Below are positions 1 to 64,000 of a DNA stretch of 64,000 nucleotides, piece by piece. Position 1 is the first letter of the stretch. Every line of letters starts with the position of its first letter. The stretch comes from Isurus oxyrinchus (Eukaryota): assembly GCA_026770705.1 (NCBI GenBank), contig JANJGN010000026.1, positions 33,480,001-33,544,000 of the forward strand, read 5' to 3'. The notes below the pieces were generated by a model. That model did not search any database and had not been told where the DNA came from. It saw only the letters and a program-made list of their open reading frames with translations. Position numbers and translations under genes: made by a program.

Positions 1-364
1 GTGCGATTCACATAATCCAACTCTGCTGAAAAACGGTCCCCACGAAATCTTCTGGTGTCCTCGCTGTACCTATTCCTCTGCAGCAGATACTCCATGGATC
101 TGCTGGGATACTGACGGTACCGGAATAGGTAATAATTGCCAGTGCTTGTAGCTGTACAATTAGAGAACAGCTGAACATCGTTTCCTTCACTCACTGTGAC
201 TGCAGCCGGTGTCTGTGAAACAGAGTGTCCTCCACAATGTCCTGTAAGAGACCAGAGAGATATTCAATTACACAATGTCACTTCATTAAGTCTCCCCCAG
301 AATCGGTCCGTTACCCTGAACAATAACCTGAGAAAAGAATCAGGGCAGCTCAACGTGTATACAT
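1..364 (-). pseudogene. TRAV/DV: TCR alpha/delta V pseudogene, truncated by window start
   Basis: V exon starts at 241 after ...cttacag and reads HCGGHSVSQTPAAVTVSEGNDVQLFSNCTATSTGNYYLFRYRQYPSRSMEYLLQRNRYSEDTRRFRGDRFSAELD, with W41 replaced by R. The candidate leader at 364 has a TGA at codon 5. Confidence 0.8.
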
Positions 365-1479
365 TTCCCACAGTTCAGGGGCTGTACCGAGAAACAGTTT
401 GGACGGATTAAATAAACCTTCCTTTAATGAACTTTTGGCAACTTCTCTGGAGATCAGTTCCTCGCCTTCGTTTCCTGCAATTTGGAGGGAAAACTGAAAA
501 CTTCCAATGGGTTAAAAACTCGAGTATTTGTCAAAGTCCGTGGATACCAATGATTTATTTCTCTGGGATCAATCCATTCTTACCTATGTATTGAGCGAAC
601 TGCTCGATTAAATGCAATGTTTCGTGACGATGAGAAACACAGATGTGAAACTATCGGTTAACAGAGCTGCCGTTGTGAAGAATAAATACAAAGTAACAGG
701 AGACATGTTTGCACAGAATTCGTGGCGGAATTGAGCAGGAGGGGCTGAAGTTGAAATTGCTTTAGTCAAGAATTGGGAAGAGATTGAGCCACTCTGCTGA
801 TTGGTTTGGTCCTGGAAGCGTCATCAGTTCACAACCAAACATCTTAAAACTCATTTGTCTTCAATTAAACCGACGATCTCACAACTCCTTGGATCTCCAA
901 TCCTTCGGCGAGGGGAGAAATGGACAAAGTGAATTTGTTCACCTCAAATCTGAGTACTGGGCGATGATTAAACCTAATGTTGGCCCTTTGACAGGTTTAA
1001 TCTGTAAGGCAAGGACAGAGAAGGAAAACAGTTCACATTGTTCTGGTAGGGAAGCCGGAGCCCCCAATCGAAGGAGCTGCCTCTCTGACTATGCGTACAG
1101 CCCGCTCCGGATGCAGACAGCCAGTGGGGACTGGGGCATTTAAATACAGCAAGGCGGTAAATAGAGAAATGCCGCATTTGAAATGAATTAAATGGTGAAA
1201 GGGAGGGAATTGGCTGTTTGATGGATTTTAGTAGAACGGGAGTGTGTGGACAACGTATTTGCTCAACAATCTTCGATTAACTGATCTTTAGCAATACTTA
1301 CAGGAAATGTATATTGAAAATAGCCAAGTTCACATGAATATATTTGTTAATTAACAGTACCACAGACATCCATTGGATGTTGATTTCCGAATTCAAAATT
1401 AAGCGATTAAAAAAAACAAGTCAAGCCTTCACACCCATAATCTCTCTCATCTAGAAGAACTAGTGCAGCAGATAGATGA

Positions 1480-1725
1480 GAACACCACCACCAGGAAGTT
1501 CCCCTCCAAATCACTCATCATCCTGATTTGGAAATATATCGCCGTTCCTTCACTGTTGCTGGGTTAAAATCCTGGAACTCCCTCCATAACAGCACTGTGG
1601 GTAAACCTATGCTGCATGGGCTGCAGCGGTTCAAGGAGGTAGTTCAACACCTCCTTCTCAAGGGCCATTAGGGACGGACAACAAATGCAGATCTGGCCAG
1701 CGTCACTGAACCTCAATAAATAATA
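1480..1725 (+). mobile_element. CR1-type LINE 3' end fragment
   Basis: Matches in reverse complement the copy at about 22360-22700 (AATCCTGGAACTCCCT...GGTTCAAG...CTTCTCAAGGG...CAATAAA). Resembles the shark CR1 RT tail and 3' UTR. Confidence 0.6.
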
Positions 1726-1996
1726 AAAACTCTCAATCCATAATCCGTTTCGACCCAAACCACCAAATGAACCATCCTCCTCCTGCCATCTGGTGATGTG
1801 TGTTTGTAAACTTTATGAACAGAAAGTGGGCGACTCGGAGTGATGTGGGCCAATCAAAATCAGGCATAGCTGATATCGTTTTTTAAAAGGAAGAAATGAC
1901 AGACTTTCTAAATCACTGTTTAGTTGTGATCTTCACAACTGATCAGAGTTATTCCTGGCGTTGGCAGGAAGAACCGCTGTCGTGCATAGTGGTGGG

Positions 1997-2332
1997 AGTT
2001 TCAGTGCAAGGATTGAGCTGTTATTATCATTATGAGTCTCAAGCAGCAGAAATGAACCAAGGTATCGCTCAGCTGCAGCCTAGAGATTGCTGAAGTGTAA
2101 ATTTTGTCAAACTGTCGACTTGTCCAGAAAAACGTGTTTCCGCAAAATTTGCTTTATCTTCAGAGCTGCTCGGGTATTTAATAAGAATAAACTCTAGCTG
2201 TGTTTCAGTATGTTGATGTTCCCATAAAAATTCGAGATGTTGCCCTATGCAGTAACATAGATAAAGTTTAAAGTCACCGCTGTTTCTTCTATCTTAACAG
2301 CAGCTGAGAGGCAGAATCTCCATGACTCAGAC
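1997..2332 (-). pseudogene. TRAV/DV: Degenerate TCR V relic with decayed RSS
   Basis: Broken frames give LSHGDSASQ...DKANFAETRFSGQVDS...ISRLQLSDTLVHFCCLR, followed by CATAATG-22-ACTGAAACT (2034-1997). Confidence 0.65.
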
Positions 2333-3821
2333 CTACACACAGAAAGCGACGAGTGTGTGAAATAACATCCCAGCTGGAATTGAAGATGACTAGTCCCCTC
2401 ACGATTTTAGGGAAAGGATTGGGGGCACATTGGGGGAGGGAGTTAGAACCTCCCCGAATTTTTGAGACAAAATTTGCTGCATGGCCTCCCTCATCTGAAT
2501 CATCAAATGAACTGAAACACCATGGGAACTGTATTCAGTCTGAAATGAAAATACAAAATTATGGAGATGCTCAGCAAGACTGACAGCAGCTTTGGAGAGA
2601 GAAACAGAATCAACATTTTGATATATCAGAACTAGAAAATAATGGTACAGAAAAAAAAACGGAGTTTAAGCAAGCACAGGGCCGGTAAAAGCGGAAGGGC
2701 ATAAAGAGCAAACCCTGAAATACGGTGCAAGGCAAAGGGGATCATGTTCCAGGAGAAGAGCTGTGGGAATGGGACAAGTTAATATACAAATGATTGTCCT
2801 GGAGAAGAAGTAATTATGAAAAGCAGATCCATCAGCAGCAAAACTGCAAATAGGAAACATCAAAAGAAAAAAGAACAGTGCGTGGAGGTTAGGCTTGGAA
2901 ATTGTTGAAAGGAATCTGGAGGTCGGAAAGCTAATAAGTGCTGGAAAGCTGCATCTTGCAGCTCCATGGCACCAGAGGGCAGTGGGAGCCTATATTGTGT
3001 TCAGTGTTTGGGTGAGTTCCAGACTCTGAAATATGTTCAGTTACTTTATTGATGAAAAAGTGATTAAAGGAGCAGATGTGGAGAGAAAAAATATTATAAC
3101 ATTGACAAGAATTTTATATTGGTCAGCGTAATTTAGTATTATGAGTTGTCAGTGTTGTATTACTAGCGGTAGTTGCAAATATTCAACAGAACAGTTTGCA
3201 TTGCATCCATGTCGGGAAACAGATTGGTTCAAACTGTAACATGATATTTTAGGATTAATATTAGGGCATTGTCACACTGAGAATGATCCGTGTACAATAA
3301 AGCTTCAGCCAGAATGTGGGAGGAAAATACAATGGAATTGTTGGGTGCTACAGTTGAAATCACGATGTAGAGACTCCACGGATAAAGGACCTATACCAGA
3401 GAGGAATAGCGATTTTCACTTGCAGCTATCATTTGAACTGTAGCTTGGCGGGAATTCTCATGAATAATTGCAGCATGCAATTAACAGTAGGCACCTCCAG
3501 AGAGCAGTGTGAACCAGTGAGAAATATCGAATGTGGGCGGCCCCGTGTTAGCTCAGAGACAGTGTGAGCCGATGTCGCTATGAATTAGTGAATGTAGGTG
3601 GCCAGACATGACCTCAGAGTCAACGTGAACTCGTGCTAGTGTGAACCCTGAAGCGGGCAGACCACAGGAATCAGCCTCTCTCGTTACTTCGTCATCAAGG
3701 CACCTCTGAGTCTGAACTGAAGCGGGCATTTGGCTCCTTGTTGAATCTTAATATCCATCGTCTAGTCCAAACGCGATCTCCGCGGTCAATTGCTTCAGCT
3801 GGCATTTCATGTGACCTAATA

Positions 3822-4193
3822 ATGCTCTGGATTTACAGAGTTTGTTTGTTCTTATCCATTCTGATCTCCACTGAAGTGACCATTGAAGATGAGGTGACGC
3901 AGCCCCCAGTGTGGATAGTTGTTAGTAAAGCGGGAATCGTATCCATGAACTGCACCATCACCAATGTGATGGACATGGTGCGTTGGTACAGGCAGTTCCT
4001 CAATTAATGACCCCAACGTCCAGTGATGGCCACAAAAGGAGCTGATCAAAACGGGAGGATCACTGCTTCAATCCGGGGAGACAGCAAACTGAGTATCCTG
4101 ACTGTGAGGGGCATGCGAGTTACAGACACCGCCACCTATGTCTGCGCCATGAGCCACAGTGTAACAAGCAAACCGAGAGCTCGTACAGAAACC
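3822..4193 (+). pseudogene. TRAV/DV: TCR V pseudogene (two tandem in-frame stops) with intact 23-RSS
   Basis: EDEVTQPP..SMNCTIT..VRWYRQFLN**PQRP..RITASIRGDSKLSILTVRGMRVTDTATYVCAMS in one frame, with TAA TGA at 4005-4010. RSS: CACAGTG 4155-4161, 23 bp, ACAGAAACC 4185-4193. Confidence 0.85.
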
Positions 4194-6794
4194 TACATAG
4201 AGTGGGAACTCTGCTGTACTGTTCTTCCATGATTGGCGTTGTGAGTGGTGCATTAATAATAATTCAAAGGCCGGGTGGGGGCAGGCGAGGGGTGCTGCGG
4301 GTGCTGAGTGGGGTTGAGTGCAAAAGCAACAAAACATATATAAAGATTTAAAGTGGATCAGAAATGATGAGACAAAAACAGAAAATGCTGGATAAACTCA
4401 GCAGGTGTTAGAGCATCAGTGGGGAGAGAAACAGAGTTAACGATTGGAGTCAGTATGACTTCCTCAGAACTAAAGAAAAGTAAAAATGTGATGAAATTTA
4501 AAGGGGGGGGGGATGTGGAGCAGGTGAAGCTGGATAGAAGGCCAGCAATAGGTTGGGCAATGGAAATATTGACAAAGATGTCAATTGTGCTCGGTGTGAT
4601 ACCAACCAGTGGCAGTAGCAATTCATGGTCTGATATACCTCCTCGTGGTCAGTTTTGAAGAAGTTCCTTTTAGCTGATCTCACAAAACATAATAACTTTC
4701 TGAGGTCTCCTGAGGCCTTTCTCAGCGTAGACCTCCACACATGGGGACACGGTGGTGTAGTGGTAATTTCCCTGGCTATTATCCAAAAGCCCAAGCCAAT
4801 GCTCTGCAGACACGTGTTCAATTCCTTCTATAGCAGCTGGTGGAACTTAAAATTCAAATAAGAAAATCTGGGAATGGTAACCATTAATCTATCATCAATT
4901 GTCACTTAAAAAAAAACCTTCTAGCCTGGCCACTCATTTGTCAAGACGGCTCCCCACCGTCAGCCCTAACAGATTGGCAATAAATGCTGACCTCGTGACA
5001 GAATAAAACAGAAACGGCGCTGCAGTGCACTCAAGGTGGAAAGATCTTAGAGAAAAACAATCATTAGCTTACGTCTTTCCACAGGACTGTATGAAAATGG
5101 GAGTCTGGTTCTGACGATGAAGATGCAAGGGCTTATTCATATGGATGTCGAATATATACAACTTATGCTAATCAAGATTCATTCCAGATATTGGACTTCT
5201 GTTCACCACTGCCCGATTGAACCTCCAGAATTCACGAGTGCAGAAAATAGTGCTGCTTAACCATCGAACCAGAATGAAAGAAGGATAGCAGATGGACGAA
5301 CCAATAGATAGGTAGATTAGATAACCTGTTTTTTATCTGTAATGACACTTTGCTCCAGAACCAAAGGAGAAAGCAAAAGTTTATTGGATAGATTGAGAGG
5401 GATGAGTGTTATAGAATGAGATATAAATAGACTGGGATAGAAAACTAGGCAGAGAAATTGATAGAATTAAACATCAATAAATAAAGGAGAGTTGCGTCAG
5501 TAATGGAATGGGCGATCAGACAGATGTAAACATAAATAAGCAAATCAGAAAAACCTCAAAAATTGAAAACACGAAACGTCATATTGGAAGCAGTCTCTCT
5601 AAACTGGAACACTGCACTTCATCTAGTGTCTCAGCTGACACTTTCGGACTGAAGGGGCTGGACTTGATGTATTTCCGCCAGCACATTGAACAACTGAAAT
5701 TTCCTACTTCAAACCAAAAGCCCATTTGCAATGAGCTACCGGTGAGCATTTTCGTGGTCCATGTGAATCATCACTGCCTGTGGCCTCAGTACACGGGCTC
5801 CCTCTGCGGTTCTGCTTTGCACGTGCCATTTGAGCCCCCGACCCCAGGAATAGGGGAGGATACTGCCTCATCCTTGCCGGCCCAACAGACACAATGTCGT
5901 GCGCACATCTTGAAATTATTTCCACACAGAAATAAACCGTTCAATTAAAGATTATGCTTCAAAGGGATTCTCATTCTAATCGTATTGAGAAGCTAATGCT
6001 CCCAGTTAATGAGGAATACGTTTCTGGATGCTCCAATTGCTGAAATGGCCCATTGCATGGTAATGAAAATATAAAGCGATACCATTGCAGTGTCTCATTC
6101 TCAAAATGTTTCACTGCAGAATCTTTGCTCTCCGAATTGTCTGTTTCCTCTGTCTATAACTGTTTCTCTGCTTGTGTGTTTATGTTTGTGCTTACCTACC
6201 TGTGTTTCTATGTCTGTGTTTATCTGTTTATGTGCCTCTATCTGTGTTTGTCCGTATGTGCGTCTATGTTTGATTATATTTGTATGCCTGCCTCTGACTG
6301 TATTTTTATGTCTCTGTTCTATGTTTATGTTGATTCAAATGTGTGTCTACATTTCAGTAAATGTGCTTCTGTATCAGTAACTGTGTTTACATGTCTGCTT
6401 GTCTACTTCTCTGTATCGGTATGCTTGATTATGCATTCTGTACGAGGTTTACAGTGAACAATCTTTGATCACTAATTTTCAGACTTCTGTCGCAAGCAAC
6501 TCAGCCGAATACATATCAAAAACCTCAAAGACATAACTGGCATTATGTTAGCACACATTTAATTTTATATTAGTGTGTGTGCATATGCCTGCATGTTTTT
6601 AAGTGTCCGTGTGTGCATATGCTTTTATATGTATATGGTTGTGTGTGGATATGTCCCTGAACGTGGCTGTGTGAGTCCGTTTCAATGTGGTTTTATTGTC
6701 CGCAAGAGGGCGCTGTCTGACCACTTGCTGAAGATCACGGTCCGCTTCTACAGGAAGTGACTGTTTGAAAAAGTAAGGGTGGGCGAGAGAAGAC

Positions 6795-6820
6795 ATCCTA
6801 GCCAATCGTATAAAATCCTC
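6795..6820 (+). promoter_or_regulatory. CCAAT and TATA promoter elements of the V gene at 6898
   Basis: AGCCAATC followed by TATAAAAT about 90 bp upstream of the ATG. The upstream block (GAGGGCGCTGTCTGACCACTTG...CAGGAAGTG) is conserved in the paralog at about 28620-28730. Confidence 0.5.
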
Positions 6821-6897
6821 GAACTATTTTTTCAATTTCGCCAATTGCAGCTCTGGTACAGACAGTGATCTCTGTTTCTGGAGTGCGGACTGGAACC

Positions 6898-7380
6898 ATG
6901 GAGGTGAAACTCTGTCTGACTCTAATTATTGGCCTGAACACAGGTCGGTCTAATTGAACCTCCCTACTAAATTCCGCAGCCCTCATATTATTTCCCATTT
7001 CCAGCTCCAAGTGATGATTCTCTTTTTGTTACCCCATCTAAGCCTCTTTGTGTCTGTTATTTATTTTCAGAGATGAGTAACGGAGACTCAGTGTCACAGT
7101 CAGAACAAGGACTCGAAGGAAAAGAGGGTGAAGATTCAGCAATATCCTGCATTTACTCTGTATCGATTTCAGCTGCAGGCTATGGCTTGTTCTGGTATCG
7201 CCAGTATTCACACCCAGCTCCTCAATACCTTCTCAGAGCCGATAGTTATGGGTTTAATGAGACGGCTCCCAGCTTTGAACACTTCAGCGGGGATCTCAAC
7301 ATGACACAAAGCACTTTTCACTTGTCCATGAAAGATTTGAAGATCACAGACAATGCCGTGTATTACTGCGCGCTGAGGAC
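6898..7380 (+). CDS. TRAV/DV: Functional TCR alpha/delta V segment (leader 6898-6943, V exon 7071-7380)
   Basis: Leader MEVKLCLTLIIGLNT with phase-1 GT..AG intron. V exon DSVSQSEQ..AISCIYS..LFWYRQY..APQYLL..DNAVYYCALRT has C23, W41 and C104. Confidence 0.93.
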
Positions 7381-7419
7381 CACAGTGAATGAGGGTCCCT
7401 CGTGCCTCATACAAAAACT
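7381..7419 (+). other. 23-RSS (recombination signal sequence)
   Basis: CACAGTG, 23 bp, ACAAAAACT immediately after the V exon. Confidence 0.95.
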
Positions 7420-8281
7420 AGGCGCAGGTCGACATCAAGAGTTCGGTATCAGGATAATACAAGGGGAAGAATCCCAGATGAAATATACGAGATTAATCTC
7501 GAGGATACAGGCTAATCCGACCCGGTTTCTTTTCTCTTTGAGGTTAAAGCTTGTCCGTGTTGGGAAATGCGATATTTTAATCCAGAGCCAAATTTAATTA
7601 TTTCCCGATCCCATTAGCACAACCCTGCAGATCTCCCGGTGAATAATATAATTCTAACTGTCAGAGGGCATTTTCCAAGTCATTGTGTCTCAAAGGTGAC
7701 ACATTTTGAAGTTTCTGTGGTAAAAATATTGACTGACTGAATTGAGAAATATCCCGGTACAAGGTGATCTCCAATGCTACCGTGTCTGAGTTTGGAGCCG
7801 GGTGGCTACTTATCAAGTCCCTTGTAAACTTACTAAGGTATCTATTAAAAGTGCAAATGACTGCACTGTGTTCATCAAGACATGGGAAAGAGACTAATTT
7901 TCAATTATTTCACTTCTCACCTCACTGACAAAATGAGATCTACCTTTCAAAAAAAAGAGACATTGAATTGTAAAGAAAGCGCGTTAAAACAAGAAAGAGA
8001 CGAAACAGCTGCTAATGTGAGACAGAGCCAGGCAGTGAGAAAGGCAGATAAACAAGTGCAGGTATGGAATGTGATTGGAGAGAGCGGGCTGTGTTTAACC
8101 CTGAACGAAGAGTGATTGGTCTACAGCTGACATCAGATTTGAGAGGCCAGCCAATAGCAGCACTGAGAAACACCCCTCAATTACCCAATAATTAAAACCT
8201 GCCTCCGGTCTGAGTTTATTCTTTGAGATAAGACTAGAAGCAGCAAGATATTTTAAACAGTCTGCCGTTTACTGTCGAGTC

Positions 8282-8764
8282 ATGAACCGTGTGTTCCCTG
8301 TTTGCTTGACTGATAACAATGGTCGTGCTGCCGGGTGAGTCTGAGCTAAACTCCACAGTGTGTGTTCCATCGGTTATATTTACTGCCAGATCTTTGACAC
8401 ATTCGTTATGTTGCCGCAGGAACCAATGGCCAAGATTCAGTTTCCCAAGAGCGCCCTAAATATCGGTTCAGGGAGTTTGGACGGTAATATATTGAATTGC
8501 AGTTACAGAAAAAATTGCGCTGTGCCAGTACTATTCTGGTATGTGTAGTATTCCGGGGAAGCTCCGAGATCTTTACTGAGGAGGTTCGGCAATGGGCAGG
8601 GAAATTGTCTCCAAATTTTCCTGACCGGTTTTCTGCTGATTTAGACCAAGACATGAAAACTGCTCCTTTAGATATCGATGGAGCGCTTGTCTCTGACTCT
8701 GCCGTGTATCACTGTGCGTTGGTGCCACACAGTTACAGTGGCGCAGCCAGTCCGTCCAAAAACC
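8282..8764 (+). pseudogene. TRAV/DV: TCR V pseudogene
   Basis: Frameshifted leader ending GTGAGT. V exon TNGQDSVSQ..LNCSY..LFWYV*..FPDRFSADLD..DSAVYHCALV has frameshifts. RSS CACACAG-23-CCAAAAACC (8726-8764). Confidence 0.85.
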
Positions 8765-9472
8765 AGCAAGGCACTCCCACCTCTTCTCACTGAATCAGAT
8801 CGGTGACCTGGACTGTGAATGTTAATTTAAGCTAAATCACATCATCATGACCAGATTGTCTGGATTATCTCTTTCTGTCGTGCAGAATGTATGGCATTCC
8901 ATGTGAAATCCCTCTTTCTATTGCCTGTGAGTATTTTTCATGGTCATCGAGAAGCTCTTTTAATGGGAGACTCGAACACTTGTCACAGAACAACTTTAAC
9001 TATTACCCATCATCGCTCCACATCAAAGATTGACCCCCTGAAAGAAACTATATCGGCTTCAATGACGTTCTCATTATTCTGCACTCCAGAGCGTCGTCGC
9101 TGAGTTTATTTTAGACTGAGGTTGATAGCTCTATGAAACAAGGGATTTGGGGCATGATGCAGGAAGGTGGATGAGAGTTAGGTAAGTAGATTAGAGATAG
9201 ATGATGCTGCAGGGTCGAGAGACCGAATATCCGACTCCAGCTCATGTTTCATATGTTCGTATGCTCTCACTCCTTATTTCGAGCTCTCTGACGTCACGGA
9301 TTGAATGAACTGTGAGCTGATTGGGTGAATTCAAGGACAAAGAGCTGTGAGCTCAGTCAGGAATGAACCAATCGGGTGCGGGACCGGATATTACTCGACA
9401 TCTTCTTAACTCTTCACTGAAACAATTCTGGTTGGAATCAATCTATTCAAATCCGCCATCGGCTCTGCAAAC

Positions 9473-10001
9473 ATGTTTCCTGTTCATTCTTCGCAGCTGT
9501 GATTCTCTTAACTGGTAAATTCCCAAGTTACACAATGTTTATCTTGCAGGTTATACTGATAGTGTGATCTTCCTTTGAACTATATTTCCCTTTATTTGTA
9601 AAGGGCTCCGTTAACATGCTAACCCTGATTGTAACAGTGATAATAAAAAGTTGACGTTCTGTACTTTGAATTTTCTGCAGACTTGGTGTTACAGGAGCCG
9701 GTTGCAGGTGCACAGTTTGAAGGAGACTCGCTGATCATCAATTTCAGCTATTCGGTCACGATTTGCTTCTGCTCCTTGCAACTGTAACGTCAGGAGGGCG
9801 AGAAAGCCCCCACAATATTGACCTATATCCCTTCCGCTGGGCTTGTTTTCAATGCAAAGGGCGCGGGGGCTCGATTATCTGCATCTCTCGACACTTCCAG
9901 AAATGAGGGGAATTTCAACATCCGTGACCTGCGGGGTGTATTACTGCAGGCTGAGGGACACAGTGACAAGTACCAAAGGAAACCTTCTTCATACAGAAGC
10001 A
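9473..10001 (+). pseudogene. TRAV/DV: TCR V pseudogene (family lacking Cys23 and Trp41)
   Basis: QFEGDSLIINFSYS..LQL*RQ..GARLSASLDTSRNEGNFNIRDL, then a deletion, then VYYCRLR. CACAGTG at 9959-9965 with an over-long spacer. Paralog of 25739-26280. Confidence 0.8.
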
Positions 10002-11008
10002 CTGCAGAATCGTGACCCGGTGAAAGGAATGAGGATAAATAAAGACTTTCAAAGCATTTAACCGGAATGTGCTCATTGAAAGTAAATCAAATAAGCAACA
10101 ATCTGATCGTAACAGGTGCGGCATTTTGAAATGTTCCATTTACATCGAATGCATTCTGAACATAAAGTAAAATGTGTTCAGAAAATTCATCCCATTTTTA
10201 AAATTAAAGTTGCAAAGGCAGAAATGCTGAGCCACATTTTTGACCTTATGTTCCAGCCGTTACAGGGGGTACACACAACAAAAATGCGGTATCAGTTACA
10301 GATCACTGAAGGGACGCACAGGAAAAAAGAACAAAGACTTTGCATTTTCATAAAGCCTTACCTGGTGTGTTCAGATTTCCCAAAGCGCTTCCAGTGCTCA
10401 AACTTTCTGATACTTCAAAAAAAAAGCTTTTGTATTCAGTCGGTTTCCTGGTCATCTGTTCCGGTGCCTAGAACACAGCAGATTGTCCTTGTAGATTATT
10501 CAATCTATTAATCAATGTCCATCAGCTTCTAATCATGTCTTGAAAATAACCTCTTTGTGCCTGTTTATATTATAGATTCTTAATTTCAATATGTAGTAGC
10601 ACCTAACATTGAGAGATTTTAATCAGGTCATTATATTTATTCGGATTCCCCTCACCTGGTGGCCTTATGTCTACACTATTGGCTATTTAAACACAAAAGA
10701 AACATTTGTTCATTTGCCGTGAATTCTTTCATAAACAGCAGTGCACTGATATAAATGGACGCCGGCCACTTTCATGTGCTTGTATTCTCAATGGATATGG
10801 CGAGCTCTCAGACATTCACAAATAAACAACAGGATTCTGCCCCACACATTTAATACAGTAATCAGACTGAATCAATATTCAATGTGAGTGATTTTAGATG
10901 GTGCTTATGTGCATTGTGCCCGTACAGGAAGGATTGACGTGTCAGTGTCTGAGCCGCTGTTATAAACATCCCTCAACAGACAGCAGCTGTGCCCCAGAAA
11001 ACTGCAGC

Positions 11009-11047
11009 AGTTATTGTACGAGGCTTTCACTCATTCTCATCACTGTG
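11009..11047 (-). other. 23-RSS
   Basis: CACAGTG (11047-11041), 23 bp, ACAATAACT (11017-11009). Confidence 0.92.
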
Positions 11048-12083
11048 AGACTCTGTGCACAGTAATAGACCGCGGTGTCAGACAGCCGTATCTCTGAGAT
11101 AGTCAATCGGTACGACTTGTCTGTCTGCTGGACTGTATCAGAAAACCGGCTCTGAGCGAAATCCGCCTTAAATTCTGAACCTCCGCCCTTGTGCCTCTGG
11201 ACTGCAAACTCGGGCTGTCTGCCTGCGTACTGCCGGTACCAGAATAAGAAAGAAGCATCGTCGGTATAGGTGCAGTTTAAAGTGGCATCTTCTCCCTCTG
11301 TCTGTGTGAGTAAGGGTTGAGTAACAGACCCTCCATCGCTCAGATCTGGAACACATGATTAAAGAAAGCAGAAATCAGCGATTAAAACTTCAACTGAACA
11401 GAACTGAGAGTGAAAATTCACAGTCAGTGTGACATAGATCAAATGTAATTTCGAGCACGCAACAGTTCATTCGGCCCAAATGGTCCATCTCTGTGTTTCC
11501 AACCACGAAGAGCATCCTCGCTCTCTCAGCAAATCCTTCCAACCTTTTCACCCTCTTCCGCTTATCCCATTTCCCTTCATTACAGCTAGACGTTTTGTCT
11601 CAGCTGCTCCTTGTGGCACTGAATTCCTTATTCTAAAAATTAAAGATAGTTGTTGTGAACCCCCTATTGAGTCTTTTCCGTGACTCTTATATTTATAACC
11701 CATACTTTAGGAATCCTCCACAAATGGAATTGTATTTTCCATCGAACTCCTTCATCATTTTGAAGACCTCTATTCAGTTCCCCTTCAGTTTCTCTTTACC
11801 AGAGGACAGGCCCCCAGTCTGTACAGTTCTTGCTGAATTCTAGTACCATCATTGTAATTGGGTTTCTTTTCATTTTATTTTGTGGCCTGTGTTCGTCTGA
11901 TTAAAGACCAGAACATTTCACCATAAATCCGAGTGTGGTCCGATCAAGATCCGAAACATGGTTAACATGAATTTTCTGCTTTTCAAATTGATTCTCCCAG
12001 AAATTAAGCCCCCTTTTTCAAATTTTAAACTTCTTACCGACAATGAATGCCACCCAAACTACAGCGAGAACGGAGAGCTGCAT
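11048..12083 (-). CDS. TRAV/DV: Functional TCR alpha/delta V segment (leader 12083-12038, V exon 11345-11048)
   Basis: Leader MQLSVLAVVWVAFIV then GTAAG, intron about 0.69 kb. V exon DLSDGGSVTQPLLTQTEGEDATLNCTYTDDASFLFWYRQYAGRQPEFAVQRHKGGGSEFKADFAQSRFSDTVQQTDKSYRLTISEIRLSDTAVYYCAQS is open with no stops. Not captured by the ORF track. Confidence 0.9.
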
Positions 12084-12164
12084 TGCTGCTCTTGCAGGGG
12101 ATGTTTTGTGTCTCAGAAACCTGCAGAAGACCGGACAAGAAAAGCTGAGTCAATTGGCTGAGGC

Positions 12165-12240
12165 GGATCTGATGTCACTTCCTGAGGATATTGGATCGAA
12201 AGACCTGAAATCACTGGATCTGATTGGTCTGATGTGACTC
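12165..12240 (-). promoter_or_regulatory. V promoter with CRE-like, ETS and CCAAT motifs
   Basis: TGATGTCA next to CACTTCCTG, plus GATTGG. The arrangement is conserved upstream of the paralog at about 25070-25140. Confidence 0.45.
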
Positions 12241-14071
12241 CAGCAGTGTTTATTACAGAGAACTGGGACATTAAGGCCGCAATGTCTCTCTATGACCTTA
12301 TAAATTGGCAGCAGGTCAGACACTGTCTTTCATCCATGTGGGACCGGTAAAATCCAGGCCAGGGAGAGGGTGATGGTCTCCAATCGGTGATCGGTTACAG
12401 GGTTAGGCTGTGGGTCAAACAAAGACCTTTCCCTCTTGATGAATTGGATTGGAAACCAGTGGGTAGTGAATGGATGGACATTTATTATTTGCAATGGGCA
12501 CGAAGCACATCAGTGGGTTAATGTTCCTATTTCTCCTGTGCTTAAATCGAGCACATAAAATGAGTAAAGTCCGCTTTGTGTTTTGGAAACGAAGGCCTTC
12601 CTATTTTGCGGGGTGTTTGAAGACTTTTTTGTGTTTGGGCCCAGATATGAACGACTTGTGTTGTTTGCATTGGCTGCACATTATGGACCAGAGCAACAGC
12701 TGGCTGCCCATTCGCCTAAAGACTTGTTGTTAAACCCGTCTCTGAGGGAAGTTTGGGGGAGAAACAGATTGAGGGTCAGGGAGAAAAATTGAGGGAGAGA
12801 TAGAGTTGAATCACGATTGAACATCCGCAGTTTATATTTGGCTTATGGTTTTCCTCGCAGCTTTCATGAAATGGCTATTTCAATGAGTGGTTACGAGTCA
12901 CCCATATTTCTATGGATAGGCAGAATGGGCAAAGACGCTGGATTGCTTTCTCCCAAAGACAGTATCGAACCAGCTGCGACTTTATGACCATTAAACAGTA
13001 TCATGTCACAACCAGTATTAGCTTTAATTCCAGATTTTGTTTTATTAGCAGAACTTAAATTCCTCAAATGGCGTGGTCTGACTGCAAATCATGTAGCCGG
13101 ATTATTAAACCAGTTATCTCAGACTGCCAGTCTGGTAACATAACCATTGAATTTGCGGTCCCGTACTTGCTGCAGTGCACAAACACGATGTGTGCTGATG
13201 TGTGGCAAATGGCCTTTTCTTGGCAGTTCATTGAATTCTCAAATTACTGAATGATGTTCTTGCTTGATTATGCCGCGTTCTTCTTGCTCTTATTACCCCT
13301 ATTATAATATTCTTTAATGCAGGTGAACCTATGCATGAAACCAGTACCAACTCCAGTTCGAATTCTAGTGATTGTCTTTGTTTATTTTCAATATGCCAGA
13401 CATACCTGTTAATTGATGCCCGTATTAAACATAATGAAATGACAGAGATCCCGGTAAGATTCCGTCTTTTAAATGTCCACGCAAAGAAATAATGTCAGTT
13501 TGACTCCTGATTCACACCTAACTTATATAGTGTGGGATTTAAGCGTAGCTGTTTCCATATTAAGCATGTTTCTGATCAGTGGTTTTTATATATTGTCTGT
13601 TATAGCTTCTGCTAACACTTGAGCGTGTTGTTTGGGGAACTATTTGAATGGTCGGTTGGGAGTTATTTGACTTTCTACGTTCTGCACTTCCAGGAACACG
13701 ACAGAAGGAGACAGAGAGATAACAACTGAAAGAGGGGAAAGGGCGCAGAGAGGCAGGAGAGAAAGAGGCTCAGAGAGACGGAACGACTGAGAAAGAGAGA
13801 GATAAAGAGAGAGAAAACCAGACATAGGTACGAAGACAGAGCCAGAGACGCAGAAAAACATAGGGACACAGGAAGACAGCCAGATCAAGTTGTAATCGAC
13901 AATTAACATCAATTGGTGCACAACCGTCATCAGTACTGAGAAACCAGCTAATCCTGTCCCTGTCAATCGCCCCCGAGTTTCCAAATACGGGGTAAGTGAA
14001 GCCTCCTCATGATATGGGTTTACTCTTTCATGTCACACTAGAAGTCAGTCTGTTAGTCTAAACCAGGCACC

Positions 14072-14450
14072 ATGTGACCCCTATATTATTAATATTGGTC
14101 TTGCTGCCTGGTGAGTTTGTTTTTAATGATCAATGTCTCTTCCATGGATTATATTCACCGTCAGATATTTGGTAAATTCTGTAATGTGTTACAGGAACTG
14201 ATGGTGAAGATGAATTGTCTCAGGGCGCCTCTGAATTAACAGCTCTGGAAGGGTGGACCATAATACTGAACAGCAATTAATCGGCAATTGCTGCTCGAAC
14301 TCTCTTCTGGTGCATCAAGTATCCCGGGAAGCTCCGGGAGAGTTATTGAAAGTACACAGCGCGGGAGATACGTCTCAGGATTTTTCAGACAGGTTCTCAT
14401 AGAATCGTGGAAAGATAGCGGAGCTGAAAGAGATTACTTGATCTATCGTT
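14072..14450 (+). pseudogene. TRAV/DV: TCR V pseudogene, 3' truncated
   Basis: Leader with stops ending CCTG|GTGAGT. Exon TDGEDELSQGASELTALEGWTIILNSN*SAIAARTLFWCIKYPG..DFSDRFS. No YYC and no RSS. Confidence 0.7.
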
Positions 14451-14740
14451 GTCAGCGCCGGCCGAAAAACGAGTCACCCAGTCCAATCCCACTTTCCACT
14501 TCAAACTCCTGCCACTTTAAACTTATCTCTGAGTTACCAGTTGAAATCACCAAAATATAAAAATGTAATTGCACAAGTGAGACTTGCCTGTTCTCGTTGA
14601 ATGTTGTTTTGTTACTATTTGGGGGTGGGGAGAGTTGTGGGGAGCACCCCAGATATTCCCACTGTGGAGGCTGTTTGGGAGCTTTGTTTTGTGGGTGTGA
14701 CAGCGCTCTCTGGCGAGCACCAACTGCAAACCCCAGTGTT

Positions 14741-15237
14741 GGTTTTTGTACGGAGTCCGCTTTTATCCACAGCAGTGTGGGTCTCATGGCACAGAAATAC
14801 ACGGCGGTGTCAGAGATCACGACCTTACTGATCGTTAGCTCGGTGATCTTGGCTGTTTTATCAAATGCAGGATTGAAGCGGGAAGACAAGTCCGGGTTGC
14901 GGTTTATTATCCCTCCAGTAATATAAAACATGTACTGTGGAGGCTCCCCGGGGTGCGGACTGTACTAGAGCACAGTAGGATTACCAACGTTTGTTTTTAA
15001 GGTGCAGTTTAGGGTGACATTGCTTTCCTCTTCAGCAATCTTTTCACTGTTCCACTTTGTCTTGGCGGCTCATTCAAACATAAAATAATAATAAGAGACA
15101 TCGTTATTGTTAACATCATCATCAATTCACAACCAGTGGCATCTGGGTGAGGGTGTTTCTGGGAATAATGAATTTTTCGTGGGCGTGAACACTTACTGAG
15201 AAGGGGTAATGAGGAGCAGTGTAAGACGGTTCTGCAT
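14741..15237 (-). pseudogene. TRAV/DV: TCR V pseudogene with intact 23-RSS
   Basis: QDKVEQ, frameshift, then EESNVTLNCTL..VL*YS..PPQYMF..RFNPAFDKTAKITELTISKVVISDTAVYFCAMRP (W41 codon is TAG). RSS CACACTG 14779-14773, 23 bp, ACAAAAACC 14749-14741. Confidence 0.88.
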
Positions 15238-16053
15238 GATGTTCGCTGTGTCTGTAACTGTGAAGTCAAGGGAAACCCTCTGTCGGAGCAGGAGTACAGA
15301 ATCCCACCCCGAGCCCCCACTGAATTGCTCATCCAATCAATTCCAAGCAGAGAACAAAGGCAGCAAATTCTCCAATAATAAACGGCAAGGAAGGGGGTGA
15401 TACTAACAACAGCAAACCGATGCTGTGGGCGGGGTTATAGCAGGTAGTGATATCACACAGTCGGATTCATCTGCAAAGAAGTGAACTCAGGAGTAATGTC
15501 TCCTTCGAAAAGAATGTAACTCTGACTCTCTAAGAGGGTTTTGGTCATTCCATATTCATTCCATACTGGATACGAGTAAGTTCGGGACAGGAGTATCAGG
15601 ATTGTTATATTATTCAATAATACGCAATAGTTTAATGAGTAACCTCTCTTGAATCCAGGGCTAAATCTACAGGCATCGGGATTGGAGTGATTCTGAATTA
15701 CTGGACAGAGAAGTAGCAAAGGACCATCTACTTAAATTAAAGACTAAAAGAAGAAAATGTGCACAATTCTGTTTACCGAATGGAGACGGGTTGATAGGAA
15801 ACACGACAGCAGGGAAATGCGTCGATAAAGAAAAGTGGAACTGAAACATTACATTGCCATTTGTAAAGCTCGCTTTAATTATACATTCAAATTTCAACGG
15901 CAAACTAATCCAAACAGCTGTTCTTGATGAATGTTAATTGTTTAATGATCTTTTAACAAGGTCCACCTGATCTCACAGTGGGATTTGAACCATTCCTTCT
16001 GTTTTGACGGTGTGAGTGCGCCCTCTGCTCAGCGCTAACTGGAAAACTCTCTG

Positions 16054-16564
16054 AGTTTTTGTCTGGGACCCGCTATCTCTCTGCAGCAGTGTTGGGCTCA
16101 TGGCACATCAATACAAGGTGGAGTTGGAAATCAGCATGTTGCCGATCGGGCAGTTTTATTAAGCGTAGAAGAAAACCGATCAATGATATCGATGCTCCTG
16201 TACACATTCTCTCCAATATGATGAAACACGTACTCTGGAGGCTGCCTGGGATGCTCACTTTGCCAGTACACATAAAAGCAGCGATTGCTTGTTTCAAAGT
16301 GCAAGTCTGTGCGAAACTAATTTTCTCTTCATCCATTATTTCATGAGCCGGCTGTTCCATTTTGTCCTGGTGGTCCCATTCTAACATTAAAGAAAAGTAA
16401 AAACAATACTCAGTCAACATAATCCTCATGATCGCCATCACCATTATTTGAACAACAATGACACCTGGGTCACAGCAATCAGGAAGACAATGGATTTTAC
16501 CGGGAAGGAGGTGCTTACAGAGAAATGATATAACAATGAGGAGCGGAGTGAAATTGTCCCCCAT
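16054..16564 (-). pseudogene. TRAV/DV: TCR V pseudogene, tandem paralog of 14741-15237
   Basis: Leader MGDNFTPLLIVISFL then GTAAG. Exon HQDKMEQPAHEI..QTCTLK with frameshifts. Decayed RSS AACACTG..ACAAAAACT. Confidence 0.75.
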
Positions 16565-18089
16565 AATACGTCCTCAGTCTGCAACCTACGTGCAAAAAAT
16601 CCTCTGTCAAAGCAGAAAGATAGATCCCCGTCCCACTGCACTGCTGACCCGAACAATGAGAAGATTGAATCAGCGTCAGCAAACTCTCCAATTACACAAT
16701 CGGGTCAGAGTGGGAGCAGCAAACAGAAGCTGTGGGCAGGGATACCGCAGACTCGATATTACGTGAAGTGCATGATGACTCTCAGCTGCACTTTGAACTG
16801 AGGGAAGGAAATAGCGACGGGTGAAATTTCACAACTTTGTGACAATCCTGCACCTGCTCACTGTTCCAGTGACAGAGAGCAAATAGAGCAGAAGAGGCAT
16901 GAAGAAACCTGAATCATAGAATTTTAAACTACTGAATAGACTATTTGACATACCATCCCTGTGTCTGTTTGGAAGAGTTATCAAAGCGTCTTTCAACTCT
17001 TGCAATTTTTGCACGAGGGGCAAGTTTTCCCATTTTCAACGTACAAAACATTTCCTTCTGAAGGTTACGATTGAATATTCTTCTTCCATCCTTTGGGTCG
17101 TGCTTTTAAGATTTTGACACGGTGTAATAAGTGAATTTCACCTTTTTGTCATCTTTTTTCTTTGAAAATGGGACTCAATGGTTATCGAATTTTCTGCTAC
17201 TAGGCACAATAATGCGTGATGTATTACATCAGATCTTTTATCATTTTGAGAACTTCAATTAATTATCTCGCTTAAATAGTTGAGAAAGGAATAACGGCAG
17301 TTTCCCTCGTCTGTTTACACTTAAGTGCGCCACCCTTGGTACCTGCCTGGTGTATTACTTCTAATGTCTAATATCTATTATCTTGTCACTTTGTATGAAT
17401 ATTGGTCCCCTGATTTTTAAACAGTATTACAGAAAGAATTGCATTACTCTCTGGCATAAACATAAAAAAAGCCTAGGTCTGATCAGCTCCAATTAAAATT
17501 TCTGGGAAACAATGTCTGACATGCCTGTTTTAATATGTACACCAATGAACCCTCCATCCACTCAGAGCCCCATTCTAAAGTGAAACTAACAGAGCCCGCT
17601 GAAGAGAGCACTAAGTTCATTCATGTTGATTAGAAAGTCACGTGTGACCAACACCGGGGCCTATAAGGATGGTAGCCTGAGTGTGGTCACAATGGGCCTG
17701 GCCCCCTGCAGTGTGAGGTTGGAACAATAGCTGAACAGAGCCTGGGTTCCCTCTCTTCTTTTCACTTTCTAGCCCATTGCATTCACATTCATTGAGAGAG
17801 ATTCAGTGAGACATGTTTCTGATAATACTAGCCACGCTGTTGGACAGCAACTACTGGATTACGTTCATCAAGACTGGTTAGCAGGTTTGCACAAGGATTT
17901 AATGCGGCTAGCGATCGGGTACATGCATATTATACACAGCTTGGTAGGTGGGGATTTGTACATACATACAGATAGACACAAGTTTAGATTTAAGCTCGCG
18001 CTCTTTTGTTTCTCTACCTCCATCATTGGACTTTTTGCAGATCCAGTAACTCACTCTCTGCTGACAACAACTGTATTAGATGGGATAAA

Positions 18090-18775
18090 AGCAAAAAACT
18101 GCGGATGCTGGAAATCCAAAACAAAAATAAAAATACAAATACCTGGAAAAACTCAGCAGGACTGAAAGCATCTGCAGAGAGGAACACAGTTAACTTTTCG
18201 AGTCCTTATGACTCTTCAACAGAACTAAGGAAAAATAGAAGAGATGTGAAATATAAGCTGGTTTAAGGCGGGGGGTGGGCGGGTAGGTGGGACAAGTAGA
18301 GCTGGATAGAAGGCCAGTGATAGATGTCACAGACAAAAGGACAAAGAGATGTTGACGGTGGTGGTATTATCTAAGAAATGTGCTAATAGGTGACATTAAA
18401 GGTAGAAAACAGGACGAGCAAGATACAGATAGCCCTAGTGGGGGTGGAGCGTGGAGAAGGGATCGAAATAGACTACAAGGTAGAGATAAAACAAGGGATG
18501 GAAATACATTTAAAAACAATGGAAATAGGTGGGAAAAGAAAATCCTATATAAATTATTGGAAAAAATGGGGATTGGCAAGGGGGTGGGGATGGAGGAAAG
18601 AGTTCATGATCTAAACTTGTTGAACTCAATATTCAGTCCAGAAGGCTGTAAAGTGCCTTTTCGGAAGATGAGGTGCTGTTCCTCCAGTTTGCGTTGAGCT
18701 TCACTGGAACATTGCAGCAGGCCAAGAATGGACAAGTGGGCATGACAGCAGGGTGGTGTGTTGAAATGTATATCC
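18090..18775 (-). mobile_element. Penelope-like element 3' fragment (GIY-YIG C-terminus plus tail)
   Basis: Minus ORF ..LGLLQCSSEAQRKLEEQHLIFRKGTLQPSGLNIEFN.. resembles the C-terminus of a PLE GIY-YIG endonuclease. The tail (GATGCTGGAAATC..AAAACTCAGCAGG..GCATC..CAGAACT) recurs at about 2545, 4375, 31190, 37680 and 61910. Confidence 0.7.
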
Positions 18776-18892
18776 ACCCTGCTCTCATTCACTTATTAGG
18801 GGACTGAGGACCCTTTTCCATGGAGATTGTTATCAAACTCCTAGTGCTTTCATGAGGGCAGAGGCTACAAATTGTCACCCTCTCCCTCAGAA

Positions 18893-19190
18893 GGCTTTTC
18901 TATGATCCTTATTGCGAGGTAACACCTTGTGTCTCAAACGAACAGAAAAAGCGGGCACCGAAGTGTCGCTAACATTCAGAGCACTTCACTACGCTAAATT
19001 GGGCCAAGCCTTGATCCTTTTCCGATCGCTGGTACTTCTCGCCAGGTGCTGCACTGTTCAGTCCGGATATCGTCTGTACCATTGTTGGATCCACCCTGCT
19101 ACAGTGATAAAACAGGTCAATGATACAATGTCCCCTTCTGCAACAACCGTTGACTGTCATGTTCCATCACTGCCAGTTGAATTAGATATA
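18893..19190 (-). pseudogene. TRAV/DV: Degenerate TCR V relic
   Basis: TVVAEGDIVSLTCFITVAGWIQQWYRRYPD*TVQHL...FFCSFE, followed by CACAAGG-23-AGAAAAGCC (18931-18893). Confidence 0.65.
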
Positions 19191-22100
19191 ACGTCGCATA
19201 ATTAGTAAAATGTAACGCAATTCCTTATAACATACAACAATAAAATATAAAATAACAAAATACAAGTTGATAGAATACAGGAAAATGCAATCCAATAGAA
19301 TATAGCATTATTATATTTATATATATATATATACATATATATACGTAAATATATTTAGAACCCCGGCAAATCGCGAAATTTGAATTCAATACAAATCTGG
19401 AAAAATGACGATGAAATCACTGTCGGTTGTCGTAAAAACCCATCTCGTTCATTTATGCTCTATAGGGCAGGAAATCTACCGTCCTTACTTGGCCTGGCCA
19501 ACATGTGACTCCAGACCCACAGCAACGTAGTTGACTCTTAAATGCCCTCTGAACAAGGTCAACAAGGGAGGGCTGGGTAATAAATGGTGGCCCAACCAGC
19601 GACGCTCACACCCTATAAACGAATAATATATATTATACTGTATATATTGCACTATGTACGATGTTATACTCATATTGTATCTAATGATGTGTGCCGCAAT
19701 CACGTGGAGGATAGAGAGCAAAATCTGGAAAGGCCATCAATTAAGCTTAGCTTCATGTCGTGTCCTATCAACTTCGGTAAATTAATTGTCGGGAGATCCA
19801 GGTCAGGGTAGCTGCTTCTGAAGTCAGTGCTGTTGCGCATGAATCTTAACGAACACCAGAAAACTGTACCCGCTAGAAACAGGCTTCTGGGACTTCACCT
19901 CACAGAGTGATGTATGAGGGAGGTTCCCGTTCATCATTGGTGGAAAGTGGGAGGAGCGTCCCGTTCGTTGTACTGAATCAGACGAATAATGGAAACAGAG
20001 AGAATACAAATCGTGAGCAATGATCTCTGTGATCCTTCCAAAGTTGATAATTTAAACCAGGCCACCAGGTGACGCTGCCGGGTCGCTGTGTCTACCACAG
20101 GTCATATTGTCCCAAAGAATGCTGCTGACTGGAATTTCACAAAAAATTCACAAAAAAATTATTTTCAGCCCTTCGATTTGAATTCATAATATTCTATCTT
20201 TGCTAATGCTAAAATTTCATACCTTACTTGATTACAAATAAGCTAGTTACCTCAAGTTGACAGTTTGGAATTAAGTACATTGCCATTACATTGGATTGCA
20301 ATTCCGATTGGGTTGGGATTTTTCTGTCATCCAAAATCTGCTTTCACCCGCACACTTCAACCGGAGCTCAATGGTGAAGGTATTTGCAGCTAAATGATAG
20401 CATTGGAATTCGTTTCGCGAACCTGGGACTAACATGGTTCTCATAGAGAGGTGGAGTTATATCATTTCCAATGGCCATATTATTATTGCAGCAACTTCCT
20501 CACACCTGTTTTGACCATGGGCTGCACAGGTAAATGCTGCAATTAAACAGGGACGACAGATATGGTACCCTTTGACCCTGCCAATGTCAAGGTATCATGA
20601 AAAGGTATCCCTTACTGCCAGTATCCAAGACATTCTCGACTGCATTCCCTGCAAAGAGGACCCCACTCGACTCTCGGATCTCTTTTACATTCATCTGCAG
20701 TTATTATAGCAACACCAGCAGGTCTGCATGTTTTCCATTCTACCTTCTTACTGTTCAATCATTATGGCAATTTTACATTTTGTCACAGCCGTGTCAATTG
20801 TTTGTATTTCCTAACCCCACCCCCCCCCCTCCCCCACCCCACCAACCTCCCCCATCCCGATCCCCCTCGGCTGGGTGGATCTGTTCACCTGCAGCAATAA
20901 TGCTGGCGTCTCCCTTGAATTCGATAGTCCTGAGTGCCTTAAAAGATGAACTTTCTGACTCACTACTCAGTCCAGTCACCTTCCTCTAAAAAGGTAGGTC
21001 TGGATCCACTTTGTCTGTGCAGATTTCAACACAGAGGCGCAGTGGGTGAAGGCTGATTTCGGGCAGATCGCCAGGACCTGACTACCCCACCAAACTAAAT
21101 TGTCATCAATTGCTTTTGACTTTGCAAACTGCAACCAGCCCGAATATCGGACGTGTCAGTGAGAAACACGTCAGCCACTCGGTTCATTGCCAGAGAACAA
21201 ATAGGTAGGAGGCTGCCGCATTAGCCGATCTCTGCAAAATTAAAACATCATAAAGTGAATCGATCAACGATAATGAAAAAGATTTTCCAGATAACTGATC
21301 TTGCTGGAATTTCGGAAATGATTTGCAGGGCTATGGGGGAAAGGCAGTGATTCTGGCTTAGCTGCTCTCACAGATGGTCAGCACGGATAAGATGGGACGA
21401 AAGGTCTTCCTCGCCATCATTTTATGATTCTAACCACTATCTTGAAATATGACGTATCCAATTGGGGCATTCAGCTTTTTATCTTCATGTGACTATTCTG
21501 ATTTAAGTAGACCGGGTTGGCAAATGAAGCCATTGAAAGTTTTGCATGTTTATCTTGCATTAAGACAGATCCATGGTGGGGGCCGGATACCCCGAGTTGA
21601 ATTCTCAATGTATTTTCAAAGTACATCAATCACATTCAGCAATCTATCTCTGTTTGTACTTCAACAGCAGCTCTTCCTTAATGATCCTCAGAAAGTCATA
21701 TCGACGGATTAAAATCTGATGCTATTCACTGGGCAAGGCAAGTGGGTGAAAGGTGTGGAAGATGGGCAAAAGGATGTTAAAATATGAAGGAAAGATACAC
21801 CTGAGTTGGGATTTATGAAGAGGAGGAAATGGATATTTAAAAAAAGGATGAATACAAGCTGAGATGATATTTCTGAAGACAGAGAAAGGGATAATAAAAT
21901 ATGAAGGAAAGATGTGATGAGATGTGATTTCTGAAGCCATTCACTGTACCGAGGGTGGGGATCGATGATAAAGGAGCGAAGAACAATTCAATTCAAACCC
22001 CTTTTATTTTGCTTCTTTCTGCACCACATCTTTTTCTAACCTTATTGAGAATTGTAAGGACAGTTTTTCATGCACTGTGTGTGTTAAGTTCTTGTTAATG

Positions 22101-22359
22101 AGTATTCCCCCTGCACCTCACCCTGGGAGCTTTGACCCGCCCGGAGCTTTCTGTCCTCTGTAACTGGTTGCACAGAGTCGATGTGACACAATCTCTTTTC
22201 TCTCTATTTGCAAACCCGAACTCTGAAAGTTATGGCTCTTTAAATATATCCTTACTTGCACAAAGATGGGCAGAATCCACCACTGAGTTTTAAACAAAAT
22301 TTTAAACAAACTACAGCAGGGGTCAGTGCTCAAAATGTTTTTAAATTAGAGGTAGAGCT

Positions 22360-22700
22360 GTTTTTTTATTCAGTCATGGGATGCCGGCTTCGATGGCTGG
22401 GTCAGCGTTTATTATCCACCCCTGGTTGCCCTTGAGAAGGTAGTGGTGAGTTGCCTTCTTGAACTGCTGCAGTCCACGTGGTGTAGGCACATCCACAATG
22501 CTGTTAGGAAGGGAGTTCCAGAATTTTGACCTAATGACAGGTGAAGGAACAACGATATATTTCCAATTCTAGTTGGTGAGTTACTGGGAGGGGAACTTAA
22601 AGGTGGCTGTGTTCCCATGTATTTGATGCCCTTGTCCTTCTAGATGGTAGTGGTCGTGGGTTTGGAAGTTGCTGTCGAAGGAGCCTTGGTGAATTCCTCT
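22360..22700 (-). mobile_element. CR1-type LINE 3' fragment
   Basis: Same tail as 1480-1725 in reverse orientation. Confidence 0.6.
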
Positions 22701-22924
22701 AGATTTGTTTCTCTAGGTGTGTTCAAATACTTGTTCAGTAACAATGAATATCACCGTTATAATATCATGGACTTCAAAATCACTGAGGCAAAATGCAGAA
22801 TCGTCCTTAGCTCAATAGTTAACTGATGCTTGAGGGAAATCTCAGTGGAGTCACTGTTCCGACTGTCATGTCAGGTCAGTTTTGTGTTTCCCGGTTACAA
22901 TAATAAGCCATGGTTCGCCAGTGT

Positions 22925-23370
22925 CTAAAGCTGAACCTACCCCCCTATAAGGACGCTAAATATCGCCCAGCTCTGGGTGTTTAACTTCACTGGAAGGCAG
23001 AACGCCACCCTTGGTCTCTAAAGCTGAGCCATTCCCCCTATAAACACACTGACCGTGGTCCAGCTCAGGGTGTTTACATTCACTGACAGCCAGAGCATCG
23101 CCCTCCGTATCTAAAGCTGAACCATTCCCCCTATAGGGACCCTGACCGTATTCATGCTATGGGTGTTTAAATTCTCTGACAGCCAGACCACCACCCTCGG
23201 TCCCTAAATCTGAGCCATTCTCCCTATAAGGACACTAAATATCGCCCAGCTCTCGGTGTTTAAATTCACTGACAGCCAGAACACTACCCTCGGTCCCTAA
23301 AGCTGAGCCATTCCCCCCATAAAGACACTTACCATAGACCAGGTCGGTGTCTTTACATTCAGTGAGGACC
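22925..23370. repeat. 93-bp tandem repeat, about 4.8 copies
   Basis: Unit starts CTAAAGCTGA/CTAAATCTGA at 22925, 23018, 23111, 23204 and 23297 (exact 93-bp period). Confidence 0.9.
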
Positions 23371-23521
23371 AACTCGCCACCTACCACTCTCACAGAACGA
23401 CTGTGGACCGAAGGAAGTGAGATGAGAACATCCTGAGACACGAAAGCAGTTTATTGAGGTTTGGGTTTAAAACGGCTGTCGTCAAATATGCAACTCCCCT
23501 TTCACAGAACGGACAGTGACA

Positions 23522-24015
23522 ATGCGGCTGCTCAGCACCTGGGTTGTGTGGGGAGCATTTCTGACAGGTATTTGTGGATGACACGTATTTCATCTTTATT
23601 TTTCTCATTTCCCACACACCTTTTAAATGGCGTGATTTTTTTTTTCTGTTTCAGTATGTTGTTCAGATCTAATTCATGGAAATTCTTTAAGAGCCGCTGT
23701 CCTCAGGTGCCAGGGCAGAAGGAGAAGCGGTCACTTTAACCTGCAGCTATCATCCGACACAAAGCAGCTATTCACTATACTGGTACAGGCAACATCTAGG
23801 CTCCCAGCTCCAGTTTTTATTGCTGAAATCTACGAGCTATGAATCTATGAAGAAGAAACAGATTTTGCTCAAATCCGTTTCTCAGTCGAGCTCCAGACCT
23901 CCACGAAATTCATTAGTTTAAATATCTCTGGTCTGCAGCTGACTGACGCTGCCGTGTATTGCTGCTCTCTCAGACTCAGCGATAAAACACAGTCTCACAC
24001 CTGTGTACAAACTGT
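23522..24015 (+). pseudogene. TRAV/DV: TCR V pseudogene
   Basis: Intact leader MRLLSTWVVWGAFLT|GT (23522-23567). Exon ..AEGEAVTLTCSYHPTQSSYSLYWYRQHLGSQLQFLL..DFAQIRFSVELQ..LQLTDAAVYCCSLR has two frameshifts, and the RSS is damaged. Confidence 0.85.
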
Positions 24016-24199
24016 CTTTGGACTGTGACTCGGAGCTCCTGTCTATTTGGATTTATGTGTAGAATCTCGGGCAGAAGCAACCACCATGTTCAGCGGTGCT
24101 GTCAGCCGCTCAAACGCACATCGAAAGGAAACCACATTCACCTCGGATCAAACTGTCGCCCAACGGTTTCCAGCAGCGACTGAGAGAACAAACTGCAGA

Positions 24200-24976
24200 T
24201 TGAGGATTCCCGCTGAGTAACAGAATCTCCATCACTCAGATCTTGAACACACGGATAAAGAAATCAGAAATTAGCGATTAAAAGTTCAACTGAAATGAAC
24301 TAACTGAAATTTCGCAAATAATGCTACATAAAATGTTATACAAACTACAACGCCGAAAACTGCACCTTACTCAATATTTCGGTGTTTACACTTCCAACGA
24401 CCCTATCCCTCTTTATCTCACTCTCTCAGCATCTCCTTCTATTCCATTCACCCTCCTTGTCTCTTAAATGTATCAGTTCGCCTCAGCCCCTGCTGGTGAT
24501 AGTGATTTGCATATTCCATCCCATCTCTGGATAAATAAATTTCTCCTGAGTTCCATGTCGGATCTTTTGGTCACTCATAAATATATACCACAGTTTTGAA
24601 TTAAGTACAAGTGGAAACATCTCTACCCCTTCAAACTCCAACATCATTAAAAGAACTCTGTTTCGTTACCCCTCTGTATTCTCTTTACTATAGGAAAGAA
24701 GGACAGTCTGTGCAGTTTTTTCTTTACTTCTCAAATCTGGCATCATCACTGTAATGCCTTGTTGCATTGTGTCTATGCCGCTTTATATTCCTATTATAAG
24801 CAAGAGGCCAGAATTGCTCACAATAGCTCAAGTGTGTTCTAACCAGGATCTGCATTTTTAACATGAACTCCCTTATTTTTAAATTCATTCCTCCGAACAT
24901 TAAGCCCTTTTAAAAGTGTTCAACTTCTTACAGATAGTGAATGAAACCCAGGTGCCAGCGAGACGGAGTCCCGCAT
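24200..24976 (-). pseudogene. TRAV/DV: Truncated TCR V (leader, intron and start of FR1), paralog of 11048-12083
   Basis: Promoter, frameshifted leader and intron align with the 12083 gene. The exon reads DLSDGDSVTQRES and then similarity ends. Confidence 0.75.
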
Positions 24977-25738
24977 TGCTGCTGCTCCCGGAATTCAAGG
25001 GACTTTTTGTGTCTCAGAATCCTGCAGAGTATCGAACAAGAATAATCTGACAGCATTGCCTGAGGCTGGTCCGATGTCATTTTCTGCAGAACATACGATG
25101 AGAGAAGATGAGATCACTGGATCTGATTGGCCTGATGTAATTTCCGTAACCACATTGGGAAAGTTCTTATTACAGAGAACTGAGGCATTAACATCGCATT
25201 CGGCTGATCAGAGAGAAAGATGGGTAAGTATACACAGCTTGATCCCTAATTGACCTGAGAGACAGTGTGAACTTCAATGAACCGGCATGAATGTCTTCCC
25301 AAAGAAAGAAATAGAGGGTGTGAACGTAGATGGAGATTTTCAGTTATTTCACTCATTATCACAAATTAGACTGAGCTTGTTGACTGTGATGAAGTCGGAT
25401 TTGATCAACATTCTACTGCGTTCACACAACGAGTAGATCTTAACTTGTAATTCTGTGTTAGTGGCACACGGAAGAGAGCGTCAAAATTCCCGAACAATGA
25501 ATAGGAGAAACTGCCTATGTATCAGACATTAACAGGCCGGGTTATCAAAAAGACCTGAGCAGGGTTTCTCCTGCTGAATTAATAGAGTGAATAAATGTTT
25601 ATCTGACTCACCTACCCAGAGTTGATGGGAGTTGTCTTGTGGCCACATTGTCTGTTGGATTTACTTGGAGAAGAACTTGCATTCCCTGTATATCGCCACA
25701 CAGTGCGCTACGCAATTCACTTTGTCACATTGCGGCAG

Positions 25739-26280
25739 TGTTTTTGTACGAGTCTCCCTCTGGTTCCTGTCACTGTGTCTCCCAGCCCTCAGTAATACAC
25801 CGCGCTGTCAGACAGCTGCAGGTCACGGATGGTGAAATTCCCCTCACTTTTCAAAGTGTCGAGAGATGCAGAAAATCGAGCCCCCACGCCCTCTGCTCTG
25901 AAAATATTTCCGTATTTTGGGATGTACATCAAGAATGTGGGGACTTTACCCCGGTCATGACGGTACAGCTGTAAGTAAGGTGTACCAGCAGTGGTGGAAT
26001 AGCTGTAATAAATGGTCACCGAGTCTCCTTCAAATTGCATTGCTGGTTCTGGTTCCTGTGAGACTGAGTCTGCACCACTAACACCTGCAGAAATTAAAAA
26101 TAAAGAGCTTAAAGGTTATATTACTTTAGCCCAGTTTGTCATGTTGAGTGAGGGATTCTGAATAGAAATAAAATTGAATTGAAAGAATGATACCTGCAAG
26201 AGGAAGACTGTGTAACGTGCGGACTTACCGGGTAAGAGAGCTGCAGCTGTGAGAAATGAATAAAAGGTAAAACCCAACAT
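25739..26280 (-). pseudogene. TRAV/DV: TCR V with a single nonsense codon at Cys104 and an intact 23-RSS
   Basis: Leader MLGFTFYSFLTAAALLP|GTAAG (26280-26229). Exon from 26084: GVSGADSVSQEPEPAMQFEGDSVTIYYSYSTTAGTPYLQLYRHDRGKVPTFLM..SDSAVYY* (TGA 25791-25789). RSS CACAGTG-23-ACAAAAACA (25777-25739). Confidence 0.88.
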
Positions 26281-26812
26281 ATTTCCAGCGGGCTGATGGC
26301 GGAATGAAACAAAACGGGTTGAATCTGTATATGTTTCAGTAAAGGGTTGGGAAAATTTTCTTCAGCCATTGGTTAATTCCTGAAAGTCTCCACAAGTGAC
26401 GTCCAATCAGCCCCACGATATTTTGTTCTACAACTTATTGCATCAAAACGTGACGCAGCAAATCAGTGAAGTCGTTGTTCCTTCAAAGGGACTGAGCAGA
26501 GGATTCAATTGAATGTTGGGTCTCCAGTAGAGTCAGTGTGTGACGTGGTAGCAGTGAGGGGGAATGGTTAATGTTGTCCTTAATGTTGTCCACCAATGCC
26601 GAAGGCTCGCATTAAAAGAGCTGCTCACTGACCATGGGAACATCGCACAGCTGATATTAAGAGGAATACTAAACAGAATGACAATAATGGAGTCTGCAAC
26701 ACAGAAATGTGCCATTTCACCAAACTAATCGTTAGTTTGGTTTCTGTTCAGTTACCAGTTAACAATTCAGGTCCCAAAATTGATTCAGTGAGAGAAAGCG
26801 AGAGTCCTTTGC

Positions 26813-27289
26813 GGTTTTTGTTCGGCCTGACAGCGCCTGTGTAACAGTGAGGTTCAGCGCACGGTAATAGGCAGTGAGAGACTGGAGATCGGGGAACTGT
26901 TGAGAGAACAGTTTGTATTTTCCTTTTGTCTTTGTCCAAAACAGCAACGAACCGGTCGAGGAAATCTGGAGGCTTAACTCCCTGTCCCTTGCCGAATCTC
27001 TTCAGTAAGCATCGCCAATCTCCCCGGGACACTGTATGTACGAGTAGAGATAGGAATAACTACAGGACGTGTATTATCTGCAGTTAAGATCAGGTCTGCC
27101 CTTCTTGAACCGTTAATTTAGGCGGTTCGTTATGCATTAAATCTTGGCCACTCGCTCCTGTAACAAAAACACAAAATGTGTCAGAATTCTGCGAGAAAAT
27201 ATAACCAGTGGAACACAAACTAGTCATTTAAACATAGGCTCACCAGGCAGCACGGCTATTCTAATCAGCAGGAGATATGGGGAGCACAT
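26813..27289 (-). pseudogene. TRAV/DV: TCR V pseudogene, paralog of 8282-8764
   Basis: Leader MCSPYLLLIRIAVLP|GTGAG. Exon ASGQD..LTVQEGQT, frameshift, then ..PPDFLDRFVAVLDKD..AYYRALN. Nonamer ACAAAAACC 26821-26813. Confidence 0.8.
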
Positions 27290-28319
27290 GATGTCTGGTG
27301 TAAACAATGCTAGAGAATAACAGATTGTTTAAATATGTTGACTCTTCTGATCTGATATTAAAGAGTAAATTCAGAGCAAGTGTTTATTCCGCTCATTCTG
27401 AGAATGCGGGACTTTTCTTTTTTATAGGATTGGCTCATCTCTCAGAACTGCCTGTAAATGTACGCCAGCTAGTGCTAGTTGCTGGCCAATTATTGCAGCC
27501 TCCAGTCCAACCATTTCCTTGTCCAGCTGTGTGAGTGAGACTCTCTGACTGTCTGCTTGTCTCTCACTCTCTCTGTCTCTATCGACGTTTCGACATCAAT
27601 CTATCTCTTTTACTCTGCCTCTGTCTCTCTTTGACTTTATGTTTGCAGCTCCCTCTCTCTCTACCCTTCCTTCCGTTCTCCCCCCACCCCGTCTCTCTCT
27701 TTCTCTCTGACACTCACTCTCTCTTTATCTCTACCTCTCTCCCGTTTTCTCTCTCAATCCCTGTCTCTGACTTTCTGTCATGCTGTCACTTTCTTTTCCT
27801 AGCTAGCTATCTTTTTCCCTCCTTCTCTCTATCGGTATATTTCCTTCAATGTTTCTCCTTTCACCTCTGTCTCACACTGCCTGTTTAACACAGTTTTTAT
27901 TTCCCTCTCTTTCCATATCCGCCCCAGCCCTCTCGGTGACCTGTCAAGCGGAAAACAATGGAAATCGTTCTGAGTCACTGTCCGCACTGCCACAACCAAT
28001 GAGATCCATTACCAACCAGAGCGGGAGGGGATGAGGGGCACGATTAAATGAACGTGACTGTGTAATGATCAGATACCTTTAAAACATGAACTGAATTCTC
28101 TACATCAGACTCAAAAATTGACTCGTGCTGAAGTTGACTCTGGTATTCATTCAGAAATCGACAGGTTTCTGCGAACACTGCGGGTTGAACTGTCTGAATT
28201 TGACCTTAACTTAAAATGATTGAGAAATTGCACTTTTCCTAAGACTGAAAGCAAAGATTTCAGCTGGAGAATCCCGATCGGATCAGGATGTATTTTTTCC
28301 TTTATTTTCAAATTTCCCG

Positions 28320-28537
28320 GGCATTCTTCTGACCCTACTTCTGGTTCTGGCTGGGACACTGAATCCCCGTTACCCTTCTCTGATAATAAACAGGCAGCAC
28401 ACGTTGGGTTTGGCGAACCAACACCGGGGGTAGAGTTGTGAAATTATACATAGATGGGGGAATATTGTACGAAGGTCGTAAAGTCACTGACCAGTGATGA
28501 GGACGTTGACTAAAGCCAGGCAAAGTTTCACCTCCAT
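28320..28537 (-). pseudogene. TRAV/DV: Truncated TCR V, paralog of 6898-7380
   Basis: Leader MEVKLCLALVNVLIT|GT (28537-28492). Exon KGNGDSVSQPEPEVGSEE, then similarity is lost. Promoter homologous to 6700-6800. Confidence 0.78.
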
Positions 28538-28924
28538 TGTTCCAGTCTGAACTCCAGAATCAGAAATTTTGATCACTAGGGAATAGAAAGTAAAACGTCG
28601 CGGAGATTCGAGTTGCTCAGCAGGGATGTCTTCTCCATTTGTATCTGTCTGAACAAGCATTTCCTGCAGCTGGGGTCCCTGATCATTATCATTATCAAGT
28701 GATCAGAGAGCGCCCTCTCCTGGACAGCACAAGCCTCACCGGGAAACCCTGACAGATGCAGACAGATAAACACACATTTATAGACAAGTGTAGACAGGCA
28801 GATAGCCACAGTAAATGACTACACAAGAGGTTGTCGCTTTTCCATATTAGTCAAATTGCAGAAACCACTGAAGCGCAATTTGCCTCACATAATCACTTGA
28901 GGCCCATTCGTCATTTTTGATCCA

Positions 28925-30188
28925 GAGTAACCCAGAGACCCAGGGCGATGCCCTAGCGAACCAGGTTCCAATCCCACCAGGCAGATGATGGAATTTTAAT
29001 TCAATAAAAATCTGGAATTAAAAGTCTGATAATGACAGTGAAACCGTTACTGATTGTTGTAAAAACCCACCTGGTTCACTAATGCCCTTTCAGGAAGGAA
29101 ATGTGTCATTCTTACGTGCTCTGGCCTGCATGTGACTCCAGACCCACAGCAATGTGGTTGATTCAGATGCCCTCTAAAATGGCCGAGCAAGCCACTCAGC
29201 TGTAATCAAGGTCACAACATCACAAAAAAAACGAATGAAACTGGACGAACCACCAGTCATCGACCTAGGTACCGGAAATGACAACACAATCTCAGTCCTG
29301 TCGATCCTGAAAACTCCTCCTTACGGACAGCAGGGGGCTCGTGCCAAAATTGAGAGAGCTGTCTTATGGTCTTATCAAGCATCAGCCTGACATATGCTGA
29401 TAATCCTCACGGAATCGTACTTAACAGATAATGTCCCAGGCACCAAAACCACCGACAGGGCAGGCCCAGCAGAGGTGGCGGAACAGTTGTATACAGTTGG
29501 CAGTTGCGCTGGGAGCCCATAACATCGGCTCCGGGCCCCACGAAGTCTCGTGACATCAGGTCAAACATGGGCAAGGGAACATCCTGCTGGTTACCACGTA
29601 CCTCCCTCCCTCAGCTGATGAATCAGTGCTCCTTCATGGTGAACATCATTTGGAGAAAGCACTGAGGGTGGCAAGGGCACAGAATGTACTCTGGGCGAGT
29701 AACTTCAATGTCCATCACCAAGAGTGGCTCGGTAGTATCACTGCCGCTTGAGCTGGCCAAGTCCTAAATGATGCAGCTGCTAGACTGGGTGTGCAGCAGA
29801 TGGTGAGGGAGCCAAAAAGAGGGAAAAACAGACTTAACCTCATCGTCATCACCCTGCCTGGCGCAGATGCATCTGGCCATGACAGTATCAGTAGAAGTGA
29901 CCACCTCACAGTCATTATGGAGACGAAGACCCACCTTCACATTGAAGATGCCCTCCATCGTGTTATGTGGCACTACCACCACGTGCTAAATGGGATAGAT
30001 TGCGAACAGATCTAGCAAGTCAAGACAGAGCATTCATGAGACTCTGTGTGCTATCAGCAGCAGCAGAATTGTACTCGAGCACAATTTGTACACCATGGCC
30101 CGACATATCCGCCAGTCTACCATTACCATGAAGCCAGGGGATCAACCCTTGTTCAATGAAAAGTGCAGGAGGGCATGCCAGGAGCAGC
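28925..30188 (+). mobile_element. Non-LTR retrotransposon (CR1/L2-like) 5' region and degenerate AP-endonuclease domain
   Basis: Broken frames: ILTESYL..PSRGGGTVVYS..QVKHGQGNILLVTTYLPPSADESVL..NFNVHHQEWL..QQMVREPKRGKNRLNL..SRSDHLTV. The 5' part is shared with SINE-like copies at about 4750-4990, 19360-19620, 38775-39000 and 57380-57750. Confidence 0.75.
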
Positions 30189-30357
30189 NNNNNNNNNNNN
30201 NNNNNNNNNNNNNNNNNNNNNNNNNNNNNNNNNNNNNNNNNNNNNNNNNNNNNNNNNNNNNNNNNNNNNNNNNNNNNNNNNNNNNNNNNNNNNNNNNNNN
30301 NNNNNNNNNNNNNNNNNNNNNNNNNNNNNNNNNNNNNNNNNNNNNNNNNNNNNNNNN
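30189..30357. other. Assembly gap (N run)
   Basis: Continuous Ns. Confidence 1.
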
Positions 30358-30426
30358 AATCCACTGGCACTTAATTTAATTCTGCTTTCAAATATCATTA
30401 AGTTGATTTTATTGTTGCTTTGGCAG

Positions 30427-30660
30427 CTGCTTCTTGTCACTCGGAGAGATTTCAGATATCAACGTATCGGAGAACTTTCAGGCCAGAAATTTGACTCTTG
30501 TACTGACATTTCTTCAATCAAGCTCCCGAGTGTCTTACCTTCACATACAGGGATGAAAGAGTTGAGGGAGATTTAAAGTACCTGAGGACCGTGAGAAAGG
30601 CTCCACCACGCTCACTGTTAACACTGTTCAGCTATCAGACTCTGTGGTGTGTTACACTGC
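30427..30660 (+). pseudogene. TRAV/DV: Internally deleted TCR V relic, paralog of 56347-56665
   Basis: DNA similarity to the 56347 V (..AATCAAGCTCCC..ACATACAGGGAT..GACCGTGAGAAA..CTCACTGTTAACA..TCAGAC). The RSS is replaced by a (CA)n tract. Confidence 0.65.
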
Positions 30661-30697
30661 ACACAAATACACACACACAACAGACAAAAACACACAC

Positions 30698-30740
<43 letters not shown>
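30655..30740. repeat. (CA)n microsatellite
   Basis: Direct reading. Confidence 0.95.
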
Positions 30741-30741
<1 letters not shown>

Positions 30742-32187
30742 TAAATAGCAAAATACCCATCACCCTTCATTCGTGGACCTGTTCAATTGTGATTTGTGTC
30801 CACCTTTAATGATTAGGGAAGTAGGAAGACTTATGCATATTTATGAATTTGCAATCCAACCTTATAATGGTGGAATTATTAATGTCACTGCAAATGAGCA
30901 TGCATTGTGTTAGTCAATTAGGCCCACGAGAGGACTGAGCCAAATAATCTCGCAATTTTTGCAGAAGAGCAACGGCAGAAAATGGAAAATAAGAAACAGA
31001 CACGTTATGCTAATAATGAAATCAAAGTAATAGTATTCATAATAATCTGACGTAATAATACTTCAGCAAAATCATGCAGCAATATTCGGGTAGGAATTAA
31101 GGATCATTGTTTTCCGCAGGTTACCACTGGATGGCGCTCCAGTACTTCAGCTTTGGCTAAAACTTGAAGAACTGTCAGTTTACAAAAACAATAAAACTGC
31201 GGATGCTGGAAATGCAAAACAAAAACAGAATTACCTGGAAAAACTCAGCAGGTCTGGCAGCATCGGCGGAGAAGAAAAGAGTTGACGTTTCGAGTCTTCA
31301 TGACCCTTCGACCGAACTGAGTGAATCCAAACTGGTATTAAATGTACTTGTTCAGGTTCCTGTGAAGCATCCCCACCATATGCACTGCAGTGACTGAAGA
31401 AACAAGCGCAACTCCACCTTTCAAGTGAGAAATAAAGATGAGCAATACATGTTGACCTTGCCGGTAACAACAACACCCCGCGGATGATTAAAACATATCA
31501 TTCCTCAAAATGTGCAAAGCCACCTAGCAAAAAGCAAAATACATAACAGATCAACAATTTTGAATCTCCGCAAACATCTTTCAGACGTTTCCATAATGAA
31601 TTACTAAGGCTACATTAACAATCGGGACTGTCTAGTGGGAACTCACTGTACAGTAACTATTACAGTCTTTCACAGGTTGAAAAGTACCTTAGTGTAATTA
31701 CTAAACTTATTTTTATATTGCAATTCATCTAATATAACTATTTCACTGTAATTCGTTTTCTGATGCTGTAGTAAGATACGTGCACGAACATATATGTTAC
31801 TACACTGTGATATGCTATTATTCCGCACAACACTTAAAACACTAGATTGTATTTGAATACCTTAAAATAAGTGTTCAACGATATAACAGGTTAATGTCCA
31901 TGCAATGTCACACATTACAATTCATATTTCAGCAATCCAATAAACGGTATTCCTTTCAATCAATTGAATATTACCTTGTAATGCTGCACAAAGCAAGTAC
32001 AAGTTATGCGCTACAATTCACCATAACACAGTATTATCCCATATAAGGCATCGGAGCCCGGTTGAGGCCCTAAACATTCTGACAGCACTGAAAATTTGGG
32101 AAAACATCATCCCGATCCTGAACGGGACGAGACCATCTTTCTGGGGATTTTCAAAAATAAATAGTTTATTTCAGATCTTTCGCTTAC

Positions 32188-32257
32188 CAGGGGCACCAAT
32201 AACAGCGAGAATGGGATAGCAAATGGCAAATAATAGGCTTTTCACTGGTCCGTGCAT
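32188..32257 (-). other. Orphan first coding exon of a GPR139/GPR142-like rhodopsin-family GPCR
   Basis: ATG..MHGPVKSLLFAICYPILAVIGAP followed by a phase-1 G|GTAAG donor. From memory this resembles the N-terminus and TM1 start (YPILAxIGVP) of the expanded shark GPR139-like receptors. The large second exon was not found. Confidence 0.45.
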
Positions 32258-33976
32258 CGTCTCTCAGAAAAGAAATGGATTCCCGACACTGTATACTTTA
32301 GTTCTGAGAGGCATTCAAAGCGTCCCTCGTTTATTCCGAATGAGAGTCTCCAGAGAGACAATAAGTTACAACATGCACCGTAGCTACAGTTCAGTAAACA
32401 AACAGATTAACCGAGTTTTATGCCCCCCGTTCGTAACATTAGCAAGATGGATGAAGCCATTAGACACTTGGGTGAGGAGCTGGCTGCAAATTCTGCGGTG
32501 ATCCCTCTCCACAAACCAGCCTTTGCGTCTACATCAAGTGGAGCCGCTGATGGAACATATCGACTTGGGTCCTATCGCTAACCAAAACACATCTCTTCCC
32601 ATGGCTGCCAGTCCGCTGGGCGGGGTTTGTGTTTGATAATTTACCCCATCGTCACTGCCTCATCCCTCTTGCTCAAACAATAATACTCGTGTCATGCAAG
32701 ACAACTGTATCAAGCCATTCATATTGCAAAATCAGAAAGAGCATTAACATATGAGAGTGCACAAGAGAAAATGGGAGATAAAAGAGAAAGACTGATATAG
32801 AGAAAGAAGAAAAACGAAAGGGAAGAGTACAAATATGGAGTATAAGTGAAGGAAAGAACGAATGACAGAAATCAAGTAAGAAAGCACCTGGTGTTTGTCA
32901 TTCTGTGCCCGCTGTTTCTCGCATTACTACACATTAATTCTCGGATGTGGGAATCGCGAACAAGGCCGGCATTTAGTGCAAATTTCTCGTTGCCACTGAG
33001 AAGGTGGTGGTTAGCAGCCTTCACGATTCACAACAGCTAAAGGTCTACCTACAGCGTCTTTAGCACAGGTGTTACAAAATTAGACCCCAGGGACAATGAA
33101 GGACCAGCAACATATTTACAAGTTAGAATGTGATTTGGTTTGGAGGGGAAAACAGCTGTTTCCCCAGGCACCCACTGCCCTTCTGAGTGGTTGAGATCAT
33201 TCCAAAGAAGGCTTTCTGTGTTCCTGCAGCCCATCCTCCAGGCTCCACATACTCCAGCCACGACTGGGAGTCTGGAGGTGAGCTACTCCACGCAGAACAT
33301 CGAGCTGTGGCGTGCTATTGTGGGAGGCTCAGTTCAGGATGTAAATGGTGGGGAATTCACTGTAGGTCAGGCCATTGAATGTCAAGTGGACGTGGCCATG
33401 CTGCCCCTAATCGAGATAATCAATGTCACCTCAGATAATTGTATTTTACTAAATTGTTGATAAATGGGGTGATTCAAAAGGTCAGGCAAATGGAATCCTT
33501 ATCTCGGACCAGATTCTGGTGGAATTAGGCCAGCGAATATACTGAGTTATACTTATTGCTCCCGATTAGTTTTTAGATTAAATTAGCAATTAAGTTTATA
33601 CTCGCCTGGGCCCTCCATTTGTTATCACTACACTGCACCATTCTTTTGTTTATATTTCATGACACTCTGTCTCACTTATTAATGCATTAGGCCAGCTCTG
33701 CTTATAATACGTATTTCCCTGTCGCAGTTATTTCTGCATTACTCTCTGTATACAACACGGGCCTCTTTTTCCGTTAATATAATATGAAGCATGGCTTCCG
33801 TTATTACTGAGGTGGATGAATCATTTGTTTACATCACAGAAGAGCTGATCTAAATTATTCCAGCATTGACTCGTTTCGCTTTCGGCGGCACCAGATCCTG
33901 CCTGAGTTATTTCTGCTGCAGGATATTTCTCGATTTAGATCATTGACGAGTTTGCCTTTAATTTTGCCGTAAAATT

Positions 33977-34065
33977 CGATTCTGGTGTAATTCGAACCCA
34001 CAACCTTTGAATGCCTGAGGCATCAAAAACTCGACGCTCAATGCGCTGTCCATTGCCACAGAGGC
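33977..34065 (-). pseudogene. tRNA-Arg(TCT)-derived, intron-containing pseudogene
   Basis: GCCTCTGTGGCAATGGACAGCGCATTG...intron...ATTCAAAGGTTGTGGGTTCGAATTACACCAGAATCG matches the layout of vertebrate tRNA-Arg-TCT. The D-arm and anticodon are mutated. Confidence 0.75.
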
Positions 34066-34929
34066 ACAGCACATGGGCTGTTGAACGATTGTTGATTATA
34101 TAAGAGTATCTTTATTTTCTTTAGAATATTTTATATTACATGGGGCCCTACGCCAGATTTACTGCATAAAAACATGTCATTATTCACATTACATCAGATA
34201 CTGTGTCGAGATTTATAATACACTAGTCCCTGCGTATGCTTATATTACACCAGACCATTTCTCTGATTCGATCACACAAATGTCTGTCTCGTACAATGGA
34301 AATATATGTAAAAGGGGTCTCTTGGCGAAGAAAGTCGCCACATTGCAATCGTGCATTAAAAATATCTGTCAAATGTGATCCGTTTCGATTCGCTTAGCGT
34401 TCATTTTAGCAGTTCTTAATATAGCATCAGCAAGTGAATCGCCGCCACAAGAAACTTCAATATAGGTGTTCACCCCACTCCACCAGCAGAGGCATATTGG
34501 TTTCTTTCTTTATTGCCAGTTTCTTGTTAAATAAGTTAACAATTTCCCATTGAAAGCTTCCCAGAATTTTTAACCTTAATATTGGCTCTACCGCACTTAA
34601 TTCTGCTTGACTTCTTACCTCTCGTGGTTTGTTCCTAGACAATCCTCTGAGTGAAATTCACTCGGTAAGTGGACATGGTTGTGGAGAGAATTCTGAGACA
34701 TTTTCAAGAAATTCGGCGGTCTGTAGCAGAAGATGTTCATCAGGTGGCGACAATGATCTTACTGACATTTGAATTGGAGAGAAACCAATTTGTTCAGCAC
34801 ACAGGAGAACGTGATATCATATTGCTACTGCTCAAATTAATTTGAACTGAGTACGTTTCGTCAAAAATTATCTGAAGGAGATATACATTTTGAACTGATT
34901 TAAATCAACACTTTCCAAAGAATGTCACA

Positions 34930-35590
34930 ATCTTGGAACAGGTTGAGAAGAAATTTACGGGAATTGTACCAGGGATGAGGGACCTCAATTATATGAAGAG
35001 ATTAGTGAAACTGGGATTGGCCTTCTTGGAGCAGAGACTGTCAAAGTGTGGTATAATAGAGGTGTTTAAATTTACGAAAGCTTTTGACAGAGTTAGACCA
35101 TAAGACCATAAGGCATAGGAGCAGAAGTTAAGCCATTCGGCCCATCGAATCTGCTCCACCATTCAATCATGGCTGATAAGTTTCTCAACCCCATTCCCCC
35201 GCCTTCACCCCGTAACCGTTGATCCCCTTACCAATCAAGAACCTATCTATCAGTTTTTGGTGAGGTATTCATTCCACTGGCAGGAGGATCTGTAGACAGA
35301 AGAACCAGAGTTATGGACAATTCATAAGTGAATATAGAGTGATATTAGATTTTTTCATGGAGCGATTGATATGAGCTAGAGTGCACTTCTGGAAAGGGAG
35401 ATAGAAGCATTTTCATTTGTAACTTTTATAAGGGAAGCTTATATATACTTGAAATTGAAAAAAATGTGCAGGGCTTTACAGAAAGTGTAGGAGAGCGGAG
35501 CTAATTGGAGAGCATTTCATGGAGAGCGGGCACAGTTCTGATGGAATGAACAGTCTCTATCTTTGCTGTAAGCTTCCATGATTTTATGCA
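34930..35590 (+). mobile_element. CR1 LINE RT C-terminal fragment with a nested inverted HE1/HER1-type tail (about 35095-35250)
   Basis: Degenerate LEQV.KKFTGIVPGMRDLNY..RLVKLGLAFLEQR motif. Nested (ACCATAAG)2 ATAGGAGCAGAAG..CATTCGGCCCATCGA tail. Confidence 0.6.
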
Positions 35591-38500
35591 TTGAAATTGC
35601 ATTAACCATTGACCTTGGCGTTGTTATTTTTCTTATTAGAGCAACTGCATTACCGAATGTCATGGTAAGATTGTAGGTATTACGTTTTACATGAACCCTT
35701 TCAGCAGTTTAGTAGCTAAAGTGAATTGACTCTGATTTCAAAATCAGCAGATGGTGGATCGCAACTCAACTTCAAAATCTGAACATAGTTACCAGACTTG
35801 TAATCAGGGTACCGAAAGGTCATTATCTTTTCCAGACATCATGAAACAATAGTCCCATTTCATCTCTTGACTGTTGAGGTGGGGCCTGCACTATGTCCTG
35901 GTCGATATTCCTTCCTTCAACCAAAATAATCAAAGATACATTACTCTGACGCGAGACCCTTTGCTCCACCGCTGAAACTTCTGTGCTCAAATCAGAAACG
36001 TTTATCTGCAATTAGTTGCATTCTAAATCCATTTTGACCTCCCACAGAGTGTGATGGGGTGGTAGGTCAGTGTTTGTTGATCTGATAACGTGACAAACAA
36101 TAGCTTTCATCATAATTTACACAATGGTTGGGCGGCAAACGTCGGATCAGGACAGACGATAAACGCACGTGTAGAAATGACAAGGCAGATCTCTACTGGT
36201 GCTATGGAAATCTGTAAACACCTAGTGGCAGCTAAATGGAGGTTCTGTTCACAGTCCACGAGGATCTATTTCTGTTATTACTGCACTGGAGTATGTCACC
36301 GTTTGTTTCAGTTGCACTGCATCATATAATGTCTTTTATGTTGTACGAGACATTGTAACATTAATTACTACACCAAACTGTGCCTTCTATTTGATGGAGA
36401 AATAATGAGGCAGTTCTACATAAAAACGTAAGAAAAAGGAATAGCTTAGGTTATCGATCTTTCAAGTCTTCACCACTGAGCAATAAATACATGGCTGATC
36501 TTCTATATCAACTCCACAATCCTGTACTTTCCCTGTATCATTTCATTCTCTTTATATCCGAAACTCTTCGATCTTTACCTTTTATATATGTAAAAACTGA
36601 ACATTCACTCAGTTTCCGAAACCTCTGTCCTAAGTGTTCGACCTATTATTCTGGGAATGTGAACCTTAATTCTAGATTCCCCAGCCAGGGTAAATTTCTC
36701 CCAGCATCTATTCTATCAATACACTTAAGAATTTCCATCGAATATGCGCACAGTCAGATTCACCTCCCCTCATGGGACAAATATCTCATGCCAGGAATCA
36801 GTCCAGTCAACCTTTGTCGCACTCCCTCAAAGACTAGCATATCCTTCCTTTGCAAAGGAGACTAAAACTGTACACAGTACTCTAGGTAATCTCACCAAGG
36901 CCCAATATAATTGCAGAAAGACTGCTTAACATTTGAACTATCATCCAATGTTAAGAAAGGCTAACGCACCATATGGTTTCCTAATTTATTGCTGTGGCAG
37001 CATGTTAACTTCCTGTGACCTACAGAGCACACAACTCCCACTGATTGCCAACATTTGCCAGTCTCTCACAATTCGCAATGTCTTGTTTTTTTTTCAAATG
37101 TTCCCTCCTAGAGTGTATCATTTCACAATTGGTCAATCTTCTGTGGTTTTTCCACTCACGGAATCTGTCTGTGTTTCTTCTCAAAATTTTAGCATCCTCC
37201 TCATTACTTATTTTTCAAGCTAACTTGTAAAATAAATTAACCAGTTTCGTTGTAATCTGCGTCCACCCGGTGCCAGTGGACCATACCTTTGTTTCTTAGT
37301 GCAGAACTTGAGAATCCTGTCCAGTTGTACAAACAACAAGAAAAGAATGCAAGCATAGAGTTAGCAACACAGGTTTTAACTGCTGCGAGTTAGGAAGGTA
37401 CCTTGGAAATCTAAGTAGGCCTTGAACATTGCTGAAAAAAGGGAAATGCTGTCGAAGCTATTTGTCTCACATTTAGCAGGTCAGATTCCTGTTGCGTATC
37501 TGTCCTGATGAATTCTAGGTGTAAAGCTGCGACAGCATGTCGCCTTTTTCAGCAATACTTCCGTTTCTATTACAGCAGGACTTTTCTATTTTAAAGTGCA
37601 CTAAACCATGCCGCTCGTTTTTAAAGTAGGTCCTTTCTCAGTTTCTACCGCACCAGATAATGACTCCTATCAAAAGGACAATACTGCAAACGCTAGAAAT
37701 CTGAAATAAAGGCAGAAAACGCTGGAATAACTCTGCAGGTCTGTCAGCATCTGTGGAGAGAGAAACGGAGTTAATGTTTCGAATCCATAGAGTTTAGAGA
37801 CCTGCAGAGTTTTCCCACTATTTTCTATCTTTATTTATTATTAAAGCCTCCGATAATTTCAGGACAGGCCATGTTTCTGGTAATATTGCATTGAGTCCTC
37901 TGGTATTACAACACGAGACTAGGCTTCTACTTATATCGCGCTGGGCCCGGCCTCATTTGCTACTGCACCAGGTTACAGCTCTGTTTAATTTACATCCTGC
38001 CTTTGTTAGTTGTAAACTAAAGGAATGTCTCATTGCACATTATTCCAAGCTTTGTCTCAGTTATTATTACACTGGATGCTCTCTCTGTTCATTTTACCCA
38101 AGGCCTTTGTCTCACCTCATATCACACTAGATCACGTTTCTATTTATATTTCTTGACAATATGGCATTGTTTTATTTCTACAGACGGTGTCTCAGTTTTG
38201 TATTGCACTCGGTCCTCGTTCAGTTATTACTGCACTGGATGACATATCAGTGCATATTTCACTGGACCCCGTCTCTGGCCTATTTGCACTAGCGTCCATG
38301 TCATTTCTTTCTGCTCTAGAACATGTGTCTATGTAAATTCAGATAGGCCCTCTCTAAGTTATTACTCCACTCAACCATGTCTCTGTGTGCATGACAGGAA
38401 AAACGGCGTCAATTATTACTGCAGCTGAACATATACCCGTTGACATTACAGTAGGCCATGTCTTAGATATTAAGGCGTTAATTTATGCTTCCGCCATATT

Positions 38501-40346
38501 ATACTAGTGGCTGATTCAGTTATTCATGCAGTTGGCCATCTCTTATTTTATGTTAAAGAAGACGCTGTTCCGGTTTATATTATGCGAGGACATGACTCTT
38601 CGTATATTACTCTTGGCCCTGTGTTCGTTATTACTTGACTGGATCAAGCCAGGCATTATAATACTTGAAACCATGCCTAGTTACTGCTATAGTAGAAGCT
38701 GTTGCTGTTCATACGACACAAGGTCCCGTCCCTGCATATGTTACACTAGATGCTGATGTGTATATTATATTCTTTTTATTCATTTGTGGGGCGTACGCGT
38801 CGCTGGATAGGCCAGCATTTATTACCCATCCCTAATTGCCCTTGTTCAGAGGACATTTAAGAGCCAGCCACAATGCTGCGGGTCAGGAGACATATGTAGG
38901 CCAGTCCAGATGAGGACAGCAGGTTTCCATCCCTAAAGGAAGGAAGGGGCAGTATTGAACCAGACGGGTTATTACAACAATCGACAATGGTTTCATGAGA
39001 GCGATTTTGCCAAAAAAAGCAGTTCATCATCCGAGTAATTTAATTGAATGAAAATATTTTTTTATTATTTCATAATAATATAACATACAGATTAACCGTC
39101 TGCAAAAAAATAAATCACACATGGAAAGGATCTTGCCTGTTGTGGGAGAATCTAGAACTAGGAGTCACTGTTCAAAAATAACGGTTTCCCATTTCAAACA
39201 GAGATGAGAAGAATTTTTTCTCTCAAAAAAGTAGTAAGTCTTTGAAACTCCCTTCCTCAAAGGGCAGGGGAAACAGGGTCTTTGAATGTTTTCAAGGCAG
39301 AGGTAGATCGATTTTTGATAAACAAGGGAGTGAAAGGTAACCGGGGGTAGGAAGCAGGTTACAGCCAGATCAGACATCAGCATATGGAATACCATTGCAC
39401 TGTTTGACTGTCTGTAATAACCATGTTCAAATGTACGTTGTGTCTATTGATTGGATGGAAGCACCTCATGATCTCTGTGGAAAACTGGAATATGATTGCA
39501 CTTTTTGTGGTGGCCATTTTGGAATGTTTTGTAATGTTCTTTCAGATATTTTATGAATAAAGTATCTTTTTTTCCAAAAAAGAAAATAACCCGCTTCCTC
39601 TCAACTGGCTTTGGAAACCTTTACAACGAGTCGCCTCTCGCCGGCAGTACCAGTTTGCGGTACAGAAACAGAAAATTCTGGACATACTCGGCAGGCCGGG
39701 AAGCATCGGTGCAGAGCGAATCACAGTGAAAGTTTCATATCCGCGACATTTCACCTGAACTCAGTCTGAGGAGCTGCTGATTTCTGGCGAAAGGTCACAG
39801 ACTGAAACCTTCACTCTGTTTCTGGTTGTATTTCCAGCACTTTCTGTTTGTCTTTCGAATTTGGTTAACTTTCTGCAGCGAGACACAAGAGAGGTGGGGA
39901 AATATCACCCGCAGGACAATCGCAGGCGCATTCTTTTAGATAACTATTAGGTCACAAATTGGGATGAGAGTAAATATGCCTACATTTCGGATTCTTCAGT
40001 TTAAGGGCGGATTTTACTGTATAATTATACTAAAGTTCTTTAAGAATCGTCACACAACACCATAAGATAAACACTCAGGATCTCTCTCGGTTCCCTGCGA
40101 CACAGTCAGACAATGAAGCTCCCCACGTAGCAGAGACCGCACTGACTAACTGCCTCATCAGTCCGCCACTCTCTGCTGTGACCATCAGTATATCTAATGA
40201 AAGATCCTCCCTATTAGCATTCACTAGACAACCCGCCGCAGCCCTGCCCGTCTCTCCCGTTAGCTGTTCATGCTCTGAGCCTCCTGGCCCGCCTTGTGCT
40301 ATCAGTGAGATTGCTGCCGCTCCCCCGGAACAGTAACCAGGAGCGA

Positions 40347-40385
40347 GGTTTTTGTACAATGACTGCCGCATTTTGTCTCAGTGTG
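40347..40385 (-). other. 23-RSS
   Basis: CACACTG (40385-40379), 23 bp, ACAAAAACC (40355-40347). Confidence 0.9.
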
Positions 40386-40798
40386 AGGCTCAGCCGCACA
40401 GTAATAAACCGCGGCATCGGCGTTCCCCGTGTCTACAATGAGCAATTGGCCGCGTTTCTCCAACTCGGAAAGATTCAGTTCAAATCGTCGACTGCGCCCT
40501 TTGCTATTCGATATCTGCCTTATAATCCACTCCAGTCCCTGACCGGATTTCTGTCTGTACCAATGCATCACGTAGAATTCGGACAGCTCGGAGCTGCAGT
40601 CCATCTGCACCGAATCCCTGCTCTGGACTGTTTTCGAAGCGGGAGATTGAAGCACACGGTCCGAGAGACATCGACCTGGAAAAATATTCAGGGCATGAAA
40701 CACTGGAACAGAGAGATCAATAATGAAAAACTCACTCTGGGTCATTGGGTCACTGTCCTGTGCCTACCAGTTCGCATCGCCAAGATGACGGATAGCAT
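40386..40798 (-). CDS. TRAV/DV: TCR alpha/delta V segment with intact V exon (40675-40386) and a short 10-codon leader (40798-40768)
   Basis: Leader MLSVILAMRT|GTAGG. Exon RCLSDRVLQSPASKTVQSRDSVQMDCSSELSEFYVMHWYRQKSGQGLEWIIRQISNSKGRSRRFELNLSELEKRGQLLIVDTGNADAAVYYCAAEP. Confidence 0.82.
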
Positions 40799-41154
40799 CT
40801 TTAACTTCAACAAAACACGGTTGCTATGAGAATGTCAATTCGAAAACGGGACACAACTCACAACAGAAGGAAGGGAATCGTTTCAAGAGATTAAAATGTT
40901 GGCTAATTAAAGTCAATGATGGATACTGAATGTCTACGTCACGTATTTATTTTTCCCGCTCCTAATTGGCTGGAAATTGATATTGTTCGCCGGATATAAG
41001 GAGGCGGGTTGTTGGTCCGCTGCTCATTTCCCTTACGGTTCAAGTCTGAACCGATCAGTTGTCTGAAGACCAGCAGCTTCTTCCGCTCCGGGTGGATGGA
41101 AGTGAAGGGAAGCACGTCTATTGATGAGACTCACTCTCGTAAGCGACCAACCCG

Positions 41155-43575
41155 ACACTATTTCTATTTCTTTATCCATAACAAGCTTAGATTGTACCAT
41201 GTTGTGGTCGCTATCACGAAAATGCTCCCCCACCACCACCTCAGCCACCTGTCCGGCTTCTTTTCCCAGAATTAGATCCAGCACTGCGCCGTCCCTTGTT
41301 AGGCCCTCTACATATTGGCCTACAAAGCTCTCCTGTACACATTTCAAGAAATCCACTCCATCCAAGCCCTTAACACTATGTCTATCCCAATTAAATTTGG
41401 GAAAGTTGAAATCACCTAATATAATTACCCTTTTGTTATTGTTTTTACACACCTCCACAATTTGCGTACAAATTTGCTCCTCAATATCCCGCTGACTATT
41501 TGGGGGTCCATAATAAACGCCTAACAATGTGGCTTCCCATTTTTTATTCCTAAACTCTATCCACAAATCTTCATTCGATCCCCCCACCAAGATATCATCT
41601 CTCCTTACTGAAGTAACTGACTCCTTAACTAATTATGCAATGCCTCCTCCTCTTTTACCCCCTCCCTGTCTCGCCTGAAGATTCTATATCCCGGAATGTT
41701 CAGCTGCCAATCCTGCCCCTCCCTCAACCACGTCTCAGTGATGGCTATTATATCACAATTCCAAGTGTCAATCCTCACCCTTAACTCAGCCGTTTGACAT
41801 GTAATTCTCCTGGCATTAAAGTCGAGGCCATCTAGCCTTGCCTTACTTCTTTGAAGCTTAATGTAGCTGTTCTCCCTCTGACTTGTATTATGATGCATCT
41901 CTCTTCTTCCAAAATTGTGTGTCCCCTCCCCCTGCTGAATTAGTTTAAACTCCTCCCAACAGCACTAGAAAACTCGCCCGCAAGGATGTTAGTCCTGCTC
42001 TGGTGCAGGTGTAAGCTGTCCCACTTGTACAGGACCCACCTTCCCCAGAAACGTTCCCAGTGATCCAGGAATCTAACTCATCCTCCTGCATCAGCTCTTA
42101 AGCCACATATTCATCTGCGCTATTCTCTTATTTCTGAGCTCACAACACGTGGCACTGAGAGTAATCCGGGGTTTACAACCCGAGAGGTCTTGCTTTTTAG
42201 TCTATTGCCTAACTCCTTGAAATCTTGCTGCAAGTCATCATCACTCTTTCTCCCTACGTCACTGGTACCAACATGCACCATTACCAGTGCCTTATCCCCC
42301 TCCCCATTCAGGATGACCTGCAGCTGTTCAGTGACATCCCGGACCCTGGCACCAGGGAGGCAACACATCATCATGGAGTCACGTTGACGGCGACTGTAGC
42401 GCCTATCTTTTCCCCTGACTATAGAATCACCTGTTACTATTGTTCTTTCTCCCTACCTCTCCTCCTGTACAGACAGACTGCTTGTGGTGCCAGAAGCTTG
42501 TCTCTGTCTGCGCTCCCTAGAGGAGCTGGCGCCCTCATCAGCCTCGAAAATGGAATACCAATTTATGAGCGGGGCCTTAGGGGACTCCTGAACTCCCTGC
42601 CTGTTTCTTTTGGATTGCCTGATGGTCACCCATTCCCTTCCTCCATTAAGTCCCTTCAGTTGCTGCGTGACCACCTCTGCAAACGTGCTAACCATGACTT
42701 GCGGATGCTCTACAGTGTCCCCAGCCACCATTCCAGCTCTGAAACCCGAGATTCCAGGAGCTGCAGCTGGACACAACTCCTACACACATGCTAGCCCTGG
42801 GCAATGGAAATGTTCCCGGCTTCCCACATGGAGAACGAGGAGCACATCCCGGATTTGAGCTCTCCTGCCATGTTATAACCCTTTGAATTAAACCTTTTAA
42901 ATCAGTTACTCTAGGGTCCTTCTTCCTGATCCTTGTTATTACAGAATATACAAGCTACAAACCACAAAAAGATCTTAAACTATACGCAATGAAGATAGTA
43001 AATACATACCCGACTTTACCCACTACTTACCAGTCATTCCTTTCCCTTGTAGCCTCTACTGCTGCAGCAGGGCAAGGCCACTCTCTGAAGATTTAAGAAG
43101 TTGTATAGCAAAGTTAAAATACAAAGACCACCTCTTCCCCTCTGCACCGAATCCCCACTGTGTACCAAATTGCCAATACCAATACCCACACTCACTCTGG
43201 CTGTGCCTCCCTCAAGATGACATCTCTCCCCTGTTCGTGTGCAAGCACACTGTCGTGTGCTTCTAAATAGTCAATTTCTTAATTAGAACTGAGGTGAGCT
43301 GAGATGACTGACACTAGTTAAGCTTCAAATAGTAATCAACGCCTATGAAGGCCCTAATCAGGCTTCAAGTGATTAACAGTTAACTGTCACACAGTCAGTT
43401 GCATCAGCTCCCTTACCAACCTGTCAACTAGAATACTGTAGTTACAAAAGTTAAAGAGAAATTAAAGAGAAAGACTTACCAGTTCAATTCCAACTGTGCA
43501 CCAAATTGCCAGTGCCCACACTCACTCTGGCTGTGCCTCACTCAGGATGAGATCACTCACGTGTTCATGTGCAAG
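41155..43575 (-). mobile_element. CR1 LINE, 5' UTR, ORF1 (SGNH esterase) and ORF2 endonuclease, 3' truncated and degenerate
   Basis: ORF1 CCLPGARVRDVTEQLQ..VMVHVGTSDVGR. ORF2 DIIAITETWLREGQDWQLNIPGYRIFRRDR..YYGPPNS..ILGDFNFP..LDLILG..DSDHN. The 5' boundary is inferred from where similarity to the 62885-64000 paralog breaks. Confidence 0.85.
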
Positions 43576-43586
43576 CACCACGTTCA

Positions 43587-43625
43587 GGTTTTTGTACAGC
43601 TGTCTCCGTGCTCTGTATCACTGTG
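43587..43625 (-). other. 23-RSS of supporting V-delta 1
   Basis: CACAGTG (43625-43619), 23 bp, ACAAAAACC (43595-43587). Confidence 0.95.
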
Positions 43626-43934
43626 CTGTGCGTTGACTCAGTGCACAGTAATACACAACGGAGTCGCTCAGTTGTAGTCTGGAGACAGTTAACCGGCTGA
43701 TTTTCTCAGCAGGATCGATCGAAGCAGAAATTCTCCCTCCCACAGCGTTTTCTTTATTTTCTTCTCCTGCAGTGTGTCTCTGAAGCAGATAATCCGGAGC
43801 CTGGCCGGGAGACTGACGGTACCAGTGTACTGTGTACTGACAGAACCTGACCGAATATTCACATCTTAAAGTAATGGTGTCACCGGCAGGATACGTTTGT
43901 ACAGGCGGATTCTGGGATATCATGGAACTGGAAT
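43626..43934 (-). CDS. TRDV: NAR-TCR supporting TCR-delta V segment (leaderless, CDR1 Cys)
   Basis: Acceptor CCTCCAG|AT. Exon DSSSMISQNPPVQTYPAGDTITLRCEYSVRFCQYTVHWYRQSPGQAPDYLLQRHTAGEENKENAVGGRISASIDPAEKISRLTVSRLQLSDSVVYYCALSQRT. Extra Cys in CDR1, no leader seen nearby, lies downstream of a NAR-TCR J. Confidence 0.92.
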
Positions 43935-46815
43935 CTGGAGGATAAAAAACCGAACATTATCTTTTAGTTTTGCCACTGTTTATCCAGCTAAATATATCAA
44001 TCACGTCAATAGCTCTGCTTTTTGCAGTAATTTTATTTGCTGGAAGCCTGTTTGAACCGTGTTCATTCTTACGAAATTATGAAGTGGGGAACTCTTCCAA
44101 TTAGGACTGCACTGTCTGAATTGGTGTTGGGTACAGATTCTATTGTAACTTTCAAACGGGTAATGGATCTCTGCTGGAAATATTAATAAAAATATAGAGC
44201 AATGGAGAAACTTCATGGGCAGTGGGAACAATTGGATTGCACTTTTAAAGGGTCAGCGCCTACACGATGGGCCGAATGTCATCCTTCCGTGCCGTATGAT
44301 TCCATTAATTATAATACATTCCCGTTTCTATTTTCCCTGGTGAGAGACAAACCCGAGGGAACATTTGATGTTCAGCGAGGCAACCAGTTTCCAAAAGAAA
44401 ACATGTTTGTCCGAGAGGAACACAGCTGTGCACAGCCAGATCCAACACAAACTGATGGGTATCATCAGCACCGATTGGGCAAAACCGAGAGTGAGCACAA
44501 GTGGTCAAAGGCCAATCATTTCCTGCGGTTTAGAAGTACACGGAAATTTCTATTTGCCTTTTGCTCTATTTCTCTATGTTCTATTAGTGTGTCCTATTTT
44601 CTCCAGTTCAGCTTAATTTCAAATATGTGCAATTAATTTTATTTTATTTCTTTAATTTCACATTCCCTTTATTTCACATTTTCTTTGTGCTGTTTGCGCT
44701 TATTGCAATCGTGGGAACTTGCCCCAAAGTCTCTCAGTTGTCGGTTGGGTTCAGTCTGTTCAGTTTCCGCAGTGGTTTTACTGTTACTCACTGGGAACTG
44801 CCTCTTCCGGCTCTCTGACAATTTCAATTCTTTCCGCACGTTAACTGATTGTCTCCCGGGTTCACTGGGTGGAGTTTTCTCTCAATTATCGAGGAAGAAG
44901 AATGCGGAAGAGGAATGGACCATTCAGCCTGTGTATATGATCAATTCCAGCCGCACCTCACCAGAAATCTAATTGACCATTTACATCCAGCTCCCTGTAT
45001 CAGTCTGTTCCGTTCTCCCTCCTGTATTCAAATAAATATATCAATAGCAACTGCTCCAACCACTCCCTGAGGCAGCAAGTTCCACACTCCGACCTGCCTT
45101 TGTTTAAATACATTTGTCTTAAATGATTTATTTGTTTTGTTCATGAATGTCATATGGTGACGGCTATTGATTTAGACTCAGCCATAAATGAGCAATTTAT
45201 CCACACTAAAACCAATTATTGTTTAAAATATTTCTATGGATTCTCCTTGTGGTTCTGTTTTCCAGAAAAAAGAGACCCAGCCTGTTCAATCTTCCCACAG
45301 AGATGTGGGAATTGTTGCTGATTTATTTTCTGAGGAGTGTAAGAAATTAAAGCAGAGAATCCGATCAATAGAAACAGGAGCCGCCATATCACTATTCAAA
45401 TCTGCTCAGACATTCAGTAATATTCTGGCTGATTTACAACCTCAACGTCACATTCCCGCACTCTCCCCATATCCCTGATCCTTTTAGCGTCCAAAAACTT
45501 ATCGAATATTGTCTTGAATGCACACAGGTTTTGAACACCCACCGCTCTCGGAGTTACACAATGCCACAGATTCACAGCAATGGCTCTACTGAAGATATTT
45601 TTTCCTTCTCAGTTCTAATGGATGATTCTTTATTCTGAAGCGGTGTCCCCGAGTTCTATATTCTTCAGTCTGGGGAAACTACGACCTAGAATTTGCCCTG
45701 TCGAGGCCCTTCAGTGTATCACATGTTTCCATGAGATCATCTCTCATTCTTCTAAACTCTAGGAAATATCAACCGAGAAGACTAAATCTCTTCCCATTGG
45801 ACAATCCCTTCATATCAGGAATCAGTCGGATAAACATTTGCTGCACCAATTCTATTACAGATTGATCTCTGTAAGGGGGCCAAACCTTCACAGCATTCCG
45901 GAGTGGAGTCTATTTCAGTCCTTCCCTCCATAAACCTCACCCACCTGGGGGTCGGATTGTACTTTGAAAGGCGCCCAGAAATCATCCAATCCCTCTCTCC
46001 CTTTCGATTAATTTTGTCTTGCTGGTTCTAAATGAGCATTCTCCTAGTTTATAATTGTTTCCTTATGTTTCTGTTCTCCTTCATAAGATTAATGCATCAT
46101 CTTCATTCTCTCACTGCACTGCGTTGCTTTAATTCACAGTAATCTGTGATACAGATAAATTACAGCAATCCCATCTCTCAAATATTTCCATTCAATATAG
46201 AGAAGCGTCTGCAGTTTCAAACTTTCACATTTCGGACTCAGGACGGGAAAGGAGAAGAGTGATTGGTTCTGCGAAGACAATTGAAAGAAATGGGGGGGAC
46301 AATGTCACTAATTGCAGTCACAGATTGTCCAATAATAAAATTCAACCTAGACTCATATCAGGGTCTCTTATAACTGAGGCCCATTGTGTCACTCGCCCGT
46401 TTCTTTCCCGGGTCAGGTATTGAACGAGCCGCTGCAGTTATCCGAATGGCCGCAGTTGTATTGAGTTTATTCACCGGGTACATCATTTACATTGCGCGGC
46501 TCGGACTGCAATCTGCTGCCCAGGGGAGAGCTCTGTGACCCCGCTTCCGAGCTCTAAGGGACAGACAGAACTTCCTCGGTCACAGTTAACACCGGGAGTG
46601 GAGTCCGGATTGCCGACAATCTCAGCTCGTTAAAAGCGATTCAGAGTGTGCGAGTCCGTGATGTTGATGTTGTCCCCGATGTGCCCGTTAAACCAATAAT
46701 GGTCCACATTCCGTCAACTCCCACATCCCCTCAAACTCCACTGATATCAATAATAAACTGACTGTGAACATTACACGGGACAGGCTGTAAGTCGGCGGAG
46801 TTTGGTGTTACTTAC

Positions 46816-46907
46816 CGGCTGTGACAGTCACCACTGTCCCCGATCCATCCCGATAGTCAGTAACCCACCACAGTGACACCGCTCTCAGTCTCCCCTGTAC
46901 AACAACC
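46816..46907 (-). CDS. NAR-TCR J segment (46868-46816) with 5' 23-RSS
   Basis: GGTTGTTGT-23-CACTGTG, then WVTDYRDGSGTVVTVTA and a phase-1 G|GTAAGT donor, in phase with the supporting V-delta exon. Confidence 0.92.
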
Positions 46908-47221
46908 AGGACTTCTCACCCTGCCGGAAAATCATCATCCGACAGTAGAAACTGCCCAATTATTCAGTGGATTTATATAAATTAACAATATTCAACCTTT
47001 CAAAGTCTCTGTCGTTTCAAACTGTTCTTTGTGAGGTCCTGAGCTCCGAGTAAATGGTCCCTGGAACGAGATGTTCGCTTGATATAAACTGAGAAAAATA
47101 TCAAAGAAATATAAATGAATGGTGGTAATTACAATGAAATGTAACCAGATTACAGCGAAAATAACATCAACCCGACAATTCACTATCCGGGCCCAGAGAA
47201 TTTATATTGCGATCGTGGAGA

Positions 47222-47294
47222 GGTATTTGCTCAGGTGTCTTCTACTGTGACTTTCCCATCCATCCACACAGTGTTACAAGTCAGTAAAAATCCC
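47222..47294 (-). other. NAR-TCR D segment (47266-47250, TGGATGGATGGGAAAGT) flanked by two 12-RSSs
   Basis: Plus strand: GGTATTTGC-12-TACTGTG, 17 bp, CACAGTG-12-AAAAATCCC. Lies between the NAR V and J. All three frames are open. Confidence 0.88.
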
Positions 47295-47620
47295 CCGGGT
47301 TCTTGGTGAAATTTGGGGACATTAGTTAAACAGCGGGCACTGCGGTTCCCGGTTGCAGCAGTTAGACCAGGATCACATCTGGTGTCAGGAGTTTGCAAAT
47401 GGGATCAGTCATTCCCAATCCCCACTCACTGACACCAATCCCAGGAAAGACATCACCATCCGCTCACATTCGGCATTTAAAAAGCTCAAGCTATTAACGG
47501 CAATAATCCAATCTTATTATAAACTAGTCTGTGAGGCAGACGGTGTGAGGCGGAACTGTGGGGGGTTTAACTGCAGAATTAACTCCGATTTCTCATTTGT
47601 TTCTGTGATAATCTGCAGTG

Positions 47621-47658
47621 AGTTTTTGTACCGTGTGAAGCCAAGACCCATCACTGTG
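47621..47658 (-). other. RSS of NAR-TCR V (22-bp spacer)
   Basis: CACAGTG (47658-47652), 22 bp, ACAAAAACT (47629-47621). Confidence 0.9.
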
Positions 47659-48132
47659 TTCTTTGCACTCGTACTGAGCTTGACAGTAATAGGTGGCGGT
47701 GTCTTCGACTCTCAATTCCCGAATTTCCAGCGAAAATGTCTTTTCTGCTTTATTCACCGACACAACAAATCTCCCCCCGCTGGAGATCCGCTTCCGCTCT
47801 GTCCCGGTCTGGTTTTGCCTGAAGAAATATCCATTTTCTAAATAATAATAGTAACCATTTAAAACACAGGTGATGGTGAGAGACTGACACTCCTTCCTGG
47901 TCACCGCTGCCGGGGTCTGTGTCACTGACTGACTGAAAGAGCCTGGAAATTAAACAGAGATAGTTTAATGGACCATCAGAGCCGAACCTCAGAACGGGGT
48001 TAAAACCCCGGACAGTGTCGGTAATTGGGATGGACTCGGGCGGCTTTATATTAACTCCACACAATGTCGGTTTGTTGATCGGTACTCACGGGGTACGCAG
48101 ACACACAGGATGAAAGCAAGGAGGATTCCCAT
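47659..48132 (-). CDS. NAR-TCR V segment (IgNAR-like V domain); leader 48132-48090, V exon 47942-47659
   Basis: Leader MGILLAFILCVCVP|GTGAGT. Exon SFSQSVTQTPAAVTRKECQSLTITCVLNGYYYYLENGYFFRQNQTGTERKRISSGGRFVVSVNKAEKTFSLEIRELRVEDTATYYCQAQYECKE has the VNAR-type FR2/CDR2 deletion and an extra FR1 Cys. Confidence 0.93.
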
Positions 48133-48149
48133 CGTTCTGCTGCCTGGAG

Positions 48150-48260
48150 CTGAGGGTTTATATGACAGGGAGCTGGAGACTGCAGCCCTGGACAGCACTG
48201 GGAGACCGGACCTCAGAGCTGGACTGAAATACTTTAGCGGGATCGAGTTTATTTGCACGG
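48150..48260 (-). promoter_or_regulatory. NAR-TCR V promoter (TATA and octamer-like motif)
   Basis: CATATAAACC about 25 bp upstream of the ATG. GTGCAAAT (7/8 match to ATGCAAAT) at 48258-48251. Confidence 0.45.
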
Positions 48261-48993
48261 GACAGTTTCGCTGAGATCATTGATGGGTCGCACGATTCCC
48301 GGGTCGCTGTCTAAGTGTTGCGTGAATAAGAGACAGGTTTTTAAAAGGAGGCTGCAATTTTCTGACTATTCATTTGGGCTGTGATTCGGATGTGAAAGCC
48401 CCTCCCACAACACTCTGGTGTACAGAGGTGGGGGATGGGAGCTTTTCTTTCCGCCAGTTGTGCTGCCACATTCCTTTCCCCACAGTGCTGAACTGGGAAG
48501 TCGGAGCATGTGTTTGTATTGGGTGGTGTTTGCCTGTGAGCTCAGGACACCGAGAGAAACCCCCGACTCGCTCTTATTGCAATATTCCGGAGATTTCCCC
48601 TGTCATTTAGCCAAATGGTTCCTGCACTAGCCCTGCGGTGGGTTACATGTTAAATGGTGCTTAATTTCAGCCACGTTTGACTTCCAAATTGGGAATATTC
48701 AGAATTTCTGTTTGCAGTCACTGAGAATGAATGAAACGACACTCGGGAGGACAATAGACATTCGGGGGGTGTCTTTAAAGATCACAGTCACTACCTTCTG
48801 TTCTGAAATCTGTTTATGGTGTATAATTATCTCTCAACCAGCAACAGCAACACTCAGTCTAATAAACCCCGTGACAAGGCCGATGTTCGAGGCTTCACAA
48901 AGCTGACAGCGGAGTTCGGGAAAATGCTGCTCAACATTGCGTACAGGGACGGAAAGGCCATTAAAGGGCGAAACGGAAATTAAGAACCGCAGC

Positions 48994-49318
48994 ACGTCGC
49001 ACAAACATGGCCGACAGTACGTCACAAAAACACGAACAACAGTGCGTCACACAAACCGGGCCGACAGTTTCGTCACACAAACATGGCCGACAGTACGTCA
49101 CACAAACATAGCCGACTGTACGTCACAAAAACATGATCGACAGTTTCGTCACACAAAGATGATCGACATTACATCACACAAACCTGGCCGACAGCTTTGT
49201 CACAACAACATTGCCGACAGTACGTAACGCAAACATGGCCAATAGTACTTCATACAAACATGGCCAGCTGTACGTCACACAAACACGATCGACAGTACGT
49301 CTCACAAACATGGCCGAT
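48994..49318. repeat. 25-26 bp minisatellite, about 13 copies
   Basis: Consensus CGTCACACAAACATGGCCGACAGTA, with GTCAC at 49021, 49046, 49072, 49097, 49122 and onward. Confidence 0.9.
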
Positions 49319-50459
49319 GATTTGAGATGCAATGTATAAAACCCACATTTTTTTCTGCACGTCCGGCCAATTGCTGTCAGCTTTGTTAACGTGATAAAGT
49401 GCTGCTTTGAGAATAATAATTAGTGTAAATCACTGTTAAGGTAAACATATAAATGTATAGTGCAAATAAGCATAGATAATATATGGCCAAGAATGGCATT
49501 AACAAAGGCACGGCCTCGTGTAACATAAATAGAAGCTGAGTCTATTTCAGTATTAACGGAAAAAAGGCCTGGAGTAAGGCAACTAGAAATTGGGTCTAGT
49601 GTAATGTAAACAAGAGTTTGGTTTAGACCCGAAATAACAAAGATAGGGCCTACTGAAATATAAACAAGATCAAGGGTTATGAGATAATAGTTCAGACAGG
49701 TCTCTAGATAACATGACATGGTTTAATGTAATTTACACAGAGGCATAGGCTATTATAGTACTGTCGTAGTGCAAAATCAGCAGGATTATGGCCTAGTGCA
49801 ATGTAAACTCAATCATGTCCTAGTGCAAAAGAGCATAGAAAATGGCCAGTGTAATATAAACCGAGACGGAGTCTCATTCAGTCGTAAATCAGGCAAGGCC
49901 TAGCGTCATACAAGCAGAGACATGTCAAATGCCGCAATAAAGGAGATGATGTCTCATGTACCTTAAACAGAGACACAGGTTAATGTAATATAAAGAGTGA
50001 GATTCACTGGTGTAATACCGAGACAGGATATTGCTGAACACTAACAGAGTTCATCTATTGCAATAATAACTGAGATTTGGCCTAGGGAAACATAGAAGGA
50101 TATGCACCCTATTGCAAATTAATGGAAAAAGGGACGAATGCAACATAAAGTGAGGTGTGGTCTAGTGTAGTTCGACTGAGGTAGTGCCTGGTGTAATATA
50201 AATATAAACATTAAGATATTGTAGTCAGTAATAACAAAAATTGTGCCTGGTGTAACATAAGTGGAGGCAAATCTAATGCAGTAATAGCAAAGACATCATT
50301 TAGTGTGACAGTCCAGTGCAGTAATAAATGAGGTGAGCTCTGGTTTAATATAAGCAGATGCATTGTACAGTGCAGCAATAAATGATTATTGCTTAATTCT
50401 GGAATAATTGTGTACAACCAGGTACTGAGCTCATGTCATTTGTTTTCGCACCTATTTTG

Positions 50460-50920
50460 TGTCATCTGCAATCTTGACGATTGTACATTCACTTCCCTCA
50501 TCTAAGGCATCAATATATGTTGTAAATAATTGAGGCCCCAACACTGCTCCCTGTGGCACCCCACTAGTTACAGGTTGCCATCCTGAAAATGCCCCCTTAA
50601 CTCATCTCTCTGTCTTCTATTAGTTAGCCAATCCTTTATCCATGCTCATATACTACCCCCAACACCGTGGGCTCTTATCTTGTTAAGTAGCCATATGTGT
50701 AGTACCTTACCGAACGCATTTTGGAAATTCAAATACATTGCATCTACTGGTTCTCCTTTTTCAATGCTACTTGTTACCTCACCAAAGAATTAGAATTAAT
50801 TTGTCAAGCATACTGACTCTGCTTCATTAGACTATGTATTTCTAAAGGCTCTGCTATTGCATGATTTATAATAGACACCAATATTTTCCCAAGGCCAGAT
50901 GCTAAGCTAACTGGCTTGTT
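50460..50920 (-). mobile_element. CR1 LINE reverse-transcriptase fragment
   Basis: Reverse complement contains the [16 protein letters not shown] and ADD-type RT motifs (..CCCAACACTGCTCCCTGTGGCACCCCACTAGTTAC..). Confidence 0.7.
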
Positions 50921-52481
50921 TTTCTACAATCCCCAATTCCTCTGTCAGGGCAGAAATGCAAACCCCATCCCACTCGACCGCTGATCCAACCAATGTCAAA
51001 GCGGGAACAGCAGCAAGCACTTTTCCAAAGCACAGGAAAGGTAAGTAAGATCAGAGGAATAGAAACAAACGAACTATGGGGTAGTGGCTGCACGCACCAT
51101 TCTCTCACGTACAATCTGTCTATAATGAGCTGAATTCAAGGCTAATGCGCAAACAGAAATTATATAATTCTGTCTTTCTATATGGACTGCGTTATGTTCA
51201 TCTTCATTTCAAATCTTGGACAAACAGGCTCGCGACAGGAATTAGAGAATTGTTGTATTATTCTATAGTTACTGATACCTTCATAGTTGAAATTGGTTCA
51301 AACAGAGGACCGCATCTGTCAGTGGGGGACAGAACAAATCGGCATCCCATCCCAATGTACTGGAACTGGGCTACTGATTAACACTGAACTAAACTTCCCA
51401 ATTATGAGTCTCCAAGAATATGTCATATTAATATACCGAATGCTGTCGTCAATGAGGCAGGATCCAGTGGATCCTAAACAGAGAAACAGTCTCGTATCTT
51501 CAAGCCAACGACAGAACCTGCAGTCATGTAACAGAGGCAGGCAGTGCAGTAATGAGTGAGAGGGAAAAGGAAAATGAAGTAAAGTGACATAATTCAGAAC
51601 AGCAACAACTTAGACAGACTTCAGTGTTACAGAGGCAAAAGAATGGTGTTGTTCAGCAATAACTGACTGGCAGGAAACAAACAAAGATCTAGTTATTGCA
51701 TTTAAAACTGAGACTGACCAAAGGGCAAACGTATTTGGGCAAAAAAAACTGCTCATGAGGCAAATGGACTTGACCCCAAATCTCACCAGTCTCCCCTTAG
51801 AACAGATTGTGGAAGCATTGCCAGTATGGATGTGAGAGTCGATAATGTGGATGAACCTTCTACCTATTTTCCAAAGGACCAGCGAGTGGGACAGCGACTG
51901 TTGTTTCCCTGCAGGCGTGTGAATACACCCATTGAGTCCGAGTGGATTCAAGGAGCGGAATGGGATTTGGAAGCACAGATTGGATGACAGACAATTCCAA
52001 GGCTGGTCATTGGGAGAGGCCGGCTCCAGGCAGGGAGAAGGGCGATTTCTAAGTTTCCTCTGCCACCTGGTGGAGGAAATCAGAATTTCACCCCAGCAAT
52101 TTCTCCTTCAATTCAGAAGGCGGGAGTTGCTCTTCAAAACCATTCAGATGGGCACTGCCCCGAAACGGCTGTGGTGGCAATTCAGTAGTCGCATGTAGTA
52201 CAAGGCAAAGTGCAGTGTACAGGTCAGATTTCCAGGAGGTCTCCCAGCTAAAAGAATAGATACAGTATCAGTGACAGTACCCTCTCCCACTGGGAGCAGA
52301 GTTCAATTCTTCTCCCTGCACATTCCAGATAGAGTTTTCCAGGATTTTTAACCTTTTATCTGTGTATCAGTTATTGTCTTCTTCGCATCCTACTAAGGTG
52401 ATATTAATAAATGAACTACGTCATTGCAGCAGTTAGTAATTATGTCATTCCATTTACTGAGCCTGCCTCCTGTGATCTAGC

Positions 52482-52940
52482 TTTTTTTTGCCAAAATATA
52501 CTTTAATCATAATATTTCTGAAGGAGTAGTGCAAAACATTTCAAAATGGGCTTCACAAAAAGTGCAACCATATTTCAGTTTTCCACATAGATCATGAAGT
52601 GCTTCAATACAATCAATGAGCATTACAGACGTTTCAGCATGGTCAATACAGGCAGTCAGACAGCGGAATGGTATTTAAGTTATCGACACATGTCGCATTG
52701 CACTCTGAGGTGCTTCAATGCAATTGTGATGCAAGTAGTGTTCACTGTATACATTCAGTGTGAGTCATACAGCCCGACGGGCCAATGCAATTCCAGGCCC
52801 CTCCGTGCACTATGGCTGAAAGAACTTAGACATTGACCTTTCCCCATCGCGCCTCAACGGCGACTCCCAAAATCTTTAGTGCATCCCTCAGCACGTAATC
52901 CTGGATATTGGAAAGTGCCAGTCTGCGACACTCGGTCTTG
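52482..52940 (-). mobile_element. Tx1/L1-clade LINE 3' fragment with poly(A)
   Basis: TECRRLALSNIQDYVLRDALKILGVAVEARWGKVNV*, then a 3' UTR and A-tail (T-run at about 52482-52489). A related UTR lies at about 39395-39580. Confidence 0.6.
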
Positions 52941-53204
52941 TTCGTACCTTGCTAAAGTGATTGGAATAAATGAACTAAGTCACGGAAGCAATTAGTAATT
53001 ATGCCACTCCCTTTGACGTGTCTACTTCCTGTTATCTAGTCATAGTGCACAGTCGTTTCACGACTTTTACCTCACTATACAATTATTATTTTCTCCCGCC
53101 TGTGTTTATCTATCCCTTCCTGACATAGACCCACACCATTTACCCCAGGCACCTCATATGTTACAGTTCCTGTGATCGAGTGCTGGTAATCCCCCCATTA
53201 GATT

Positions 53205-53740
53205 GAACGCGCACCCCCACACACACACCCACCCCGCACAACACAGACACGTACGCACAGACAGACAGGCACACACGCGCGCGCGCACACACACACAGAT
53301 AAACAGACAAACGCACACACGGTGAGAACCACACACACATATACACACACTTTTCTGCAGCAGCTTACCCCCTGCTGGACACTGCCGGAATCACACATAC
53401 ACCCGCACACGCACACACACACCTTCAGCGACTGCTGGACACTGCCATAATTTCACATACACACACTTGCGCACACACACACTTTTAGTAACCTACCCCC
53501 TGCTGGATATTGCCAGAATCACACACATGGGCACAAACACACACACAGCTTCACAATCTACCCTCTGCAGGAAACTGTCATAATCACATACAAACACGCA
53601 ACTTTAGCAATCTGCCCTCTGCTGGACAGTGTCATAATCACACACACACACACACACGCACACAAACACACACATATCTTTAGCAATCTACCGTCTGCTG
53701 GATACTGTCATAATCACACATACACACGCTCACACATCTT
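53205..53740. repeat. CA-rich compound tandem repeat
   Basis: (CA)n tracts alternate with a recurring CCCTGCTGGACACTG(C/T)CATAATCACACA unit. Confidence 0.85.
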
Positions 53741-55499
53741 TATTTGTTTGTTAATAATGCTTTATTTTTATGATTTAGTGTCACTTTAAATGAAATATAT
53801 AAAAATGCAATGTCCACAATCTTTACAATTGTGTTCGGGTGACGTCTCTCCACAGTAAGATAAATGAAAAATAAACCATTCCAGGGACGAAATACCGAGT
53901 TTGATAAATGGGACAAAGCAATTTTACCCAAATATACCGGCAGGTGGCGGGCTCGCCCCATTAGAAATACCCGCACAGGCAGCGGAGAGGAATAATACTC
54001 AGTGACCATCAGAAGAACGATCCACTTAATCACCTGAAGGAAAACCTAAAGTTGTCGTGTCTGTTTGCCTATAAAAAAACAAAATGCAAACTAGACGAAT
54101 CCCGAAAAGAACTAACATGCTAACATACGAAATAGGAGCAGGAGTAGGCCACTCGGCCCTTCGAGCCTGCTCTGCCATTCAATAAATTCATGGATGATCT
54201 GACTGTAATCTGAACCGCACATTCCCGCCTACCTCCGTTTCACATCCTTGGTTATCAAGAATATATCTAGTTCTGCCTTAAAAATATTCAAAGGCTCCGC
54301 TTTCAGCGCCTTTTGAGGAAGAAAGTTCCACAACAGCCGGTGGAAAAAGAGTCTTTGAATATTTTAAAGGCAGAGCTAGATAGATTCTTGATTAACAAGG
54401 GTGTGAATGGTTACGGGGTACTGAGAAATAAATATTAATTGAACTGGGTAAAGGGGGAGAAAGAGTTCAGAATTCAGATGCAGAAAGTGTGGAGCGTGCT
54501 GCTGATAAAGAGTTAAAGAATCGCGTTTAATTGAGTGGGACGCGGATTATTAAGCTCAGAAACAAGAATAAAGCTGCACACATCATTGCTGAGGGCACAG
54601 TTTAAACTCTTGGGTCGTTTTTGTGACCCTTCTTTCGTTTGGTGTTAACCTGGAAGTCAGTGTGTAGGATGGATTGTGAAAGATGTCGCCGGGATGAGAG
54701 GGGATAGTCCTGAGCAGAAACTTGAGCAACTGAAGATCTTCCCACCAGAACACAGAATATTAAGAAGTGGACTGACTGACTTGTACCCAATCATGGAAGG
54801 TTTGGAAAAGGTTAAAAAGAGAGTGAATCAGTGGGTAACTGGATGGCATCATTGAAGTTTCCCACTATTGTAGTGGAGGGAGAGATTTGAAGATGTTTTT
54901 GTGTTTTGAGCACTGGACTGTTAGAGGATGTTATGGCCCATGAGAAACAGAGATAAAAACAAAATATTAAGTATTTTTAAAAGACGAATAGTTCATTGTT
55001 TGACCAGTAAAATGAATTTTTAAGAAGTCAAAATATACGAATGGTGGACAGATGTTTCAGAATAAGTGCATAACTCTATATGCCAACCAGCACACATAGG
55101 TAATTGCCCGAGCTTCCTCTCTTTGTGTTGTGAGCTGACGACTGGCTCTTTTCAGTTATAAAGAGAACAGAGCACAGACATTATGAAACAATATTACCTG
55201 GTGCTACATAAAGGAAGCAGAGAGGTTCGGAAACAGTGACAATTCAAGTGGTCTAAGTTTTGAGAAACCTCCAATCACTAACTGGCACCATGAGTAACTT
55301 CATATGACAACATCCCATAATTGCCCAATCGATGAGAATGTCGCCCATCAGTCTCACATTCAAGAGGAGAATGTAAAGCTCTCCCGTCTCCTCTCCACTT
55401 CCCCACCATCCTGGACTCGGCAGCAAGTCCCAGTCTACAAATCAGGCCCTGATTGCTTCGCCTTTTGTCAAGTTTCATCGTCATAAACAGAAACTTCGG

Positions 55500-55901
55500 C
55501 AAAGACCTGATTCCAGTTGGAGCCCTGTTGCTGTTGACATTGTGTGAGTTTATTTACATCATCAGATGCATTCTTTTTTACTAATCTCTCAGTACCCCGT
55601 GGTGGCTCAGTGGTTTTTCTTTTGTTCAGAGCCATTCAGTGTGAGGATCAAGGCTGTCGGCTCTCCGTTGGCTCAGGTTATACCGTAGCCTGGTACCGAC
55701 AAACACTGACAGGGTCTGCGACATTTATCACCTCCATTATCCAGGAGAATGTGACCAAAGGACGCTACACACTAACCTTTGACCGAGCAAAGAGGTCCAA
55801 TACCATCTCTATAGATGATACCGTAGACCAGGACGCTGGAATTTATCACTACTGGAAGAAGACACAGTGGGACAAAGAGCGGATCTGGCTGTACAATATC
55901 T
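55500..55901 (+). pseudogene. TRAV/DV: TCR V pseudogene with FR1 deletion and 23-RSS
   Basis: AIQCEDQG, deletion, then CRLSVGSGYTVAWYRQTLTGSATFITSI..GRYTLTFDRAKRSNTISI..DAGIYHYWKK (C104 lost). RSS CACAGTG 55863-55869, 23 bp, ACAATATCT. Confidence 0.8.
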
Positions 55902-56346
55902 TGTTCACTGCTGTGTCTCCGCTGCAGCTTTAATCTTTCCCCAAACAAGGACCTTTAGAAATGCCGGCGATGTTCAGAAACACTACTTTCCCATGTTTTA
56001 ATTTTTATCTGGATGAAGTTATAACATCCTACCGCTCCTACTACAGATACAGAGCATCGAAAAGTACTAAATAAAATTTCCGATGTTCGTTTGTTCAACG
56101 TAAAGAGATACACAGAAAAAATAACACCGCCTCTCAGATACATGGACAGTAGATATGCGAGAGAAAGATTGATAAGTGATGAGAAAAATAGACAAATAAA
56201 TAGAGAGGAATGTGGATAGACAGACAGGCAGATTGATAGCTAGATAGATAGATAGATAGATAGATAGATTAGTATATTCTGCCAATATCGGCAAACGCTT
56301 TATCCTTGCATGTATAACTAAGCTGATGTTACTAATGTTTTCGCAG

Positions 56347-56665
56347 TTGTTCCTTGTCACTGGAAGACATTTCAGATATCGATGTATCGGGGAACTGTCG
56401 GACAAACTATTTCACTTCATCACCGTGCTACATTCGCTATAAAAGATCTTGTATTCTGGTACCAGCAATTCTCCAATCAAGCTCCCTAGTATCTCGTTTC
56501 CACATACAGAGATCAAAGCGTTAAGGGAAGGTTTAAAATATTTGTGGACCGTGAGAAAACTCCACCAGTCTCACTGTTAACATGGCTGAGCTGTCAGACG
56601 CTGCGATGTATTACAGTATGGTGAGGCACGGTGAAGCAAAGAGACAAAGAGCCTGTACAATAACT
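56347..56665 (+). pseudogene. TRAV/DV: TCR V pseudogene with 23-RSS
   Basis: GTVGQTISLHHR..LVFWYQQFSNQAP*YLVSTY..GRFKIFVDREK..AELSDAAMYYSMVR. RSS CACGGTG 56627-56633, 23 bp, ACAATAACT 56657-56665. Confidence 0.82.
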
Positions 56666-59600
56666 CGCTCGACATGGGGACTTAGGAGACAACAAGTCCA
56701 TTGGCTTTGGAAGTGAGTGCGATCGAAGGAAACCCGCTTTAAAAATGCAAAGTTCATCATGCGAATAAATTACTGCCATAAAAATATATTTTATTATTTC
56801 TACTCGTAGAAAAATACTCTGACACATTCGCTTATTGAAATTTGGTTGACATTCTTATTTTATGATTAGGGAGCTCTGAAGCCACTCATTAGAGATTGAC
56901 AATCCAACCTCATCGGTTGTGGATTTATGAATTTATTAATGAGAAGTTCATCTGTGTGTGCAAATTACATGTACTGTACTAATGATGTAGGGATGCCAGA
57001 AAACCGAGACAAATAATCCTGCAAATAATGAGAAATAGCAAATGTAGCAAAAGTAAAACAATGAAAAATAGAATCAGATGCAGTAGTAATAAAATCTGAG
57101 CAAAAAAACATAATAATATGCCATAATAATTATCCAGCAATATCATGCAGCAATATTCAAGAATAAATTGAGAATTGTTGTTTCACGGATAAGATTCCAC
57201 TAGATAGTGGTTCAAGTCCTTTTCTGTGTCGACAGCTGACAGAGCCTTCAGTTCACCGCTGGACAGGTAGGATTACGGCTCAGCACAGTGCCTGACTCTC
57301 AAGTCAACAGCGATTTCAACTTATCATCCAGCTTCCCGGATGTAGGGTTGGCACTCCAGCCCCTCCTACACGCAGATCCTTTTTATTCATTCGTTCACTG
57401 GATTTAGGCGACATTGGAGCAACAGCATTTATTGTCCATCACTAATTTCCTTTCAGATGGGGTGGCGAGCCGCCACTTACCGACTGAGTGGTTTTCTGGG
57501 TCATTTAAGAAGGCGGTTAATGTTCAACCACATTGCTGTGGATTTGGAATCATACATGGGCCAGAGTAGATTTCCTTCCCTGAAGGACGTTACTAAACCG
57601 GTTAGAGTTTATTGCGATGATCCTGATCACTATTCCTACAATACTATAACTTTATTCCAAAGTTATTTATTATCTCCATTTAAATTAATTAGTAGAATTG
57701 GAACTCATATCCCTGGGTCATTGGCTCAGGCCTCTGGATCTTTAACCCAGTGACATAAGCATGAGATTCCGTTAGAAGAACATAACCTGGTTCCCATGAA
57801 AGTTCTATGTTAAACTGTACATTCCTTTGCTCAGCCTCAACGATTTTTCTGCAAACACGTCTGACCTCAGTTATCTACAGGGGTTTTTGTCACGTATGAA
57901 ACAAAAGAACGTTTCCTTCTTCCTTCAAGCAGCTCTGGCCAGATAAAATGTTTCAGAACACAGCGTAGCAAAACCGTCCATTAGAACAAAGTAATGGCGC
58001 CTCAGTAAGACTCACTCCAGAAGTAAATATTAACCTGGTTTTCTCATGAAAGTGACAAAGAACTGAAACATAATTAATTCTGTTATCTTATTCGGTAAAT
58101 ATAATGATTGACCTTGTAATTAAAAACATTTGACACCAGTGATTCTTCTCATCAGATCTCCACATTGATTTTTAGACTGCATTTAGTTCATAACTTCATG
58201 GCTTCCATTATGATGGCAAACCCACAATGAGACAAATGAAAGGACAATTTTAACGCTGAATGGGAAATAATAATTGACGGGCGTAATGTAAGGGAGGCAA
58301 ACTCAAAGGGAAGATTACTATTGTGGCTATGCCACTAAACTATTAATTCAGTAGCCTGGGCAAATGTTTCAGGGACATAAAACATAAAAGTCAGGAGCAG
58401 TTAGGTTTTCCGGCCCCTCGAGCCTGCTTCACCATTCAATAAGATCATGGTTGATCTGACTATGGCCTCAATTCCACATTCCCACCTGCCCCCGATATCC
58501 TTTGACTCCCATGGGGCAGGAACCGTTTTTGGGCCGCATCCAATGAATGGCCTGTTTTACACTCGGTCCGATTTCTACTCCTCTGATGTCAATGGGACAG
58601 AGAACTGGATCGAGTATAAAACTGGCAGCCAGCTTGCTTAACAGCGCAAGGCCAATTTCACCCCTCAACCATTTCAAGCAGAAGATAATGATAATGCAGC
58701 TCATTCCACATCCCCCCAGTATTGTATTTCACCTGAAAACAATGGAACCATTATTCAAAGCAGGTATAACACCGGCTATTACACTCGCATTTTTAGACTA
58801 ACATAAAATTAAAAATCTACCCAAAGTTGGTATCGTTGGAAATGTATTCTCAAATTCTCACTAGTAGAAGAATAACAGTGAATGAAAGGTTTCGTAAAAG
58901 TTACCAGAATATTACTTTTTAGAAATCAATCTAGCGACCTGAGCATGGGTATGGTGTAAAGGAATATATGGAGAGTATTGGGTGTTTCAGAGACTTAATT
59001 ATGAATGCTTGAGTTGAAAAGAAAGAAATATTTAAACGATGGAAAGTTAGTGTACCCCTAAGCAAATGAGTTCAAACAAATACCTGGAAATGACTATGTC
59101 ACATTGTTAATTATCAATGACAGAACCAGCTTCATAAAACAGTGATTTGTCCAATTGATGATTTAGTCCAAAGATTTACCCGGAACTCCAATAGCAGCAA
59201 ACATTGTACAGTAAATAGCATAAACTACGCCAGATATTCGGCAGTGCATTTTCTATGAGAAGCGATGGTCTCTGCTGGTGACATTTGGTCACAGAGATTC
59301 TATGTTACAAGCTCAAACAGACCCTCATTTGTACTATAGGAATTCTACAGAGAGACAATTAGCTTCTATAATTATTTACAGTTACTTGAAGAAATAGATT
59401 CAGCAATTATTTCCCATGTTCTTTTTGGGAGGTGGTAGAATGTTGGTACACACTTGGGAGACGACTATCGAGTCTTGAAGTCTCATGCAGCCCAATGTCG
59501 TTTTGAATGTGATTTGTTAATATTTGGGCAGATCTAAAGCAGCCTTAGTCATGTGGAACGTTCATTTATGGGAGACACTACAAGAAACATTTCTAGCCAT

Positions 59601-59924
59601 TAGACCGAAGCCAACATAGCTCAGTGACATGAGACCAGGCGAGAATCAGAATGACAGTGAGTGTCAAATGCTGCCGAATGTACTGACATGATGGAAGTTA
59701 AACTTAGAGACAACACATAGGGTCCCCACAAAGTGCAAGTTACACCCATACAATGCAAGTCATACCCACACAATACAAGTTATGCCAGCATTAGCCAACG
59801 AATATCTACACAACAGAAAGTGTAATCTCACAACAACCACGTTTAACATATGTTCATAACATTTTTAAAATTTTTATATGTTACAAAACGCCTCACACGG
59901 GGGCTGTAAAACAAAATTGAGATA

Positions 59925-60850
59925 AAGTCACAGAATCACAGAGGGCAGAAGAGGCCCTTCGGCCCATCGAGTCTGCACCGACACGTGAGAAACACCTGAC
60001 CTACCTACCTAATACCATTTACCAGCACTTGGCCCATAGCCTTGAATGTTAAGACGTGCCAAGTGCTCATACAGGTACTTTTTAAAGGATGTGAGGCAAC
60101 CCGCATCCACCACCCTTCCAGGCAGCGCATTCCAGACCGCCACCACCCTCCAGGTAAAAAGGTTTTTCCTCACATCCCCCTAAACCTCCTGCCCCTCACC
60201 TTGAACTTATGTCCCCTCGTGACTAACCCTTCAACTAAAGGGAATAGCTGCTCCCTATCCAATCTGTCCATGCCCCTCATAATCTTGTACACCTCGATCA
60301 GGTCGCCCCTCAGTCTTCTCTGCTCCGTTGAAAACAACCCAACTCTATCCAACCTCTCTTCATAACTTAAATGTTTCATCACAGGCAGCATCCTGGTGAA
60401 TATCCTCTGCACCCCCTCCGGTGCAATCACATCCTTCCTAACTGCACACAGTACTCCAGTTGTGGCGTCACCAAGGTTCTATAGAACTCCAACATGACCT
60501 CCCTACCTCTAGAATCTGTGCCTTGATTGATAAAGGCAAGTGTCCCATATGCCTTTTTCGCCATCCAACTAACATGCCGCTCCACCTTCAGAGATCTGTG
60601 GACACACACGCCAATGTCCCTTTGATCCTCAGAAATTCCTAGTGTCATGCCGTTCATTGAATACTTCCTTGTCAAGTTACTCCTTCCAAAGTGCATCACT
60701 TCACACTTTTCATGGTTAAATTCCATCTGCCACTTATCTGCCCATTTGACCATCCCGTCTATATCTTCCTGTAGCCCAAGACACTCAACCTCACTGTTAA
60801 CCACCCGGCCAATCTTTGTGTCATCCGCATCTTACTAATCCTATCTCCCA
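59925..60850 (-). mobile_element. CR1 LINE RT C-terminal region and 3' tail
   Basis: ORFs LQEDIDGMVKWADKWQMEFNHEKCEVMHFG..LEYCVQ and EGVQRIFTRMLP..LSYEERLDRVGLFSTEQRRLRGDLIEVYKIM..TRGH. Confidence 0.9.
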
Positions 60851-61546
60851 CTTAAGCCATATGTCACAATAGAAAATATTAAGATGTTTTTGTACCAGCC
60901 CTAGGCTCCTTGATTATGACGTTAAGCTCTTTCTCTGTGAATGTTTTAATGGATTCCCATTATTAGTCAATTACACCTTGGTTATTACACTAGGCTCTGT
61001 CTCTGTTAGCATTTACCAGGCCCTAATTATTATTGTAGTCCCAAGTCCACGTGTTTTGCTTTATGAGGATACAGGGATAAGCAAGATCCGGATTGTGTTT
61101 ACTACTACAAGATTACATTGAATTAATGGCATGTACTCCTAGGAAACTGTTGTTTCTACTTTACGCATTGACTGTACAAAATCATTTTTAGATATTGAAA
61201 TTAAACAATTGATGTTTAGCCACCTTGCTGAATCAAATGTATCAAAAAATGTCACTTTCTTCCGATCCATGTTTCAACCACTAATCACTCCTCTTAAATA
61301 TTAAAACTTAGCGAAACAGCTGGAGAGGTACAGGGCCCCTTTAAGAACTGCGGTTTGACCCTTTTTCCAAGGTCCGGGTGAAGAGTTACACGATTTACAG
61401 CTGGGTGTTTTAATGCTGGGCGGACTCTGAAAATACTCCGTAACCTCCTGACCCCGAATCAATAGGAGAAAGAGCCAATCATGGTGCTGTTTGTCCTGAG
61501 CCATTGAGTTCCGGCGGCCAGGTTTCTGTGACCCACTGTCGGCCCT

Positions 61547-61578
<32 letters not shown>

Positions 61579-62745
61579 GACATAGCAGGCTGTGCATATT
61601 TGATTTGTATGCGGGTACGAAGACTCGATTTATACGAAAAGTGACTTCAAAAATAAACATTCGGTCTTAATGGACAAAAGCGATGGATTTGTACAGGCGC
61701 CAATGTGCGGAAAATTCTTGCAGAGTGCCGCCCACACTCCCTGTGTCATATAGAGTGAGCTTTCCCAGCCGCAGTGAACTGTTGGAGCCTCTGCCTTCCA
61801 CGACCCATTCACCAAGGAAGCGAATCGAAACTCAACCTCCTGTTCTTCCTCTCTACCCTTCTACCAAATGGAAACAGTTTATTTTGCTCTAAAATAAATC
61901 TAATAATCCAGTTCTGTTGAAGGGTCATGAGGACTGGAAACGTCAACTCTTTTCTTCTCCACCGATGCTGCCAGACCTGCTGAGTTTTTCCAGGTAATTC
62001 TGTTTTTATTTTTTGTTTTGATCTACTTGGCTCAGAGACACATGGTTTTGAACACTCGATCAGATCTACCCTGAACCTTCCATTCTCTATGGAGAACAAA
62101 CCCAGTTTCCCCAATCTATCTAATTAACTGAAGTTCTGCATCCCTGGGACGATTCTGGTCAACTTCCCTGCCACTTTTCTAAACCCTTCACATCCTTCCT
62201 AAAGTGCGATTCCCGGAAGTGGACACAATGCTCCAGTTGAGGGGGAACCAGTGCTTTCCTAAGAGGATCAGTAGCATTTCCTTTCCTTTGGACTCCATGC
62301 CGCTGAAACCGATGATCCCGGATGTTTAAGCGCCACTTTCTCAGGCTGTCAGGCCACCTTCAACCATTTATGCCCAAATAGAGCATATCGTTTGTTGAAG
62401 AATGGATAATTGAATGAATTATTTTAGCAGGAGTATTGTAGGCGACTCGATTTATAAAAATACTTAAGGCTCTAAGGAGCCAGAAGGAATGCGCGAACTT
62501 GATGGGTTTAATGGTTTTTTGCTGTGCTAGAACATTATAAACTCAATTGTAAATACATTCGTGGAGATTAGGTGATTCCCTCCACCCCACCCTCCCCCCA
62601 CCCCCTTCTATGTGTGTGCCTGTGTGTATATATGTGTTTGTGTATATGTATTTGTGTGTATACCTGTGTTTGTGTGTATGTGTGTGCTCCTTTCAACTTA
62701 ATCCCGAAAATGGACAACAATTTGGACTCTTTCCGTGCGTTGTAT

Positions 62746-62934
62746 CACGGTGTGTCTGTAATCCCATTATGTTCAAGTTTTTGTACGGCTCTCTCCGTGC
62801 TCTGTATCACTGTGTCTGTATTCCCACCATGTTCAGGTTTTTGTATAGCTCTCTCCGTGTTCTGTATCACTGTGTCTGTAATCCCACCATGTTCAGGTTT
62901 TTGTATAGCTCTCTCCGTGTTCTGTATCACTGTG
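62746..62934 (-). repeat. Tandem 60-bp array of 23-RSSs (3 intact and 1 degenerate)
   Basis: Heptamers CACAGTG at 62934-62928, 62874-62868 and 62814-62808. Nonamers ACAAAAACC, ACAAAAACC and ACAAAAACT at 62904-62896, 62844-62836 and 62784-62776. All spacers are 23 bp. A fourth heptamer CACCGTG at 62752-62746 lacks a good nonamer. Confidence 0.93.
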
Positions 62935-63240
62935 CTGTGCGCCGACTCAGTTGGCAGTAATACACAGCGGAGTCGCTCAGTTGGAGTTTGGAGATATCTA
63001 ACTGGCTGATTTTCTCGGCAGAATCGATAGAAGCAGAAATTCTTCCCCCGGCAGCGTTTTCTTTATTCTCCTCTCCTGAAGTGTGCCTCTGAAGCAGATA
63101 TTCCGGAGCCTGTCCGGGGGACTGACGGTACCAGTGCACTGTGTACTGACAGAATCCTGAGTATTCACAGTTTAAAGTAACGGTGTCACCGGCAGGAGCG
63201 GTTTGTAGAGGCGGATCCCGGGAAATTACGGAACTGGAAT
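62935..63240 (-). CDS. TRDV: Second NAR-TCR supporting TCR-delta V segment (leaderless, CDR1 Cys)
   Basis: CCTCCAG|AT, then DSSSVISRDPPLQTAPAGDTVTLNCEYSGFCQYTVHWYRQSPGQAPEYLLQRHTSGEENKENAAGGRISASIDSAEKISQLDISKLQLSDSAVYYCQLSRRT, open. Its intron (63241-64000) is homologous to 43935-44660. Confidence 0.92.
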
Positions 63241-64000
63241 CTGGAGGATAGAAAAATGAACATTTTATTTTTGTTAAGCCTCTGTTTGTCCAGCTGAATT
63301 CAATCGCGTGAATAGCTCTGCTTTTTGCAGTAATTTTATTTGCTAGAAGCCTGTTTGAACCGTGTTCACTGTTATTGAAATATGATCAAATAGGGAATGA
63401 GGTGATATTTTAGTTTACATGTCGAAATCTTGCGAAGGGGACTGCACTGTCTGAATTGGTGGTGGGAACAGCTTCCATAGTAACTTTCAAACGGGTAATG
63501 GGTCTGTGCTGGAAATGTAAATACAAATATAGAGCGATGGAGAAAATTCATGGACAGTGGGAAAAATTGGATTGCACTTTTAAAGGGTCAGCACCTACAC
63601 AAGGGGCCGAATGTCAGCATTCCGTAGATAATTCTATGAATTATATTACATTCCCGTTTCTATTTTCCTTGGTGAGACACAAACACGAGGGAGCATTTTA
63701 TGCTCAGCGAGGCAACCAGTTTCCAAAAAAAACACGTTTGTTGCAGAGAAACACAGCTGTGTGGCATCACTGAGCACAGCAAGATCCAACACAAACTGAT
63801 GGGCATCATCAGCACCGATTGGGCAAAACAAAGAGTGAGAACCAGTGGTCAAAGGTCAATCATTTACTGCGCTTTTAACTACTCCGGGATTTCTCTCTGC
63901 CTTTTGCTGTATTTCTCTGTTCTATCAATAGGGTCGTATTTTCTCCAGTTCAGCTTAATTTCAAATATGTGCAATTAATTTAATCTTATTTCTTTAATTT

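What the first reader, a model, noticed from the sequence alone, without database searches (positions are those of the whole stretch)
43587..48132. Complete, apparently functional NAR-TCR cassette (doubly rearranging TCR-delta)
Seen, in order on the minus strand: leader, VNAR-like V, 22-RSS, 12-D-12, 23-RSS, J, about 2.9 kb intron, leaderless V-delta, 23-RSS. The J donor (phase 1, G|GTAAGT) and V-delta acceptor (AG|AT) splice in frame to give ..VTVTA-DSSSMISQ. The NAR V has an extra FR1 Cys (RKECQSL) and the V-delta an extra CDR1 Cys (RFCQY). Known: this is the NAR-TCR architecture of cartilaginous fish, with two V domains each made by its own VDJ event and a proposed inter-domain disulfide. 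The system is known, but this germline cassette with its small D and J is invisible to ORF-based annotation.
Basis: partly seen in the sequence, partly recalled or inferred. Interest (0 to 1): 0.75.

Follow-up and report, generated by a model that had tools for sequence, protein, structure and literature searches.

The report
Shark double-V T-cell receptor cassette
This is an intact-looking inherited copy of a known shark T-cell-receptor gene (NAR-TCR), which likely stacks an antibody-like domain on an ordinary receptor domain after two separate DNA-joining steps; it is an ordinary member of its family, apart from one extra residue beside a conserved cysteine.

Summary
Observation confirmed. 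On the minus strand lie a leader, a VNAR-like V with a 22-RSS, one 17-nt D with 12-RSS on both sides, a 23-RSS and J, a 2,881-nt intron, and a leaderless V with a 23-RSS. All frames are open and the J-to-V splice is in frame. The published sequence hallmarks of NAR-TCR are met. A great white shark gene 82% identical to this V is hand-labelled NARTCR in a published table. Use is not shown: there is no transcript, no D-delta, J-delta or C-delta in the window, and no genome was held. The supporting V has a one-residue CDR1 insertion found in none of 57 relatives. 'Invisible to annotation' is overstated, because 57 of 59 RefSeq-type relatives model both V domains, under wrong names. Side lead: a second supporting V at 63240-62935 carries stacked 23-RSS copies, and such duplications appear in contigs of all 4 organisms laid. 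The scan found both the cassette and the RSS stack before, on other DNA. Verdict: new member of a known kind, interest 0.27.

The parts
48157..48162 (-). TATAAA, 30 nt before the leader ATG (possible TATA box of the NAR V promoter)
   Evidence: motif match only
48090..48132 (-). Leader exon, 14 codons plus 1 nt, donor GTGAGT
   Evidence: near-identical leaders in relatives
47943..48089 (-). Leader intron, 147 nt
47659..47942 (-). NAR-TCR V exon: VNAR-like, FR1 (a-b loop) Cys, Phe in place of the FR2 Trp, germline Cys near the 3' end
47621..47658 (-). V RSS, 22-nt spacer
47267..47294 (+). 5' D RSS, 12-nt spacer, nonamer with 3 mismatches
47250..47266 (-). Single D segment, 17 nt, open in all three frames
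   Evidence: a paralogous V-to-D joint lands inside it
47222..47249 (-). 3' D RSS, 12-nt spacer
46869..46907 (+). J RSS, 23-nt spacer
46816..46868 (-). NAR-type J (DGSGT motif), phase-1 donor G|GTAAGT
43935..46815 (-). J-to-supporting-V intron, 2,881 nt, no credible leader exon
43626..43934 (-). Leaderless supporting V (TCR-delta type) with CDR1 Cys and a one-codon CDR1 insertion near 43848
43587..43625 (-). Single 23-RSS of the supporting V, perfect heptamer and nonamer
62935..63240 (-). Second supporting V, 80% identical. Probably the 3' half of a neighbouring cassette that runs off the window end; its intron matches 83% over 1.1 kb
62727..62934 (-). Stack of three intact 23-RSS plus one decayed copy behind the second supporting V, period 60-62 nt

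Best explanation
This is an unrearranged, open-frame NAR-TCR cassette of a shark, in which RAG likely joins the NAR V to its own D and J and separately joins the leaderless supporting V to D-delta and J-delta segments elsewhere, so that splicing would give one three-domain TCR-delta chain. Shown by sequence: the parts, their order, 12/23-compatible RSS pairs inside the cassette (V22 with D12, D12 with J23), the in-frame splices and the two extra cysteines. Shown in paralogues: contigs of related organisms hold V-to-D and V-to-J joints at the predicted places. Inferred from the family literature: the second rearrangement, splicing to C-delta, pairing with TCR-gamma, single-domain antigen binding by the NAR V, and a disulfide between the NAR V FR1 Cys and the supporting V CDR1 Cys. 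The supporting V has no leader, so it could reach the cell surface only behind a rearranged NAR V. Both joins would have to be productive on the same chromosome.
For: Best PDB matches of the first V are shark VNARs (E 3e-20 to 1e-13). Published hallmarks are a leader, an a-b loop Cys and no Trp of WYRK in the NAR V, and no leader plus a CDR1 Cys in the supporting V (PMC1845163 passages); all are met. Of 59 relatives found with the first V alone, 57 also hold the supporting V; FR1 Cys is in 58 of 59 (the exception is truncated), Trp in 0 of 59, and CDR1 Cys in 55 of 57. P0008 (82% to this V) is LOC121270138, labelled 'NARTCRdV' in PMC12227049 table S1. Six of the 59 models run on into a TCR constant region. 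That region is 57% identical to a catshark protein whose name and species fit the table row 'IgWVTCRD', so it is probably C-delta (LOC id not confirmed). Contig joints in paralogues: 47258 to 47673 (V to D, 24 letters between, X11) and 46846 to 47672 (V to J, X5; letters between not known). No Ig or TCR constant exon in the window, and only this one J-like motif.
Against: No transcript or somatic joint of this copy was seen. The supporting V has 4 residues before the CDR1 Cys where 57 of 57 relatives have 3, and the codon is absent from laid paralogue contigs of X2, X5 and X11. This could shift the proposed disulfide. The D RSS are weaker than those of V and J (3 mismatches each). The V end has a Cys codon where laid paralogue contigs read Tyr (47666). 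Eight of 14 other V exons inventoried in the window carry stop codons, and they lie on both strands. In white shark, 7 NARTCR rows are scattered over 8.4-17.1 Mb of one chromosome, so some cassettes may lie too far from D-delta/J-delta to be used. The relatives' joins to a constant region are gene predictions, not cDNAs.
Confidence: 0.9

Rival explanations
1. It is a NAR-TCR cassette by descent but a silent or crippled copy. It looks intact because it is young, yet it is out of reach of D-delta/J-delta, or its CDR1 insertion prevents a stable two-domain pairing. This keeps the family assignment and replaces only the 'functional' part of the best explanation.
For: The CDR1 insertion is unique against 57 relatives. 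The neighbourhood is rich in pseudogenes (8 of 14 other V exons with stops). Cassettes are spread over about 9 Mb in white shark. Many paralogues exist in the same organism.
Against: There is no stop, frameshift or broken splice site in leader, V, D, J or supporting V, and the V, J and supporting-V RSS have 0-1 mismatches, while neighbouring V genes have decayed. The insertion is exactly one codon.
Confidence: 0.3
2. The V-D-J is an IgNAR antibody cluster, and the downstream V is an unrelated neighbour.
For: The V is VNAR-like, the J is of DGxGT type, and IgNAR, IgM and TCR genes share this chromosomal region (PMC12227049 passages).
Against: The Trp that the solved VNARs keep is absent and the FR1 Cys is present. 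There is one D, whereas IgNAR clusters have up to three (PMC5192425 passage). No constant exon was found in the 43 kb downstream (tested with TCR constant queries only). The J-to-V pairing is conserved in 57 of 59 relatives.
Confidence: 0.02
3. The 43934 exon is a conventional V-delta used with its own leader.
For: An ATG-started hydrophobic stretch lies at 44216, 282 nt upstream, and is kept in the paralogue at 63551.
Against: Its only phase-1 donor matches the consensus at 3 of 6 positions, against 6 of 6 for the NAR V leader and the V at 26085. The scan was an imperfect control: it found no candidate for 2 of 10 control V exons, and only weak ones for several others. The exon belongs to the supporting-V clade with the CDR1 Cys.
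Confidence: 0.03

Closest known systems
NAR-TCR (doubly rearranging TCR-delta of cartilaginous fishes; Criscitiello et al. 2006, paper not held, seen through passages of PMC1845163, PMC3457774, PMC5931798, PMC12227049, PMC2275272)
   Same: Leader plus VNAR-like V with a-b loop Cys and no FR2 Trp; its own D and J; leaderless supporting V-delta with CDR1 Cys; two separate sets of RSS.
   Different: One extra residue before the supporting V CDR1 Cys; a germline Cys at the V end; a single RSS behind the supporting V, where a neighbour and many paralogues have a stack. Expression of this copy is not shown.
Great white shark LOC121270138 (XP_041031388.1), labelled 'NARTCRdV' in PMC12227049 table S1, and basking shark models P0005, P0023, P0040
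   Same: 78-85% identity to the NAR V; the closest supporting V domains are 82-88% identical. P0023 runs into the same downstream V neighbour as the window's V at 40385.
   Different: These are automatic gene models that bridge the RSS with invented introns and carry unrelated names.
IgNAR V-D-D-D-J-C cluster
   Same: VNAR-type domain and a closed, cluster-type V-D-J.
   Different: IgNAR has up to three D and its own constant exons and keeps the FR2 Trp. Here there is one D and the J splices to a TCR V.
Marsupial and monotreme TCR-mu
   Same: Three extracellular domains with an antibody-like V on a supporting V. The best natural fold matches of the modelled relative P0028 are TCR-mu chains 7k0z and 7k0x (TM about 0.3, domain angles differ).
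   Different: Convergent rather than orthologous (PMC3457774 and PMC2275272 passages). It uses a VH-like domain, and its supporting V is germline-joined in marsupials.

Membership tests
NAR-TCR | N-terminal V most similar to IgNAR V | tested here: met
   VNAR chains fill nearly all of the top ranks
NAR-TCR | NAR V has a leader, an a-b loop Cys and lacks the Trp of WYRK | tested here: met
   against PMC1845163 passages
NAR-TCR | Supporting V-delta lacks a leader and has a CDR1 Cys | tested here: met
   the Cys is shifted by a one-residue insertion, and the leader scan is imperfect
NAR-TCR | Germline signals for two separate V(D)J events | tested here: met
   V22, 12-D-12, 23-J, then supporting V with a 23-RSS; V-D and V-J joints in paralogues
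NAR-TCR | In-frame splice of the NAR J onto the supporting V | tested here: met
   (sequence only); same junction in relatives' models
NAR-TCR | Orthology to curated NARTCR genes | tested here: met
   P0008 = LOC121270138 'NARTCRdV', 82% identical
NAR-TCR | Rearranges to D-delta/J-delta and is expressed with C-delta | tested here: inconclusive
   no such segments in the window, no genome held; 6 of 59 relatives' predicted models reach a probable C-delta
NAR-TCR | Inter-domain disulfide between the two extra Cys (proposed, not solved) | not testable with these tools
   the model gives no coordinates; co-conservation of both Cys in 54 of 57 relatives is indirect
IgNAR cluster | Up to three D segments and its own IgNAR constant exons | tested here: not met
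   one D; J is followed by a TCR V; no constant exon matched, TCR queries only
IgNAR cluster | FR2 Trp kept in the V | tested here: not met
   Phe at that position

The most novel reading that the evidence does not exclude
The stacked 23-RSS behind NAR-TCR supporting V genes is an old, selected device that raises or retries the second rearrangement of a promoterless V: a join at a distal RSS leaves proximal ones for another attempt. This window holds a natural test pair 19 kb apart, one supporting V with a single RSS (the finding) and one with three intact copies. The stack is real. Duplication joints occur in contigs of all 4 organisms laid, and the linker-plus-second-heptamer is read through in 3 Hemiscyllium models and 1 Mustelus model, of 70 stored proteins. 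I found no description of it in three targeted searches of the held library, but the primary NAR-TCR papers are not held. No use of a distal RSS is shown. In this species the V frame hits a stop in the first heptamer, so a distal join would be unproductive unless redone.
Probability: 0.3. Interest if true: 0.6.

Novelty: new member of a known kind. Interest (0 to 1): 0.27.

Why it matters
NAR-TCR is a known but poorly mapped receptor whose ligands are still unknown (PMC7615758 passage). A base-exact germline map with one D and IgH-like 12-D-12 signals lets junctions in shark repertoires be read correctly, and it shows that public gene models of these cassettes are misnamed and wrongly spliced. 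It does not change the picture of the system. The more interesting leads lie beside the finding: stacked RSS behind supporting V genes, and probably germline-joined NAR-TCR V copies. [quoted passage not shown]

Tried and rejected
Whole genome: none held, so the distance and orientation to D-delta, J-delta and C-delta are unknown. Sequencing runs: no RNA holder listed. Three guessed-RNA runs of the same species label were laid at 80% and gave no spliced or rearranged joint and no cover of the supporting V exon. They held only unspliced paralogue pieces over promoter, leader and intron, which is no evidence either way. Complex prediction of the two V domains of relative P0028 gave no verdict (score 0.07). 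The AlphaFold2 model of P0028 (mean pLDDT 73, V domains mostly 85-96) came without coordinates, so the Cys-Cys distance was not measured. PDB sequence search of the supporting V was dominated by multi-domain antibody constructs and was uninformative. No nurse shark NAR-TCR cDNA turned up in three protein searches, so I built no tree against named cDNAs. The primary paper and the 2021 review are not held. The elephant shark genome supplement had no NAR-TCR hit. The first literature search for RSS stacks returned mostly unrelated uses of 'RSS'. My J-RSS read-through count was polluted by leader matches and is dropped. The frame-0 linker scan matched only CDR3 tryptophans and is dropped. A second D was rejected. 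Summed contig depth was not used as a copy number.
Full report
Observation. The leader is 48132-48090 (phase 1, GTGAGT) and the V exon 47942-47659, followed by a 22-RSS. A 17-nt D at 47266-47250 has a 12-RSS on each side. A 23-RSS precedes J at 46868-46816 (G|GTAAGT). A 2,881-nt intron leads to a second V at 43934-43626 with a perfect 23-RSS ending at 43587. All coding parts are open, the D has no stop in any frame, and J spliced to the second V is open only in the expected frame. The 801-nt V-J interval holds 4 RSS sites (5 scan hits), and none of 1000 dinucleotide shuffles gave more than 2 hits. A relaxed scan shows no second D.

Identity. The first V matches solved shark VNARs best, and both exons are Pfam V-set. 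PMC1845163 (passages) gives the family hallmarks: the NAR V has a leader, an a-b loop Cys and no Trp of WYRK, and the supporting V has no leader and a CDR1 Cys. All are met. A search with the first V alone gave 59 proteins among 118 candidates, from 13 sharks, rays and skates. Of these, 57 also contain the second V, although it was not in the query. FR1 Cys is present in 58 of 59, Trp in 0 of 59 and CDR1 Cys in 55 of 57. The CDR1 Cys is better kept than the canonical B-strand Cys of that domain (46 of 57). One hit, P0008, 82% identical, is LOC121270138, hand-labelled 'NARTCRdV' in table S1 of PMC12227049 (supplement part 1 and a term search read). The closest supporting V domains come from basking and white shark, so the source is probably a lamniform relative (inference). 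Six of the 59 models continue into a TCR constant region. It is 57% identical to a catshark protein whose name fits the table row 'IgWVTCRD', so it is probably C-delta; PMC2275272 (passage) says NAR-TCR uses TRD constant regions.

Mechanism. Shown: the RSS geometry allows V22-D12 and D12-J23 deletional joins inside the cassette. The supporting V's 23-RSS cannot pair with the cassette's 23-RSS J under the 12/23 rule (established knowledge), so it needs a 12-RSS partner elsewhere. The window has no further J-like motif and no TCR constant exon. Partly shown: contigs of related organisms carry joints at the predicted places. These are V to the 3' part of D with 24 letters between (X11, depth 22.6) and V to J (X5, depth 522, letters between not given). 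X1 has two further joints from the V end into the D-J spacer, which may be deletions. The depths resemble other single pieces of the same runs, so these are probably inherited, pre-joined paralogues. Germline-joined genes are known in shark Ig clusters (PMC5192425 passages). Inferred from the literature: the second rearrangement, pairing with TCR-gamma and an unpaired antigen-binding NAR V (PMC6795676 and PMC3457774 passages), and the putative inter-domain disulfide. A model of the full-length relative P0028 folds both V domains with high confidence, and its best natural structural matches are marsupial TCR-mu chains. The Cys-Cys distance could not be read.

Against function. No transcript of this copy was seen. 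The supporting V has one more residue before its CDR1 Cys than 57 of 57 relatives. Paralogue contigs in three runs lack that codon, and the exact-match contigs of X1 and X2 end at 43840, just short of it, so the insertion rests on the assembly. The V end has a Cys codon where laid paralogues read Tyr. Eight of 14 other V exons inventoried in the window have stops. White shark NARTCR rows span 8.4-17.1 Mb among IgM clusters, so reach to D-delta/J-delta is not guaranteed. I put the chance that this copy is silent at about 0.3.

Annotation claim. The cassette is not invisible. [quoted passage not shown] They bridge the RSS with what look like invented introns: 7 of 59 contain the heptamer read-through HSD[GDR]. 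I saw no D annotated as such in these models.

Beyond the finding. A second supporting V at 63240-62935 (80% identical, with 1.1 kb of matching intron) is followed by three intact 23-RSS and one decayed copy at a 60-62 nt period. The finding's own V matches this unit for 10 of 11 nt past the nonamer and then runs into a repeat, so it may have lost a stack. Joints that go back over the RSS occur in X1 (several variants) and in all 4 runs, which are 4 organisms. The linker-plus-second-heptamer appears in P0043, P0044, P0045 and P0061 above the best shuffle score. P0038 shows two RSS read-throughs at a shorter spacing. I saw this before consulting the scan's own notes, which record the same stack in other genomes. 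Those notes are unchecked and are not independent support. Three searches found no description, but the primary NAR-TCR papers are outside the library and may report germline RSS details, including the number of D segments.

Papers seen. Passages only: PMC1845163, PMC3457774, PMC5931798, PMC6795676, PMC3149040, PMC5192425, PMC2275272, PMC7615758. PMC12227049: passages plus table S1 (part 1 and a term search). PMC3964593: supplement term search only, no hit. Criscitiello 2006 and Ott 2021: not held, nothing read. The RSS consensus, the 12/23 rule and the statement that 12-D-12 is the IgH pattern are recalled.

Verdict. A real, well-formed NAR-TCR germline cassette and a new member of a known kind. 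Family assignment about 0.95, use of this copy about 0.65-0.7. Interest 0.27.

Noticed in passing
window 62727-62934 (-): Three intact and one decayed 23-RSS in tandem (period 60-62 nt) behind a second supporting V. The V frame stops in the first heptamer, while the +1 frame is open through the intact units.
   Followed up: yes
window 62935-64000 (-): Second supporting V, open, with an intron homologous to that of the finding; its NAR V-D-J would lie beyond the window end.
   Followed up: partly
joints 47258-47673 (X11), 46846-47672 (X5), 47208-47671 and 47035-47678 (X1): Contigs of paralogues that skip from the V end into D, J or the D-J spacer: probable germline-joined or deleted cassettes.
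   Followed up: partly
window about 43848 (-): One-codon insertion in CDR1 of the supporting V, not present in 57 relatives.
   Followed up: partly
window 47665-47667 (-): [quoted passage not shown]
   Followed up: no
window 44216 and 63551 (-): ATG-started hydrophobic stretch about 280-310 nt upstream of both supporting V exons, without a good splice donor; possibly a decayed leader or part of a repeat.
   Followed up: partly
window 1-57000, both strands: At least 13 further TCR alpha/delta-type V exons, many with 23-RSS, in mixed orientation; 8 have stops. Those at 7076-7380 (+), 11048-11346 (-) and 40386-40703 (-) are open.
   Followed up: partly
window 40386-40703 (-): The basking shark model P0023 runs into the same V in another frame, so this neighbour order is conserved.
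   Followed up: no
Scyliorhinus, Hemiscyllium, Heterodontus and Mustelus models: The canonical B-strand Cys of the supporting V is Trp in 8 and Tyr in 3 of 57 relatives, while the CDR1 Cys is mostly kept.
   Followed up: no
window 22924-23365, 48986-49317, 30189-30357: A 93-nt tandem repeat, a 25-nt minisatellite about 850 nt upstream of the leader, and a 169-nt assembly gap.
   Followed up: no
X21, X22, X24 over window 47927-48397: Unspliced paralogue contigs over promoter, leader and intron in guessed-RNA runs; could be germline transcripts or DNA.
   Followed up: no
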